DNA from: a virus | Lineage: Duplodnaviria > Heunggongvirae > Uroviricota > Caudoviricetes | Length of the DNA: 9,933 nt | Reading direction: 5' to 3' (one strand) | Virus record (IMG/VR): IMGVR_UViG_2634166457_000012 | Span: 1-9,933 of that record | Shown here: piece after piece, positions 1 to 9,933 of the stretch | Numbering within the stretch: the first letter of the stretch is position 1 | How the letters are laid out: each line of letters begins with the position of its first letter | Made by a program: the position numbers and the translations under genes | The notes under the pieces: model-generated | The model's database searches: none | What the model was told of the DNA's origin: nothing | What the model saw: the letters and a program-made list of their open reading frames with translations, nothing else

Positions 1-385
1 AAATTTGATCCAGTAAGCACGGTTTTGGCCTTTTCGCCATTCTGTTGGCTCGGTTATTAGCATCAACAGCTTTGTAATAGCGTCTGCCCCGATTACGCTG
101 AACTTCACGTGAGATCGTCGAAGGACTGCGATTCAGCGCAGTAGCTATCGCACGAATGCTCATTTTGGCTGACAAACCAGCTCGTATCTCCTCGCGCTCA
201 GACAGTGTCAGGTGAGCTACAGCCCGCTTACGCTCATGGGGTTTTATGCCGCCAGTATCCCTTAACATAGTGAAGATCGTTCCGGGTTTTGAACCCAGGA
301 TATTCGCTATTTCACTGAAGCCTGTTCCGTTCTTCCATAGTTCAAAAACAGAGGCTTTTTCCTCTGCTGTAAATGTTCGTCTCAT
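1..385 (-). CDS. insI: IS30 transposase, N-terminal ~128 codons (C-terminus outside window)
   Basis: Minus-strand ATG at 385..383 preceded by GGAGG. Translation begins MRRTFTAEEKASVFELWKNGTGFSEIANILGSKPGTIFTMLRDTGG..., the helix-turn-helix N-terminus of IS30 transposase. Not in the ORF track because the frame runs off the window edge. Confidence 0.85.
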   Translation of the reverse strand, partial: MRRTFTAEEKASVFELWKNGTGFSEIANILGSKPGTIFTMLRDTGGIKPHERKRAVAHLTLSEREEIRAGLSAKMSIRAIATALNRSPSTISREVQRNRGRRYYKAVDANNRANRMAKRPKPCLLDQI

Positions 386-447
386 TCAAAAAACCTCCGC
401 AACCCCATGTTTTCACATAACTGTTGCGTTGACCAATTGAATCTACA
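1..447 (-). mobile_element. IS30 insertion sequence, partial (terminal inverted repeat plus 5' part of transposase gene; remainder lies beyond the window start)
   Basis: Reverse complement of 447..421 reads TGTAGATTCAATTGGTCAACGCAACAG, which I recognise as the IS30 terminal inverted repeat. It is followed by a GGAGG RBS and the transposase ATG. The element ends exactly where the gpD-like reading frame is broken (447/448). Confidence 0.88.
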
Positions 448-714
448 AGTGCCTTTTTCTGTCAGCGGTTCTCCTTTCCAGCCAATGAGAACCGTCAGGC
501 GCGCGCCCCGTGGCGGTAGCTGCAACTGACCATCCGCATCATCCAGCGTGATGGTGAGCTGGTCCGCCTCAAATCCTCGGTTGTCGGTCAGTGACAGGCT
601 CATCAGGCGCTCTGCCACGCCTGACAGCGTTTTACCCTCCGCAAGAATATCAAAATCCGGCATTTTCACGGGGTCTGTGCCCTGACTGAGCAATTGCATG
701 GTTGTGTCGGTCAT
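448..714 (-). pseudogene. D: P2 gpD-like tail/baseplate hub protein (late control gene D family), 5' fragment of ~89 codons truncated by IS30
   Basis: Minus-strand ATG at 714..712 with AGGGAGG RBS 6 nt upstream. Translation MTDTTMQLLSQGTDPVKMPDFDILAEGKTLSGVAERLMSLSLTDNRGFEADQLTITLDDADGQLQLPPRGARLTVLIGWKG carries the LTDNRGFEADQL-I-LDD motif typical of the phage gpD N-terminus. The frame reads into the IS30 end and stops at a TGA overlapping the transposase ATG. The track ORF 382..846 is this frame, over-extended upstream and read through into IS30. Confidence 0.6.
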
Positions 715-871
715 CTGTTCCCTCCCTGTGCGGCATGGTCGCATGTGCGTGCGGAGGGGGTTACTGCTTTTTGTTGTCGCCGTGGCGGGAGAATAGCGCA
801 GGGGTGAGATTACGCGCGTGGTGGGTGATGATTGTTGCTGAATCATTTAACGGATACAAGGGGCTGAAGCT
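715..871. promoter_or_regulatory. Divergent intergenic region between gpD-like (minus) and sheath FI (plus); presumed to carry promoters for both
   Basis: 157-bp non-coding gap between two divergently oriented starts, each with a good RBS. No confident -35/-10 pair and no P2 Ogr-type TGT-N12-ACA dyad found by eye. Confidence 0.3.
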
Positions 872-2056
872 ATGAGTGAAACTCGTTTTCATGGTGCCCG
901 TGTTACGGAAAATACCGACCTGGTAACAGCGATTAACGATGTTGATTCCAGCGTTATCGGTATCGTGGCAACGGCGGATGATGCGGACGCGAAGCTGTTC
1001 CCGCTGAACAAGCCCACACTGCTGACCCGCGTCAATGACGTGCTGGGAAAATGCGGGACAACGGGGACGCTTTATCGTGCGCTTAAGGCCATCGCAGACC
1101 AGGTGAGCACAAAGGTGATCGTCGTTCGCGTGGCTGAACACAAAGAAGAAGACGGAAAGACGCAGGATCAACTGGTTATCGGTGGTTCTGAGGATGATGG
1201 CAGCTATACGGGGATGTATGCGCTGCTTGTTGCAGAGCAGGATGAAAGCATCGGATACCGTCCGCGTATTCTGGCCGCGCCGGAGCTGGACACGGAGGCG
1301 GTGACAAAATCCCTGTGCGTGATTGCGGGTAAACTGCGCGCGTTTGTGTATGCCACATGTCATGGTTGTAACACGATGGCTGAGGCAATTACCTACCGCC
1401 AGAAATTCAACGAACGTGAGGTGATGCTCTTATGGCCGGACTTCATCGCCTACAACCCGAAAAGTGGCAAAAACGAAACGTTCCCCGCGCCTGCCTATGC
1501 GTGCGGCCTTCGTGCGTACATTGACCATGAGCAGGGCTGGCACAAATCACTGTCCAACGTTCCGGTTAAAAATGTGCTGGGGATGTCGAGGCATGTGTTC
1601 TGGTCGTTGCAGGCCGAAGACAGCGATGCCAACAGCCTCAATAATAAAGAAATCACGACCATTATTCGTCGCAACGGGTTCCGCTTCTGGGGCAACCGCA
1701 CACCGGAAACGAACGCCTACATCTTTGAGGTGTATACCCGAACCGCACAGGTGCTGGCTGATTCAATTGCGGAAGCGCAGTTTGAAACCATCGACAGTCC
1801 ACTGACGCCTGCGAATGTGAAGGATGTTATCAGTGCCATCAGGGCAAAACTGGATTCGCTGGTTACTGCCGGGAAACTGATTGGTGCGGAGTGCTGGTAT
1901 GACGTGGTGGATAACGGTACCACGAATTTACGTCAGGGACGTGTGCGTATTCGCTACAAATATACGCCTGTTCCCCCGCTGGAAGACATGGAGCTTTACC
2001 AGACGTTTACTGATGAATTCTTTGGTCCCGCATTTGCGGTGCTGGGAGGTGCCTGA
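872..2056 (+). CDS. FI: Contractile tail sheath protein (P2 gpFI family), 394 aa
   Basis: ATG 872 with AGGGG RBS ~8 nt upstream. Length and sequence character match myovirus sheath proteins of the P2 FI type (P2 FI is ~396 aa). Followed immediately by tube, chaperone, tape measure and gpU in the canonical order. Confidence 0.88.
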   Translation: MSETRFHGARVTENTDLVTAINDVDSSVIGIVATADDADAKLFPLNKPTLLTRVNDVLGKCGTTGTLYRALKAIADQVSTKVIVVRVAEHKEEDGKTQDQLVIGGSEDDGSYTGMYALLVAEQDESIGYRPRILAAPELDTEAVTKSLCVIAGKLRAFVYATCHGCNTMAEAITYRQKFNEREVMLLWPDFIAYNPKSGKNETFPAPAYACGLRAYIDHEQGWHKSLSNVPVKNVLGMSRHVFWSLQAEDSDANSLNNKEITTIIRRNGFRFWGNRTPETNAYIFEVYTRTAQVLADSIAEAQFETIDSPLTPANVKDVISAIRAKLDSLVTAGKLIGAECWYDVVDNGTTNLRQGRVRIRYKYTPVPPLEDMELYQTFTDEFFGPAFAVLGGA

Positions 2057-2568
2057 TGGCTGTACCAAAACATCTTCGCTTTTTTACGTTGTTTGTGGAT
2101 GGTGAAAACGAAGTGGGTAAAGTGACATCCGTCACGCCGCCCAAACTGACGCGCAAAACCGACAGCTATCGTGGTGGTGGCATGATGGGGGCGGTAAGTA
2201 TTGATCTCGGTCTGGACGACTCCGCGCTTGATGCGAGTTTTGTCATGGGGGGAGCTGTTCGTGCGCTGTTCCTTAAATATGGTGGCACGATTGACGGCAC
2301 GCTGCTGCGTTTTGCGGGTGAATACTACACCGATGCAGAAAGCGATCTGTATGAAATCGAGATGCGTGGGCGTGTGACGGAAATTGATATGGGGGAAGCC
2401 AAACAGGGCGAAGCCACATCACACACTTACGCTGTCAAAAACACCTACTACAAGCTGAGCGTTAACGATCGCCCGCTGTGGGAAATCGACCTGTTGAACC
2501 ACATCTACCGGAAGGACGGCAAGGACATTGTGCCTGACCGTATCCGTTCCGCGCTTGGGCTTGGCTGA
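2056..2568 (+). CDS. FII: Tail tube protein (P2 gpFII family), 170 aa
   Basis: ATG 2056 overlaps the FI stop (TGATG) and is preceded by GGGAGGTG. Size matches P2 FII (~172 aa) and it sits directly after the sheath gene. Confidence 0.88.
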   Translation: MAVPKHLRFFTLFVDGENEVGKVTSVTPPKLTRKTDSYRGGGMMGAVSIDLGLDDSALDASFVMGGAVRALFLKYGGTIDGTLLRFAGEYYTDAESDLYEIEMRGRVTEIDMGEAKQGEATSHTYAVKNTYYKLSVNDRPLWEIDLLNHIYRKDGKDIVPDRIRSALGLG

Positions 2569-2623
2569 TAAGTAATATGCAGGCGGCGCAGTGCGTCGCC
2601 TCTGACTGAAAAGGAGACAACTG

Positions 2624-2998
2624 ATGAAAGACATCGATACTGAAACCCGGAATAACACCGTGGCGGATGATGTGACGGCAGGTGAGGATATGGCTGTCGA
2701 ACGTGGCGTAAAACTGACCCGACCAATTGAGCGTGGTGGCGAAAAAATCACGTATGTGGAGATCACCGGGGCTATTGAGCAGGCTGGATCCCTGCGTGGT
2801 CTGTCGCTGTCTGATGTGCTGAATCTGAAAGCGGATACCATGTTCACGCTGTTGCCTCGCGTGACCTCGCCACGACTGGATGAAGTGATGATTAAAAAAA
2901 TGTCGTCACGCGATTTTATTCAGTTGTGCGCTGTGGCTGTAAATTTTATGAGCGAGCCAGACTCTGGCGCGAAGAGCGTGCAGGAGACGGCAGCGTAA
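2624..2998 (+). CDS. E: Tail assembly chaperone (P2 gpE-like), 124 aa, zero-frame product
   Basis: ATG 2624 with AAGGAG RBS at 2611..2616. Small acidic protein between tube and tape measure. Its 3' part is overlapped by a -1 frame ORF that runs to 3162, the hallmark of the E/E' (lambda G/GT-like) chaperone pair. Confidence 0.78.
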   Translation: MKDIDTETRNNTVADDVTAGEDMAVERGVKLTRPIERGGEKITYVEITGAIEQAGSLRGLSLSDVLNLKADTMFTLLPRVTSPRLDEVMIKKMSSRDFIQLCAVAVNFMSEPDSGAKSVQETAA

Positions 2999-3162
2999 TC
3001 ACCCTGGTGTGCTTTGAGCACATCGAAGATCTGGTGGCGGATATTGCCGCCATTTTTAACTGGTCGCCCGCCGAAATCTTCATGATGACGCCCGGCGAAG
3101 TGGTTAGCTGGCGTGAGCGGGCGGCACTTCGCAGCGGGAATGCAGACAATGAAGACTCTTGA
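2624..3162 (+). CDS. Tail assembly chaperone frameshift product E+E' (programmed -1 frameshift, predicted ~179 aa)
   Basis: The -1 frame is open from 2896 (after TAA at 2893..2895) to TGA at 3160..3162 and overlaps the last ~100 nt of E. A heptamer fitting X_XXY_YYZ in the E frame lies at 2941..2947. The E' stop overlaps the start of T. Confidence 0.55.
2941..2947 (+). other. Candidate -1 slippery heptamer A_AAT_TTT for the E/E' frameshift
   Basis: E-frame codons AAT(2942..2944) and TTT(2945..2947) preceded by A2941. A small hairpin GCCAG-ACT-CTGGC (2956..2968) lies 8 nt downstream. An alternative site is the A7 run at 2894..2900 (T_AAA_AAA), which is non-canonical. Confidence 0.4.
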
Positions 3163-5956
3163 CATCCGGGTCGCTTTCAGCGCCGTTGACAGGCTGACCC
3201 GGCCTGCCGAAAACGCCCGCCGCCTGATGGGGCAGTTTGGTGACTCCATCCAGCGAACGCAGGGGGCGATCAAAAATCTCGAGCGTCAGGCGCGTTCATT
3301 TGAGCGCGCCCGTGACGCTGTCAGTAAAGCGGATGCTGGCGTATTGAAAGCACGACGCCAGCTTAACGCCCTTAATCAGTTACAACGCACGGGTACAGTG
3401 CTCAGCGAAAAACAACAAAAGCTGATGCAGCAGTTAAGCACCCGGCTTGAACGCCTGAATGAATCGCGCACACGGGAAATTCAGAAAATGCGGGAACTTG
3501 GCGGAGAGCTGAAACGCCACGGCATTTCCCTGACAGGCAGCGATAACACCATCCAGCAGGCCATCAGACGCACCGAACAGTACAACAACCAGCTTGAACG
3601 CGAACGGCAGGCGCTTGCGCGTGTAACGCGGGCGCGTGAGCGGTATTCGCGCGCGCAGGAAACAGAGGGAAAACTGAAAACAGGTGGTGCACTGGCAATT
3701 GGTGCGGCAGCGGCGGGCGGCTATGCTGCCGGGCGTTTTTTGCAGCCTGCGATCGGGTTCGGCAAAGAGATGTCCTGCGTTCAGGCACTGACGCGAATCG
3801 ACAAAAACAGCCCGCAGTTTAAGGCGCTGCGTGAGCAGGCGTTAAAACTTGGCTCTGAAACACAGTTTACTGCGAGTGATGCCGCCAGTGGGCAGAGCTT
3901 TCTGGCAATGGCTGGTTTTACTCCTCAGGCCATTCAGGCCGCATTGCCCGGTGTTCTTAATATGGCGCTGGCAGGTGGCGTCGAACTCGGCGAGACGGCT
4001 GATATAGGCTCCAATATCCTCACACAGTTCAACCTGACAGCCGATCAAATGGACCGGGTTGGCGATACGCTGACAGCAGCATTCACCCGGACCAATACTG
4101 ATTTACGCGCGCTGGGCGAAACCATGAAGTATACCGGTCCGGTTGCCGCAAAACTTGGTATCAGTCTTGAAGAAGCGGCGGCCATGGCCGGGATGCTTGC
4201 CAATAATGGTCTTCGCGGAAGCGATGCGGGTACGGCCATGCGCGCAAGTCTGTCCCGCCTTGCATCACCGCCAAAAGCTGCGGCTGATGCACTGAAAGAG
4301 CTGGGGGTGTCAGTTGCTGACGCCAGAGGCAAAATGCGCCCAATGGAGGATGTGCTGCTTGATCTCTATAAGGCGACACAAAAATACGGACAGGTGGACC
4401 AGGTCTCCTTCTTCAAGGACATCGCCGGAGAAGAGGCGTTCGTTGGTTTGCAGACGCTTGTTGCGGCGGCTGGTTCAGGAGAACTGCAAAAACTGACCAG
4501 AGAATTGCAGGGGGCAAGGGGAGAGGCCGATCGCGTTGCAAAAGTAATGGCCGATAATCTTGATGGGGACCTGAAAAATCTCGACAGCGCATGGGAAGGT
4601 CTTCGTATTCGCATCAGTGATCTGGTTGACGGTCCGCTGCGTTCTGTCACGCAGTGGCTCACGCGGGTGCTTGAAAAAATCACCTCGCTGGCGCAGGCCC
4701 ATCCGGTACTGACGCGCCAGCTACTGATAGCAGGCGGTGCGTTGCTGGCAATGACTGCAACGATTGGCTCGTTGTCGCTGGTTATTGGGGTGCTTTACGG
4801 GAAGCTGGCCACCCTGCGTCTTGGTTTTGACATTCTTACCCGGTCAATGAATGTCGTCAGGGTGTTGCCTGCGCTGTGGGGAATGGTGACGGGTTCCGTT
4901 TCTTTACTGGGGGGCGCTATCGGGGCGTTGTTCAGTCCGGTTGGTCTTATTGTGGCTGCGCTCGCCGGAGCTGCCGTTCTCATCTGGAAATACTGGGATC
5001 CCATCAGGGCATTTTTTGCCGGGGTGTTCAGCGGGATTATGGAAAGGCTGACCCCGTTGCGCGAAACCTTTGAACGGTTTGGTCCTGTTTTTGACGCAAT
5101 CGGAAGCGGGATCAGCCAGGTGTTTAACTGGTTTAAATCGCTGCTGTCACCGATGGAGTCCAGCAAGGAAACGCTGGATAAATGTACCAGTGCTGGCGAG
5201 ATATTCGGTAACGTTCTTGGCGGTGCGTTACAGCTTGTTCTGACACCTGCAAAAATGTTGCTGGATACGCTGGCGTGGATACTTGAAAAGCTCGGTGTGC
5301 TTCCGGATGAAGCGGAAAGGGCGCGCAAGAAAATCGAAGACGCACAGCGTGCGGCCATTCTTCAGGATAAGGTTGCCTTGCTTCAGGGGGACCTGGCGAA
5401 AATCAATCCGCCGAAGCCTGTGGAAAATGGCAATGGTACCGGAGGTGATAAGCCCAAAGACAACAAACCGCTCACAGACAGCAATACCGGTACGCTACGC
5501 AGACTCAGCAAAATTGCTGATAACACAGGTAAGCTGGTTGATGAGACGAAAAAACGCATTGGCCCCGGCGATATTGTCTTTAAGAACCTGCCCCGCGCAC
5601 TTGCTGTTCGTGGGGAGTGGCAGGAGCGGAAGATTGCGCAGGTCAGTAAGCCTGCCCCCGCAATTAATATCACACCCGTGGTTCCGGCTCCGCTGTCTCC
5701 AGCGCTGGTCCCTGTTGTTGCGGCCAGCTCCCGCCCGGTGGCGGAGGCCATACGATCGCCAGTGGCATCAGTTCCTGCAACTTCCCGTAACCGGGAGCCT
5801 GTTGCCTCCGGATTTGGCGGTGAAATTCATGTTCATCTGCATAACGTTGTTACGCAGAATCCCCGCGAACTGGCGAAACTGGTCGGTGAAATGGTCAGGG
5901 CAGAATTGGAACGACGCGACCGTGCCGGACGTGGCAGTTTTTACGATAAAGATTGA
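3149..5956 (+). CDS. T: Tail tape measure protein (P2 gpT-like), ~935 aa
   Basis: Long ORF directly after E/E'. N-terminal third is coiled-coil-like and rich in R/E/Q/L. The middle has Gly/Ala-rich hydrophobic segments (e.g. LLIAGGALLAMTATIGSLSLVIGVLYG and GAIGALFSPVGLIVAALAGAAVLIW) typical of tape measure proteins. Start chosen at ATG 3149 (GGGA ~9 nt upstream); in-frame alternatives are ATG 3140 and GTG 3113 (the track start). Confidence 0.85.
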   Translation: MKTLDIRVAFSAVDRLTRPAENARRLMGQFGDSIQRTQGAIKNLERQARSFERARDAVSKADAGVLKARRQLNALNQLQRTGTVLSEKQQKLMQQLSTRLERLNESRTREIQKMRELGGELKRHGISLTGSDNTIQQAIRRTEQYNNQLERERQALARVTRARERYSRAQETEGKLKTGGALAIGAAAAGGYAAGRFLQPAIGFGKEMSCVQALTRIDKNSPQFKALREQALKLGSETQFTASDAASGQSFLAMAGFTPQAIQAALPGVLNMALAGGVELGETADIGSNILTQFNLTADQMDRVGDTLTAAFTRTNTDLRALGETMKYTGPVAAKLGISLEEAAAMAGMLANNGLRGSDAGTAMRASLSRLASPPKAAADALKELGVSVADARGKMRPMEDVLLDLYKATQKYGQVDQVSFFKDIAGEEAFVGLQTLVAAAGSGELQKLTRELQGARGEADRVAKVMADNLDGDLKNLDSAWEGLRIRISDLVDGPLRSVTQWLTRVLEKITSLAQAHPVLTRQLLIAGGALLAMTATIGSLSLVIGVLYGKLATLRLGFDILTRSMNVVRVLPALWGMVTGSVSLLGGAIGALFSPVGLIVAALAGAAVLIWKYWDPIRAFFAGVFSGIMERLTPLRETFERFGPVFDAIGSGISQVFNWFKSLLSPMESSKETLDKCTSAGEIFGNVLGGALQLVLTPAKMLLDTLAWILEKLGVLPDEAERARKKIEDAQRAAILQDKVALLQGDLAKINPPKPVENGNGTGGDKPKDNKPLTDSNTGTLRRLSKIADNTGKLVDETKKRIGPGDIVFKNLPRALAVRGEWQERKIAQVSKPAPAINITPVVPAPLSPALVPVVAASSRPVAEAIRSPVASVPATSRNREPVASGFGGEIHVHLHNVVTQNPRELAKLVGEMVRAELERRDRAGRGSFYDKD

Positions 5957-5962
5957 GGAGTC

Positions 5963-6457
5963 ATGGCCATGATGATGATCTACGGCATGTTTGTTTTTGA
6001 GTTGCGCACGTTGCCGCATCAGCAGTTACAGCAAAACAAAAGCTGGCGACATGTGAAAAATGAACGCGTTAACCGTTCGGCAAGCTGGCAGTATATCGGT
6101 GCAGGTGATGATCGCATCGTTCTTTCGGGTGTTCTTTATCCTGAGATTACAGGTGGCGAAGTGTCGCTGTCGTTGTTGACCACGCAGGCATATACAGGAC
6201 GCCCCTGGCCTCTGATTGATGGCGTCGGGCAGATTTACGGCATGTATGTACTGACTGAAACGAATACGACCCGCTCCGAGTTTGATCGCTACGGTAAGGC
6301 GAAAAAGATAGAATTTTCACTGACTCTTGAACGCTGTGATGAGGATTTGCGGGAGCGCCTGCAATCCTCATCGTTCAGCGATATGTTGTCCGGCTTCAAA
6401 GATAAGGTGACATCATCCCTTAACAGCGCGGCCAGCTCAGTTAAGGGGCTGCTCTGA
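5963..6457 (+). CDS. U: Tail protein gpU-like (P2 U family), ~162-164 aa
   Basis: Follows the tape measure by 6 nt. Size matches P2 gpU (~159 aa). GAGGAG at 5955..5960 is best spaced for the in-frame ATGs at 5969/5972, so the true start may be 6-9 nt downstream of the track start 5963. Confidence 0.8.
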   Translation: MAMMMIYGMFVFELRTLPHQQLQQNKSWRHVKNERVNRSASWQYIGAGDDRIVLSGVLYPEITGGEVSLSLLTTQAYTGRPWPLIDGVGQIYGMYVLTETNTTRSEFDRYGKAKKIEFSLTLERCDEDLRERLQSSSFSDMLSGFKDKVTSSLNSAASSVKGLL

Positions 6458-6467
6458 TTTAACGTAT

Positions 6468-6500
6468 GTCGCCAATTTCCTGATGAAGGTGACTGGCGAC
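6468..6500 (+). other. Inverted repeat GTCGCCA-N19-TGGCGAC just downstream of the gpU stop; possible weak terminator or processing hairpin
   Basis: Perfect 7-bp arms at 6468..6474 and 6494..6500, followed by TTGCTGTTGT. The long loop and poor U-tract make an intrinsic-terminator call weak. Confidence 0.25.
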
Positions 6501-6533
6501 TTGCTGTTGTATGTCCTTCTCAGAAAATTGTTT

Positions 6534-6562
6534 TTGAATAACAAATAACAGGATTTTATAAT
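6534..6562 (+). promoter_or_regulatory. Near-consensus sigma70 promoter for the acetyltransferase moron
   Basis: TTGAAT (6534..6539), 17-nt spacer, TATAAT (6557..6562). Predicted transcript start ~6569, about 45 nt upstream of the GTG start, in an AT-rich non-coding stretch. Confidence 0.55.
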
Positions 6563-6613
6563 CTCTTAACCTTATAACATGTGTGGTCTGAAATAATAAT
6601 TAAGGAGATTTTC

Positions 6614-7186
6614 GTGCTGTCTTACTTAATGGCAATTCACTTTGTTTTATTTGGGAACTCTACTAATTTAAAAAACTTCTGGAAACATGAAGTGATTCGG
6701 CGGAAACGTATGGATATCTGGAGGCTTTTAAGAGAGAAAAAGCAGCGTAACCGGAATTTCCTGTTCTGGTGGCGGTTGGCTAACGAAATGTATATTAATG
6801 GTAATAAATCACATAAGAAAGCAGCCAAAAAGTTAAACAGTAAAATAATTAACAAATTTGGTTGTGAAATAGGATTGGGAGCAAATATTGGAAAAGGGTT
6901 AACAATTCCCCATCATGCTGGAATTGTTGTTCATTTTGCTGTTGATGCGGGTGAAAATCTGGTATTACGACAGAATACTACCATTGGACAGATAGATGGT
7001 GACATGCCTGGTTCAAGAGTGAAAATTGGTAGTAACGTTGATATCGGAGCTAATTGTTGCATCATTGGATTATCACGTAAAATTGGGGATAATGTAAAAA
7101 TAGGTGCAATGTCTTTTATAAATAAAGATATACCATCAAACTGCACATATATAACTAAAAAGAGTGGTGTTGTATTGTATAAATAG
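6614..7186 (+). CDS. Hexapeptide-repeat (left-handed beta-helix) acetyltransferase, serine O-acetyltransferase (CysE/WcaB/NeuO-like) family; ~190 aa; AT-rich moron
   Basis: Translation contains the SAT-family signature GCEIGLGANIGKGLTIPHHAGIVVHFAVDAGENLVLRQNTTIG followed by further hexapeptide repeats (VKIGSNVDIGANCCIIG, KIGDNVKIGAMSFINKDIP). Start assigned to GTG 6614 because AAGGAG (6602..6607) lies 6 nt upstream; the track ATG 6581 has no RBS. Followed by a strong terminator. Confidence 0.72.
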   Translation: MLSYLMAIHFVLFGNSTNLKNFWKHEVIRRKRMDIWRLLREKKQRNRNFLFWWRLANEMYINGNKSHKKAAKKLNSKIINKFGCEIGLGANIGKGLTIPHHAGIVVHFAVDAGENLVLRQNTTIGQIDGDMPGSRVKIGSNVDIGANCCIIGLSRKIGDNVKIGAMSFINKDIPSNCTYITKKSGVVLYK

Positions 7187-7193
7187 AGTACAT

Positions 7194-7230
7194 AAAGCCA
7201 TCGATATTTCTGTCGATGGCTTTTTCTTTT
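7194..7230. terminator. Rho-independent terminator, shared by the convergent acetyltransferase (plus) and tfa (minus) transcripts
   Basis: Perfect stem AGCCATCGA (7196..7204) / TCGATGGCT (7213..7221) with 8-nt loop, then TTTTTCTTTT (7221..7230) on the plus strand. On the minus strand the same stem follows the tfa stop but has only a short U-tract (UUUAUG). Confidence 0.8.
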
Positions 7231-7808
7231 TATTGTGGGGCGACTGGCCACTCAACATCCGCTGCTACTGTTGTATCAACACGATTCAACAATACCCTAT
7301 ATGTCTTCCATGCAGCCAGTAACGATGCCTCTTCCTCCGTCGCAATATCCAAATCTACGGCATCCTGAAGTGGCGCAATATGCTCACTGGCTACCTGCAT
7401 CAGGCTGTTTTTTGTTTCTTCTGCCTCCCGTACCCGAAACAGTTTTTCTGCTTCTGCATCTTTCACCCAGGATGTGCCGTTCCACTTCTGACACTCTCCA
7501 TCCGGCGACAACCAGGTAACATTTTCCGGTAACGGACCGAGTTCAGAAATAAATAACGCGTCCCCTGATGCCACGTCATAAACCGTTTTACCCCGATGGT
7601 CTTCAACGAGATGCCACGATGCCTCATCACTGTTGAAAACAGCCACGAAGCCTGCCGGAATATCTGGTGGTGCAATATCGGTACTGTTTGCAGGCAGACC
7701 TGTATGAGGTGGAATGTATGCATCACCTTCCCCAATAAATTCATTAGTTCCGGCCAGCAGGTTATAAATTTTTATGGTCCGTGATTGTTCACTCATTCTG
7801 AAATCCAT
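7230..7808 (-). CDS. tfa: Tail fibre assembly protein (lambda Tfa / P2 gpG family), ~192 aa
   Basis: Translation ([97 protein letters not shown]...) is near-identical to phage lambda Tfa as I recall it. ATG 7808 with GAGGTG 5 nt upstream; the track start GTG 7814 is less likely. Confidence 0.9.
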
Positions 7809-7816
7809 GTTCACCT

Positions 7817-8719
7817 CTACTTAATATCAGAGACAGAATATTGTTTATTGAGCGTATGGGTGGGAGTACCAATAACGATGCTACTTCCGTGGCTATGTGC
7901 GCCAGAGGTGACATTACCTACGGGATTTTCTGGATTAATCCGGTGTATATGCGAACCAGGGCGAAAACGGTTATTAGCCTGATGTTGTATCAGTACATCA
8001 TCAGCCTGATGTTCAGGGTTAATACAGACTTGCCCGGAACGAGAGCAACACGTCCGATAATCGCCACATCCAATATATTTAGTATCCGCATAACGGCAAA
8101 CGGAATTACCCGGACAGTATGCATATGTGCCAAATACTGCCGACTGGCGAGATTGTGCGTATTCCCAGTTAATTGATTCTGTTTTTTTATTAAAGTTATC
8201 CCATGCCTGCTTCATCTGTCGGGCAACACTTTCAAACGGCACCTGACCACATCCGGCCCCCATTGCAGGGAATACCACTGTTTTTATTTTCATGTCTGTC
8301 GTTGCGTTTTTATTGTGTTGAAAGATGGCAAGCAGAGCGGCCCAGGTTGCGTTATATACAGCGTCTGTTCCGTCAATTGTCAACGGAACACGCATTGTTG
8401 GCGCATGTACCAGCCAGGGGTGATGATTATGCCCCGTTTCAATGACAAATGCAGAACCTACAGGCTGTTCGCCGAGATATTCACGAAGAATATGATTCTG
8501 AACGCGGGACTGTAACTGAGTACCGAAGAATGCGGTAATGGCGGCATCAACGCCACCATCCATCAAGCCGAAACTATTTGCCGCACTTACCATGCAGTCA
8601 AATTCTCTGATTGTTTCAAATGGCTTTCCGACAATATTCACACTATCTGCATTTGCAAATACCTGCTTAAATGCTTCAGCCATTTCTGTTACTGGTGCAG
8701 AAAGAATGAGCGTAATCAT
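7817..8719 (-). CDS. Macro-domain protein (predicted ADP-ribose-binding / ADP-ribosyl hydrolase) with Cys/His-rich C-terminal extension, 300 aa
   Basis: N-terminal ~180 aa carry macro-domain motifs in the correct order: [26 protein letters not shown] (compare VNAAN..L.GGGGVDGAIHRAAG), [25 protein letters not shown], and [22 protein letters not shown] (compare FPAISTGVYGYP). ATG 8719..8717 overlaps the stf stop (ATGA) with GAGG 5 nt upstream. Stop TAG 7819..7817 lies 8 nt before the tfa ATG. Coding call is strong; the functional call is from motif recognition only. Confidence 0.7.
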
Positions 8720-9933
8720 GCAAGCCTCACAATATAGTTAAATGCGATGTTTTTTACGGTGTTTTCTGCGTTACCCGTAGCGTTAACGGTGATGGTATGC
8801 CCGTGTGAACCTATCGCAACGGAGTGTGTGTGTGCGCCAATATTTACTGTGTGAGAGTGCCCCCCTGCGTTACTTGTTTTTCCAGTGCCAAGCCCTGAGT
8901 TATAACCAGCCGAAACACCATTACCAGCGCCAGTGTTGCCAACAGGAATATTGTGTGAATGATCCCCGGCGCTATTCGTGGTTTTAGTGCCATGGTTAAA
9001 TGAACTGGACGTCTTGGTGCCGTAGTCAAATGATGATGTGGTTTTTGTCCCCAAGTCCGTACTGGACGCGCTGGCACTGTGGGAGTGTGATTTAATGCCG
9101 TCCTGTTCCTGAGATAATACGGCCCGACCACTGGCGGGTTTGCCCTTAATCGTCCAGCCACGCATATCAGGGATCACACCAGACGGATAAGCGACTGCAA
9201 GCAGGGGGTAGACTGTTTTATCAAAAGTCTGCCCCTGCATAACGGTGTAGCCTGTAGGCACTGAATCAGAAGGCCACGGTATCGCCGCACCTACCGGAAA
9301 TGAATCTTGTGGCGTCCATGGTGTCCAGTCACCCGTTGAGTACTGGCTGCGGGTATAGCTTCTGGATGTGTCATACACATAGTAAATCTGTGTTATCCCG
9401 GCATTTTTAAGCACAACCAGTGTACCCGCAAAATTCTCCGGGTATTTCAGCGCTGCGCTTGTATTGGCATTCAATGGCTGATGGTACAGCCCCGGTGTTT
9501 TGTAATTATCCAGATTCTGATTTGCACCAATCTCAATACTCTGGCCGTTAAAAATATCCTGCGATGTAACATTGACATCATTGGCTAGTGATTTGCCATT
9601 AACCTTACGTCCAGAGGGCACACGCCCGTTTGCATTGTCATTAGCGGCTTTCACCGCTTTCGGAGTCGCGGCAAGCGTTTCAGAATCACTGTTAGTGACG
9701 CTACTGAGCTGGACTATTCCTTTTCGTGCCGTCGTGGCGTCCTGTGCGGTATATTTCCCGTTAGCAAGGTCATAGGCTGCCTTTACCGCCTTTGGTGTTG
9801 CCGCCAGCGTTTCTGAATCGCTGTTGGTGGCGCTACTGAGCTGGACTATTCCTTTTCGTGCCGTCGTGGCGTCCTGAGCGGTATATTTCCCGTTAGCAAG
9901 GTCATATGTTGCCTTTACCGCCTTTGGTGTTGC
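8716..9933 (-). CDS. stf: Side tail fibre protein (lambda Stf-like), C-terminal ~405 codons; N-terminus lies beyond the window end
   Basis: Frame is open to the window edge with no start codon. Contains 44-aa tandem repeats [34 protein letters not shown](A/V)TNSDSETLA characteristic of enterobacterial phage tail fibres. The His-rich C-terminus [28 protein letters not shown]...[11 protein letters not shown] matches the lambda Stf tip. The track ORF 8716..9654 is the same frame cut at an internal GTG. Confidence 0.9.
9655..9933 (-). repeat. Tandem direct repeats, period 132 bp (44 codons), at least 2 copies in window, within the stf coding region
   Basis: GCTACTGAGCTGGACTATTCC occurs at 9700 and again at 9832; GCCTTTACCGCCTTTGGTGTTGC at 9779 and 9911. 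Copies are near-identical over ~90 bp, and the copy nearest the C-terminal part is diverged at one end. Confidence 0.85.

Follow-up and report, generated by a model that had tools for sequence, protein, structure and literature searches.

Layout of the late region

The window, i.e. the whole stretch of 9,933 nucleotides that was analysed (IMG/VR record IMGVR_UViG_2634166457_000012), coincides with one end of scaffold KQ241477.1 (assembly GCA_001186315.2); over all 9,933 positions there are 0 mismatches. The scaffold ends inside an IS30 element at window position 1; the other end of the window lies at an N gap in the repetitive tail-fibre gene H. The features at the IS30 side and in the adjoining tail operon are as follows.

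1..447, minus strand: left portion of IS30 (447 nt), comprising the left terminal repeat, a 62-nt leader and 128 transposase codons; the scaffold ends here
378..447, minus strand: predicted hairpin (fold prediction) in RNA that enters IS30 from outside
382..385, minus strand: ATGA overlap between the stop of the fusion ORF (TGA, 384–382) and the transposase start (ATG, 385–383), from translation
382..714, minus strand: fusion ORF of 110 aa, with 89 D codons, 21 codons of the IS30 leader and TGA, from translation
421..447, minus strand: left terminal inverted repeat of IS30 (IRL), TGTAGATTCAATTGGTCAACGCAACAG, identical to the IRL of full-length 1221-bp copies
448..449, no strand: dinucleotide AG of the target site (CT as read on the D strand); of the 2-bp duplication, this copy is the one visible
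448..714, minus strand: D', the N-terminal 89 codons of the gene for the baseplate hub gpD
715..871, no strand: divergent D/FI spacer of 157 bp, 154/157 identical to that of Escherichia phage P88_4B11, presumed home of both late promoters
872..6457, plus strand: intact tail operon FI–U, with Pfam matches
872–2056, plus strand: FI, sheath, 394 aa
2056–2568, plus strand: FII, tube, 170 aa
2624–2998, plus strand: E, 124 aa
3007–3162, plus strand: E', 51 aa
3149–5956, plus strand: T, tape measure, 935 aa
5969–6457, plus strand: U, 162 aa

The initial annotation had described FI–U as intact, and all six lengths equal those of the intact operon of P88_4B11 and of many prophages. Gene D faces FI divergently, as it does in P88_4B11 and in many uninterrupted prophages at several chromosomal sites, whereas in P2 it is colinear, follows U and closes the FI–U operon. 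Inversion of FI–U relative to D, followed by ogr, is the gene order of the genus Xuanwuvirus and was found here. An origin of the divergent arrangement by IS30-mediated inversion was considered and rejected, the order being native to Xuanwuvirus and common to uninterrupted prophages.

Further on, KQ241477.1 carries G, a macro-domain gene, H, I, J, W, V, S, R, lysis genes and X, as well as an M/L call, part of O and a terminase gene, interrupted by N gaps only. The stretch from terminase and scaffold (gpO) to FI is present bar two such gaps, one of them at the place where the capsid gene is expected. Within the visible sequence D::IS30 is the sole lesion of the late region. A truncation of H was likewise considered and rejected, as the right end of the window is an N gap inside the H repeats. 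H itself (window 9650-9933, minus strand; L021, 8632-10000) consists of tandem repeats of ~44 aa, and the gap in the scaffold comprises 1,369 N.

The junction between D' and IS30

The outer tip of IRL lies at 447 and adjoins codon 89 of D in the window sequence. A ribosome-binding site, GGGAGGG, precedes the ATG of the D frame at 714–712, from which exactly 89 codons extend to 448. The frame then continues through 21 IS30-derived codons, CRFNWSTQQLCENMGLRRFFE, to TGA 384–382. The transposase starts at ATG 385–383 and is followed through 128 N-terminal codons (MRRTFTAEEK…), with IS30 running to window position 1. The initial annotation had noted a terminal repeat abutting the D frame after ~89 codons, ~22 codons of D frame inside IS30, a TGA overlapping the transposase ATG, and co-orientation of D and transposase; the sequence agrees on each point (IRL 447→421, D frame 714→448; 21 codons plus TGA; ATGA at 385–382; both genes on the minus strand). 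Among the three frames that lead into IS30, only that of D' terminates at the start codon of the transposase; three stops close the transposase frame upstream, and the third frame stops 12 codons beyond the ATG.

Four NCBI assemblies contain calls of an identical 110-aa fusion ORF, and the window-type junction is also present in the complete genome MEI003. An artefact of assembly might be suspected in a draft scaffold with N gaps, the last bases of which differ from other IS30 copies; recurrence of the same junction in a complete genome and three further assemblies makes this hardly credible.

IS30 has a length of 1221 bp, one long transposase ORF (383 aa) and imperfect terminal inverted repeats of 26 bp. 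The copy of MEI003 at the window-type junction conforms to this, with 1221 bp, an ORF of 1152 nt and ends that pair at 23/26 positions (12+5+6), and PGAP labels it 'IS30-like element IS30 family transposase'. In the window, the one visible end (447→421) equals the IRL of full copies, and the N-terminal 128-codon fragment of the transposase contains the helix-turn-helix DNA-binding domain HTH_38 (PF13936, E 6.5e-26 in Pfam). The NCBIfam IS30 model begins at residue 89 of the fragment, which leaves the score below its cut-off. Compared with 30 other IS30 copies, the 447 nt differ at window position 3 only. The IS30 of E. coli K-12 shares terminal repeat, leader and transposase N-terminus with the window (at most one difference in 447 nt), which contains only the left 447 nt of the element.

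At the extreme end of the scaffold (window 1-5), CAAATTT stands in place of the CAAAATTT of the 30 other copies, so that the A-run has a length of 3 instead of 4. A run of 3 would shift the transposase frame near codon 127; an assembly-end artefact is more likely.

Identity of gene D

According to the initial annotation the truncated frame was gpD-like and should be compared with databases. All of its residues (89/89) match the N-terminus of the 'Gene D protein' of Escherichia phage P88_4B11 (genus Xuanwuvirus). The 89-aa fragment alone also matches PHROG 52 'tail protein' (E 5e-32) and phrog_4456 (E 5e-47), and has no match in Pfam or NCBIfam; Pfam is silent because its GPD model, PF05954, covers residues 91–349. 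The complete gene was rebuilt from MEI003 by taking out IS30 and one copy of the duplication. The rebuilt gene is an open frame of 1110 nt and 369 codons, which passes PF05954 'Phage tail baseplate hub (GPD)' with 62.7 bits against a cut-off of 30.1 over residues 91–349. Its product shares 98.9% identity with P88_4B11 D and 48% with P2 gpD, and matches the R2 pyocin chain 6u5h_C with E 9e-41. The gpD of P2 and P88, the R-type pyocin hub (6u5h chain C) and the N-terminal fold of T4 gp27/VgrG are thus its kin. These matches identify the 89-codon fragment as gene D, of which the window encodes residues 1–89 only.

In many uninterrupted relatives PGAP splits the intact 369-codon D (e.g. L003, 11158-12267) into a 266-aa 'VgrG/Pvc8 family' protein and a partial 'hypothetical protein' on the opposite strand. 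The intact gene looks broken because of this annotation alone, and a reading of the split in L003 as an insertion scar was rejected, the frame being complete with 369 codons.

State of the insertion in the window and its relatives

Since the scaffold breaks off within the element, the window shows a single IS30 end and a single AG copy (448–449). In uninterrupted relatives the site reads …CAACAATGTA-AG-TGCCTTTTTC…, with a single AG inside the open 369-codon frame. Under a simple insertion, the D 3' part beyond IS30 is expected on the D strand as CT + TACATTGTTGATGAAATC…, and the far junction as …GATTGAATCTACA|CTTACATTGTTGATG…, leading into D 3' and ogr, where the sequence next to GATTGAATCTACA is CTTACATTGTTGATGAAATC.

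Two relatives with the window-type junction are readable across the element. MEI003 possesses an IS30 of exactly 1221 bp with AG on both sides, followed by the remainder of D, cargo genes, ogr and hok. GL884529.1 contains the identical 110-aa fusion ORF and CT|IS30|CT on the D strand, then D 3'; the length of its IS30 is spanned by an N gap. AG likewise stands on both sides of the element in O114:H49 (see below). The far IS30 end, the 2-bp duplication and the 3' portion of D, which the initial annotation had proposed to look for, were consequently found in MEI003 and GL884529.1, and a loss of the D remainder, named there as evidence of a rearrangement, is seen in neither. Truncation of the gpD-like baseplate gene by IS30, the central claim of that annotation, agrees with both sides of the comparison: 89 codons of D' followed by IS30 in the window, and a 369-codon gene in relatives.

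MEI003 and GL884529.1 are simple insertions; judging from these relatives, the same state would apply to the window's own genome. The junction could instead be the edge of a larger IS30-associated rearrangement in that genome, with no D 3' beyond it. Such an event would accord with a scaffold ending in IS30, with the later decay of the same junction in O157:H7, with IS30 copies elsewhere that have no matching duplications and point to recombination between copies, and with the occurrence of the same fusion ORF in a heavily deleted remnant (L007). It is nonetheless considered unlikely, since both readable relatives are simple insertions and the late region of the scaffold itself is present from terminase/gpO to FI bar the two N gaps. 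The IS30 insertion also accounts for the break of the draft assembly at this position.

In the L007 remnant (1706-3560), from an assembly that encodes the same fusion ORF, integrase and repressor immediately adjoin an incomplete G, and only G'-acetyltransferase-U-T-E-FII-FI-D'::IS30 is retained; here the tail operon has outlived the remainder of the prophage.

Recurrence and orientation among E. coli genomes

Junction-specific queries of 200 bp were compared with 5,426 complete E. coli genomes, with the following counts.

Window type (IS30 left repeat beside D'): 1 genome (MEI003)
Flipped type (right repeat beside D'): 257 genomes, including O157:H7, ETEC H10407 and O114:H49
Uninterrupted site: 1,108 genomes

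The site is accordingly occupied in ~19% (258/1,366) of the complete E. coli genomes that carry it, and four IMG/VR contigs also contain the flipped form. In the P88-like remnants of O157:H7, ETEC H10407 and O114:H49, IS30 is inserted at exactly the same AG of D as in the window. In contrast to the window, the right repeat lies beside D' in these alleles, D' reads through 18 other codons, and the ATGA overlap is absent. The O114:H49 allele is a simple insertion with a matching AG duplication and D 3' kept, and ETEC H10407 possesses a full IS30 together with the D 3' ORF. In O157:H7 an IS3-family element later entered the flipped IS30 and divided it, and D 3', ogr and hok have disappeared. Secondary rearrangement does therefore occur at the D::IS30 locus. 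In O157:H7 strain TR01 (L002, 6539-9026), only ~25+ nt of D 3' are left beside the IS30 left repeat.

A literature search on IS30 in gene D found no paper; RefSeq already annotates the allele of the relatives as a pseudogene beside an IS30 transposase.

The target site in gene D

IS30 copies were gathered from two public collections and their flanks extracted. The half-site common to the other targets is roughly ATTAAAAAAGGC(A/T)-NN; the D flank reads GACAGAAAAAGGCA-CT. An empirical target matrix was built here without the D site from ~15 effectively independent half-sites and is accordingly crude. According to this matrix the D site ranks 5th among ~29,000 positions in P88_4B11, and 8th and 6th among ~33,000 in two prophage loci; it is clearly among the best IS30 targets in the phage. 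As with hot-spot insertions of IS30 such as LHS in phage lambda (PMC9333248), the half-site of the D target matches that of other IS30 targets. Neither the hot-spot consensus of IS30 ('GOHS') nor the P30A promoter was found in a literature search.

The high matrix rank and the occupation in both orientations correspond to the known preference of IS30 for hot spots, and the D site is a hot spot struck at least twice. Published hot spots are nearly palindromic and associated with 2-bp duplications (PMC9333248), so that use in both orientations would be unsurprising. The terminal repeats have only 12 identical outer bases in common, and each junction type carries an unmixed IRL or IRR; two independent insertions at one dinucleotide are therefore the economical reading.

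A single ancestral insertion that was inverted in place would leave the identical dinucleotide and AG duplication in both orientations, as observed. This is very improbable: the 12 identical outer bases are too few for homologous inversion, IRL and IRR are unmixed at both junction types, a SNP in D' of the window type is absent from the one flipped (O157) and two uninterrupted sequences that were aligned, and the site scores as a top IS30 target of a kind whose published examples are nearly palindromic.

Several full IS30 copies in other loci (L028, L029, L030, L037, L045, L046 and L049) have differing dinucleotides on their two sides, and their flanks combine halves of other insertion sites. 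Such mismatched flanks indicate recombination between copies or insertion beside earlier copies.

Transcription and translation into IS30

The initial annotation had pointed out that read-through from the D promoter could drive the transposase. No sigma-70 promoter was identified on the D strand of the spacer in a promoter scan, and no terminator-like site was found between D' and the transposase in a scan of that interval. The spacer contains one TGT-N12-ACA dyad with one mismatch (775–792), a weak, non-significant site of the Ogr type, and matches to this dyad in the window (59, with 52 expected) show no enrichment. The D promoter is probably late and activator-dependent, and would then be silent in the lysogen.

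For RNA that runs into IS30 from outside, a fold-back at the left end of the element is predicted. In the predicted hairpin (IS30 nt 1–70; -19.7 kcal/mol, z -3.66, 0/200 shuffles as stable) the outer IRL pairs with the transposase SD (GGAGG, 398–394) and the AUG region, and the structure is lost without the first 27 nt of IS30. According to this model, read-through RNA from outside would sequester the SD and AUG of the transposase. The transposase mRNAs of IS10 and IS50 are protected against outside transcription by such a fold-back. As in these elements, the pairing in IS30 would exist only in transcripts begun outside the element, with the difference that the IS30 hairpin is a prediction. 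A search of the literature retrieved no paper describing fold-back protection for IS30. A stop codon overlapping a start (ATGA) is the classic geometry of termination and reinitiation, and ribosomes translating D' would open the predicted hairpin, so that coupling is conceivable as a speculation. Antisense RNA limits IS30 translation (PMC9330008), and strong expression is known only from the promoter of the IR–IR junction (PMC9330008, PMC8450116, PMC9333248). Activation of the transposase by read-through from the D promoter is thus possible, opposed by the predicted hairpin and the antisense control.

The insertion might be functionally exploited in this manner: translation of D' from the late promoter, followed by reinitiation at ATGA, would turn the transposase on at prophage induction. 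D' and transposase are co-oriented with no terminator-like site found between them, the fusion ORF stops on the transposase ATG, and its ribosomes would melt the predicted hairpin. We regard this as quite unlikely. The promoter scans identified none for D, which would be silent in the lysogen if Ogr-dependent, while the predicted hairpin argues for an IS30 built to resist outside transcription. Published work adds the antisense limitation and strong expression from the junction promoter only. Moreover, the frame match has a chance of 1 in 3, and 257/258 complete genomes with an insertion at this site have it in the other orientation, in which coupling cannot occur.

A wider reading joins several of these elements: a strong natural hot spot in D hit independently both ways, a transposase burst that late induction could trigger, and loss of the hub possibly selected in the course of domestication. 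In this combination it appears decidedly improbable. If true, ribosomes translating D' would cross the IS30 fold-back and stop on the transposase AUG in the orientation and frame of the window only.

Consequences for the phage

The preferred reading, to which we assign a probability of roughly 0.88, is an ordinary IS30 insertion at a hot spot in gene D of a P88-like prophage, by which the tail is very probably disabled. IS30 would have been pasted by its normal reaction into gene D of this Xuanwuvirus prophage of the P2 family, between codons 89 and 90 of a gp27/VgrG-like baseplate hub, at a natural hot spot and with duplication of the dinucleotide AG. The expected product is a D'–IS30 fusion peptide of 110 aa, in which a stub of 89 residues is followed by 21 unrelated ones and ~3/4 of the hub are missing. 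D is an essential tail gene in P2, whose D mutants make no tails, and in the baseplate structures of pyocin and T4 the hub nucleates the baseplate. From P2 genetics and these structures it follows that tail assembly should fail unless D is supplied from elsewhere, e.g. by another prophage; a second P2-like prophage could complement the defect. The phage tail is hence very probably disabled, and P2 genetics suggest that the prophage is cryptic, as the initial annotation had proposed. FI–U is untouched, being a separate divergent unit, and no polar effect on it is expected because D forms its own transcription unit.

As a form of prophage decay the event is ordinary and already recognisable. Repeated use of the hot spot in either orientation, the divergent layout native to the genus and the fold-back prediction are tidy additions, which hold no surprise in view of what is known of IS30. 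The significance beyond annotation is accordingly small, with the population picture as a modest extra. This P88-like prophage has a disrupted hub gene and should be scored as tail-defective. Across E. coli, O157:H7 and ETEC H10407 among them, IS30 has repeatedly targeted one dinucleotide of D, which may serve as a handy marker; it also provides an example of an IS target preference that repeatedly disables one phage function.

Cargo genes and further features

Between U and G lies an AT-rich slot (window 6458-7229) with 34.5% GC, compared to ~54% for FI-U. It contains a gene (6614-7186, plus strand) for an acetyltransferase of the hexapeptide type (phrog_2154), which carries the annotation serine O-acetyltransferase. 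In relatives the slot is occupied by a DNA invertase and alternative fibre segments, or by a glycosyltransferase-9-like gene, and this differing content marks it as a point of cargo exchange. A macro-domain protein of 300 aa (window 7817-8719, minus strand; PF01661, E 1e-18) is encoded between H and G, overlaps the stop of H and is present in some relatives only. Its PHROG matches are phrog_2613 (unknown function) and a 'tail protein' family, and its Cys-rich C-terminal third has no Pfam match. PADLOC yielded zero matches for the macro-domain and acetyltransferase genes.

The interval beside D and ogr possesses a different cargo set in almost every relative, usually located between the two genes (L001, 5150-6733; L004, 7829-10947; L014, 5178-8575; L016, 7473-8642; L010, 7903-8481; L009, 6931-7716; L017, 7849-8607; L005, 12317-13456). 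The cargo includes a GmrSD nuclease, a GapS6a system, an HxsD/radical-SAM set, DUF3800, an HD hydrolase, an abhydrolase and a SEC-C protein; in L009 an N6/N4 methylase is present just past ogr and hok. The interval resembles the defence-gene hot spot known from P2-like phages.

Finally, the Rfam family IS009 (RF02111) matches the window at 7267-7465 (minus strand, 191 bits), wholly within the coding sequence of the tail-fibre assembly gene G. The RF02111 'RNA family' coincides here with a conserved phage coding segment.

Follow-up and report, generated by a model that had tools for sequence, protein, structure and literature searches.

The tail genes FI-FII-E/E′-T-U in the analyzed stretch of DNA (9,933 nt, hereafter the window) are reversed relative to phage P2. 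With a probability of about 0.9, the reversal is an inherited and normal feature of gene order in a large and well-sampled P2-related group, namely P88 and its relatives, and not a rearrangement that occurred in this genome. The window itself is very probably the tail end of a P88-like prophage (Peduoviridae, probable genus Xuanwuvirus) in its normal gene order. The original prediction had offered an undescribed native layout as a fallback to an inversion event. The layout is indeed native, as it was shared by all 101 surveyed relatives, but the lineage is not an undescribed one, because it consists of named genera with reference genomes. In this respect, the finding is an ordinary one.

The window begins with the left end of an IS30 element (1–447, minus strand) inserted in gene D. 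This part comprises the N-terminus of the transposase (2–385, minus) and a terminal inverted repeat that ends with GAATCTACA at position 447. It is followed by a stump of gene D (448–714, minus), which retains only the 89 N-terminal codons of P2 gpD (baseplate hub, also named "late control D"). A divergent control region of 157 bp (715–871) separates the starts of D (714) and FI (872, plus strand) and contains a conserved activator-type dyad and a −10-like hexamer. The plus-strand block consists of FI (872–2056, tail sheath; Pfam Phage_sheath_1, Gp18_domIII_N, and Phage_sheath_1C), FII (2056–2568, tail tube; Phage_tube, E 2e-45), E (2624–2998, tail assembly chaperone; weak match to Phage_TAC_7, and phrog_103 "tail" with E 1e-36), the overlapping −1-frame ORF E′ (2926–3162), T (3149–5956, tape measure; PhageMin_Tail, E 2e-56), and U (5963–6457, tail protein; Phage_P2_GpU, E 6e-39), which is the final gene of the inverted block. 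The T reading frame is open from 3113, and the start at 3149 follows the annotation of relatives. In relatives, the second ORF of the E/E′ pair is covered by the annotation "GpE family phage tail protein". At the corresponding position of P2, E/E′ involves a −1 frameshift; a slippery site was not identified at the E/E′ overlap of the window.

Downstream of U lies a plus-strand moron, which stands out in the GC profile by its low GC content (6534–7223, 34%–35% GC). The promoter is σ70-like (6534–6562, TTGAAT-17-TATAAT), the gene encodes a hexapeptide-repeat O-acetyltransferase (6614–7186, ORF open from 6581; Pfam Hexapep, with sub-threshold matches to EpsC/CysE/WcaB), and the terminator (7194–7223) is bidirectional with a 13-bp stem. 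The remaining genes are on the minus strand. These are tfa, encoding a gpG-like tail fiber assembly protein (7230–7814, likely start at 7808; Caudo_TAP, E 4e-40; annotated as tfa in loci L003 and L004), a 300-residue macro-domain protein (7817–8719; Macro, E 1e-18; phrog_2613, E 4e-146), and the C-terminal part of the tail fiber gene H (8716–9933; Collar/Phage_fiber domains, with the Pfam match at 8716–9654), which runs off the window. The macro-domain ORF is inserted between H and tfa, its start overlaps the stop codon of H, and it is labeled "macro domain-containing protein" in Escherichia coli relatives; it was absent from the earlier description of this DNA. All three minus-strand genes are convergent with U and the moron, with the bidirectional terminator in between.

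The homology of these genes to P2 (NC_001895) was established by tblastn. Residues 19–88 of D matched P2 D with 59% identity (E 1e-23), and the identities were 45% for FI, 42% for FII, 35% for E, 33% for T, and 46% for U. Homologues of sheath, tube, chaperone, tape measure, U, and D were thus all present, D only as a stump. Including H and G, the range of amino acid identity to P2 was 33%–59%, with a higher value for the conserved part of H (79%–85% match to P88 and P2 H). The ORF that had been called gpD is therefore not an unrelated one. The P2 annotation gives the order H-G-fun(Z)-FI-FII-E-T-U-D-ogr, all on one strand, with FI-U-D as a single operon on the strand of H-G. In the window, FI-U is reversed between these genes, opposite to both D and H/tfa, and D is divergent from FI. 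The strands of the ORFs, the tblastn matches, and the P2 annotation together confirm the predicted inversion relative to P2, as well as the 157-bp distance between divergent D and FI and the convergence of the fiber genes with U.

The D stump was 100% identical to residues 1–89 of P88 D and matched phrog_52 ("tail protein", E 5e-32). P88 and the closest relative, L004, have a full-length D (366 residues). Window positions 1–470 were 99.8% identical to positions 15001–15471 of locus L003 from E. coli MEI003, a stretch that overlaps a CDS annotated as "IS30-like element IS30 family transposase" and in which D is split with a 2-bp AG duplication. The element was thus recognized by its transposase, its terminal inverted repeat, and the AG target duplication seen in MEI003, with one of its ends lying in the window. 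The ORF that the original prediction named gpD is only the 89-codon stump, since positions 1–447 belong to IS30. Interruption of D after codon 89 probably abolishes tail assembly. We infer that this prophage copy is defective; the remainder of D, as well as ogr, is beyond the window edge.

The closest phages were P88 (Xuanwuvirus P88, NC_026014) and the Citrobacter phage Shae_phiSM (OR565851), which were 92%–95% identical to window positions 447–6463 at the nucleotide level. They share its gene order, its strands, and the 157-bp D-FI spacer with the dyad. The window FI was 98.5% identical to P88 FI, and T was 94%–99% identical to that of relatives. Both phages differ from the window in having an intact 366-residue D and, after U, a serine invertase with an invertible H′/tfa′ segment; in the window, IS30 interrupts D, the invertase is missing, and there is an acetyltransferase moron as well as a macro-domain gene, while the tfa and the H tip are of another kind. 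Across eight Xuanwuvirus records, positions 447–6463 were 90%–95% identical, in a window that holds only 10 kb of the prophage and in which 6464–9600 is not P88-like. The International Committee on Taxonomy of Viruses (ICTV) genus criterion is ~70% nucleotide identity over the genome. The gene order agrees with that of Xuanwuvirus, where ogr-D is divergent from FI-U and FI-U is convergent with H-I-J. Among bacterial genomes, a prophage of E. coli Z1323HEC0462 (NZ_CP148331) was 99.0% identical over 447–9933, including the acetyltransferase/tfa/macro/H cassette, but is without IS30. A prophage of E. coli MEI003 (NZ_CP071263) carries the identical IS30 insertion in D, but its identity was just 95.5% and its H tip is another one. 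A match to the whole window at ≥99% was found in none of the complete E. coli genomes of the collection.

The reversed order extends well beyond these relatives. It recurs in the Novemvirus phiT5282H, the Reginaelenavirus 3LV2017, and the Senquatrovirus phages SEN4 and SEN5. In these phages, the D-FI spacer is 153–157 bp long with a single dyad, FI is 55%–75% identical to that of the window, and the hosts and cargo genes are different. Of the fetched loci in which FI was ≥69% identical and a D hit was present, all 101 had the reversed layout. Among loci from GTDB species representatives with FI at the same threshold, a minus-strand D preceded FI in 23 of 23, and I/J were convergent downstream in all 22 loci that include these genes. 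The hosts of the 23 loci were Salmonella, Citrobacter, Edwardsiella, Enterobacter, Kosakonia, Symbiopectobacterium, Mixta, Pantoea, Erwinia, Izhakiella, Trabulsiella, Kluyvera, and Serratia. The layout was likewise reversed in IMG/VR loci with a D hit (78/78). Of 5,426 complete E. coli genomes, about a quarter (1,355) contained the D-FI junction at ≥90% identity and ≥80% coverage. Conversely, the P2 order was kept in 31 of 31 loci with a P2-type FI (≤50% identical) and a D hit. The single-strand H-to-D order is thus a property of P2 and close genera, and not of the whole Peduoviridae. A different rearrangement of modules was seen in a distant locus from Asticcacaulis (L040), and such events are therefore not unique.

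The clean split in FI identity between the two layouts points to a single ancient inversion. An alternative would be that no inversion occurred and that a sheath-to-U module from another phage was inserted the opposite way round. Phage genomes are mosaic, and the fiber end of this very locus has clearly been exchanged. However, FI-U is 33%–46% identical to P2 at the amino acid level, a range similar to the 37%–54% of the flanking D (49%), V (46%), W (44%), J (54%), R, L, and M. This fits an inversion in situ and not the import of a foreign module, because FI-U is no more diverged than its flanks. Moreover, the promoter geometry on the FI side matches that of P2 pF, and P2-like sequence of D and U persists almost to the junctions. 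We therefore regard modular replacement as unlikely.

A recent in-place inversion of FI-U, together with the moron, in this particular genome was the central proposal of the original prediction. The block is exactly reversed relative to P2 and lies between D and the fiber genes, as such an event would leave it. This reading is refuted because plaque-forming relatives carry the exact orientation: P88 forms plaques, and its virions with head and tail were imaged by electron microscopy (PMC5285337), and Shae_phiSM is a plaque-former as well (PMC6456863). Both are inducible or spontaneously released (PMC5285337; PMC6456863). Phages with the reversed FI-U order thus make working contractile tails. 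The prediction itself had named intact relatives of the same orientation as the observation that would speak against it. The same 157-bp D-FI spacer occurs in P88, Shae_phiSM, and close Xuanwuvirus-type relatives, the orientation is shared with the three further genera and every surveyed relative, the moron is missing in most relatives of the same orientation, and the junctions are without repeats. A rearrangement peculiar to this genome is accordingly very improbable.

Programmed flipping of FI-U within populations, as in Gin/Cin/Hin-type invertible segments, could be suspected because a serine DNA invertase lies directly after U in P88-type phages and a reversible inversion was reported in P88-like prophages (bioRxiv 10.1101/2022.05.07.487787). 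However, the reported switch concerns the fiber gene GpH and not FI-U (same reference), and the crossover-like cores of P88 (AAACC-NN-GGTTT; positions 8900 and 11971 of locus L001) are both located beyond U. Neither an invertase ORF nor such a core, even with one mismatch allowed, is present in the window, and no inverted repeat pairs the junctions of the FI-U block. The invertase with inverted sites at both ends that characterizes a Gin/Cin/Hin/Pin-type segment is thus lacking, and the search for inverted repeats or recombinase sites that had been suggested for these junctions was negative. The opposite orientation of FI-U was found in none of the 101 relatives. This explanation, too, has a very small probability. 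A misjoined contig is still less credible; nothing obtained speaks for it, and closed chromosomes and independently sequenced phage genomes reproduce the junctions.

The extent of the conserved block differs from what was first proposed. Breakpoints had been placed at ~715–871 and ~7187–7230. The right one is misplaced: in megablast, matches to eight Xuanwuvirus genomes end at 6463/6464, six bases past the U stop codon. At the left edge, all phage matches begin at 447. Contrary to what had been assumed, the moron is not part of the inverted block, because the content of this place varies among close relatives between a DNA invertase, the acetyltransferase, and no insert. Among the 61 relatives with the whole interval, 14 had the acetyltransferase moron, 18 had the invertase, and 29 had neither. 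The acetyltransferase moron is later, variable cargo. The Xuanwuvirus invertase and invertible fiber segment after U, a variable feature as these counts indicate, are missing from the window, where they have been replaced by the moron and a tfa/macro-domain/H-tip cassette. The distal part of H differs from that of P88 and resembles lambdoid stf genes. Both the IS30 insertion in D and the swapped fiber cassette are specific to this copy and secondary.

For the origin of the layout, we propose that FI-FII-E/E′-T-U was inverted in place in the ancestor of this P2-related branch, with one breakpoint directly ahead of the late promoter of FI and the other in the U-D interval. Subsequently, this layout would have been fixed, with the head, lysis, and baseplate genes, H, and tfa on one strand, FI-U convergent with them, and D and ogr divergent from FI. 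The original prediction held that such an inversion uncouples D from the FI-operon promoter. This is probably wrong, as the spacer between the two genes holds a conserved dyad, putatively of the Ogr type, in the geometry of the shared pP/pO site of P2.

Late promoters that respond to Ogr/Delta/B in P2, P4, and 186 have a TGT-N12-ACA dyad centered ~55 nt upstream of the transcription start and are activated by a phage-encoded zinc-finger protein of the Ogr family. In the window, the dyad TGTCGCCGTGGCGGGAGA is located at 775–792, within the extended motif TTTGTTGT-N12-AGAA (770–793), and a −10-like GATGAT is present on the FI side (827–832). The window dyad has one mismatch to TGT-N12-ACA (AGA for ACA), and taken on its own, a match of this quality is not a rare chance event in a spacer of 157 bp. 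SEN5 and 3LV2017 have the exact dyad. Exactly one such dyad per spacer, at a conserved offset, was found in five representative phages, and the core TTTTTGTTGTC was the most conserved block, near-invariant in 24 distinct aligned and otherwise diverged spacers. Within the 45.5-kb L004 locus, TTTGTTGT-N12-AGAA occurred only twice, in the D-FI and O-P spacers. The dyad center is 68.5–76.5 nt from the D ATG and 81.5–88.5 nt from the FI ATG. The corresponding distances in P2 are 82.5 nt for pF and 78.5 and 95.5 nt for pP and pO, which are divergent and served by one annotated activator site in a geometry like that of the D-FI dyad. Like P2, this prophage would have a late activator of the Ogr type, and its candidate site resembling TGT-N12-ACA has the P2 spacing upstream of FI. 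In relatives, D is followed by an ogr homologue, which in this prophage would lie beyond IS30.

Judged by motif conservation and geometry, D has probably remained under late control. The inversion would have brought D to the opposite flank of the dyad-symmetric Ogr-type site at the FI promoter, so that the single site at 775–792 would drive two divergent late promoters, as at P2 pP/pO. The predicted transcription starts are at ~840 on the plus strand (FI-U) and ~728 on the minus strand (D). The predicted D leader is only ~14 nt long, and the −10-like hexamer on the D side is weak (GACCAT). The inversion and the D-FI control region are unmentioned in accessible publications on members of the clade. 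We give even odds to the proposal, drawn from these sequence comparisons, that the inversion was tolerated and fixed in at least four genera because the one-way Ogr promoter of FI became a two-way promoter. If true, the D-FI region would be a second instance, within one genome, of the pP/pO design known from P2, and the lineage would provide a natural case in which the symmetry of a promoter rescued an inversion that split an operon.

The gene map of the window was based on the ORF list, a Pfam scan, and tblastn against phage P2. The end of an IS30 element (1–447) is followed on the minus strand by the first 89 codons only of P2 gene D (448–714; 59% identity to P2 D and 100% to P88 D). A 157-bp spacer (715–871) separates D from the plus-strand genes FI (sheath, 872–2056), FII (tube, 2056–2568), E (chaperone, 2624–2998, with an overlapping −1-frame E′ ORF to 3162), T (tape measure, 3149–5956), and U (5963–6457). 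No obvious slippery site for E/E′ was found in the window. Next comes a low-GC (34%) cassette (6534–7223), the moron, with a sigma-70-like promoter, a hexapeptide-repeat acetyltransferase gene (6614–7186), and a bidirectional terminator. The tail fibre assembly gene tfa (7230–7814), the gene for a 300-residue macro-domain protein (7817–8719), and the C-terminal part of the fibre gene H (8716 to the window end) are on the minus strand. The P2 reference record has the order H-G-fun(Z)-FI-FII-E/E′-T-U-D-ogr, on one strand throughout except for fun(Z). Relative to it, FI–U is reversed in the window and sits between D and the fibre genes, as described in the original prediction, which also gave the 157-bp distance from the D start to FI correctly.

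This orientation had been ascribed to an in-place inversion peculiar to the window genome, with a native layout of the lineage as the fallback. The relatives speak for the fallback, as related intact phages with working tails consistently have the same orientation. When phage genomes were searched by megablast, window 447–6463 was 90%–95% identical to eight Xuanwuvirus records (P88, P884B11, Shae_phiSM, 520873, 500465-2, 503458, PhiR44_2, and Chuche). The annotated P88 and Shae_phiSM are arranged as the window is, with ogr and D on one strand and FI-FII-E-T-U on the other, separated by the same 157-bp D/FI spacer. Beyond U, they carry a DNA invertase, fibre genes, and then I, J, W, and V, again on the D strand. 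P88 is induced by mitomycin, forms plaques, and has been imaged with head and tail (PMC5285337), while phiSM is released spontaneously, forms plaques, and lysogenises E. coli K-12 (PMC6456863).

To survey the layout, loci encoding relatives of the window FI were collected, 57 of them from a set with a single genome for each bacterial species and 80 from IMG/VR, and tblastn was used to place D, FI, FII, T, U, I, J, ogr, and the invertase on each. The same order was found throughout the relatives with D whose FI is at least 69% identical. In the species-representative genomes, a minus-strand D lies directly upstream of FI in 23/23 such loci, from Salmonella, Citrobacter, Edwardsiella, Enterobacter, Kosakonia, Symbiopectobacterium, Mixta, Pantoea, Erwinia, Izhakiella, Trabulsiella, Kluyvera, and Serratia, and I/J are convergent downstream of U in all 22 species-representative loci that have them. 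The inverted arrangement was also present in 78/78 IMG/VR loci that include D; all 31 loci that include D and have an FI at most 50% identical are in P2 order. Among deposited phages, Novemvirus phiT5282H, Reginaelenavirus 3LV2017, and Senquatrovirus SEN5 have the layout of the window, SEN5 although its FI is only 55% identical. The D/FI junction (window 448–1150) was found in 1,355 of 5,426 complete E. coli genomes (at least 90% identity and 80% coverage), and the whole window arrangement in 54. We conclude that the FI–U layout is not a rearrangement of the window's own genome. It is an old trait, fixed in a large branch of Peduoviridae. The window element probably belongs to a named genus, whose standard configuration it has, and near-identical prophages are common.

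Some surveyed loci deserve separate mention. NZ_JBQPOM010000071.1 (labelled Vagococcus sp. WN89Y), a contig attributed to a Firmicute, bears a P88-type prophage with an FI 97% identical, most likely because an enterobacterial contig was a contaminant or mislabelled. In three Symbiopectobacterium loci with P88-type tail clusters (L057, L025, and L026), insertions or frameshifts have split FI or D, which would fit the decay of prophages in the genomes of insect symbionts.

As to how the order arose, vertical divergence after an in-place inversion fits the protein identities better than import of a foreign module. The proteins of the P88 FI–U block are 33%–46% identical to their P2 counterparts, in the same range as the flanking proteins (D 49%, V 46%, W 44%, J 54%, R 40%, L 38%, and M 37%), which makes a foreign origin of FI–U unlikely. 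That the block is a switch can be dismissed: no inverted repeats pair the junctions (715–871 versus 6458–7230), with only short, chance-quality pairs within the window; the window encodes no invertase and lacks the Gin/Cin/Hin-type core AAACC-NN-GGTTT even with one mismatch allowed; and no surveyed relative has the block in the opposite orientation. The two crossover cores of P88 (positions 8900 and 11971 of its locus) enclose the fibre segment alone, right of U, in agreement with the reversible inversion reported in P88-like prophages, which involves the fibre gene GpH (bioRxiv 10.1101/2022.05.07.487787).

Two further loci show other tail-gene arrangements. A distant P2-type cluster in an Asticcacaulis MAG (L040, 5843–15500) has FI-FII-U-D on one strand, followed by convergent I and J on the other. 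This is a different module rearrangement, and tail-module inversions have therefore happened more than once. In IMGVR_UViG_2654587728_000014 (3535–10681), after T residues 1–443 on the plus strand come a minus-strand invertase, a fibre-like segment, another allele of the invertase on the plus strand, and lastly U and T residues 443–935 on the minus strand, at only 86% identity. Such a structure points to recombination inside T, involving two P88-like prophages resident in opposite orientation, or to an assembly chimera.

The right end of the block is not where it had been predicted (7187–7230), since P88-type similarity ends at 6463, six bases past the U stop codon. Nor is the moron part of the inverted block. 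What separates U from the fibre genes is a slot with variable cargo: in 61 relatives with the whole interval, it holds an invertase in 18, an acetyltransferase in 14 (accompanied by the macro gene in one case), and neither in 29. Because its content varies in this way, the moron was acquired after the inversion, outside the block. In P88 and phiSM, the slot (8216–10955 of the P88 locus, versus window 6458–7229) is occupied by the invertase and the invertible fibre segment. The U/acetyltransferase/tfa junction of the window was found in 495 complete E. coli genomes. The moron has a TTGAAT-17-TATAAT promoter and a strong, bidirectional terminator. Its product is an EpsC/CysE/WcaB-like O-acetyltransferase, with every match under the family cut-offs, and may serve lysogenic conversion by modifying surface polysaccharide. 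This gene also adjoins stf/tfa in the 80–100-kb phages JL22 and vB_EcoM-Ro157c2YLVW.

The macro ORF, present in only some relatives, is placed between H and tfa, and its start overlaps the H stop codon. The protein has an ADP-ribose-binding/hydrolase-type domain and matches phrog_2613 (unknown function, E 4e-146); its core also matches phrog_14717, which is annotated as a tail protein. PADLOC gave no match for the acetyltransferase and only a negligible DarG match (E 0.007) for the macro protein. The latter may act in counter-defence, as an accessory of the fibre, or as a domain attached to it. In the window, tfa and the tip of H are unlike those of P88 and closer to lambdoid and large-myovirus stf/tfa genes. 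Judged by these similarities, the fibre end of the window has been exchanged, with the host-range module swapped and the invertase switch lost.

At the left junction, the claim that the inversion uncoupled D from the FI promoter is probably wrong, as one conserved activator-type dyad lies between the two genes. An alignment of 24 distinct D/FI spacers from diverged hosts revealed the near-invariant core TTTTTGTTGTC in otherwise variable spacers, with −10-like elements conserved on both sides. A TGT-N12-ACA-like dyad is present once, and only once, in each of five representative spacers. SEN5 (TGTTGCAGGTTGCTGACA) and 3LV2017 (TGTGGCAGGCCGGTCACA) have it in exact form, and the window, P88, and phiT5282H have AGA instead of ACA (one mismatch). 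The only exact TGT-N12-ACA match in the window, fewer than expected by chance, lies inside the macro ORF. Since the spacer site has one mismatch, weight was put on its conservation across genera and on its geometry. The dyad centre is 68.5–76.5 nt from the D start codon and 81.5–88.5 nt from that of FI. The P2 annotation puts the centre of the pF activator site 82.5 nt from the FI start codon and gives the divergent pP and pO one shared site, 78.5 and 95.5 nt from the respective start codons, with transcription starting 64–66 nt from the half-site ends. A generic sigma-70 scan of the D/FI spacer gave no convincing promoter, which is the outcome expected of late promoters that depend on an activator.

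The extended motif TTTGTTGT-N12-AGAA was defined from the D/FI site. It occurs exactly twice in the 45.5-kb prophage locus of E. coli Z1323HEC0462, the closest complete relative: in the D/FI spacer and, at 36553–36576, in the spacer from which the scaffold (O) and terminase (P) genes diverge. Only the O/P occurrence is an independent test. These sites suggest that the late-activator consensus of the lineage ends in AGA, not ACA. An ogr homologue lies 3′ of D in relatives. The most economical reading, to which we assign a probability of roughly 0.5–0.6 from the sequence comparisons, is that the inversion brought the symmetric activator site of the FI promoter next to D, and that this single site would then drive both FI–U and D late in infection. 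Transcription of FI–U is predicted to start near 840 on the plus strand, 8 nt after GATGAT (827–832), and that of D near 728 on the minus strand.

In the window prophage, D itself is interrupted. Window 1–470 is 99.8% identical to the prophage locus of E. coli MEI003. There, D is split at the same base, after codon 89, by an annotated IS30 with a 2-bp AG duplication. The 128-residue IS30 fragment gave only sub-threshold NCBIfam matches, so its identity rests on the nucleotide match to this annotated copy. The same split of D occurs in an IMG/VR contig (L134). The insertion is identical in all three, so a sublineage of this prophage that is disrupted by IS30 is in circulation. Overall, Z1323HEC0462 is the closest relative (99.0% over 447–9933); its D is intact and free of IS30. 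D is an essential tail gene in P2, and the window prophage, with D cut by IS30, is therefore probably unable to build tails unless IS30 is lost.

No explicit account of the FI–U inversion was found in literature on Xuanwuvirus, P88, or Peduoviridae and inversion, and it is unmentioned in papers on P88, phiSM, SEN4/5, and Serratia PP4/KSP20. Casjens and Grose reportedly defined P2-like subclusters in 2016 and may describe the inverted layout. The layout is already known through public reference genomes; it is standard in those of four named genera, roughly one in four complete E. coli genomes carries it, and it has little discovery value. All that is mildly new is that a single late-activator site appears to be used in both directions. 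For the window prophage, the cut D, the swapped host-range module, and the lost invertase switch are of practical relevance. More generally, P2 gene order does not hold for the whole family, so this layout should not be marked as rearranged by annotation pipelines or when the integrity of prophages is judged. The single dyad conserved between D and FI would add a small point on the adaptation of P2-type late control to rearranged operons.

What the first reader, a model, noticed from the sequence alone, without database searches (positions are those of the whole stretch)
2893..3162. Programmed -1 frameshift producing E+E' tail chaperone; candidate slippery site A_AAT_TTT with downstream hairpin
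The -1 frame is open from 2896 to 3162, overlapping the end of E and terminating inside the start of T. This is the conserved arrangement of tail assembly chaperones (lambda G/GT, P2 E/E'). Only one X_XXY_YYZ heptamer lies in the overlap (2941..2947), with a small GC hairpin 8 nt downstream. An A7 tract at 2894..2900 is an alternative slippage site (ribosomal or transcriptional).
Basis: partly seen in the sequence, partly recalled or inferred. Interest (0 to 1): 0.45.

Follow-up and report, generated by a model that had tools for sequence, protein, structure and literature searches.

The report
P2-type tail chaperone frameshift, shifted site
This is the well-known programmed -1 ribosomal frameshift that makes the E and E+E' tail-assembly chaperones of P2-like phages, here in a common E. 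coli prophage lineage whose usual slippery sequence T_TTT_TTG is broken and replaced by an overlapping A_AAT_TTT one codon upstream.

Summary
The -1 frame is open from 2896 to 3162.

The window is a Xuanwuvirus (P88-like, Peduoviridae) tail operon: sheath, tube, E, E', tape measure, U. The -1 ORF carries the Pfam Phage_P2_GpE domain. The predicted fusion aligns collinearly with P2 E+E' (BLASTP 1e-28), junction on junction.

In 160 homologous loci the shift site maps to one spot. There, 124 loci have T_TTT_TTN, mostly P2's T_TTT_TTG. The two exceptions are this lineage (A_AAT_TTT_ATG) and Reipivirus (C_CCT_TTC_TTG). Both keep a perfect heptamer 3 nt upstream, of the H_HH.U_UU.Y class that ranks among the most efficient in E. 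coli.

Purifying selection switches from frame 0 to frame -1 exactly at this site.

The A7 alternative is rejected: the -1 frame has a stop between A7 and the heptamer in every TTG-type relative and in 4 of 60 ATG-type relatives. The hairpin is weak, is absent from P88, and no downstream structure is conserved.

This is a new member of a known kind with a relocated heptamer, and databases do not annotate the frameshift. Interest is modest.

The parts
2624..2998 (+). Gene E, the tail assembly chaperone made by normal frame-0 translation (124 aa).
   Evidence: ORF. PHROG 103 'tail protein' 1e-36. Pfam Phage_TAC_7 scores 20.6 bits, below the cut-off of 25. It aligns to P2 gpE and lies between tube gene FII (2056-2568) and tape measure T.
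2941..2947 (+). Slippery heptamer A_AAT_TTT. Asn AAT sits in the P site and Phe TTT in the A site, and both tRNAs can re-pair one base back.
   Evidence: It is the only in-frame X_XXY_YYZ in E. It sits on the conserved V-x-F-L junction of homologues. GTA AAT TTT is invariant in all 60 ATG-type IMG/VR loci. The H_HH.U_UU.Y / R_RR.U_UU.Y heptamers are frameshift-prone in E. coli (PMC4066793).
2944..2950 (+). Position homologous to the P2 heptamer T_TTT_TTG. Here it reads T_TTT_ATG and is degenerate because of a T-to-A change at 2948.
   Evidence: The P2 record marks the shift at T_TTT_TTG. P88, Chuche and Novemvirus have T_TTT_TTG at the aligned position.
2947..3162 (+). The E' part as actually translated, in the -1 frame from the shift to TGA. 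The E+E' fusion is 2624-2947 joined to 2947-3162: 179 aa with junction ...AVAVNF/YERARLW...
   Evidence: Translation. Pfam Phage_P2_GpE 2.9e-12 and PHROG 1756 4.8e-42. Substitutions are biased to synonymous in frame -1 from the site onward. The -1 motif W..ER.GDG upstream of the E stop is conserved across genera.
2896..2946 (+). The upstream stretch of the open -1 frame. It is probably open by chance and not translated in that frame.
   Evidence: Window versus P88 in this stretch gives 7 synonymous / 2 non-synonymous changes in frame 0, and 0 / 10 in frame -1. A TGA lies in this stretch in all TTG-type relatives and in 4 of 60 ATG-type relatives.
2894..2900 (+). A7 tract (ATT AAA AAA ATG). It was considered and rejected as the shift site.
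   Evidence: It is followed by a -1-frame stop in relatives, absent from L116/L117, L120/L124 and L118, and A6 in two loci. Its product would replace the conserved DFIQL...VNF segment of E.
2956..2968 (+). Small hairpin GCCAG-ACT-CTGGC, 8 nt 3' of the heptamer. It is present, but there is no evidence that it acts as a stimulator.
   Evidence: Its energy is -5.5 kcal/mol alone and -9.3 with flanking pairs, against -2.3 for the P88 equivalent. RNAalifold finds 0 conserved pairs. The ATG variant also occurs on P88-type flanks without it (L204, L285).
3007..3162 (+). The ORF that public records annotate as a separate gene ('GpE family phage tail protein', 51 aa from GTG). It is really the C-terminal part of E+E'.
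   Evidence: Annotations. No Shine-Dalgarno motif precedes it. The GTG is absent from the Reipivirus, Novemvirus and P2 sequences. Conservation in the -1 frame extends upstream of it.
3149..5956 (+). Tape measure gene T. Its start overlaps the end of E' by 14 nt.
   Evidence: Pfam PhageMin_Tail 1.6e-56. The start at ATG 3149 follows the homologous records.

Best explanation
Gene E and the overlapping -1 ORF E' encode the two tail assembly chaperones of a P2-like (Xuanwuvirus) phage.

Most ribosomes read E to its stop at 2998. A minority slip one base back at A_AAU_UUU (2941-2947). At that moment tRNA-Asn is on AAU in the P site and tRNA-Phe is on UUU in the A site. They re-pair to AAA and UUU, and translation continues in the -1 frame from UAU at 2947. 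The result is a 179-aa E+E' fusion (...AVAVNF-YERARLW...GNADNEDS) that ends inside the start of the tape-measure gene.

By analogy with P2 E/E+E' and lambda G/GT, the shared E part binds the tape measure. The E' part recruits the tube protein. A fixed low ratio of fusion to E is needed to build the tail.

What is shown: the homology, the position of the frame switch, the heptamer and its conservation. What is inferred: that slippage really occurs, its efficiency, and which tRNA pair slips.

The ancestral site T_TTT_TTG was lost here through TTG to ATG. This appears tolerable because the P88-type ancestor already carried the double site A_AAT_TTT_TTG.
For: 1. Gene context is sheath-tube-E-E'-T-U, and the -1 frame carries Phage_P2_GpE at 2.9e-12.
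2. The fusion built at this site aligns collinearly with P2 E+E' (BLASTP 1e-28, 33% identity). VNF-Y lies on P2's VGF-L junction. The P2 record marks its experimentally established shift at T_TTT_TTG.
3. Among 160 homologous loci from 185k genomes and IMG/VR, 124 have T_TTT_TTN at this codon pair. The only exceptions are the window type A_AAT_TTT_ATG (15 loci) and Reipivirus C_CCT_TTC_TTG (21 loci). Both keep a perfect heptamer 3 nt upstream.
4. Some homologues bracket the site tightly. L116/L117 have a -1-frame TAA abutting the heptamer, and L081 has only 13 nt of overlap.
5. Window versus P88 codon changes, synonymous/non-synonymous: from A7 to the site, frame 0 gives 7/2 and frame -1 gives 0/10. 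From the site to the E stop, frame 0 gives 1/7 and frame -1 gives 6/3. Five-lineage sums behave the same way.
6. E. coli reporter data list H_HH.U_UU.Y among the most efficient heptamers and single out R_RR.U_UU.Y as frameshift-prone (PMC4066793).
7. GTA AAT TTT is invariant in all 60 ATG-type loci, while neighbouring wobble positions vary.
8. PhiSM has the identical site in a 99.4%-identical region and is a plaque-forming phage (PMC6456863). The exact 86-nt segment occurs in 513 complete E. coli genome records.
Against: - There is no direct evidence (protein, reporter or ribosome profiling) for this lineage.
- A single in-frame heptamer in the overlap is expected by chance about 10% of the time.
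- No stimulatory element was found: there is no conserved downstream structure and no upstream Shine-Dalgarno-like motif. Efficiency is therefore unknown.
- The case for 'loss of the canonical heptamer only where an upstream heptamer exists' rests on just two lineages.
- Diversity within the ATG-type group is low, so the invariance of the heptamer is weak evidence.
- P-site slippage of tRNA-Phe in the old register would give the same protein and cannot be told apart by sequence.
Confidence: 0.75

Rival explanations
1. The frameshift and the product are the same, but the register is the ancestral one. tRNA-Phe, already in the P site on UUU (2945-2947), slips back to 2944-2946 while the A site holds or awaits AUG. 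This would be single-tRNA slippage on the degenerate T_TTT_ATG, with the upstream A_AA playing no part.
For: In 124 of 160 homologues the P-site codon of the conserved heptamer is this same TTT. U_UU.U is itself one of the more shift-prone tetramers in E. coli. The protein outcome is identical.
Against: Both lineages that lost the canonical A-site codon keep a perfect heptamer in the upstream register. Only about 15% of the site contexts with an intact canonical heptamer also have that upstream heptamer. In Reipivirus the corresponding tetramer is T_TTC followed by TTG. The GTA wobble base A is invariant in 60 of 60 ATG-type loci. Tetramers alone were barely above background without a strong pseudoknot.
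Confidence: 0.12
2. E' is translated on its own from the internal GTG at 3007, as public annotations imply (a 51-aa 'GpE family phage tail protein'). No frameshift would occur.
For: PGAP and several phage records annotate it this way. The GTG is conserved within Xuanwuvirus.
Against: No Shine-Dalgarno motif lies 5-13 nt upstream. The -1 frame is conserved, with synonymous bias, for about 20 codons upstream of this GTG and back to the heptamer. That position is not a start codon in Reipivirus (GCG), Novemvirus (CGG) or P2. PHROG 1756 matches from residue 12 of the -1 ORF, well upstream of the GTG. In P2 the reading frame was shown to be expressed as a fusion (record note; PMC3091744).
Confidence: 0.05
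3. The shift happens at the A7 tract (2894-2900). Either tRNA-Lys slips, or RNA polymerase stutters and adds an A. The result is an alternative 179-aa fusion, ...MIKK-NVVTRFYSVVRCGCKF-YERARLW...
For: In the window the -1 frame opens exactly at the A7. tRNA-Lys on A-runs is notoriously slippery, and A7 runs are under-represented in E. coli genes, possibly because of slippage.
Against: All 57 TTG-type and 4 of 60 ATG-type relatives have a TGA in the -1 frame between A7 and the heptamer. More distant relatives that keep the E/E' arrangement have no A7. This stretch evolves under frame-0 constraint only: 7/2 against 0/10. In register the heptamer would be T_AAA_AAA, which is not X_XXY_YYZ. The product would replace the conserved DF(I/V)xL...VxF segment of E.
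Confidence: 0.03
4. The TTG-to-ATG change has crippled frameshifting. In this lineage E' is made poorly or not at all, as in decaying prophages or where another prophage supplies the function.
For: The canonical heptamer, conserved in 124 of 160 loci, is broken. Many copies are resident prophages in E. coli chromosomes.
Against: PhiSM carries the same site and is released as a plaque-forming phage. The variant is identical in 513 genome records and in several records named as phages. E' remains intact with synonymous-biased change. A_AAU_UUU belongs to an efficient heptamer class.
Confidence: 0.05

Closest known systems
Bacteriophage P2 E / E+E' programmed -1 frameshift (Christie et al. 2002, J Bacteriol 184:6522; P2 record NC_001895)
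   Same: The gene order is the same (FI, FII, E, E', T, U). The proteins are homologous (BLASTP 1e-28, E' has Pfam Phage_P2_GpE). E' is in the -1 frame, overlaps the 3' end of E and ends inside the start of T. The junction falls at the same aligned residue (V-x-F | L/Y). No conserved downstream structure is seen, as also reported for P2 and the Burkholderia P2-like phages (PMC3091744).
   Different: The heptamer is A_AAT_TTT, one codon upstream of P2's T_TTT_TTG, which here reads T_TTT_ATG. E is longer (124 aa against 91) and the fusion is 179 aa against 142, with a longer overlap of about 50 nt after the site against about 20. gpD lies on the opposite strand upstream instead of following U. 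The roughly 10% frameshift frequency for P2 is recalled from that paper's abstract. The paper was not readable here.
Phage P88 and other TTG-type Xuanwuvirus, plus Reipivirus (Klebsiella ST16-OXA48phi5.4)
   Same: P88 is about 86% identical across the region and has the same E/E' layout. It carries the double site A_AAT_TTT_TTG, which includes the window's heptamer. Reipivirus shows the parallel case: its canonical site is broken (T_TTC_TTG) and a perfect C_CCT_TTC lies one codon upstream.
   Different: P88 retains the canonical T_TTT_TTG, lacks the small hairpin, and has a -1 stop between A7 and the site. The Reipivirus heptamer uses Pro/Phe rather than Asn/Phe.
Lambda G/GT and the general tail-assembly-chaperone frameshift of tailed phages (Levin 1993; Xu, Hendrix and Duda 2004, 2013, 2014)
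   Same: Two proteins share an N-terminus and are made in a fixed ratio by a -1 slip on a heptamer. The genes lie between the major tail (tube) gene and the tape measure gene. Neither product is expected in the virion.
   Different: There is no detectable sequence similarity. Lambda uses G_GGA_AAG.
IS3/IS911 and dnaX -1 frameshift signals in E. coli
   Same: All use tandem tRNA slippage on an X_XXY_YYZ heptamer, decoded by the same host ribosomes and tRNAs.
   Different: Those signals combine the heptamer with a strong stimulator, either a pseudoknot or stem-loop or an upstream Shine-Dalgarno-like element. None is evident here.

Membership tests
P2-type E / E+E' tail assembly chaperone pair | The two reading frames lie between the tail tube gene and the tape measure gene. 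| tested here: met
   FII tube 2056-2568 (PF04985, 2.1e-45), E 2624-2998, E' to 3162, T from 3149 (PF10145, 1.6e-56)..
P2-type E / E+E' tail assembly chaperone pair | The upstream protein is homologous to gpE (Pfam Phage_TAC_7). | tested here: met
   The Pfam hit is below the gathering score (20.6 against 25 bits, E 4.7e-4). However, PHROG 103 scores 1e-36, and BLASTP of the fusion to P2 E+E' gives 1e-28 and covers the E part.
P2-type E / E+E' tail assembly chaperone pair | The downstream frame carries the GpE domain (Pfam PF06528). | tested here: met
   46.3 bits against a cut-off of 23, E 2.9e-12, residues 47-82 of the -1 ORF.
P2-type E / E+E' tail assembly chaperone pair | E' is in the -1 frame relative to E, overlaps its 3' end, and has no conserved start codon or ribosome-binding site of its own. 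| tested here: met
   The -1 frame is conserved upstream of the annotated GTG, and no Shine-Dalgarno motif is present.
P2-type E / E+E' tail assembly chaperone pair | The slippery sequence T_TTT_TTG lies at the conserved V-x-F-L codons. | tested here: not met
   The window reads T_TTT_ATG at 2944-2950. The overlapping A_AAT_TTT at 2941-2947 takes its place. This is a difference in the signal, not in the homology of the proteins.
P2-type E / E+E' tail assembly chaperone pair | The fusion protein is actually produced at a low fixed frequency and is essential for tail assembly. | not testable with these tools
   There is only indirect support. Selection acts on the -1 frame from the site onward, and phiSM with the same site is viable.
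Canonical -1 programmed ribosomal frameshift signal | An in-frame X_XXY_YYZ heptamer allows both tRNAs to re-pair in the -1 frame. | tested here: met
   A_AAT_TTT at 2941-2947 in the correct register. It belongs to the class H_HH.U_UU.Y, reported as efficient in E. coli.
Canonical -1 programmed ribosomal frameshift signal | A stimulatory RNA structure lies 5-9 nt downstream, or a Shine-Dalgarno-like element lies upstream. | tested here: inconclusive
   A 5-bp hairpin exists 8 nt downstream (-5.5 to -9.3 kcal/mol). The 83-nt fold has z = -2.09. The hairpin is absent in P88, absent from ATG-type loci L204 and L285, and no pairs are conserved. The mean z over 103 homologues is -0.17. P2-type sites are reported to lack such structures.
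Transcriptional (RNA polymerase) slippage at a homopolymer | A long A or T run sits at the point where the alternative frame opens, and that frame stays open downstream in relatives. | tested here: not met
   A7 is present at 2894-2900. The -1 frame is closed by TGA before the heptamer in 57 of 57 TTG-type and 4 of 60 ATG-type relatives. At the real site the window has only A3T4, so polymerase stuttering there is unlikely.

The most novel reading that the evidence does not exclude
The shift site has hopped one codon, and this happened twice independently: in Xuanwuvirus from T_TTT_TTG to A_AAT_TTT, and in Reipivirus to C_CCT_TTC. Each hop passed through a permissive double-heptamer intermediate, as P88 and Novemvirus still show. 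The new sites replace the T6 run with a mixed run. The T6 run is visibly prone to DNA-level indels (T7 and T8 variants in L103 and L119). The new sites may therefore have been selected because they cut homopolymer mutability or retune the E:E+E' ratio. This would make the pair P88 and window-type phage a natural system for measuring how heptamer identity sets chaperone stoichiometry.
Probability: 0.35. Interest if true: 0.4.

Novelty: new member of a known kind. Interest (0 to 1): 0.25.

Why it matters
There are three practical consequences.

1. About a quarter of complete E. coli genomes (1374 of 5426) carry this prophage family. RefSeq/PGAP and the phage records annotate E' as a free-standing 51-aa gene instead of a frameshift fusion, so the real 179-aa product is missing from the protein databases.

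2. About 10% of complete E. coli genomes carry the variant in which P2's textbook heptamer is broken. Annotation pipelines that search for TTTTTTG will miss it.

3. The co-existence of TTG-type and ATG-type alleles in otherwise near-identical phages, including the culturable P88 and phiSM, gives a cheap natural experiment on which heptamer is used and how much frameshifting tail assembly needs.

It does not change what is understood about tail assembly chaperones.

Tried and rejected
- **Primary P2 paper.** Christie et al. 2002 (PMC135442) is not held. P2 facts come from the GenBank record and from PMC3091744. The roughly 10% efficiency is from my memory of the abstract.
- **NCBIfam.** It gave no hit for E, E' or the fusion.
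- **Downstream stimulator.** RNAalifold on 9 diverse homologues returned no pairs. MFE z-scores over 103 unique homologues centre on zero. I rejected this as a conserved stimulator.
- **Upstream Shine-Dalgarno-like stimulator.** Reading 2920-2940 shows none.
- **A7 tract.** I rejected it as the shift site.
- **Independent start at GTG 2926 in the -1 frame** (listed by the ORF listing). I rejected it because no Shine-Dalgarno motif precedes it. In L116/L117 a TAA follows it before the heptamer, and in L118 there is no start codon in that stretch.
- **Mis-parsed loci.** My automatic parser failed on nine loci. On inspection:
  - L063 and L076 are ordinary sites.
  - L041 and L013 are truncated or decayed.
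  - L010, L012 and L090 carry indels, either pseudogenes or sequencing errors.
  - L103 and L119 have T7 and T8 runs.
  - None shows a different shift site.
- **Literature on Xuanwuvirus.** The search found nothing about this frameshift.
- **Failed script.** A first regular expression for the -1-stop survey used the wrong spacing and returned nothing. It was corrected.
Full report
**What is in the window**

The 9.9-kb window is the tail-gene region of a P88-like temperate phage (genus Xuanwuvirus, family Peduoviridae). The stretch 2500-3300 is 99.5% identical to Escherichia virus P88_4B11, 99.4% to Citrobacter phage Shae_phiSM and about 86% to phage P88.

The ORFs and Pfam hits give this order:
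- sheath FI, 872-2056;
- tube FII, 2056-2568;
- E, 2624-2998;
- the overlapping -1 ORF, open 2896-3162;
- tape measure T, with its start at ATG 3149 in homologous records;
- gpU, 5963-6457.

**Checking the observation**

- In the -1 frame, TAA at 2893-2895 is followed by 88 open codons to TGA at 3160-3162.
- A_AAT_TTT at 2941-2947 is in the proper register (GT-A AAT TTT) and is the only in-frame X_XXY_YYZ heptamer in E.
- The A7 tract is at 2894-2900.
- The hairpin GCCAG/CTGGC is at 2956-2968, 8 nt after the heptamer.

On its own, one heptamer in a 34-codon overlap is not remarkable. The expectation is 0.11, and 9.3% of codon shuffles gave at least one. The significance comes from homology.

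**What it is**

The -1 frame carries the Pfam Phage_P2_GpE domain (2.9e-12, above the cut-off) and PHROG 1756 (4.8e-42). E matches PHROG 103 (1e-36) and, weakly, Phage_TAC_7.

A fusion protein built by shifting at the heptamer aligns collinearly with P2 E+E' (BLASTP 1e-28, 33% identity). It also aligns with the equivalent fusions of P88, a Klebsiella Reipivirus and an Enterobacter Novemvirus. In that alignment the window's junction V-N-F|Y lies exactly on P2's V-G-F|L.

The P2 GenBank record annotates E+E' as a joined CDS with the -1 shift at T_TTT_TTG. PMC3091744 summarises the experimental work: the shift occurs at TTTTTTG, E is 91 aa, E+E' is 142 aa, and there is no downstream structure.

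**Where the shift occurs: comparative evidence**

I collected 160 parseable homologous loci from one-genome-per-species bacterial contigs and IMG/VR. I then located the frame overlap and the conserved F-codon in each.
- 124 loci have T_TTT_TTN there, overwhelmingly T_TTT_TTG, with a few TTA, TTC or TTT.
- Only two site classes differ. The window type, A_AAT_TTT_ATG, has 15 loci in a single sequence context. Reipivirus, C_CCT_TTC_TTG, has 21 loci.
- In both exceptions the canonical heptamer is broken but a perfect heptamer sits one codon upstream.
- Their nearest relatives carry both sites at once: P88 has A_AAT_TTT_TTG and Novemvirus has C_CCT_TTT_TTG. The canonical site therefore seems to have been lost only where a second heptamer was already present.
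- Only about 15% of the contexts with an intact canonical site have such an upstream heptamer. The coincidence is suggestive, but it rests on two events.
- Some homologues bracket the site very tightly. L116/L117 have a -1-frame TAA abutting the heptamer, and L081 has only 13 nt of overlap.

**Selection signature**

A gap-free alignment of five Xuanwuvirus-like lineages shows the coding constraint switching frames at the site. For window versus P88, codon changes counted as synonymous/non-synonymous are:

| Segment | Frame 0 | Frame -1 |
|---|---|---|
| A7 to the site | 7/2 | 0/10 |
| Site to the E stop | 1/7 | 6/3 |

The sums over all ten lineage pairs behave the same way: frame 0 gives 37/67 then 9/100, and frame -1 gives 10/98 then 40/59. 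So the -1 frame is read from the heptamer onward and not before it.

**The A7 alternative**

The A7 tract encodes Lys-Lys and is specific to the window and P88 groups.
- In a pattern-based survey of 119 IMG/VR loci, all 57 TTG-type loci have a TGA in the -1 frame between A7 and the heptamer. So do 4 of the 60 ATG-type loci (L204 and the L222 group).
- The window merely lost that stop through a synonymous CGT-to-CGC change.
- In register the tract is T_AAA_AAA, which is not a proper heptamer.
- Its product would overwrite the conserved DF(I/V)xL...VxF end of E.

I regard A7 as rejected, apart from possible trace by-products.

**The hairpin and other stimulators**

The small hairpin is real but weak: -5.5 kcal/mol alone and -9.3 with flanking pairs.
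- The 83-nt downstream fold has z = -2.09 and uses a different pairing.
- P88 lacks the hairpin (-2.3 kcal/mol).
- ATG-type alleles also exist on P88-type flanks without it (L204, L285).
- RNAalifold finds no conserved pair in nine diverse homologues.
- The mean z over 103 unique homologous segments is -0.17.
- No Shine-Dalgarno-like element precedes the site.

This matches the reported absence of structures at P2-type sites.

**Mechanism**

The best reading is tandem slippage on A_AAU_UUU. tRNA-Asn moves from AAU to AAA in the P site, and tRNA-Phe moves from UUU to UUU in the A site. The next codon read is UAU, which gives ...AVAVNF-YERARLW...

The systematic E. coli study of all 64 heptamers lists H_HH.U_UU.Y among the most efficient. 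It singles out R_RR.U_UU.Y as frameshift-prone because of the shiftiness of UUY, and names C_CC.U_UU.C as a high-level shifter (PMC4066793). So both replacement heptamers are good ones for this host.

A single-tRNA slip of tRNA-Phe in the ancestral register would give the same protein and cannot be excluded. I give it about 0.12.

Polymerase stuttering is unlikely at A3T4. This lineage is therefore a natural argument that the event is ribosomal.

**Rival: independent initiation**

Public records annotate a separate 51-aa 'GpE family' ORF from GTG 3007. Several points count against it.
- There is no ribosome-binding site.
- That GTG is not conserved outside Xuanwuvirus.
- The -1 frame is conserved, with synonymous bias, for about 20 codons upstream of it, including a W..ER.GDG motif shared across genera.

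**Is the variant functional?**

The exact 86-nt segment around the site occurs in 513 complete E. coli genome records, out of 1374 genomes that carry this E/E' region. PhiSM of Citrobacter rodentium has the identical site and was shown to be spontaneously released and plaque-forming (PMC6456863). A crippled frameshift is therefore unlikely.

**Comparison and novelty**

This is a homologue of the P2 E/E+E' system and an analogue of lambda G/GT. It meets the family's architectural and sequence criteria. The exception is the literal T_TTT_TTG heptamer, which is replaced by an overlapping one. Different heptamers among phage chaperone frameshifts are well known, so I class it as a new member of a known kind.

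The modest points of interest are three:
- the one-codon relocation of the site in two lineages;
- the missing annotation in RefSeq;
- the availability of natural TTG and ATG allele pairs for experiments.

**Limits**

Nothing here measures frameshifting. Efficiency, the identity of the slipping tRNAs and any role of the hairpin are inferences. The P2 frequency of about 10% is from my memory of Christie et al. 2002, which I could not open.

Noticed in passing
window 3084-3117: A 34-nt stretch inside E' matches, at 100%, a sequence inside an annotated CRISPR array of E. coli strain GmM066 (NZ_CM183652.1). This is presumably a spacer acquired from this phage family.
   Followed up: partly
window 7817-8719 (minus strand): A 300-aa Macro-domain protein (PF01661, 9.6e-19) lies between the tail-fibre gene (8716-9654, Collar domain) and the tail-fibre assembly gene (7230-7814, Caudo_TAP). 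It looks like a cargo or moron gene in an unusual place. Macro domains bind or remove ADP-ribose, so an anti-defence role is conceivable.
   Followed up: partly
window 6581-7186 (+): A hexapeptide-repeat transferase-like ORF (weak Pfam Hexapep hit) follows gpU. In the prophage of E. coli 2014C-3075 a recombinase (invertase) gene and tail-fibre segments sit there instead. This end of the tail module is variable.
   Followed up: no
window 382-846 (minus strand): An N-terminal gpD-like (VgrG/Pvc8 family) coding sequence lies on the strand opposite the sheath gene. In this genus gene D is therefore not at the end of an FETUD operon as in P2. The same layout is seen in E. coli 2014C-3075.
   Followed up: partly
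window 3736-3742: An in-frame T_TTT_TTG heptamer, identical to P2's slippery sequence, lies inside the tape-measure gene. Five other in-frame heptamers occur in FI, FII, E and T. It is probably chance. The -1 frame there was not examined.
   Followed up: no
L103 around 1772-1780; L119 around 1742-1751; L118 around 1772-1779: Three near-identical IMG/VR loci differ only in the length of the T run at the slippery site. T6 gives normal E/E', T7 gives E and E' fused in one frame, and T8 makes E stop right after FF. These are either homopolymer sequencing errors or real indel variants at the canonical site. The window's A3T4 site would be less prone to this.
   Followed up: partly
L204 and L285 (IMG/VR): The ATG variant of the site also occurs on otherwise P88-type flanking sequence, both upstream and downstream. 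This indicates either a second independent TTG-to-ATG mutation or a very short gene-conversion tract.
   Followed up: partly
L010, L012, L013 (Symbiopectobacterium genomes): The E/E' regions of these symbiont genomes carry frame-disrupting indels. L010 reads as one fused frame and the others have stops, consistent with decaying prophages in genomes that are rich in pseudogenes.
   Followed up: no

Follow-up and report, generated by a model that had tools for sequence, protein, structure and literature searches.

An acetyltransferase moron beside the tail-fibre assembly gene of a decaying P2-family E. coli prophage, with a predicted role at the cell surface

Positions 6458 to 7229 of the window, i.e. 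the whole 9,933-nt stretch of viral DNA that was analysed, hold a real, self-contained and foreign-looking accessory gene, carried by a decaying P2-family E. coli prophage. Judged from its sequence and a structural model, the product is predicted to be a small cytoplasmic, presumably trimeric, acetyl-CoA-dependent O-acetyltransferase with a left-handed beta-helix (LbH) domain and a WcaB/CysE-like architecture. The reading that we favour, at a probability of roughly 0.55, is that the gene is a horizontally acquired and autonomously transcribed moron, the product of which would act as a lysogenic-conversion O-acetyltransferase on an envelope glycan.

A self-contained gene between gpU and tfa

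The features of the segment and of the adjoining fibre genes are listed in Table 1.

Table 1. Coordinates of the acetyltransferase gene, its signals and its neighbours in the window.
Feature	Position	Strand	Basis and remarks
Spacer after the gpU stop codon, left edge of the variable segment	6458..6512	+	Flank homology and inverted repeat
Sigma-70-type promoter-like site, TTGAAT-17-TATAAT	6534-6562	+	Consensus match 10/12; ends 51 nt upstream of the start codon
Shine-Dalgarno sequence, AAGGAG	6603-6608	+	Read from sequence; 5 nt before GTG 6614
Acetyltransferase coding sequence, 190 aa and stop	6614..7186	+	WcaB/CysE-like, PHROG 2154
Hairpin of an intrinsic terminator (13-bp stem, then a U-run)	7194-7223	+	Folding energy and shuffles
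Tail-fibre assembly gene tfa (P2 gene G homologue), convergent partner	7230..7814	-	Pfam Caudo_TAP 3.8e-40
Tail-fibre gene H, C-terminal part	8716..9298	-	Pfam Collar, Phage_fiber; third part of the stretch that P1-like phages also carry

The G+C content of the segment is 0.345 (0.349 for the coding sequence), compared with 0.544 in the FI-U tail operon and 0.479 in tfa, and GC3 is 0.30 versus 0.57. When G+C is computed in sliding windows, the lowest 772-nt window of all 9,933 nt starts at 6465, about 3 sd under the window mean, which bears out an earlier note on this DNA, where the lower G+C relative to the flanking tail genes had been judged by eye. AT-rich foreign genes are often silenced by H-NS in E. 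coli, a point against the reading that we favour.

The left border of the segment is visible from flank homology. The homology to P2-type prophages that lack the gene (L005, L006, L007) ends at 6462-6464, and that to a GT9-bearing relative (L004) extends to 6512; the spacer contains an imperfect hairpin (inverted repeat, 6468-6500). At the same gpU/tfa junction, L004 has a GT9 glycosyltransferase, L005 a second LbH gene and L006 an invertase cassette, and L007 has no cargo at all. In agreement with the earlier note, the gene is thus variable cargo and not a conserved part of the tail module. Variable presence among close relatives and atypical composition, two hallmarks of a moron, are both found; a promoter and a terminator of its own, a third, are present as sequence signals, i.e. 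a kept promoter-like site and a strong terminator.

The promoter-like site exists just as the earlier note described it, as a match to the consensus, and it is the best of the region jointly with a minus-strand site within the coding sequence. Since the scan returned 5 promoter-like sites per 1.1 kb where 3.3 are expected by chance, the match alone says little. The site is kept in all P2-type loci, including one where the protein is 70% identical (L080), and P1-type loci have a different and stronger promoter match, TTGACA-18-TAAAAT. The ribosome-binding site named in the note is also there, and it is kept as TTAAGGAGATT among close homologues. The program-made open reading frame begins at 6581 and encodes 201 aa; as homologues have an ATG exactly where GTG 6614 sits, the product is taken to be 190 aa long, in agreement with the earlier note.

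The claim of a strong terminator holds as well: the hairpin folds at -18.8 kcal/mol (z = -5.0), and none of 200 shuffled sequences reaches this energy. It lies within the gap of 43 nt (7187-7229) that separates the acetyltransferase stop codon from the convergent one of tfa. The tblastn-based value for this gap, 47, is constant over P2- and P1-type loci. An Rfam search found no known RNA element in the 5' leader; the sole Rfam match above the gathering score is IS009, within tfa.

Fold and active site of the predicted enzyme

The protein consists of an N-terminal helical domain (residues ~1-82) and an LbH acetyltransferase domain. Profile searches place it in the CysE/EpsC/WcaB-like LbH branch, and the initial description of a hexapeptide acetyltransferase of about 190 aa, resembling serine acetyltransferases, is correct at this level. 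Among the NCBIfam models, it matches EpsC (6.8e-21), cysE (6.8e-17) and WcaB (8.9e-15 and 3.3e-14), with all named equivalog models missed by a wide margin. The Pfam Hexapep match has an E-value of 3e-5 and 24 bits, under the gathering score of 27. In the PDB, phmmer finds serine acetyltransferases (SATs) at 5e-13, and the AF2 model of the monomer (pLDDT 80) is matched by Foldseek to SAT structures, the best being CysE, with a probability of 1.0 and a TM-score of 0.66. Sequence and model thus point to hexapeptide repeats folded as a left-handed beta-helix, the mark of the superfamily. Among the viral structures in BFVD, Foldseek gave no match under E = 1.

The putative catalytic histidine lies in the motif IPHHAG, which contains His99 and His100. 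In the alignment, the first His of the pair corresponds to CysE His158 and to the second His of the WcaB HH. H100 is kept in at least 90% of 28 family members, and the distant LbH relative in L005 is without the conserved His.

Linkage to tfa and the proposed role

The slot beside gene G/tfa is a documented moron and defence hotspot of P2 (PMC3573123; bioRxiv 10.1101/2024.10.15.618418; PMC9519451), and the earlier note had assigned the gene to this Z/fun locus. The assignment stands on one side, where the neighbour is the tfa/G homologue, but not on the other, where it is gpU. The FI-U operon is inverted in this prophage lineage compared with P2, so that the slot lies between gpU and tfa and not between G and FI. 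Diverged relatives retain the canonical order of G, cargo and FI, and in L081-L084 and L096 the homologues sit between tfa and the sheath gene. As in the P2 hotspot (moron position 2), the contents of the slot are variable, with invertases and exchanged fibre/tfa genes among them. The cargo here is an enzyme without a match to known defence systems.

A stronger regularity than the P2 hotspot is the linkage of the gene family to tfa/fibre cassettes, which is seen in P2-like phages, in P1-like phages and in others. In 64 of the 80 viral loci, tfa is the immediate convergent 3' neighbour of the homologue, which corresponds to ~10 of the 15 distinct lineages, and the adjacency holds down to 44% acetyltransferase identity, with unrelated upstream flanks. 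In P1-like phages, the homologue lies inside the invertible fibre segment (C segment). Positions 6622-7802 form one continuous block of 91.7% homology with the P1-like phage JL22, and 8712-9298 aligns at 79% to the C-terminus of JL22 stf, directly beside JL22 tfa. Other members of the family are distant from tail genes: they adjoin hok at the ends of prophages, neighbour integrases or are carried by virulence plasmids. The idea that the macro-domain ORF might end in a fibre-tip-like C-terminus and thus be a fibre fusion was rejected, as it has no BLAST similarity to any neighbouring fibre.

Of 5,426 complete E. coli genomes, 530 carry the gene, O157:H7 and other STEC/EPEC among them, and it also occurs in P1-like phage-plasmids. 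All 56 of 56 close homologues are intact, with dN/dS of 0.08-0.16, and the gene is still intact in the heavily decayed O157:H7 prophage. The ORF is under purifying selection, and this, together with its retention in decayed prophages, indicates that the protein itself is useful.

Three LPS-associated families, GT25, GT9 and HtrL, are encountered together with the homologues or in their place. In L004, a GT9 gene takes the place of the acetyltransferase beside an 89%-identical tfa. In Xenorhabdus, a GT25 gene follows 58 nt downstream on the same strand, and both genes are convergent on a putative fibre gene; an HtrL_YibB gene adjoins the homologue in L085/L086. These cargo genes are all AT-rich (0.31-0.40). 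In the 8 sampled lineages, no family member was found inside a characterised chromosomal polysaccharide locus, and we know of no description of O-acetylation of the E. coli LPS core.

From these associations and the predicted enzyme class, we suggest that the gene probably changes the surface of the cell. An envelope glycan as acceptor, transcription in the lysogen and an exclusion phenotype are inferences within this reading. In the proposed mechanism, (i) the moron, downstream of the tail-fibre assembly gene, would be read towards tfa, driven by a sigma-70 promoter of its own at times when the late operon is not expressed, with transcription stopping at the hairpin terminator between both genes; (ii) the enzyme would acetylate a sugar hydroxyl of an envelope glycan intermediate accessible at the cytoplasmic face, candidate acceptors being lipid A-core or an undecaprenyl-PP-linked repeat unit; and (iii) the changed surface structure would amount to lysogenic conversion. 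A plausible gain for the lysogen would be less adsorption by phages with the same class of Tfa-dependent fibres, and possibly an altered host interaction.

It can be speculated further that the acetyltransferase family and the tfa/fibre genes travel together as a mobile cassette with two functions, passed between P2-like phages, P1-like phages and others. The fibre tip and Tfa would provide host range, and the acetyltransferase would mask the cognate receptor by O-acetylation of the LPS structure to which this class of Tfa-dependent fibres binds, with GT9, GT25 and HtrL as alternative masking modules in the same slot. The pairing of llp with the receptor-binding protein in T5 is an analogue. 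We regard this extension as tentative and on balance doubtful. Strict matching of enzyme and fibre tip was rejected, as acetyltransferases of 97-98% identity adjoin at least 4 different tip variants. The same tfa type is, in addition, widespread without the gene and occurs with GT9 instead, so that a tight match of enzyme, receptor and fibre is not supported.

The target might also be something other than a glycan, i.e. the enzyme could serve defence, counter-defence or detoxification, with a protein, a nucleotide sugar or some small molecule as its substrate. Validated defence systems do occur in the G-proximal slot of P2-like phages (PMC9519451; bioRxiv 10.1101/2024.10.15.618418), and the family is found as a stand-alone single gene on many mobile elements, such as those named above. 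However, there is no match to a PADLOC defence family at E <= 0.01 and no Vat/CatB-type xenobiotic acetyltransferase model among the NCBIfam matches, the neighbours and replacements in the slot are LPS-type glycosyltransferases, and the nearest relative of the same short architecture is the colanic-acid enzyme WcaB. No acetyltransferase is mentioned by Rousset 2022 or Vassallo 2022. We consider such a target unlikely.

The adjacency to tfa may mean no more than that the end of the fibre operon tolerates insertions, with the gene as a passive passenger that is transferred with tfa by proximity and has no functional link to fibres or receptors. The presence of the same enzyme beside several fibre-tip variants, of the same tfa type with other cargo or none, and the mixed-purpose nature of the hotspot (bioRxiv 10.1101/2024.10.15.618418) all fit this idea. 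It is countered by the purifying selection and retention in decayed prophages, and by an adjacency that persists at 44-66% identity with changed upstream flanks, which makes a mere passenger rather improbable. As this alternative concerns the meaning of the linkage and not the activity of the enzyme, it is compatible with the surface-modifying role that we favour.

A lytic-cycle role on the virion, in which the enzyme modifies or assists the complex of tail fibre and Tfa, agrees with the strong and ancient tfa adjacency across phage families. However, we find it very unlikely: the gene and the late operon are on opposite strands, and the gene has a promoter-like site and a terminator of its own; it is missing from many prophages and cryptic prophages with a ~90%-identical tfa; a GT9 gene or nothing can replace it; and elsewhere the family occurs at a distance from tail genes.

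A search of the literature under the protein accession or the PHROG id found nothing, and the one paper found to discuss the gene calls its role unknown (PMC9603915). The gene is carried by about one in ten complete E. coli genomes, and it is uniformly misnamed as an enzyme of the cysteine pathway. If LPS or another surface glycan is acetylated, the gene would contribute, so far unnoticed, to variation in surface structure and serology, to differences in phage susceptibility and possibly to host interaction, which would matter for phage therapy and typing. With its recurrent placement beside tfa, it is also a simple case in which to test whether a receptor-modifying function moves with host-range genes. 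Should the two-function cassette be real, it would imply a widespread unrecognised LPS modification in ~10% of E. coli, O157:H7 included.

Comparison with CysE, WcaB, NeuO and NeaT

The RefSeq name of the protein is serine (O-)acetyltransferase, and its top sequence and structural matches are CysE enzymes. Taken literally, the gene would be an auxiliary metabolic gene that encodes a genuine serine O-acetyltransferase and boosts or deregulates cysteine synthesis of the lysogen. The LbH core is common to both proteins and the equivalent of His158 is present, but the scores are far below the cutoffs of the family models (62 bits versus 210.65 for TIGR01172, 37.6 versus 397 for NF008349). The alignment to CysE is limited to the C-terminal LbH part, with the PDB alignments beginning at SAT residue 118-140 or later. 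CysE is ~80 residues longer at the N-terminus, and no Pfam SATase_N match is found in the window protein; without this domain, the basis for hexamer formation is missing.

The residues around the active site differ as well. In the E. coli structure, we take Asp157, Arg192 and His193 to be the serine-binding residues of CysE, and the C-terminal tail to bind CysK. In the window protein, Asp157 is replaced by Pro and His193 by Val, at a position that varies across the family; Arg192 is matched by an Arg, but this position varies across the family too. There is no C-terminal tail, as the protein stops 4 columns past the LbH domain. The segment with Asp92 (RTRDPAVDKYSTPLLYLKGF), a residue that forms the catalytic dyad of CysE with His158 (PMC13040420), is missing not only from the window protein but also from the rest of its family and from WcaB. 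The gene family, moreover, accompanies phage fibre genes and LPS glycosyltransferases and not cys genes. A role in cysteine synthesis is therefore highly improbable: the window protein is not CysE and not the serine acetyltransferase of the cysteine pathway, and the database name is an over-annotation.

WcaB, the colanic acid O-acetyltransferase (E. coli b2058), is closer in architecture. Both proteins have a short helical N-terminus followed by the LbH domain, both lack the CysE N-domain and the Asp92 segment, and both have HH at the catalytic His; their identity is 31% in the alignment with CysE and WcaB. The window protein scores 54.5 bits against a cutoff of 196, short of the equivalog. 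Its N-terminus is ~30 residues longer than that of WcaB and contains a family-specific FWWRLANEM motif. While wcaB sits between wcaA and wcaC, the window gene stands alone on phages and plasmids, outside a wca cluster. The likeness suggests that the protein works like WcaB, and not that it belongs to WcaB.

NeuO, the polysialic acid O-acetyltransferase of prophage CUS-3, was cited as a precedent in the earlier note, and we take it to belong to the maltose/galactoside acetyltransferase branch. The precedent is valid as a functional analogy but not as a relationship. Matches to LacA (1.1e-6) and Maa (7.4e-4) are weak and well below those to CysE, EpsC and WcaB, and no NeuO-like model is among the family search matches; thus the window protein appears to represent a different LbH branch. 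Heptanucleotide phase-variation repeats as in NeuO are ruled out, since TRF (minimum score 30) finds no tandem repeats in 6400-7300, and there is no poly-psi domain. The backbone of the NeuO phage is P22-like, and that of the window gene P2/P1-like. What the two have in common is that each is prophage cargo coding for an LbH acetyl-CoA O-acetyltransferase, in our case a predicted one. In CUS-3, the activity of NeuO lowers the susceptibility to K1 phages (PMC3046976, PMC13001214).

A parallel in position is NeaT of the P2-like CFT073 prophage phi-b0847, an AT-rich (30% G+C) acyltransferase at P2 moron position 2 (PMC3573123). Both are AT-rich single-gene acyltransferase morons adjoining gene G, rare and variable among P2-like phages, and both are on the strand opposite the adjacent tail gene G/tfa (PMC3573123). 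However, NeaT is a membrane protein of the Acyl_transf_3 family (PF01757), the fold of which is unrelated to that of the window protein, and the window gene, in ~10% of complete E. coli genomes, is far commoner than neaT. Acetyltransferases are also common among Klebsiella prophages (PMC13123978). A surface-acetylating moron would thus add to a known type, the phage-borne O-acetyltransferases.

The acetyltransferase gene and its surroundings

The acetyltransferase gene is autonomous, foreign, selectively maintained, variable among related prophages and linked to tfa, and it is not cysE. The earlier note had described an AT-rich, self-contained moron, and every element that it named (low G+C, promoter match, ribosome-binding site, coding sequence, terminator) is found in the sequence. 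When computed, the G+C of the segment is 0.345 versus 0.544 for the tail operon, and GC3 of the gene is 0.30 versus 0.57; the 772-nt window with the minimum G+C across the whole sequence begins at 6465. The promoter match is on its own weak evidence, as the scan returned 5 sites where 3.3 are expected by chance. It is kept in all P2-type relatives, even at the protein divergence level of 70% identity, while P1-type relatives have another, better match, TTGACA-18-TAAAAT. The ATG of homologues falls exactly at the position of the GTG, which fixes the start codon and gives a protein of 190 aa.

Features of the prophage region
Feature	Position	Strand	Remark
IS30-related sequence and truncated gpD	window start; 1-447 and 382-846	-	
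Sheath, tube, E, tape measure, gpU	872-6457	+	
Acetyltransferase segment	6458-7229		between gpU and tfa
Sigma-70 promoter-like match TTGAAT-17-TATAAT	6534-6562	+	consensus scan
Shine-Dalgarno AAGGAG	6603-6608	+	followed by GTG 6614
Terminator, 13-bp hairpin and U-run	7194-7223	+	-18.8 kcal/mol, z = -5.0
tfa	7230-7814	-	
Rfam IS009 (RF02111), full-length match	7267-7465	-	191 bits, gathering score 117
Macro-domain ORF	7817-8719	-	300 aa; Pfam Macro 9.6e-19; PHROG 2613 (function annotated as unknown)
Tail-fibre gene H	from 8716	-	

Homology to close prophage relatives ends 5-7 nt past the gpU stop codon. At the gpU/tfa junction, related prophages hold a GT9 glycosyltransferase adjoining an 89%-identical tfa (L004), a second LbH gene of 35% identity (L005), an invertase with an alternative fibre cassette (L006) or nothing (L007), and the alternative cargo genes are all AT-rich (G+C 0.31-0.40). 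The gene is thus cargo, as first proposed, and not a conserved tail-module gene. Among complete E. coli genomes, 530 out of 5,426 carry it, O157:H7 included; its places number 534 on chromosomes and 66 on plasmids.

The window belongs to a P2-family prophage of E. coli and, from position 447 on, is collinear with strain 2014C-4587 at 97-99.5%. Its first 447 nt match the IS30 remnant of the O157:H7 PV15-279 prophage at 99.8% identity, in inverted orientation, and directly abut the truncated gpD, so the prophage is defective and has nonetheless kept the acetyltransferase. The FI-FII-E-T-U tail operon is inverted compared with canonical P2 and convergent with H-G (7230-9933), gpD and ogr being on the opposite strand. 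The O157:H7 CP-933T/Sp13-like element beside glyW-cysT-leuZ has the same layout. The gpD-ogr interval is another variable slot of this prophage lineage, with either a hypothetical or a YecA-family protein in related prophages (L001:6298-6963, L002:4758-5897).

The macro-domain ORF, located between H and tfa, has a start codon that overlaps the stop codon of the fibre gene (ATGA), and late transcription is therefore probable. Just 12 of the 80 related loci have the ORF and the P1-like phage JL22 lacks it, which marks it as an insertion of its own. Cys and His abound in its last ~115 aa, and no similarity of this part to fibres was found; the ORF could encode an ADP-ribose-directed counter-defence enzyme. 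The IS009 match is in the sense orientation and falls within the 3' half of the tfa reading frame, so what is listed as an 'sRNA' family amounts essentially to a conserved stretch of tfa mRNA.

Linkage to tfa

JL22 has a gene for a 91%-identical protein in its Cin-invertible fibre segment, where it lies between U and tfa and is convergent with tfa. DNA homology to the window forms a single block (6622-7802, 91.7%) that takes in enzyme, terminator and all of tfa, and restarts at 8712 in the fibre C-terminus, skipping the macro-domain ORF. Among 80 IMG/VR loci with homologues, tfa is the immediate convergent 3' neighbour in 64. These include lineages with enzymes only 44-70% and tfa genes 38-77% identical. 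On the 5' side the neighbours are unrelated to one another: gpU, P1 U, tail sheath (the G-cargo-FI arrangement of canonical P2) and others. By our own count, convergent adjacency is found in about 10 of the 15 distinct lineages; in one further lineage tfa is two genes upstream. From these comparisons, tfa linkage recurs across phage families, a new point beyond the P2 hotspot.

Enzymes 97-98% identical adjoin fibre tips of at least four variants, only 55-86% identical over the last 150 residues, so a tight match to one receptor specificity is not supported. Also, ~90%-identical tfa genes are common without the acetyltransferase. The link is therefore with a class of Tfa-dependent fibres, or just with the operon end.

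L080:4830-5570 is a mosaic that suggests recombination inside the gene or at its edge: its 5' leader and promoter do not differ from the window type, with a protein only 70% and a backbone tape measure only 39% identical. The paralogue P0029 (57% identity; L008-L011:4001-4573; 594 index blocks listed), very common in E. coli, is found where a P2/HP1-like prophage remnant ends, beside hok and the chromosomal copper/heavy-metal ATPase gene, a second conserved location of the family. Other members adjoin an integrase, lie on a virulence plasmid or are orphan chromosomal genes, and one in Buttiauxella is convergent on a tail-fibre gene.

Proposed role and comparison with known enzymes

We suggest that the gene is expressed in the lysogen and that its product would O-acetylate, on the cytoplasmic side, an intermediate of an envelope glycan, the candidates being lipid A-core and an Und-PP-linked unit. 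This proposal draws on the WcaB-like architecture and on the LPS-associated genes that replace or accompany the gene. In related prophages, AT-rich genes of this kind fill or share the slot next to the fibre genes: GT9, heptosyltransferase-like (L004:4092-5270), GT25 (L018:4644-5393) and HtrL_YibB (L085:3753-4610; the neighbour in L085/L086). In Xenorhabdus, a GT25 LPS glycosyltransferase is next on the same strand, both genes being convergent on a putative fibre gene. It draws also on precedents with experimental support: NeuO of CUS-3 lowers susceptibility to K1 phages (PMC3046976, PMC13001214), the acyltransferase NeaT occupies the same P2 slot (PMC3573123), and acetyltransferases are frequent in Klebsiella prophages (PMC13123978). 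A tandem-repeat search of the acetyltransferase region found no NeuO-like repeats.

A non-glycan defence or detoxification enzyme is a rival reading, and a PADLOC scan of the protein gave no defence-family match. A virion or fibre-assembly role is another, with the recurrent adjacency to tfa in its favour. A third is a passive passenger, against which it counts that the ORF is under purifying selection (dN/dS 0.08-0.16) and that all 56 close homologues (56 of 56) have it intact. It is intact also in the O157:H7 prophage, although that prophage has lost its sheath and tube genes, contains IS elements and has a disrupted holin gene.

In kind the gene is familiar, an acetyltransferase moron that a prophage carries at a known hotspot. 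The P2 hotspot papers make no mention of this gene, and the one paper found to discuss it calls its presence in JL22 unexplained (PMC9603915). What is new is its prevalence, its mis-annotation and the recurrent tfa linkage across phage families, and the case is readily testable.

The ~190-aa hexapeptide acetyltransferase of a serine acetyltransferase (SAT)-like family that the earlier note predicted is recovered by profile search and structure model; CysE identity itself is not. The best NCBIfam match is EpsC (6.8e-21, far under its curated cutoff), followed by cysE (6.8e-17; 62 bits, cutoff 210.65) and WcaB (8.9e-15; 54.5 bits, cutoff 196), and PHROG 2154 (function annotated as unknown) matches at 5e-87. 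PDB sequence matches are SATs, restricted to their C-terminal LbH part. The AF2 model (pLDDT 80) begins with five helices and continues as a beta-helix; against SAT crystal structures, Foldseek gives it a probability of 1.0 and a TM of 0.66. Together with an alignment to genuine E. coli CysE and WcaB, these matches place the protein as an LbH acetyltransferase of the WcaB/CysE-like branch. A true SAT is rejected at the residue level, and the database label "serine acetyltransferase" is an over-annotation. The protein shares the LbH core and the His158 equivalent with CysE, but lacks its N-domain, its C-terminal tail and the segment with the catalytic-dyad residue Asp92 (PMC13040420), has Pro at Asp157, and shows no conservation within its family at Arg192/His193. 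With WcaB, although scoring under that family's cutoff, it shares both the deletion of the Asp92 segment and a similar HH motif, which holds the His158 equivalent.

Follow-up and report, generated by a model that had tools for sequence, protein, structure and literature searches.

The DNA analysed here (the window, 9,933 nucleotides in all) begins with a copy of IS30 (positions 1-446) that cuts off the tail gene D, of which an N-terminal fragment, 59% identical to residues 15-85 of the gpD protein of P2, is found on the minus strand at positions 447-714. The plus strand then carries a tail module (positions 872-6457), recognizable from its Pfam matches, from its amino acid identity to P2 proteins and from its nucleotide identity to P88-like phages. 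With gene limits transferred from the annotation of prophage L001, this module consists of FI for the sheath (872-2056; Pfam Phage_sheath_1), FII for the tube (2056-2568; Phage_tube), E (2624-2998; Phage_TAC_7), E' (3007-3162), T for the tape measure (3113/3149-5956; PhageMin_Tail) and U (5963/5969-6457; Phage_P2_GpU), sheath, tube, E/E' chaperone pair, tape measure and gpU being arranged in the P2 order. A first-pass annotation of this DNA had described FI, FII, E, T, U and D as P2-type genes, and this assignment is borne out: all six, D by its N-terminal fragment, match P2-type Pfam families, at amino acid identities to P2 of 45% (FI), 42% (FII), 35% (E), 33% (T), 46% (U) and 59% (D fragment). 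The elements that it had listed are all in place, and the identities on which they were recognized lie far beyond chance.

Phages P88, P884B11, 500465-2 and Shae_phiSM are 92-95% identical to the window at the nucleotide level over positions 447-6463, after which homology stops. As judged from these alignments, the backbone is P88-like rather than that of P2 itself and probably belongs to the genus Xuanwuvirus, which is defined on whole genomes and of whose roughly 35-kb genome about 6 kb can be compared within the window. The gene order is the same as in the annotated prophage L001 and in phage Shae_phiSM, and the convergent arrangement of FI-U with V-W-J-I-H-tfa is the natural layout of Xuanwuvirus genomes and hence no rearrangement. 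Annotations of homologous loci list a 'phage late control D family protein, incomplete' adjoining an IS30 transposase, and strain MEI003 is colinear with window positions 1-8853, IS30 included. Because gpD is interrupted by IS30, the prophage copy seen here is probably not a working phage.

The first gene past the backbone, found on the plus strand at positions 6614-7186, encodes a hexapeptide-repeat acetyltransferase annotated as 'serine acetyltransferase' and is a candidate lysogenic-conversion gene. It is preceded by a Shine-Dalgarno sequence (AAGGAG, 6603-6608) and, on the same strand at 6534-6562, by a promoter-like site (TTGAAT-17-TATAAT) that is no more than a match to the consensus (10 of 12 positions); such sites occur in the region as often as chance predicts and no more often than in shuffled sequence. 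The best NCBIfam hits all remain below their cut-offs (EpsC, 74.5 against 150; CysE, 61.8 against 211; WcaB, 53.7 against 196), and the serine acetyltransferases in the PDB align with it only in their left-handed beta-helix domain, the N-terminal helical domain of CysE structures being absent from the window protein. Since the curated cut-offs are not reached and only the hexapeptide beta-helix aligns, the protein is classified, from its sequence, only as a hexapeptide acyltransferase, at superfamily level. Its PHROG is 2154 (function label: unknown); 530 of 5426 E. coli genomes carry the gene, and the P1-like phages JL22 and Ro157c2YLVW have it at 91% identity. A convergent hexapeptide acetyltransferase gene also comes after tfa in a Mu-like prophage of Enterobacter. 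The enzyme would probably modify a surface polysaccharide of the lysogen, resulting in lysogenic conversion or superinfection exclusion.

A hairpin with a 13-bp stem (7194-7223), probably a terminator, separates the acetyltransferase gene from the convergent gene tfa on the minus strand (7230-7808). The open reading frame of the latter spans positions 7230-7814, and translation probably begins with the ATG at 7808, where the Shine-Dalgarno sequence and start codon read AGAGGTGAAC-ATG; from this codon the gene encodes a Tfa protein of lambda type with 192 residues (Pfam Caudo_TAP, E=3.8e-40). The closeness to lambda claimed earlier for Tfa is plain, with 89% amino acid identity over 191 residues (E=2.7e-130) and 89.3% nucleotide identity over 563 nt. 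At the nucleotide level tfa is 89% identical to lambda, 90% to mEp460 and 92% to the P1-like phage JL22, phages in which no DNA in common with the window tail genes was found. The C-terminus of Tfa matches Mu Tfa (PDB 5yvq), and its last 66 residues are 44% identical to P2 G.

At its right end, the window cuts through the tail fibre gene stf/H, of which it contains the distal two thirds (8716-9933, minus strand; Pfam Phage_fiber_2, Collar and Phage_fiber). The fibre ends at its C-terminus in the same way as lambda Stf (orf-314), and the last 100 nt of stf (8715-8814) are 92% identical to lambda; residues 211-405, however, are only 59% identical to orf-314, with gaps. The likeness to lambda that had been noted is thus close in Tfa and at the very 3' end of stf, and only moderate in the receptor-binding part. 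For the fibre N-terminus, which lies outside the window, we used as a stand-in prophage L001, which is 98.8% identical to the window and whose full-length fibre is 97.8% identical to the window fibre. Over residues 1-254, the L001 fibre shares 73% identity with P2 H and 93% with H of the Xuanwuvirus Shae_phiSM, so that the check proposed in the first-pass annotation, whether stf begins like P2 H, comes out positively. Residues 1-106 of the window fibre are in turn 79-85% identical to the P2 H repeats. H and G of P2 are themselves relatives of lambda Stf and Tfa, as the match between P2 G and the end of the window Tfa illustrates.

Between the two fibre genes, on the minus strand at positions 7817-8719, lies an open reading frame of 300 codons for a macro-domain protein (Pfam Macro, PF01661; 67.9 bits against a gathering score of 22). 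Compared with lambda and JL22, exactly one gene has been inserted here between the stop codon of stf and the start codon of tfa, the insert measuring 906 bp. The stf stop codon overlaps the macro start codon (ATGA), the macro gene having taken over the site of translational coupling used by lambda tfa (GAGG...ATGA at the stf stop) while supplying a new ribosome-binding site for tfa. The order fibre-macro-Tfa was found in all 80 IMG/VR viral contigs examined and recurs in P2-, lambda-, P1- and Mu-like backbones; the triad also occurs in Gifsy-1, in SEN4, in prophages of Erwinia and Citrobacter and in a Mu-like Enterobacter prophage. The macro gene is an accessory gene embedded in the fibre module. 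Databases label it 'phage tail protein' or 'function unknown', and our literature search found no paper on a fibre-embedded macro protein.

Where the exchanged DNA begins and ends can be read from the breaks in homology. Homology to every one of the P88-like phages ends at position 6463, 6 nt past the gpU stop codon, which places the left junction at 6463/6464; Shae_phiSM has at this point a DNA invertase and an invertible fibre segment. FI-U has a GC content of 54%, against 35% for the acetyltransferase gene and 45-50% for tfa, macro and stf. On the right, two tandem 132-nt copies (9625-9888, minus strand; a direct repeat, 86% identical between copies) encode Phage_fiber_2 repeats and are the sole part of stf (8716-9933) that matches P2, Shae_phiSM, lambda, mEp460 and JL22 simultaneously, at 70-85%. 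By this criterion they mark the right-hand recombination zone common to the fibres of P2 H, lambda Stf, P1-like phages and Xuanwuvirus. The N-terminal part of H with 93% identity to Shae_phiSM stops near window position 9912. The first-pass annotation had placed the mosaic junction at 7230-9933; the exchanged region is real, but the alignments set its limits at 6464 and at about 9625-9912, inside the fibre gene, with the acetyltransferase gene included. Within the region, positions 7244-8868 (tfa, macro and some 150 nt at the 3' end of stf) recur at 93% in a lambdoid prophage and at 88% in a P1-like plasmid, so that the macro ORF does travel with the cassette as had been suggested, and positions 6622-7802 (acetyltransferase gene and tfa) are contiguous at 92% in JL22, within its invertible C segment. 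The conserved stf 3' end (8715-8868, minus strand) flanks the macro gene together with tfa and travels with it. The fibre gene is itself a mosaic, identity to MEI003 being 96% up to position 8853 and 81% or none beyond. The whole cassette is matched by no single phage.

We consider it likely, with a probability of roughly 0.88, that the window is part of an E. coli P88-like (Xuanwuvirus, P2-family) prophage whose host-range region was replaced by a portable cassette. FI-U belong to the backbone, as does the third of the fibre nearest the baseplate, which lies just beyond the window; the variable part starts at position 6464, takes in the acetyltransferase gene with its own promoter-like site and then, convergently, the distal part of the fibre, the macro gene and tfa, and extends to about 9625-9912. 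The exchange may have proceeded by homologous recombination, with the Phage_fiber_2 repeats as a handle on one side and the conserved stf 3' end with tfa on the other, these being presumably the sequences common to P2-, lambda-, P1- and Mu-like fibre genes. The new fibre tip with its matching chaperone would retarget the phage to a different receptor. The claim that lambda-like fibre genes are attached to a P2-like tail is therefore supported as regards the swap, and needs revision in that the backbone is P88-like and P2 H and G are already relatives of Stf and Tfa; what was swapped, to judge by the homologies, is the distal half of a module of a kind common to both. A total of 54 complete E. 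coli genomes contain the whole mosaic at 95-99% identity, and it is hence an established prophage lineage, the exchange being old and fixed and not an event of one genome.

Could the fibre genes instead be fast-evolving vertical descendants of P2 H and G, with no horizontal exchange? The distant homology of P2 G to the window Tfa and the repeat region held in common with P2 H are what such descent would leave behind; however, it does not account for a tfa that is 89-92% identical in nucleotide sequence to lambda and P1-like phages sharing no tail-gene DNA with the window, for the abrupt end of backbone homology at 6463 or for the GC shift at the junction. Among characterised phages the best hits do not fall uniformly in one lineage, and vertical descent, to which we give next to no probability, is in effect refuted by the present data. 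Another account concerns the origin of the cassette and is compatible with its having replaced the host-range region: it may be the frozen half of an invertible host-range switch, like the G segment of Mu, the C segment of P1 or the segment of Shae_phiSM, left when deletion or recombination in an ancestor with an invertase and two fibre tips retained one orientation and the acetyltransferase gene. P88-like relatives have an invertase and a gix-like inverted repeat at exactly the position of the cassette, the acetyltransferase-tfa block of JL22 lies inside a 4.3-kb segment bounded by 602-nt inverted repeats and adjoining cin, and lambdoid prophages have an invertase-type recombinase just past tfa. 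Against these parallels, an ORF and Pfam scan of the window detected no invertase, a search allowing 2-3 mismatches detected no gix-like crossover site of the Shae_phiSM type, the inverted repeats in the window are only short, chance-level ones, and neither a second fibre tip nor a second tfa is found there. We regard a frozen switch as conceivable, although on the unlikely side.

Residues 1-196 of the macro protein form a Ymx7-like macro domain, which is followed by a conserved Cys cluster (202-232) and, at the C-terminus, by a variable tail containing GAHxH repeats. In a profile search, the nearest solved structure was the yeast ADP-ribose-1''-monophosphatase Ymx7 (PDB 1njr; E=1.5e-17). The structural model has a pLDDT above 94 for residues 1-190, and its top Foldseek matches are all macro domains (Ymx7, E=5e-11, 198 columns, rmsd 2.8 A); for residues 200-300 AlphaFold gave no confident structure. 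Identity to Ymx7/MacroD-type domains is only about 21%. Family alignments nevertheless conserve the motifs around N48, G55-G56, D58 and G154-G156-G158, of which N48, G56, D58, G154 and G158 are invariant or near-invariant in two alignments; to go by an alignment with TTHA0132, these five may correspond to catalytic residues of MacroD2 or Ymx7, macro domains of this branch being expected to have, for ADP-ribose binding and catalysis, the Asn of an 'AAN' motif, GGxD and a G-x-G-x-G loop. A DarG-type identity was considered and rejected, as the PADLOC DarG match is weak (E=0.007, 13.8 bits) and DarG structures rank 15th and 37th, behind those of Ymx7/MacroD type. With a dN/dS of 0.07-0.32, the gene is under purifying selection. 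Across the family, the tails show a strong enrichment of GAHxH motifs that recur with a period of 9 residues; the Pfam Phage_fiber model gave no significant match to these tails (E about 4-6), which limits their fibre likeness to the level of motifs. At 40-50% identity, the relatives are free-standing proteins some 200 residues long that lack the tail, and both the Cys cluster and the GAHxH tail are confined to the fibre-embedded clade. Homologues labelled 'tail protein' are also encoded by jumbo phages, away from their fibre genes.

What this protein does can be stated only tentatively. Because it has taken over the coupling site at stf, it would be made late, together with the fibre and the chaperone. 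Our best guess is a cytoplasmic hydrolase of ADP-ribose derivatives that may oligomerise through its fibre-like GAHxH tail and, more speculatively, may counter an ADP-ribose- or NAD-based host defence; that a counter-defence enzyme should be expressed late is unusual and weighs against it. In its full form, this proposal makes fibre-embedded macro proteins a dedicated class of phage accessory enzymes, Ymx7-like ADP-ribose hydrolases whose Cys/GAHxH tail (perhaps with Tfa) would serve for oligomerising or for docking on the complex of fibre and chaperone, made in step with the fibre and neutralising an ADP-ribose/NAD-derived immunity triggered by fibre or chaperone; we hold the full form to be unlikely. 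The link to an immunity triggered by fibre or chaperone is extrapolated from a preprint on Pseudomonas N4-like phages, which does not mention the macro protein.

Two other readings deserve to be weighed. The macro gene may be a passenger without a link to fibre function, inserted once between conserved sequences and spread by its recombining flanks. The mobile unit is indeed bounded by the conserved stf 3' end and tfa, and the macro gene is present in only 128 of 5426 E. coli genomes, 5087 of which match some part of the window, so that the fibre module evidently works without it. Yet the triad persists down to 61-69% amino acid identity, with synonymous divergence saturated, in five genera and with zero relocations; a fibre-like tail specific to the clade has been acquired, and purifying selection shows the gene to be in use. 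A passenger is a possibility that we rate as somewhat unlikely. Alternatively, the protein could itself be built into the fibre apparatus, either as a trimer that depends on Tfa or by docking on the tip with its GAHxH tail, and serve the virion as an accessory enzyme or binding module. The invariant position between fibre and chaperone in the 80 loci, over five backbone types, and the translational coupling to stf would fit such a role, as would a tail that is restricted to the embedded clade and absent from the relatives at 40-50% identity, that matches the distal repeat of Stf in form and in its 9-residue period and that is under purifying selection. However, the macro domain is N-terminal, where nothing resembles a baseplate or fibre attachment domain, and macro domains are known to act on ADP-ribose derivatives inside cells. 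The label 'phage tail protein' was apparently passed on from annotation to annotation, for example through the deletion-fusion family phrog_14717, the jumbo-phage homologues so labelled are not close to fibre genes, and our search for virion proteomics data returned none. A structural role of this kind strikes us as rather unlikely.

The mosaic is another documented modular exchange of host range and nothing new in principle, fibre swapping between P2-type and lambda-type phages being textbook knowledge and ordinary phage mosaicism. Of practical use for prophage typing and for engineering fibre swaps is the 1.6-kb unit (stf 3' end, macro and tfa) that circulates at 88-93% identity among E. coli lambdoid, P1-like and P2-like elements, its carriers including prophages of O157:H7 relatives and of ST131. 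The part worth experiment is the macro gene, which is conserved and always has the same position in the fibre operons of many temperate phages of enterobacteria. If it encodes a counter-defence enzyme timed to fibre synthesis, it would provide a new link between receptor-binding modules and immune evasion, and if its product rides on the virion, a new kind of fibre accessory.

Among known systems, the closest are the P88-like phages (P88, P884B11, 500465-2, Shae_phiSM and Chuche), which share with the window the FI-FII-E-E'-T-U block at 92-95% nucleotide identity and a layout with D and ogr divergent on one side and V-W-J-I-H-tfa convergent on the other. P88, P884B11 and Shae_phiSM have an invertase and an invertible fibre segment where the window has an acetyltransferase gene and a single fixed fibre tip. 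The isolated phage Chuche does have fibre-macro-tfa, although its cassette is only 80% identical to that of the window. In CP-933T of E. coli O157:H7 EDL933, the stretch U-acetyltransferase-tfa is 98% identical and IS30 likewise lies in D, but an IS3-family element cuts tfa and neither macro nor stf is found beyond. Lambda, the tail of which is non-contractile, resembles the window in its stf (orf-401 + orf-314) and tfa, with an 89% identical Tfa, the C-terminal motif of Stf, GAHxH repeats and a collar-type distal domain; its tfa directly follows and overlaps stf, whereas in the window the macro gene intervenes, its receptor-binding part is only about 59% identical, and the N-terminal attachment part of the window-type fibre, as seen in L001, is P2 H-like (73%) and not lambda-like. 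P2 itself shares with the module the N-terminus of H (73%, in L001), the Phage_fiber_2 repeats (79-85%) and the principle by which the proximal part stays constant while the distal part can be exchanged along with its cognate chaperone. The tip of P2 H and most of G are unrelated to the cassette, fun(Z) lies downstream of G and FI-D are on the same strand, unlike in the window, and P2 has neither the macro nor the acetyltransferase gene. The exchange of fibre genes among P2, lambda, Mu, P1 and T4, a classical case, was reportedly described by Haggard-Ljungquist et al. in J Bacteriol 1992. A more recent case is a host-recognition module common to different phage families (PMC10579305).

For the macro protein, Ymx7/YMR087W (PDB 1njr) and the MacroD-type proteins TTHA0132, OiMacroD, YmdB and MacroD2 have, by profile and Foldseek searches, the same fold and belong to the same subfamily; the window protein, a predicted enzyme, differs from them by its extra Cys cluster and GAHxH tail and by its place in a phage fibre operon. 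The relative that a fold search retrieved from phage PhiPA3 is gp271 and not gp108, the homologue of AdfM. AdfM is a DarG2-like macrodomain counter-defence protein of chimalliviruses, which establishes that phage macro domains can remove ADP-ribosylation imposed by a defence system (PMC13309987). It is DarG/TARG1-like and acts on ADP-ribosylated DNA, whereas the macro protein of the window is Ymx7/MacroD-like.

To map the genes of the window, its ORFs were listed and scanned with Pfam, and annotated genomes were compared with it. The window opens with the end portion of an IS30 copy (1-446), which truncates tail gene D so that its first 89 codons remain (447-714, minus strand). The genes for the sheath FI, the tube FII, E, E', the tape measure T and U are then read from the plus strand (872-6457), followed on the same strand by a hexapeptide-repeat acetyltransferase gene (6614-7186) and by a strong hairpin (7194-7223). 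Convergent with this plus-strand block, the minus strand carries tfa (7230-7808), an ORF with a macro domain (7817-8719) and the tail fibre gene stf, whose distal two thirds (8716-9933) fall inside the window and whose remainder lies beyond its edge. E (2624-2998) and E' (3007-3162), the tail chaperone pair, appear as two genes in the annotated homologous locus; by analogy with the P2 annotation, a -1 frameshift would be expected to join them.

From position 447 on, the window has matches at 95-99% identity in prophages of 54 complete E. coli genomes. Among characterised phages, 447-6463 shares 92-95% identity with P88, P884B11, 500465-2, PhiR44_2 and Citrobacter phage Shae_phiSM, all of the genus Xuanwuvirus (Peduoviridae). 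Because members of this genus share a layout in which FI-U is read towards V-W-J-I-H-tfa, with D and ogr at the far side, the convergent order seen here is what the lineage normally shows and does not reflect a rearrangement. The assignment of FI, FII, E, T, U and D to P2-type genes in the first-pass annotation is borne out, both by matches to P2-type Pfam families and by amino acid identities of 45, 42, 35, 33, 46 and 59% (D fragment), respectively, to the P2 counterparts. IS30 interrupts D after codon 89 (window 1-714), and this prophage copy is therefore probably tail-defective. The same IS30 site in D is found in CP-933T of O157:H7 EDL933 and in strain MEI003, which suggests either shared descent with an O157:H7/O55:H7-type element or an IS30 hot spot.

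The same annotation had described Tfa and the Stf C-terminus as close to phage lambda. Tfa is indeed 89% identical to lambda Tfa over 191 residues (89.3% in DNA). For the fibre the likeness is close at its very end, where the last 14 residues are exactly those of lambda orf-314 and the final 100 nt of stf are 92% identical, and only moderate in the receptor-binding part (residues 211-405), which is 59% identical to lambda, with gaps. The fibre N-terminus beyond the window is supplied by the prophage of E. coli Z1323HEC0462 (L001, 98.8% identical to the window); residues 1-254 of the fibre there share 73% identity with P2 H and 93% with H of Shae_phiSM, so that the question of a P2 H-like N-terminus is answered positively. 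These comparisons show a P88-like tail module joined to a fibre with a P2 H-like proximal third, and a distal fibre, chaperone and neighbouring genes common to lambdoid, P1-like and Mu-like elements.

Homology to all P88-like phages stops at 6463, six bases past the U stop codon. At the other side, the 93% match to Shae_phiSM in the H N-terminus runs out at approximately window position 9912, and the Phage_fiber_2 repeat zone (9625-9933), which includes two tandem 132-nt copies (9625-9888), is the sole stf stretch matching P2, Shae_phiSM, lambda, mEp460 and JL22 together (70-85%). The variable region therefore extends from 6464 to about 9625-9912, acetyltransferase gene included, instead of the 7230-9933 proposed earlier. 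The GC content agrees with these limits, shifting from 54% in FI-U to 33-35% in 6464-7186, 48% in tfa, 45% in the macro ORF and 50% in stf. Note also that the 132-nt tandem repeat (window 9625-9888; L001 21206-21719) encodes Phage_fiber_2 units and differs in copy number between relatives, so that fibre length probably varies among otherwise near-identical prophages. In Shae_phiSM, a gene for a DNA invertase comes after U, together with a gix-like inverted repeat (TTCCTGTAAACCGAGGT...), a pair of opposed tfa genes and H. The invertase, the inverted repeat and the opposed tfa pair are all absent from this position in the window: no invertase ORF was found anywhere in it, nor any gix-like crossover site, even with 2-3 mismatches allowed.

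The matches of its parts show that the cassette, too, is a mosaic. In the P1-like phage JL22 the acetyltransferase gene and tfa (6622-7802) form one contiguous block of 92% identity, which sits inside the invertible C segment, with 602-nt inverted repeats at the segment ends, next to cin. A unit formed by tfa, the macro ORF and the last ~150 nt of stf (7244-8868) occurs at 93% identity in a lambdoid prophage, adjoining lom, and at 88% in a 101-kb P1-like plasmid; the macro ORF is thus carried with the exchanged cassette, as had been proposed. The Xuanwuvirus prophage of MEI003 has the same acetyltransferase, tfa and macro genes and is 96% identical up to 8853, beyond which, within the fibre tip, identity falls to 81% or no match is found. 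CP-933T of EDL933 resembles the window in U, the acetyltransferase gene and tfa (98% identity) and in the same IS30 insertion in D, but its tfa is cut by an IS3-family element and followed by neither macro gene nor stf. Swaps most likely proceed by homologous recombination within the Phage_fiber_2 repeats and within the conserved stf 3' end and tfa, and such cassette exchange would retarget adsorption.

The acetyltransferase belongs to the hexapeptide-repeat superfamily. Its best matches are EpsC, CysE and WcaB, all far under the curated cut-offs, and its alignment to serine acetyltransferase structures is confined to the beta-helix domain, so the name 'serine acetyltransferase' denotes a family and does not establish what the protein does. 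The gene lies in a low-GC island (6464-7229, 33-35%) and has a Shine-Dalgarno sequence, a GTG start at 6614, a probable hairpin terminator and a promoter-like site, TTGAAT-17-TATAAT, at 6534-6562, such sites being no more numerous in the promoter scan than chance would give. Low GC, apparently independent signals and the position beside the fibre genes fit a lysogenic-conversion gene altering surface polysaccharide, whose product may protect or mark the lysogen. Of 5426 complete E. coli genomes, 530 have the gene, O157:H7 strains among them. Linkage to a fibre module of this kind is seen again on a different backbone in a second genus: in an Enterobacter Mu-like prophage (L017/L018, 3853-7045), a Collar-domain fibre gene, a macro gene, tfa and a convergent hexapeptide acetyltransferase gene adjoin genes with Pfam Mu Gp45, Gp46 and Gp48 domains.

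In lambda and JL22, which read ...GTGAGGCTTGCATAATG(G/A)CATTCAGAATGAGTGAACAA, the stf stop codon touches the tfa start codon. The window keeps this left flank as ...GTGAGGCTTGCATGATTACG..., with the stf stop now overlapping the macro ATG (ATGA); the macro ORF ends in ...AAGTAGAGGTGAACATGGATTTCAGAATGAGTGAACAA, which places a new ribosome-binding site directly ahead of the tfa start codon (ATG at 7808). Compared with lambda, mEp460 and JL22, the window thus carries 7809-8714 as a clean, gene-sized insertion. Fusion of Stf to the macro protein by programmed frameshifting was rejected by inspection, there being no slippery heptamer at CTT-GCA-TGA. The macro gene is found in 128 of 5426 complete E. 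coli genomes (22 copies on plasmids), and the order fibre-macro-tfa, with genes overlapping or abutting, occurs in the lambdoid Salmonella phage Gifsy-1. The same order is present in Salmonella phage SEN4 (P2-like, genus Senquatrovirus), in the isolated phage Chuche, in Erwinia and Citrobacter prophages and in a Mu-like Enterobacter prophage. Among the best 80 IMG/VR loci encoding a macro relative (61-100% identity), which by marker genes have P2-like, lambdoid, P1-like and Mu-like backbones, the macro start overlaps the stop of the upstream gene in every case (ATGA 75, GTGA 5). The upstream gene ends exactly in the 11-residue C-terminal motif of the window's fibre in 73 of these; of the seven others, which the motif search missed, the five inspected end in NIAYNYIVRLA or one other 11-residue ending. 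In 78 of the 80, the start of a Tfa homologue lies between -10 and +31 nt from the macro stop.

The macro protein matches Pfam Macro at 67.9 bits (gathering threshold 22) and belongs in PHROGs to phrog_2613, filed as function unknown. In a search of 1.84 billion representative proteins, residues 1-195 fall in a large subfamily of mostly stand-alone proteins of ~200 aa (36-50% identity), some members of which appear eukaryotic and multi-domain. Four of the latter (P0134, P0138, P0156 and P0211) are long proteins whose extra regions, judged by eye, resemble WD40 repeats, an RNA-binding domain or a dual-specificity phosphatase. The subfamily also has giant-virus and jumbo-phage members and is far wider than the fibre-embedded clade; the contigs of two distant stand-alone homologues, P0122 and P0123, are only about 1.5 kb long and uninformative about gene context. 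The nearest solved relative by a 69-sequence profile is yeast Ymx7/YMR087W (PDB 1njr; E=1.5e-17), an ADP-ribose-1''-monophosphatase. The AlphaFold model from this alignment (pLDDT >94 for residues 1-190) likewise returned 1njr first in Foldseek (E=5e-11, 198 columns, rmsd 2.8 A), followed by TTHA0132, macroH2A and MacroD-type domains. A first model from 17 close homologues had a mean pLDDT of 55.7, and the fold search made with it was set aside. Membership in DarG/AdfM is unsupported, the PADLOC DarG model scoring below significance on the macro protein and DarG structures ranking 15th and 37th in the fold search. N48, G56, D58, G154 and G158 are invariant or nearly so in the family, a pattern compatible with an intact ADP-ribose pocket; they may correspond to catalytic residues of MacroD2 and Ymx7.

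Residues 196-300 exist only in the fibre-embedded clade. They contain conserved C202, C208, C225, C232 and H237, followed by a variable tail. The 107 unique tails hold 224 HxH motifs, against 50 in shuffled tails; GA precedes HxH in 157 cases, and successive HxH pairs lie at multiples of nine residues 67 times, against 0.66 in shuffles. Since the tails are mutually related, these counts show that the motif is real and do not amount to a probability value. The distal Stf is built of the same nine-residue repeat, IGAHxHxxx; in the trimeric needle of T4 gp37, iron is bound by HxH motifs of this type. The likeness of macro tail and fibre repeat does not go beyond the motif; DNA repeats shared by the C-terminal third of the macro ORF and the fibre are confined to the GAHxH codons, and the Pfam Phage_fiber model scores below significance on the macro tails. 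AlphaFold gave no confident monomer structure for the tail from the 69-sequence alignment. The idea that the C-terminal third of the ORF is an out-of-frame or remnant second fibre tip was dropped, as three-frame translation revealed no such reading.

The macro product would be a late-made hydrolase of ADP-ribose derivatives that oligomerises through its fibre-like tail. Its preferred purpose would be to counter ADP-ribose- or NAD-based immunity, because phage macrodomains such as AdfM, which strips DarT2 marks from DNA (PMC13309987), can do so, and because the predicted enzyme would be made exactly alongside fibre and chaperone proteins. That the gene is a pure passenger of the cassette with which it travels seems doubtful to us; dN/dS values of 0.07-0.22 (macro domain) and 0.23-0.32 (tail) show that selection maintains both parts. 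A virion-bound role, for a protein sharing a repeat motif with the fibre, is improbable; the jumbo-phage homologues of phiRSL1 and Noxifer, labelled 'tail protein' or 'tail assembly-like', are encoded far from fibre genes and thus lend no support to a tail role. PHROG 14717 ('tail protein', 228 positions) aligns in its first half to stf residues 303-391 and in its second half to macro residues 45-170; from this alignment it looks like a family built from stf-macro deletion fusions, and the 'phage tail protein' label that many databases put on macro proteins, including those of jumbo phages, may stem from it. The 463-aa protein P0006 combines ParM/StbA-type domains with sequence 100% identical to the macro protein over 80% of the query. 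It is probably a deletion fusion in a decaying prophage, since parM of EDL933 lies a few kb from the truncated cassette.

No study of the fibre-embedded macro gene was found in the literature on macro domains with tail fibres or Tfa. As far as our literature searches reach, neither the constant order fibre-macro-Tfa nor the fibre-like extension of the macro protein has been described, and these two features are the only part of the results that merits follow-up. Lambda-like fibre genes on a P2-type tail, correctly recognised in the first-pass annotation, are an ordinary finding, and the sequence itself occurs, annotated, in many RefSeq genomes. That P2, lambda, Mu, P1 and T-even phages swap fibre genes was recognised by the early 1990s, reportedly from the 1992 work of Haggard-Ljungquist et al. 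Host-recognition modules common to different phage families are still being reported (PMC10579305).

Follow-up and report, generated by a model that had tools for sequence, protein, structure and literature searches.

In the classical tail fibre gene pairs, which include stf-tfa of lambda, H-G of P2, S-U of Mu and gp37-gp38 of T4, the chaperone gene lies directly after the fibre gene. The flanking genes of the locus described here are ordinary members of this class, whereas a third ORF, which encodes a predicted enzyme and which the pair does without in most phages, is inserted between them. The inserted gene encodes a macro-domain protein, and the closest studied relative of this protein is yeast Ymx7 (YMR087W; PDB 1NJR/1TXZ/1TY8), an ADP-ribose-1''-monophosphatase. 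The identity between the two proteins is only 21%. Ymx7 is a cellular enzyme, whereas the phage protein is encoded in a tail-fibre operon, has an activity that is predicted, and contains an additional 105-residue Cys/HxH tail.

Phage macro domains in general are already known; they are numerous, and to our knowledge only AdfM has a demonstrated role. AdfM (PhiKZ gp104, PhiPA3 gp108) is a DarG2-like macrodomain that removes the ADP-ribose attached by DarT2 from DNA (PMC13309987). Both AdfM and the present protein are phage-encoded macro-domain proteins, and AdfM serves counter-defence, an example of a macro fold that phages use against NAD-based immunity. However, AdfM belongs with the DarG/ALC1-like macrodomains, has N23 and K78 as its catalytic pair, enters the phage nucleus by import and is encoded outside any fibre operon, whereas the present protein is Macro2-like and has no conserved lysine. 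A similar action to that proposed below, the neutralization of 1''-linked ADP-ribose signals, may be compared with that of the Tad1/Tad2 sponges and of RyR-domain proteins (PMC13232231; preprint 10.64898/2026.06.04.730250), which sequester or break down ADPR-derived TIR/Thoeris signals, but these proteins have unrelated folds and are located in early or anti-defence hotspots rather than in the fibre operon. If the macro protein were a third fibre component, the T2-type gp38 adhesin, a separate protein on the gp37 tip, would be its analogue; however, gp38 has no sequence or fold similarity to the macro protein and is required for host recognition, whereas the macro gene is optional.

The initial annotation suggested that this gene arrangement had not been described. 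This stands for the literature, since full-text searches returned no paper on the insertion, the fibre-like tail or the function of the macro gene, but not for the databases: the 2008 Gifsy-1 record states "contains pfam01661, Macro", RefSeq uses the name "macro domain-containing protein", and the family is listed as PHROG 2613 with unknown function.

The stf/tfa junction and its inserted gene

The window, which is the whole stretch of 9,933 nucleotides that was analysed (positions 1 to 9,933 of IMGVR_UViG_2634166457_000012), carries the sheath, tube, E, tape measure and U genes on the plus strand. The minus strand carries the 3' part of stf, a 300-codon ORF and tfa, with the following features.

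8716..9933, minus strand: 3' part of the side tail fibre gene stf (P2 gpH / lambda Stf type), with Collar and Phage_fiber matches in Pfam and matches to phrog_295 / phrog_8239
8716..8719, minus strand: ATGA overlap of the stf stop and the macro start, read from the sequence and kept as NTGA in the viral-contig copies (78/78)
7817..8719, minus strand: macro ORF of 300 aa, from the program ORF list, Pfam and PHROG
8135..8719, minus strand: macro domain, residues 1-195, Macro2 / Ymx7-like, with the N-x6-GGVD loop (N48, D58), H105 and the G154-x-G156-x-G158 diphosphate loop
7994..8134, minus strand: four-cysteine module, residues 196-242, based on near-invariant cysteines and dN/dS
7820..7993, minus strand: variable tail of GxHxH repeats, residues 243-300, based on hhalign against stf tips
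7809..7819, minus strand: macro stop TAG (7819-7817) and 8-nt spacer, with the new GAGGTGA Shine-Dalgarno for tfa, read from the sequence
7230..7808, minus strand: tfa, tail fibre assembly chaperone (lambda Tfa / P2 gpG type), Caudo_TAP E 3.7e-40 and phrog_105

The 300-aa ORF is real, as initially annotated, and its strand, which had been left out, is the minus strand. The stf frame has no stop up to the right-hand edge of the window, which indicates that the gene is cut by the window and not by a stop codon; its 5' part lies beyond the window, and the full gene of 1959 nt is annotated in L001. Shaft repeats and a tail-collar domain are present in the 3' part, together with three GxHxH repeats and a conserved end. 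The tfa gene and tfaQ of K-12 Qin are identical at 90% of their nucleotides. In the Pfam and PHROG comparisons the macro ORF has neither a Caudo_TAP match nor a tfa PHROG match, whereas the downstream gene has both. Two other suspicions did not hold: the convergent FI-U / H-G order is not a rearrangement, because the viable phage Chuche shows the same order, and an apparent frameshift in gene D is actually an IS30 insertion.

On the minus strand the junction from stf to the macro gene reads ...GTGAGGCTTGCATGATTACG, in which the stf TGA (8718-8716) overlaps the macro ATG (8719-8717) and GAGG is located 5 nt upstream. This GAGG is the Shine-Dalgarno that is used by tfa in macro-less loci. The junction from the macro gene to tfa reads ...AAGTAGAGGTGAACATGGATTTC, where the macro TAG is followed by the 8-nt spacer AGGTGAAC, which forms most of a GAGGTGA Shine-Dalgarno-like run, and then by the tfa ATG at 7808-7806. 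The program-called tfa ORF begins at GTG 7814; lambda-type Tfa proteins start at the ATG.

A comparison with K-12 Qin reveals how the two arrangements differ. The Qin stf end reads ...GCATAATGGCATTC straight into tfaQ, and a macro-less stf end that is directly joined to tfa (...GTGAGGCTTGCATAATGGCATTCAGAATGAGTG) is present in Qin and in thousands of other loci. Relative to Qin, the window contains 906 extra nt between the same flanks, both of which are 85-90% identical at the DNA level. Sequences of tfa or the stf tip are found in 4592 of 5426 complete E. coli genomes, and the macro gene is found in only 128. At the level of aligned loci, this comparison shows that the macro gene is a precise, optional insertion at the stf/tfa stop/start junction. 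The Shine-Dalgarno and the overlap that normally couple tfa to stf now serve the inserted gene, which in turn supplies a new Shine-Dalgarno for tfa. The initially proposed insertion with coupling to both neighbours is thus borne out, down to the ATGA overlap and the 8-nt spacer.

Promoter-like sites (8 against 7.1 expected) and terminator-like sites (4 against 3.2 expected) occur at numbers close to chance, and none of them frames the macro ORF. The ORF has no promoter and terminator of its own and in this respect is not a moron; the neighbouring acetyltransferase gene, unlike the macro ORF, does have promoter and terminator signals. Because no such signal above chance surrounds the macro ORF, it should be transcribed and translated with the fibre, and late expression, which had been suggested before, is the natural reading. 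A functional link between the macro gene and the acetyltransferase gene as a deacetylase/acetyltransferase pair was also considered and was rejected, since 530 genomes contain the acetyltransferase gene and 128 the macro gene, but the two are adjacent in only 25.

The order stf-macro-tfa is widely distributed. It occurs in Chuche, an isolated phage, in P2-like prophages, in lambdoid prophages (as J-lom-stf-macro-tfa), in an N15-like linear plasmid prophage, in a P1-like phage-plasmid, in Gifsy-1 and the Salmonella phages SEN4 and SEN5, in an Erwinia prophage and in a Mu-like Enterobacter prophage. In 75 of the 77 assessable contigs (from 80 IMG/VR contigs), the stf end abuts the macro start and tfa follows directly, which supports the conservation of the junction across prophages that had been proposed as a check, and each of the 78 IMG/VR copies whose 5' end is intact has the NTGA start/stop overlap. 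These 78 copies comprise 74 that are intact with the tail, two tail-less versions of 203 aa and two that are decayed (L051 has a frameshift and L096 is truncated); one IS3 insertion is observed as well. The tail-less versions occupy the same stf/tfa slot, which indicates that selection acts on the macro domain as the cargo.

Near-identical macro alleles (dS 0-0.03) are common to lambda-, N15- and P2-like elements. The shared block covers tfa, the macro gene and the terminal 600 nt or so of stf, with the exception of a divergent stretch of approximately 145 nt (window 8869-9013). Since alleles are shared across phage types, the macro gene travels with the host-range cassette. The flanks are conserved in most coliphage fibre cassettes, and homologous recombination within them lets the gene pass from one phage family to another, unrelated one. 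The stf/tfa junction is a portable landing pad that moves cargo between phage families, and in host-range engineering, swaps of stf-tfa modules may bring the macro gene along unnoticed.

Occasional decay and the absence of the macro gene from most stf-tfa cassettes could be read as signs of a neutral hitch-hiker or a decaying fragment, kept only by its position between recombination-prone conserved sequences, and the initial annotation had also allowed for a decayed fragment. However, dN/dS is 0.07-0.16 in the macro domain, with dS saturated between genera, and 0.05-0.15 in the cysteine module; the value for the HxH tail is 0.3-0.9. Additionally, most copies are intact (74/78, as given above), and the reading frame, the start overlap and the ligand loops are kept from Escherichia to Erwinia. 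The macro gene is intact and under purifying selection, and this selection analysis largely refutes a neutral origin of its maintenance, which we regard as extremely improbable.

Class and ligand residues of the macro domain

The Pfam Macro profile (PF01661) matches residues 44-169 of the protein over profile positions 1-118 of 118, with 67.9 bits against a cut-off of 22 and an E value of 9.6e-19, and the ORF matches phrog_2613 with 487 bits. An AlphaFold model of the full-length protein, which was built from 58 close homologues, is poor (pLDDT 58.5) and was replaced. Residues 1-200 were remodelled on an alignment of 115 sequences, to which more distant standalone homologues had been added. 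The resulting model has a pLDDT of 91 and a pTM of 0.90, and the three-layer alpha/beta/alpha macro fold is seen in this predicted structure. In a structural comparison, the model scores 19.0 with Ymx7 (1NJR), 14.4 with Af1521, 14.2 with DarG, 12.8 with MacroD2, 12.2 with Poa1p and 8.4 with the E. coli Thoeris ThsA. Ymx7 is the nearest relative by Foldseek and by sequence profile too, with its N- and C-terminal extensions included. Neither a close fold match to the type II Thoeris ThsA nor the fused transmembrane effector of that protein is found for the macro protein.

The first of the three macro motifs is S45-A-A-N48-x6-G55-G-V-D58-A-A-I, with N48-SFGLMD-G55-G-V-D58; the second is G96-HNHHPWLVH105-AP, and the third spans F150 to 161. 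These motifs are beyond chance. Their presence and order agree with the initial annotation, but the spacing that it gave for the first (SAAN-x6-DGGVD) is off by one, and the actual motif is N-x6-GGVD. In the profile alignment, N80, D90 and H145 of Ymx7 correspond to N48, D58 and H105 of the macro protein; the three Ymx7 residues were reportedly proposed as catalytic by Kumaran et al. in 2005.

In the broad alignment (A4), F21, G55, H105 and G154/G158 are invariant, and N48, D58, D41, G56 and V57 are conserved in at least 90% of the sequences. The conservation of the ligand loops in A4 holds against cellular homologues with 46-53% identity from Chloroflexi and other environmental bacteria. As these loops are near-invariant against cellular homologues, the same kind of intracellular ADP-ribose derivative is expected as a ligand, and from the conserved D41, N48, G55-G-V-D58 and G154-x-G-x-G158 loops we infer that the domain would bind ADP-ribose or a derivative of it. 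The related representatives also include eukaryotic fusion proteins.

The N-x6-GG[VLI]D motif of MacroD is present in the macro protein. However, the MacroD loop G-[VIA]-[YF]-G, whose aromatic residue positions the distal ribose, is absent, and G-C-G-Q is found instead. A catalytic lysine of the DarG/TARG1 type (K80 in TaqDarG, K84 in TARG1) has no counterpart among the invariant or near-invariant residues of A4. K137 and K144 are conserved in the narrow set only; K137 falls in helix 120-138 and K144 in the loop before strand 147-151, and on the basis of the model we place both away from the ligand loops. The PADLOC DarG model gives an insignificant match, with 13.8 bits and an E value of 0.007 across 39 residues, and no partner DarT gene adjoins the macro gene, whose neighbours are stf and tfa only. 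In the Macro2-type clade, the sole studied member, YMR087W, turns ADP-ribose-1''-phosphate into ADP-ribose and has no de-MARylating activity (PMC6397177). The protein is a genuine macro domain of the Macro2 type, as the initial annotation had it with respect to the fold, and filing it under DarG or MacroD is not justified.

This class assignment bears on the suggestion, made initially, that the protein reverses DarT-like ADP-ribosylation. Such an enzyme would strip ADP-ribose from DNA, RNA or protein after attack by host DarT or CmdT-like enzymes, for example by cleaning phage DNA before packaging. The macro fold with its N-x6-GGVD loop is compatible with this activity, and a phage macrodomain, AdfM, does counter DarT2, which can block packaging late (PMC13309987). 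However, the nearest class is Macro2/Ymx7 and not DarG, an equivalent of DarG K80 is not conserved, the G-C-G-Q loop is present, the PADLOC match is insignificant, and enzymes of the Macro2 type are reported to lack de-MARylation. Moreover, PhiPA3 encodes a separate homologue of the macro protein, gp271, besides AdfM gp108, which suggests that the two have different jobs. The suggestion is weakened accordingly, and de-ADP-ribosylation is quite unlikely to be the function.

The cysteine module and the GxHxH tail

The C-terminal region, which the initial annotation missed, consists of a four-cysteine module and a fibre-like tail of GxHxH repeats. The module follows the pattern AYCPx4C...YIGxGDYRTxCx2SGx2CI, in which substitutions of C202, C208, C225 and C232 are absent or rare. 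It belongs to the low-confidence part of the full-length model and is presumed to be a zinc-ribbon-like linker. In a profile search of the PDB and a scan against Pfam, neither the module nor the tail had a significant match, and Phage_fiber appeared for the tail only at E >= 1.4. The number of GxHxH units varies from one to four per homologue.

The tail profile aligns with the GxHxH repeats of the stf tip with an hhalign probability of 91.5% and an E value of 8.7e-7, over 31 columns of a short repeat, and the tail is likely, although not proven, to be homologous to the fibre-tip repeats. The idea that the tail arose when the HxH region of stf was recently duplicated was rejected, since the BLASTP similarity is at the motif level only (E 0.03). 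In the full-length monomer model, the tail has a pLDDT below 50. The HxH motifs of T4 gp37 hold iron ions along a trimeric needle, and the simplest inference by analogy is that the GxHxH tail, with the cysteine module, would trimerize in a fibre-tip-like manner, perhaps as a Tfa client and probably aided by the Tfa encoded downstream.

The tail is confined to the prophage lineage. The approximately 2300 representative relatives are mostly standalone proteins of 200 aa, or fusions, without the tail; with just the C-terminal 107 aa as the query, no more than three fragments were retrieved, and a scan of the genome contigs for the cysteine module found only 3 loci.

A trimer formed by this tail with the aid of Tfa could be a virion component, sitting on the side tail fibre or on tip-bound Tfa, with the macro domain as an extracellular head that binds or modifies the receptor (as an esterase or phosphatase) or that is carried to the next host. 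The resemblance of the tail to the stf HxH repeats, the histidines that are kept across genera despite saturated dS, and the translationally coupled position between fibre and chaperone in nearly all assessable contigs are consistent with this role. Some database entries carry the label "phage tail protein", and phrog_14717, a "tail protein", fuses stf-like repeats to the same macro domain, but these names are annotation only. Packaging has been predicted generally for phage Macro genes of morphogenesis clusters (PMC9503650). However, homologous stf and tfa function without the macro gene in most phages, including those with lambda-type cassettes, and the tail-less 203-aa versions occur at the same position. 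The ADPR-loop residues are near-invariant against cytoplasmic cellular homologues, and we know of no ADPR-like ligand on enterobacterial surfaces. Fibres are not injected. The tail evolves fast, and the profile search and Pfam scan mentioned above revealed no baseplate- or fibre-docking domain in it. We consider a place in the virion unlikely on this evidence.

A proposed role in late infection

The near-invariant ligand loops, the Ymx7 chemistry, the dispensability for fibre assembly and the tail-less versions point to an enzyme that works inside the infected cell while the fibre is being made. We tentatively propose, with a probability of roughly 45%, that the macro protein is an intracellular enzyme that hydrolyses a 1''-substituted ADP-ribose derivative and serves in counter-defence against, or detoxification of, NAD-derived host products late in infection. 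The proposal begins with a functional accessory gene that sits precisely where the stop of a lambda-type stf meets the start of tfa. As the gene lacks its own promoter and terminator, its product would be made only when, and roughly in the amount that, the tail fibre is made, which means during late lytic growth. The Macro2-type domain would bind the 1''-substituted derivative and release ADP-ribose as the product. A survey of viral NAD/ADPr systems (PMC9503650) argued that soluble ADPr derivatives are the targets of most phage Macro proteins and noted that the genes for some of them lie within morphogenesis clusters.

The candidate substrates may include the TIR/Thoeris-type signals His-ADPR and gcADPR. 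The triggers of these systems can be late structural proteins, side tail fibres included, and type II Thoeris sensitivity is set by side tail fibres and their chaperones (preprint 10.64898/2026.06.04.730250). A further candidate is ADP-ribose-1''-phosphate from NAD+ phosphorylase toxins of the RES/MbcT type, and MbcT makes this compound (PMC6436930); the prophage of L001 contains a RES gene besides the macro gene. ADP-ribosylated macromolecules would be a less likely substrate.

Several observations weigh against this intracellular role. Late expression is poorly timed against early-acting defences, and the fibre-like HxH tail of most copies is not explained by an intracellular role alone. The standalone homologues are found in ordinary chromosomal, non-phage neighbourhoods, and the ancestral role may be housekeeping. 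Additionally, hydrolysis of ADPR-1''-phosphate would not restore NAD+.

A bolder possibility is a fibre-tip mimic that carries an enzyme. As a Tfa-folded trimer, the protein would stay with the stf-Tfa intermediates that are sensed by TIR-type sensors, such as ThsB of type II Thoeris, and would hydrolyse the 1''-linked signal (His-ADPR or gcADPR) at its source. We regard this as a long shot; if true, no earlier anti-Thoeris factor would be an enzyme with a macro domain, and no earlier counter-defence gene would be coupled, physically and translationally, to the very phage protein that sets off the defence.

The Ymx7-type chemistry and the non-phage contexts of the cellular homologues would also suit a benefit to the lysogen or a metabolic clean-up unrelated to immunity, by removal of ADPR-1''-phosphate that arises from RNA 2'-phosphotransferase or from prophage RES toxins, or else superinfection exclusion through read-through expression. 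In L001, a gene for a RES family NAD+ phosphorylase is located within the same prophage as the macro gene, and RES/MbcT enzymes produce ADPR-1''-phosphate (PMC6436930). However, no RES gene is nearby in most macro-bearing cassettes (lambda-, N15- and P1-like contexts), and the macro gene has no promoter of its own and forms part of a late operon that lysogens do not express, which makes a role of this kind very unlikely. If the function is ordinary metabolic clean-up, the gene would still be a well-defined example of cassette hitch-hiking.

The family thus represents a compact, strongly selected, predicted Macro2-type enzyme from a clade with a single studied member. Natural plus/minus alleles in homologous fibre cassettes make a possible role of late, fibre-coupled ADP-ribose processing against NAD-based immunity directly testable. 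Tractable carriers are Gifsy-1, SEN4/5 and Chuche, all of them viable phages that bear the macro gene, and, in E. coli and Salmonella, prophages of the P2-, P1- and lambda-like types.

Tail-gene order and the interrupted gene D

A comparison of the window with canonical P2 reveals a difference in that the sheath-tube-E-T-U block (872-6457, +) lies in the opposite orientation to H-macro-G (7230-9933, -) and is also inverted relative to D-ogr, an inversion that canonical P2 does not have. A local rearrangement was considered as the source of this order and rejected: the order is a lineage trait, because it is common to the viable phage Chuche, which carries stf-macro-tfa, and to other prophages. 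Further features of the window are as follows.

1-446, IS30 end, 99.8% identical to IS30 in 3548 genomes
445-714, interrupted P2 gene D (tail hub/VgrG-like)
6534-6562, promoter-like site of the hexapeptide gene
6581-7186 (+), hexapeptide (serine-acetyltransferase-like) gene at the P2 Z/fun position
7194-7223, 13-bp hairpin terminator of the hexapeptide gene
9625-9933, stf shaft tandem repeats, ~132 nt each (44 aa; [42 protein letters not shown])

Gene D is broken by the IS30 copy after ~90 codons, so that this prophage can probably no longer assemble tails. An intact 369-aa D is present in the reference-strain locus L001 and in Chuche. A 27-nt in-frame length difference between the window and L001 falls somewhere within the aligned block.

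Further genes of the prophage

The Z/fun position is occupied in Chuche by a glycosyltransferase in place of the hexapeptide gene. The latter is found in 530 E. coli genomes, of which only 25 have it beside the macro gene. A Mu-like Enterobacter prophage and a P1-like plasmid each have a similar hexapeptide gene after tfa.

In the reference strain, the prophage with the macro gene also has the following gene beside hok/ogr.

L001, 4912-5739, "RES family NAD+ phosphorylase" gene

ADP-ribose-1''-phosphate is the product of RES/MbcT toxins (PMC6436930). It is also the one substrate known for the Macro2-type enzyme nearest the macro protein (PMC6397177).

Variants, remnants and standalone homologues

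Variants of the macro gene, and a fragment that matches part of it, are as follows.

L098 and L099, 3001-3612, tail-less macro gene, 203 aa, in the same stf/tfa slot of viral contigs
L097, 2068-2970, variant with a different cysteine-rich linker (CGC...CDCGCG), HxH repeats kept
L008 (Salmonella phage SEN34), 4001-4183, isolated cysteine-rich-module fragment without the macro domain

Both tail-less genes overlap tfa at TAATG. Inactivated copies are occasional and arise by IS3 insertion (NZ_CP031321.1, search match H180), frameshift (L051) or truncation (L096). The SEN34 fragment, which has 59% identity to residues 184-244 of the macro protein, lies downstream of a fibre/chaperone pair, adjoins an acyltransferase-3 gene and is probably a remnant.

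Standalone homologues of the Macro2-like domain are encoded by the jumbo phages Noxifer, PhiPA3 (gp271), PA1C, FBKp24 and phiRSL1 and likewise by giant viruses (phages collection, matches H100-H135; BFVD). Several are labelled "tail protein", apparently through annotation transfer. In PhiPA3, the Macro2-like gp271 occurs alongside the DarG-like macrodomain AdfM.

Follow-up and report, generated by a model that had tools for sequence, protein, structure and literature searches.

Why should a macro-domain protein, encoded in the middle of a phage tail-fibre operon, end in a cysteine- and histidine-rich module that resembles part of the neighbouring fibre? The question is raised by a 9,933-nucleotide stretch of viral DNA (hereafter, the window), in which positions 7820-8170 on the minus strand correspond to residues 184-300 of the macro protein. 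The reading that we prefer, and to which we give a probability of about 0.5, is that this module consists of a four-cysteine (Cys4) mini-domain followed by a headless gp37-type needle taken from the side-tail-fibre gene stf, and that it forms a probably metal-stapled trimerisation stalk whose folding is assisted by the chaperone Tfa. The features on which the argument turns are the following.

8716..9933, minus strand: 3' part of stf, the side-tail-fibre gene, which continues beyond the window (Pfam Collar domain, gp37-type tip)
7817..8719, minus strand: gene for the macro-domain protein, 300 aa (ORF list; the TAG stop at 7817-7819 is included)
7230..7814, minus strand: tfa, the tail-fibre assembly chaperone gene (Pfam Caudo_TAP, E = 3.8e-40; phrog_105)
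8135..8719, minus strand: macro domain, residues 1-195 (Pfam Macro; Foldseek; tblastn)
7985..8134, minus strand: Cys-rich mini-domain, residues 196-245 (conserved Cys; dN/dS; AF2)
7820..7984, minus strand: HxH tail, residues 246-300, read as a headless mini-needle (alignment with the P0132 tail; hhalign against Stf)
7943..7957, minus strand: first motif, G255-S-H257-I-H259, putative up-strand metal site (sequence)
7904..7942, minus strand: short turn, residues 260-272, at the position of the receptor-binding head of gp37-type fibres (P0132 alignment)
7889..7903, minus strand: second motif, G273-A-H275-S-H277, putative down-strand metal site (sequence)
7856..7867, minus strand: decayed third motif, G285-T-P-T-H288 (relatives have GAHTH)

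The three genes are closely packed. The stf stop codon and the macro ATG overlap as ATGA, while tfa has a GAGG Shine-Dalgarno sequence and an ATG at 7808, at most 8 nt past the macro stop. Promoter-like and terminator-like matches within the macro gene are no commoner than in shuffled sequence. The same arrangement recurs across IMG/VR, where the order stf-macro-tfa, with stf before macro, is found at all 70 loci with readable upstream DNA, the Stf ending '...NYxVRLA*' with the ATGA overlap at 70 of 70, and tfa directly downstream of the macro gene at 71 of 72. The cassette is seen in the lambdoid prophage Gifsy-1, in the P2-like SEN5 and Chuche, and in a P1-like IncY plasmid. Among 5426 complete E. 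coli genomes the macro gene is present in 128 (~2%), O157:H7 among them, and DNA like the flanking stf 3' end and tfa in 4660; the family is also carried by many Salmonella prophages, Gifsy-1 being one example. O-acetyltransferases repeatedly adjoin the cassette. An obligatory linkage between the macro gene and the hexapeptide acetyltransferase was considered and rejected, the acetyltransferase being found in 530 genomes as against 128 for macro, and Gifsy-1, SEN5 and Chuche all lacking it. That the macro gene keeps to one position among the fibre genes suggests that it takes part in adsorption, in assembly of the fibre or in the early stages of infection.

The N-terminal part of the protein is readily placed. 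Pfam detects a Macro domain (PF01661) at residues 44-169 (E = 9.6e-19; family cutoff 22 bits), and the protein matches phrog_2613 (E = 3.5e-146), an uncharacterised family listed as of unknown function. The top Foldseek match of the full-length model is 1NJR, with TTHA0132, YmdB and MacroD2 also recovered. Across 60 aligned homologues N48, G55-G56-V57-D58 and G154-A-G-x-G158 are invariant; we take these segments to be the ADP-ribose-binding loops. Identity to stand-alone macro proteins of Chloroflexota, Cyanobacteria, Acidobacteriota and other groups reaches 47-55%. The fold of the first 195 residues is thus shared with Poa1p/Ymx7 (PDB 1NJR) and with TTHA0132-type bacterial macro proteins of ~190-210 aa, but these cellular proteins end ~10-20 residues past the macro fold, in a tail of the form ...RYGGDxGF..., and have neither the Cys cluster nor the HxH motifs of the phage protein. 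Because nearly all tblastn matches, drawn from 73 cellular genomes, stop at residues 191-199, and no HxH was found past residue 185 in the cellular homologues of the macro domain, the C-terminal module is, on this sequence comparison, a phage-specific addition to a captured cellular macro enzyme.

The addition itself falls into two parts of very different character. The initial annotation of this locus had quoted two peptides from it, both of which are indeed present, at residues 199-232 and 255-284. It had counted seven cysteines in the first of these, a stretch of 34 aa that in fact holds six (C202, C208, C218, C224, C225 and C232); the remaining two cysteines of the protein, C42 and C157, lie within the macro domain. 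Such a cluster of six within 31 aa arose in only 171 of 200,000 random placements. C202, C225 and C232 are invariant and C208 is kept in 59 of 60 sequences, whereas C218 and C224 are not conserved, and the mini-domain follows the pattern T-A-Y-C202-P-x4-C208 ... Y-I-G-x-G-D ... C225-x6-C232-I-[NS]-x2-H-Q-x-D-D. The dN/dS of this Cys core is 0.05-0.2 in three E. coli comparisons (0.52 between Gifsy-1 and SEN5, where few sites are available), and the purifying selection acting on it equals in strength that on the macro domain. When the module was modelled in isolation, AF2 placed beta strands in it with a pLDDT of ~70 at residues ~198-233 only. The mini-domain has no Pfam, NCBIfam or PDB sequence match and no significant Foldseek match, the search with the module model listing the zinc-finger protein ZifS at E = 1.8. 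A relationship of the Cys core to the Stf collar or needle was also considered and rejected (hhalign probability 0.2%). In Cys4 zinc ribbons and knuckles, two CxxC (or CX2-4C) pairs are mounted on beta-hairpin knuckles. Four conserved cysteines are present here, but their CX5C and CX6C spacings are unusual for zinc knuckles, and this counts against our preferred reading.

The second part carries the histidines. An HxH motif had been reported in the module, and two intact copies are found (H257-I-H259 and H275-S-H277); the third has decayed to GTPTH. HxH alone is not significant, because two bare HxH motifs arise in 4% of shuffles of the module, yet two or more motifs of the form G[AGSP]HxH appeared in just 3 of 200,000. 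With six cysteines and seven histidines in its 117 aa, the module might instead be a monomeric metal-binding tail, in which a single chain coordinates Zn, Ni or Fe through its Cys4 set and its dispersed histidines; the tail would then be regulatory or metallochaperone-like, and its likeness to a fibre convergent. Its composition and the statistical ordinariness of bare HxH speak for such a tail, which we nonetheless regard as very unlikely in light of the comparison with Stf.

That comparison begins from the fibre. The adjacent Stf had been taken for a T4 gp37-type tip, an assignment that is borne out by its match to the T4 gp37 tip structure (PDB 2XGF; phmmer E = 8.5e-75), and it has a collar domain and five HxH motifs. 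The further claim that the module resembles this Stf holds at the level of the family and is only marginal for the window by itself. In the pairwise alignment proposed as a check, the window module scores 51 against the adjacent Stf (Smith-Waterman), as compared with 34 +/- 5.7 for shuffled sequences, of which 24 in 2000 reach the observed score; profile-profile comparison of the macro tails with Stf C-termini by hhalign gives a probability of 93.9% and P = 1.5e-7. The clearest single case is the homologue P0132 (locus L088), whose tail scores 107 against its own Stf needle, compared with 37 +/- 6.8 (0 of 2000 shuffles; z ~10), along the aligned stretch 'FDYGTKITNTTGAHTHTI...GSHNHSINIG' and with a 51-nt match in DNA. 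In place of the 21-residue tip (head) loop of its cognate Stf, the P0132 tail has a short turn, HTITPEQNAG. The window tail in turn aligns with that of P0132 (61 against 29 +/- 5.7; 1 of 2000 shuffles; z ~5.6), and its turn at residues 260-272 aligns with HTITPEQNAG. The macro tail is therefore a genuine relative of the Stf needle. Convergence in a monomeric tail does not sit well with a likeness in P0132 that covers flanking fibre-specific sequence (FDYGTK..TNTTG.HTH, G.H.H..IG) as well as DNA, with the hhalign result, or with the HxH repeats of Salmonella copies, which keep the 9-residue period of Stf (e.g. GAHTHTIDIGAHNHAIHTG).

The tail is nonetheless far from a complete fibre tip. Between its up- and down-strands there is no receptor-binding head, only the short turn (TPEQNAG in P0132), and the C-terminal return strand of Stf type is absent from the macro tails examined. 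Pfam finds no Collar (PF07484) in the macro protein, whereas Stf has one; in real fibres the gp37 collar closes the needle, and its absence counts against the reading that we prefer. Some relatives end in ...EYLSGVKNDV or ...GVKK; homology of this '...VKN/VKK' ending with the '...TVKNIAF' of Stf was rejected, as the ending is more likely imposed by the overlapping tfa start. In the window, the 3' ends of macro and stf share no DNA similarity, and the tail is therefore not a recent duplication.

The initial annotation had also raised the possibility of a relic of a fibre-tip segment captured by mosaic recombination. Since the tail is related to the Stf needle, the captured origin is right; whether a relic is all that remains is a separate matter. 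On that account the HxH tail would be functionless and decaying, left behind by the recombination that placed the macro gene inside stf-tfa; only the Cys core would matter structurally, and the protein would act in the cytoplasm as a macro enzyme, such as one with an accessory or anti-defence function that reverses ADP-ribosylation or degrades ADPR-derived signals. There is much in the variation of the tail to recommend this. Its dN/dS is 0.3-1.0, and ~0.9-1.0 between the closest pairs. Histidines have been lost in several lineages (to Y, N or P), the third site of the window included, where the alleles GAHTH, GAPTH and GTPTH coexist among near-identical E. coli prophages. The number of HxH repeats ranges from 0 to 4, and the tail or the whole module is missing from P0027 (255 aa), P0123 and a 203-aa Citrobacter copy. 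The rapid evolution, the lost histidines and the truncated or module-less copies all count against our preferred reading as well, and the sparse distribution of the macro gene relative to its flanking DNA marks it as accessory. Even so, we consider a decaying relic somewhat unlikely. At least one HxH is kept in 73 of 73 intact homologues from the IMG/VR loci, 33 of 36 distinct tails have an unbroken first G-x-H-x-H, and A274-H275-S276-H277 was invariant in the first alignment, of seven sequences. The motif is kept even in lineages where the linker has been wholly replaced and can no longer be aligned: Izhakiella tails have a GCDCGCG-type linker and ~4 HxH, and four are found in P0132, whose linker is of that type too. 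Moreover, a neutral tail of at least 50 codons should often gain stops, yet protein lengths cluster at 269-300 aa. The view that the module is simply a relic accordingly needs revision, because the Cys core is under purifying selection and the first motif is so rarely broken.

Structure prediction, another check that had been suggested, lent no structural support: monomer models matched neither a fibre-tip nor a zinc-ribbon fold in Foldseek searches of the PDB, which counts against our preferred reading. The full-length AF2 monomer, built from a 60-sequence alignment, has a mean pLDDT of 59, with the C-terminal module below 50; in the isolated module the HxH tail falls below 35. Low values in the tail do not refute a needle, because a segment able to fold only in trimeric form would be expected to show them. 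Compared with the PDB, the full-length model returned macro-domain matches only and the module model nothing better than E = 0.48. Sequence searches with the module alone gave a similar picture: phmmer found nothing in the PDB at E <= 10 and, among 1.84 billion representatives, retrieved this macro family and three repeat-protein matches that we judged spurious, while a word-indexed search returned four fragments.

If the needle is real, it might serve to hold the enzyme on the virion. In this scenario the mini-needle, alone or together with the Cys domain, would dock the macro domain on the Stf tip or on fibre-bound Tfa, so that the virion would present an ADP-ribose-binding or esterase domain at the ends of its side fibres. 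T2-type gp38 adhesins do sit on gp37. The macro gene is strictly flanked by stf on one side and tfa on the other, with translational coupling to each, the tail of its product is related in sequence to the cognate Stf needle, and the cassette travels as a unit between unrelated phage types, all of which would fit. Domain and profile searches, however, recognised no virion or fibre attachment domain in the protein, and a full-text search found neither virion proteomics nor any other literature on it. Moreover, the Stf encoded here needs no adhesin, because its T4-type tip is complete, with a head and a collar of its own. We therefore judge such a tether improbable. Many database entries for the family are named 'phage tail protein', which is a matter of naming and not evidence for a tether. 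Stf::macro fusion proteins (phrog_14717; P0130, P0131) were considered as evidence of physical association and rejected: phrog_14717 has matches to the Stf tip as well as to the macro domain, and a chimeric query retrieved 228-aa fusion proteins, but these are deletion artefacts, because they lie in the degraded remnant of a Salmonella prophage where Tfa is shortened.

Under the reading that we prefer, phages would have fused a two-part addition, the last ~105 residues, onto a captured cellular macro-domain enzyme. Residues ~196-245 would form a small beta-rich domain held together by C202, C208, C225 and C232, whose most likely role is to bind a single Zn2+ or, after the protein has left the cell, to pair as two disulfides. 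Residues ~246-300 would be a miniature headless needle of T4 gp37 type, obtained from stf by recombination, with H257-x-H259 on the up-strand, a tight Pro-Glu turn where the head would otherwise stand, and H275-x-H277 on the down-strand. In a homotrimer, the HxH motifs of three chains could come together on the three-fold axis as an octahedral His6 site for Fe2+ or Zn2+, on the model of gp37, R-pyocin fibres and the P2 gpV spike; octahedral His6-Fe sites made up of HxH motifs lie on the axis of gp37-type trimers (PMC6116203). In this way the module would give the macro enzyme a metal-stapled trimerisation stalk. The homology, the pattern of conservation, the order of the genes and the source of the macro domain are established by the comparisons above, whereas trimerisation, metal binding and reliance on Tfa are inferred. 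Because the macro gene has stf and tfa as its immediate neighbours and is coupled to each in translation, the protein would be made together with a gp38/Tfa-type chaperone, the kind by which needles of this sort are folded, and it probably needs that chaperone. Indeed, gp38 is required for the folding of trimeric gp37, and lambda Tfa can substitute for it (PMC9659904).

Set beside known systems, the macro tail shares with the T4 gp37 tip needle (2XGF) and with lambda/P2-type Stf tips its G-x-H-x-H repeats, the order of up-strand, turn and down-strand, and a tfa/gp38-type chaperone gene downstream. It differs from them in lacking a collar and a receptor-binding head (a turn of 8-13 residues taking the latter's place), in having only 1-4 HxH, in lacking a long N-terminal shaft or baseplate attachment, and in being fused C-terminally to an enzyme domain by way of the Cys4 mini-domain. 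In a trimer, a single HxH or a few of them suffice for a buried His6-Fe site, as in the shafts of R-type pyocin fibres and the spike tips of P2 gpV and phi92 gp138, and such sites have been proposed to act as folding reference points (PMC6116203). Those sites, however, lie inside long structural trimers of a virion or tailocin, whereas the HxH motifs of the macro protein are appended to a small soluble-enzyme fold in a putative trimer. With the gp38 adhesins of T2/T6/S16 type, which act at the fibre tip, the macro gene has in common its place directly after a gp37-type fibre gene. No sequence or domain similarity to them was found, Pfam detecting the Macro domain only. In contrast to gp38-adhesin systems, this locus pairs a T4-type Stf that bears a head of its own with a distinct Tfa chaperone.

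A bolder form of the proposal can also be entertained, though we think it a rather unlikely one: that the tail-fibre cassettes of lambdoid, P2-like and P1-like enterobacterial phages encode a Tfa-folded, Fe/Zn-stapled trimeric macro enzyme on a headless gp37 needle that is displayed on, or released with, the virion. Such an enzyme would do its work on the cell surface or just as infection takes place. It might be an esterase that modifies receptors and counters the O-acetyltransferases next to the cassette or, alternatively, an enzyme made in advance to strip off ADP-ribose marks or to clear ADPR-derived immune signals.

To our knowledge, HxH needles occur only within long structural fibres and spikes. 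What this family appears to offer is a headless, collarless needle that has been reused at the C terminus of an enzyme captured from cells, and a needle-bearing enzyme that has been kept beside a fibre chaperone gene in several phage lineages. If the protein is trimeric, holds metal and depends on Tfa, its ~50-residue tail would provide a natural minimal model of chaperone-assisted needle folding, as well as a ready-made trimerisation tag. Were it also borne by the virion, it would represent a new class of enzyme-tipped fibre accessory.

The window holds a contractile-tail region from a prophage of E. coli, and its nt 7100-9933 are 99.7% identical to chromosomal prophages. The genes for the side-tail-fibre protein (stf), a macro-domain protein and the tail-fibre assembly chaperone (tfa) lie consecutively on the minus strand, without gaps.

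Gene layout around the macro-domain gene in the window
8716 to beyond 9933, minus strand: stf, running off the window
7817-8719, minus strand: 300-aa macro-domain gene
7230-7814, minus strand: tfa
6581-7186, plus strand: hexapeptide acetyltransferase gene, convergent with tfa

The stf stop codon overlaps the start ATG of the macro gene (ATGA), and within 8 nt after the macro TAG come a Shine-Dalgarno element (GAGG) and the start codon ATG of tfa. A strong 13-bp hairpin between the convergent tfa and acetyltransferase genes (7194-7223, plus strand; T-run to ~7233) is probably a bidirectional intrinsic terminator. Upstream in stf (9655-9933, minus strand), the fibre shaft contains a ~44-aa unit in two or more tandem copies. 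Of 80 surveyed IMG/VR loci, 73 carry an intact macro ORF, and the stf-macro-tfa order recurs among them: Stf ends in '...NYxVRLA*' with the ATGA overlap in all 70 loci with enough upstream DNA, and Tfa lies directly downstream of the macro gene in 71 of the 72 with enough downstream DNA. Hosts of the cassette include lambdoid Gifsy-1, P2-like SEN5 and Chuche, and a P1-like IncY plasmid. One paper on the T4/lambda receptor-binding-protein family, in which it counts SEN5, states that the assembly or chaperone gene follows the fibre gene immediately in every case (PMC9659904); in SEN5 the macro gene (locus L002, 3452-4276) stands between the two. The macro gene is accessory: 128 of the 5426 complete E. 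coli genomes carry it, whereas DNA resembling the flanking stf 3'/tfa sequence is found in 4660.

The macro protein is chimeric. Its first 195 residues make up a macro domain (Pfam E = 9.6e-19); among structural matches to this domain yeast Ymx7/Poa1p (1NJR) ranks first, ahead of TTHA0132, YmdB and MacroD2. When one genome per species was scanned, proteins 47-55% identical to it turned up in Chloroflexota, Cyanobacteria, Acidobacteriota, Bacteroidota and others. Nearly all of these cellular matches end at residues 191-199, just ahead of 'TYAYCP' (the two exceptions at 173 and 212). The cellular proteins themselves finish soon after the matched part with ...RYGGDxGF... and without HxH, whereas the phage protein continues into a C-terminal module. 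Because the homologues stop there, and because phmmer, run exhaustively against 1.84 billion representatives with the module on its own as query, matched this macro-protein family only, the module is an addition specific to the phage version. PHROG 2613, to which the protein belongs, is listed as 'unknown function', and no paper dealing with this macro protein was found in the library searched.

Both peptides quoted in the initial annotation lie within residues 184-300, which nt 7820-8170 encode; the quoted Cys-rich stretch has six cysteines, not seven, and the HxH motif it reported is present in two intact copies (257-259 and 275-277). The cysteine clustering is unlikely by chance within the window (reached by 171 of 200,000 random placements), as are two G-x-HxH motifs (3 of 200,000 shuffles); bare HxH occurs twice in 4% of shuffles. 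All 60 aligned homologues have C202, C225 and C232, and 59 of them have C208, while position 218 is mostly F, S or L and position 224 mostly Y. Copies from E. coli, Salmonella, Erwinia, Citrobacter and Enterobacter give the pattern T-A-Y-C-P-x4-C ... Y-I-G-x-G-D ... C-x6-C-I-[NS]-x2-H-Q-x-D-D, followed by zero to four G-[AST]-H-x-H units, usually one to three. A 111-aa ORF overlapping the module on the plus strand (7841-8176) is regarded as a shadow ORF because the minus-strand frame is the conserved one, under purifying selection.

Pairwise dN/dS, computed per region, separates the two parts of the module. The Cys core is constrained (0.05-0.20, with one pair at 0.52) like the macro domain (0.06-0.20), and the HxH tail evolves fast (0.3-1.0, on small counts). 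The third HxH site of the window copy reads 'GTPTH', a decayed GAHTH, and GAHTH, GAPTH and GTPTH alleles all occur among near-identical prophages. The tail could on such grounds be a decaying relic; its best-kept positions are His and Gly, at least one HxH is present in 73/73 intact copies, and we regard this reading as unlikely.

The linker between macro domain and HxH tail exists in a second Cys-rich class (GCDCGCG...), found in Izhakiella and in P0132, the homologue from locus L088; this class defies alignment with the first, and HxH repeats follow it all the same. Izhakiella australiensis (L009-L011) holds three diverged copies of this class in one genome, each in an stf-macro-tfa cassette wherever flanks are present. 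A Citrobacter freundii 49.8-kb phage-plasmid carries a 203-aa macro-only copy (L085, 2501-3112) without Cys core or HxH tail, which still sits between stf and tfa; it is missing from the plasmid gene table and may have been annotated as a pseudogene. In Salmonella phage SEN34 (L003, ~4001-4183), a frameshifted remnant of the C-terminal module adjoins an O-acetyltransferase gene outside the stf-tfa pair, which indicates that the cassette is rearranged and decaying in some phages.

The last ~200 residues of the neighbouring Stf match the gp37 tip crystal structure (PDB 2XGF; E = 8.5e-75) across collar, needle strands and C-terminal ending, identifying it at the level of homology as a T4 gp37-type tip. 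In such trimers each HxH contributes to an axial His6 octahedral iron site, as it does in R-pyocin fibres and in the P2 gpV and phi92 spikes (PMC6116203), and trimeric folding of gp37 needs gp38, for which lambda Tfa can substitute (PMC9659904). The proposed resemblance of the module to the adjacent Stf is marginal within the window (alignment score 51; shuffles 34 ± 5.7, 24 of 2000 at least as high), with no similarity between the two at the DNA level, and holds at the family level: the macro-tail profile matches the Stf C-terminus profile over 27 columns (probability 93.9%, P = 1.5e-7), and in Salmonella copies the HxH units (GAHTHTIDIGAHNHAIHTG) recur at the 9-residue period of Stf. Among the alignments, P0132 is the decisive case for kinship of tail and needle. 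Aligned with the Stf of the same locus, 'FDYGSKSTDVQGEHTHTVSPALSGG[21 residues]GSHAHSVWIGAHDHWTAIGGHSHT', its tail '...FDYGTKITNTTGAHTHTITPEQNAG-GSHNHSINIGTYNYATPQIGTHTHS' scores 107 (shuffles 37 ± 6.8, none of 2000 reaching it), and the two share a 51-nt DNA match; this tail is therefore a gp37-type needle cut down to its up-strand and down-strand, without the head loop. The window tail aligns with that of P0132 in the same register (...GAHSH...IGTPTHT; 61 against 29 ± 5.7, 1 of 2000 shuffles). Capture of a fibre-tip segment from stf applies to the HxH tail, a headless needle, and not to the Cys core, for which no relation to Stf was found.

Two parts make up the module: a conserved Cys4 mini-domain, and a needle segment of gp37 type that lacks the head and derives from stf. 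Both are fused to a macro domain captured from cells, in a protein whose gene is retained between stf and tfa. A full-length AF2 monomer has a mean pLDDT of 59 (module <50) and Foldseek returned macro hits only; in the isolated module, modelled as a monomer, residues ~198-233 fold into a small beta domain (pLDDT ~70), with no Foldseek match to the module model, and the tail stays below 35. A chaperone-assisted, trimer-only needle should look like this when modelled as a monomer, so the outcome speaks neither for nor against the model. We infer, with a probability of about 0.5, that three chains of the HxH tail would form a homotrimeric needle with His6 metal sites, that the Cys4 cluster would bind Zn and that Tfa would be used in folding the needle. 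Metal binding by the tail as a monomer seems to us quite improbable.

That the module tethers the macro protein to the fibre or virion is a doubtful proposition, somewhat less remote than a metal-binding monomer. Fusions in phrog_14717 (P0131, P0130, P0135; L087, 5001-5687, Salmonella), 228 aa long and named 'phage tail protein', join an Stf tip in frame to the macro protein at '...VDADGNAET|FGLMDGGVD...'. We rejected them as evidence of attachment: they are a deletion product in a degraded Gifsy-like Salmonella prophage remnant, where a 78-aa piece of Tfa and pieces of integrase survive, and the 'phage tail protein' label on many macro proteins probably goes back to them.

Several macro cassettes have a convergent O-acetyltransferase gene right after tfa, drawn from unrelated families (L085, 3698-4207; L086, 6493-7038; L088, 2350-4317; L003, 2787-3878; and the window gene). 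The window, the Citrobacter phage-plasmid and the P1-like IncY plasmid encode a hexapeptide (LbH) enzyme, L088 an Acyl_transf_3+SGNH (OafA-like) type, and the SEN34 neighbour is annotated merely 'O-acetyltransferase'. The position after tfa may simply be where lysogenic-conversion genes usually sit, or such neighbours could be a clue that the macro domain acts on an acetyl ester. The link is not obligatory, since the window acetyltransferase occurs in 530 E. coli genomes against 128 for the macro gene and is absent from Gifsy-1, SEN5 and Chuche. The new aspect lies in the reuse of a known element, the HxH fibre needle, as an enzyme appendage.

Follow-up and report, generated by a model that had tools for sequence, protein, structure and literature searches.

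A tandem array of PF03406 units in the tail-fibre gene of a P2-like Escherichia coli prophage: variation in unit number and a likely junction for tip exchange

At its right end the window (the whole 9,933-nucleotide stretch of viral DNA analysed here) enters a tail-fibre gene that carries a tandem array of 132-bp units encoding the PF03406 motif, and the number of these units is polymorphic between near-identical prophages. We think it very probable that pairing out of register within the array changes the number of units, and that the conserved unit DNA serves as the junction at which fibre tips are swapped. The array is placed between a gpH-type N-terminal domain for baseplate attachment and a receptor-binding tip that resembles lambda Stf. 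Neighbouring units, which have long near-identical stretches in common, would pair out of register, and either unequal homologous exchange or replication slippage could then add or remove whole units; since the units are 132 bp long, in frame and near-identical, such gains and losses would leave the protein intact. Natural alleles of three, four and five units would be the outcome of this pairing. The same DNA would offer homology with the fibre genes of otherwise unrelated phages, and would for that reason form the upstream junction in exchanges of receptor-binding tips.

The phenomenon is already known in kind and opens no new question. Mosaic fibre genes sharing the motif are known from comparisons of P2 H, lambda stf, Mu S and P1 S in the early 1990s, the motif itself is already curated in Pfam, and proteins identical to the one discussed here are already annotated at NCBI. 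In the literature on PF03406 we found no report of variation in its copy number, and literature searches with the TPKAVK motif string and with tandem-repeat and copy-number terms returned nothing relevant. The junctions mapped here show a catalogued motif that varies in copy number and bounds natural tip swaps on their upstream side.

The repeat array and its fibre gene

Tandem Repeats Finder reports one array only in the whole window, at 9648–9933, with a period of 132, 2.2 copies, 90% matches, no indels and a score of 472, and a direct-repeat search pairs 9625–9756 with 9757–9888 at 86%. Counted directly at an offset of 132, 144 of 162 positions are identical (88.9%) between 9640–9801 and its partner, and 104 of 109 (95.4%) between 9693–9801 and 9825–9933, a match that cannot be the product of chance. 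The initial annotation had described 132-bp tandem repeats that are near-identical over ~90 bp, and both points are borne out; its wording of long perfect repeats is an overstatement, the longest exact stretch being 46 nt in the window (9699–9744, repeated at 9831–9876) and 99 nt, at offset 132, in the full gene of the relative L007. The period equals 3 x 44 and corresponds to a coding unit of 44 aa, with the minus-strand frame open from 9933 to the stop codon (Table 1). Both the array and the 5′ part of the fibre gene continue past the right end of the window. The part of unit u2 inside the window has three nucleotide differences from the matching part of u3, and the head of the terminal unit u4 is identical to that of u3 at 63 of 78 positions; in u4 the repeat ends after TPKAVKAAN, and the tip module then begins. 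A plus-strand ORF at 9572–9775 is a shadow of the minus-strand fibre gene and was rejected as a gene, and Rfam has no RNA element in the repeat, its sole match (IS009) lying inside tfa.

Table 1. Features of the window, in order of position
Feature	Positions	Strand	Basis or remark
IS30 end	1–446	-	transposase N-terminus at about 1–386
gpD remnant (late-control / tail gene D)	447–714	-
Sheath, tube, E, T, U block	872–6457	+
Hexapeptide-repeat acyltransferase, between gpU and tfa	6581–7186	+	'serine (O-)acetyltransferase' annotation in relatives
tfa, macro, fibre block	7230–9933	-
Tfa (gpG-like) tail fibre assembly chaperone	7230–7814	-	PF02413 Caudo_TAP, E = 3.8e-40; so annotated in relatives
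Macro-domain protein, 300 aa, between fibre and tfa	7817–8719	-	PF01661, E = 1e-18; phrog_2613
P2 gpH-type tail-fibre gene, 3′ 1218 nt (405 codons + stop 8716–8718)	8716–9933	-	open frame, Pfam
His-x-His repeat region of tip	8785–9087	-	weak PF03335 match
Phage tail collar domain of tip region	9148–9291	-	PF07484, residues 215–262 of partial protein, E = 3.7e-9
Terminal unit u4, head only, 78 nt / 26 codons	9640–9717	-	homology to u3 head
Repeat unit u3, complete, 132 nt / 44 aa	9718–9849	-	best PF03406 stretch, model positions 1–41 of 42
Repeat unit u2, last 84 nt (28 codons), cut at window end	9850–9933	-	register from L007

In the product of the window PF03406 (Phage_fiber_2) matches three stretches, scoring 151.6 bits (cut-off 22; E = 3.9e-45), and the other Pfam matches are the collar domain PF07484 and a weak PF03335 (His-x-His Phage_fiber). 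The product corresponds exactly to the last 405 of the 643 residues of an NCBI protein (P0088), whose gene is in L007 (E. coli GCA_013085585.1) and has its last 1352 nt identical to the window. The full fibre gene of the relatives encodes the gpH-type N-terminal domain PF12571, which in P0088 lies beyond the window. In three of the relatives (L002, L007 and L017) the baseplate genes come first in the order V-W-J-I-fibre-(macro)-tfa, and in the window itself fibre-macro-tfa is accompanied by sheath, tube, E, T and U; the element that hosts the array is a P2-like (Peduoviridae-type) E. coli prophage.

Comparison with P2 H and lambda stf, which the initial annotation had proposed, gives a gpH-like head and an Stf-like tip that meet at the array. 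By BLASTP, residues 7–254 of P0088 are 72% identical to residues 4–251 of P2 gpH (NC_001895, gene H), which has the same N-terminal baseplate-attachment domain, and as in the relatives J and I stand before the fibre gene of P2 and tfa after it. In both fibres the PF03406 units follow directly after ...HEQSRRHPDASLTAKG, the motif being present in about two copies in P2 H and in four in the relative closest to the window. Beyond its last TPKAVK, P2 H continues with TVMDETNKKAPLNSPALTG..., and both this sequence and the whole tip are unrelated to those of the window. The resemblance to lambda Stf (orf-401 / orf-314) and its homologues in lambdoid prophages is of a different kind. Here residues 449–643 of P0088 match residues 69–314 of orf-314 with 59% identity (BLASTP), both fibres have a C-terminal collar and His-x-His region with a Tfa gene downstream, and both have a PF03406 unit at the junction of modules, the similarity to orf-401 being limited to a single repeat unit. 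Lambda Stf, however, is the side fibre of a siphovirus, with an Ala/Ser-rich region in its N-terminal half and one unit, whereas the gene discussed here encodes a myovirus baseplate fibre with a gpH-type PF12571 domain and an array.

By these alignments the protein consists of a gpH-type head followed by a PF03406 array and an Stf-like tip. The initial annotation had placed the repeats in stf, and features of an Stf-type C-terminus are indeed present (the collar and His-x-His tip and the downstream Tfa gene; PF07484, PF02413), with the Stf-like stretch beginning at the collar domain. [quoted passage not shown]

The position of the units within the fibre, and what is generally known of such fibres, suggest that they would form a trimeric shaft, to which each further unit would add length, and the number of units may alter fibre length or host range. 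AlphaFold2, run on the 405-aa product as a monomer of a trimeric fibre and with an alignment of 13 rows, returned a mean pLDDT of 30.5 and a pTM of 0.17, values too low to be of use, and in a modelling paper of 2021 PF03406 was still counted among the families that had no reliable structure (PMC8078820). Sequence similarity leads to a single solved homologue, the S fibre of Mu, which has one unit (5yvq, 8ju3, 9ki1).

Unit number among near-identical prophages

The initial annotation had suggested that repeat number might vary and that copy number be compared among relatives, and the comparison finds three to five units. Among the best 120 protein clusters the fibres fall into length classes of 608, 652 and 696 aa, each exactly 44 aa longer than the one before, and have three, four or five TPKAVK motifs per protein; lengths of 622 and 710 aa belong to a sister fibre type whose tip differs slightly. 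When each protein was split into N-flank, repeat block and C-flank before pairs were compared, there were many pairs in which both flanks are 100% identical and the repeat blocks are of 110 and 154 aa. The DNA that flanks the 3-, 4- and 5-unit alleles is 99.8–99.9% identical. One example is the 3-unit locus L009, which outside the array differs from the 4-unit loci L011 and L012 at 0 of 534, 2–4 of 954 and 2–3 of 2200 nt; a second is the 4-unit locus L007, which differs from the 5-unit locus L008 at 7 of 2900, 1 of 534 and 5 of 2200 nt. In finished E. coli chromosomes a query that spans the array recovers 800 nt (four units) in six (H131–H136) and 668 nt (three units) in three (H137–H139), and each allele is found again in 85–87 independent contigs. 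The 5-unit alleles of the exact fibre type of the window come from draft assemblies only, in contigs of 37–313 kb, and five units in a finished chromosome are seen only in the 710-aa sister type. Unit number is therefore polymorphic, as measured among consensus assemblies of near-identical prophages from different strains, and the rate at which it changes may be low. For annotation this means that fibre proteins in length classes 44 aa apart are alleles and not different genes.

Variation by whole repeat periods is also reported between alleles of the repetitive shaft segments in the EHEC prophage fibre proteins EPclA/B, and in one architecture of this type a PF03406 ('Pf2') unit separates two collagen segments (PMC3368898). 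The EPclA/B repeats are collagen-like or coiled-coil, with periods of 3 and 7 residues rather than 44, and fold as a collagen triple helix or a coiled coil.

The units within an array differ in apparent age. Extending the sequence rightwards by way of L007, a step also proposed in the initial annotation, gives three full units and a partial terminal unit, and the genome of the window would have the same number, as judged from a relative that is only 98.7% identical to the window overall and is without its IS30 junction. In L007, u2 and u3 differ at 3 of 132 nt (dS 0.06, dN 0.01), and u1 differs from u2 and u3 at 18 and 15 of 132 nt respectively (dS 0.49 and 0.39, dN about 0.05–0.06). The head of u4 differs from the other units at about 15–19 of 75 nt, with a dS of about 1.9 and a dN of 0.02–0.12 (0.02–0.04 against u2 and u3, and 0.12 against u1). 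By dS, then, the first unit is older than the inner pair and the terminal unit older still, and the array is made up of old outer units that enclose an inner pair lately duplicated or homogenised. Apart from u1 against u4, dN between units is no higher than 0.06, and a dN this low beside the high dS of the old units points to strong purifying selection on the protein in all of them. Given the age and divergence of the outer units, an efficient substrate for recombination is offered by only part of the array. Ancient stable duplications, the contrary case set out in the initial annotation, would combine an invariant number with uniformly old synonymous divergence; what is found is a varying number and, between u2 and u3, the low dS given above.

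Several arrays carry apparent footprints of the events that changed them. Among the 4-unit arrays, L007 has the composition A B B C and L011 has A G E C, and since different units were duplicated in the two they represent independent events; L013 likewise has two adjacent units that are identical. The 5-unit array of L008 reads u1, E, F, E, Z, with the two E units identical over 132 nt and an exact repeat of 269 nt at an offset of 264, and F is a chimera in which the head of Z (nt 1–50) is joined to the tail of u1 (nt 46–132). A single exchange out of register, between Z and u1 of a 3-unit parent, would account for this composition. At the chimera junction, however, only 5 nt of identity are shared, within surrounding sequence that is about 80% identical, and because such a junction is a poor substrate for RecA, slippage, template switching or a more complex history is at least as plausible as RecA-mediated crossing over. 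A footprint in the other direction is seen in L009, whose first unit resembles a fusion of the L011 u1 head with the L011 u2 tail and looks like the trace of a one-unit deletion. The initial annotation had attributed expansion and contraction to RecA-mediated or slipped-strand events; units have evidently been gained and apparently also lost, whereas the two routes are not separable from the footprints, and the enzymatic route would be one or the other.

Two other accounts of the differences in number deserve consideration. If the repeat were structurally stable, the differences could stem from collapse or expansion of 132-bp repeats during short-read assembly, and it is true that draft assemblies are the source of many homologous proteins and that the 696-aa alleles of this fibre type are confined to contigs of the sizes given above. 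Yet finished chromosomes include carriers of three units as well as of four, so assembly error is not a sufficient explanation, and each allele recurs in the many independent contigs counted above. Nor would a collapse or expansion error create the chimeric unit of the 5-unit allele, and the 15–18 nt by which u1 differs from u2 are enough for the placement of reads; we give this account almost no credence. The array could also be a true contingency locus, with frequent changes of number inside a single lysogen or phage population and with selection for the rapid tuning of fibre length or host range. The in-frame units would suit such a locus, as would exact repeats of 99–269 nt at most in some alleles, several independent duplications among only 12 loci, and the 12–15 units that other fibres reach. 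Each allele, however, is common to tens of independent assemblies, which indicates stability over epidemiological time, and the prophage of the window, with IS30 in gpD, is apparently defective, so that current selection on its fibre is absent. High-frequency switching of this kind strikes us as quite unlikely, and we are scarcely more inclined to see unit number as a quickly adjustable ruler that fits the reach of the fibre to the depth of O-antigen or capsule, with the homogeneity of the array selected for evolvability. Out-of-register pairing between units remains our preferred reading of the polymorphism.

Sharing of the unit and replacement of fibre tips

That the repeats are shared among unrelated phages, as the initial annotation had proposed, is confirmed by a tblastn search with a two-unit query, which matches 385 phage records, and in these the homologues carry a tail-fibre annotation. 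Among the phages matched are P2-like and lambdoid phages (HK629 and others for the latter), Stx-converting phages (933W among them), P1 (gene S), Mu and the Mu-like D108 (gene S), and Haemophilus phage HP2. An exhaustive HMMER scan of cluster representatives finds the unit in at least 1002 clusters at 50% identity (E ≤ 0.001), with 12–15 matched stretches per protein at most. Three proteins (P0121, P0122 and P0123) have an N-terminus that is not gpH-type and 5–6 copies of a compound super-repeat of 101 residues, in which a 44-aa PF03406 unit is followed by a 57-aa variant ending ...AGKAPSSHTHPWNQITGVPTASLTAKG; the motif matches number 11–12 per protein. The S fibres of Mu and P1 have one or two units, and in them ...DNAN... 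comes after the motif KGLVQLTSATDSPSETLAATAKAVKIAMDNANARL, as it does in the terminal unit of this array.

The array also coincides with the point at which related fibres part, and the role in tip exchange that the initial annotation had assigned to the repeats, as crossover points, gains support from two comparisons. In that with P2 H, nucleotide identity is 57–75% in the N-terminal domain, rises to 83–92% in the units and is then lost; homology to P2 gpH does not extend past the last unit, and the match at the C-terminus is to lambda Stf. The second is with MEI003 (L017, NZ_CP071263.1), which has the IS30-interrupted backbone in common with the window (96.3% over window positions 1–8842) and has a fibre of 719 aa with a different middle module. 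Against the fibre gene of L007, its identity is about 100% over nt 1–600, 78–97% across the array and below 40% beyond the terminal unit, and it rises again only over about the last 100 nt. The upstream boundary of the tip replacement in MEI003 therefore falls within the array.

A different reading of these boundaries is that exchanges end at the array through selection on the folding or assembly of chimeric fibres and not through preferential crossing over, with the identity of the units a matter of constraint. The dN of 0.01–0.06 among units, beside the high dS of the old ones, would be expected from this, and the units held in common with P2 are 83–92% identical in nucleotides and not fully so; the identity of MEI003 also decays gradually across the array without a single sharp point. 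Gradual decay is, however, equally the expected trace of repeated exchanges and conversions within the array, and it is in the units that nucleotide identity to P2 peaks, giving the islands that homology-dependent exchange needs. Taken by itself, selection on chimeras seems to us a possible but rather doubtful cause of the boundaries; the two explanations are compatible with each other, and we favour exchange through the homology of the unit DNA.

Site-specific inversion provides a further means of varying fibre tips. In Mu S and P1 S tip variation is programmed by the invertible segments of Gin or Cin. Unlike these systems, the region here has neither invertase nor inverted repeats: no inverted repeats were found in 9000–9933, the ORFs neighbouring the fibre gene (macro, tfa and the hexapeptide acyltransferase) include no recombinase, and switching of the invertase type was rejected. 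For the engineering of P2-type fibres or tailocins, the units represent natural fusion points, with 2 to at least 5 units tolerated; two papers on P2 fibre engineering do not explicitly use the units as fusion points.

The tip and the rest of the tail module

A second in-frame repeat-number polymorphism of the same fibre gene is present in the tip. A unit of 27 bp (encoding HTHTVGIGA) is missing from the window and from P0088, at ~8785–8860 on the minus strand, and is present in most relatives; the 643 aa of P0088 and the 652 aa of other proteins differ by this unit. In L002, Tandem Repeats Finder reports a period of 27 bp with 2.2 copies at 12229–12287. A direct-repeat search of 8700–9640 in the window found no further direct repeats, which fits the loss of one 27-bp unit.

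The start of the macro-domain gene overlaps the stop of the fibre gene, and PHROG 14717 ('tail protein') combines this macro domain with the end of a His-x-His fibre. The gene is absent from the relative L013, and P2 has no counterpart of it between fibre and tfa; a PADLOC search returned only a marginal match to DarG. Within the tfa coding sequence, and wholly contained in it, is a full-length match of 191 bits to RF02111 (the IS009 candidate sRNA) at 7267–7465 on the minus strand, and this family, rather than describing a separate RNA, probably captures tfa sequence conserved among prophages.

At the left end, IS30 cuts gene D after about 89 codons, and because of this the prophage is probably unable to make tails. 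The IS30/D junction is common to one finished E. coli genome only, that of MEI003 described above; among other relatives D is intact in L007 and differently rearranged in L002.

The hexapeptide acyltransferase gene occupies the position of the P2 Z/fun moron, where the isolated phage Chuche has a glycosyltransferase, and it is possibly a lysogenic-conversion gene. P2 has the order H G FI FII E T U D in one direction, and the window departs from this in that FI–U is inverted, so that the block is convergent with the fibre operon and divergent from D. The same inversion is found in every relative compared and in Chuche, and it is therefore a trait of the lineage and not damage.
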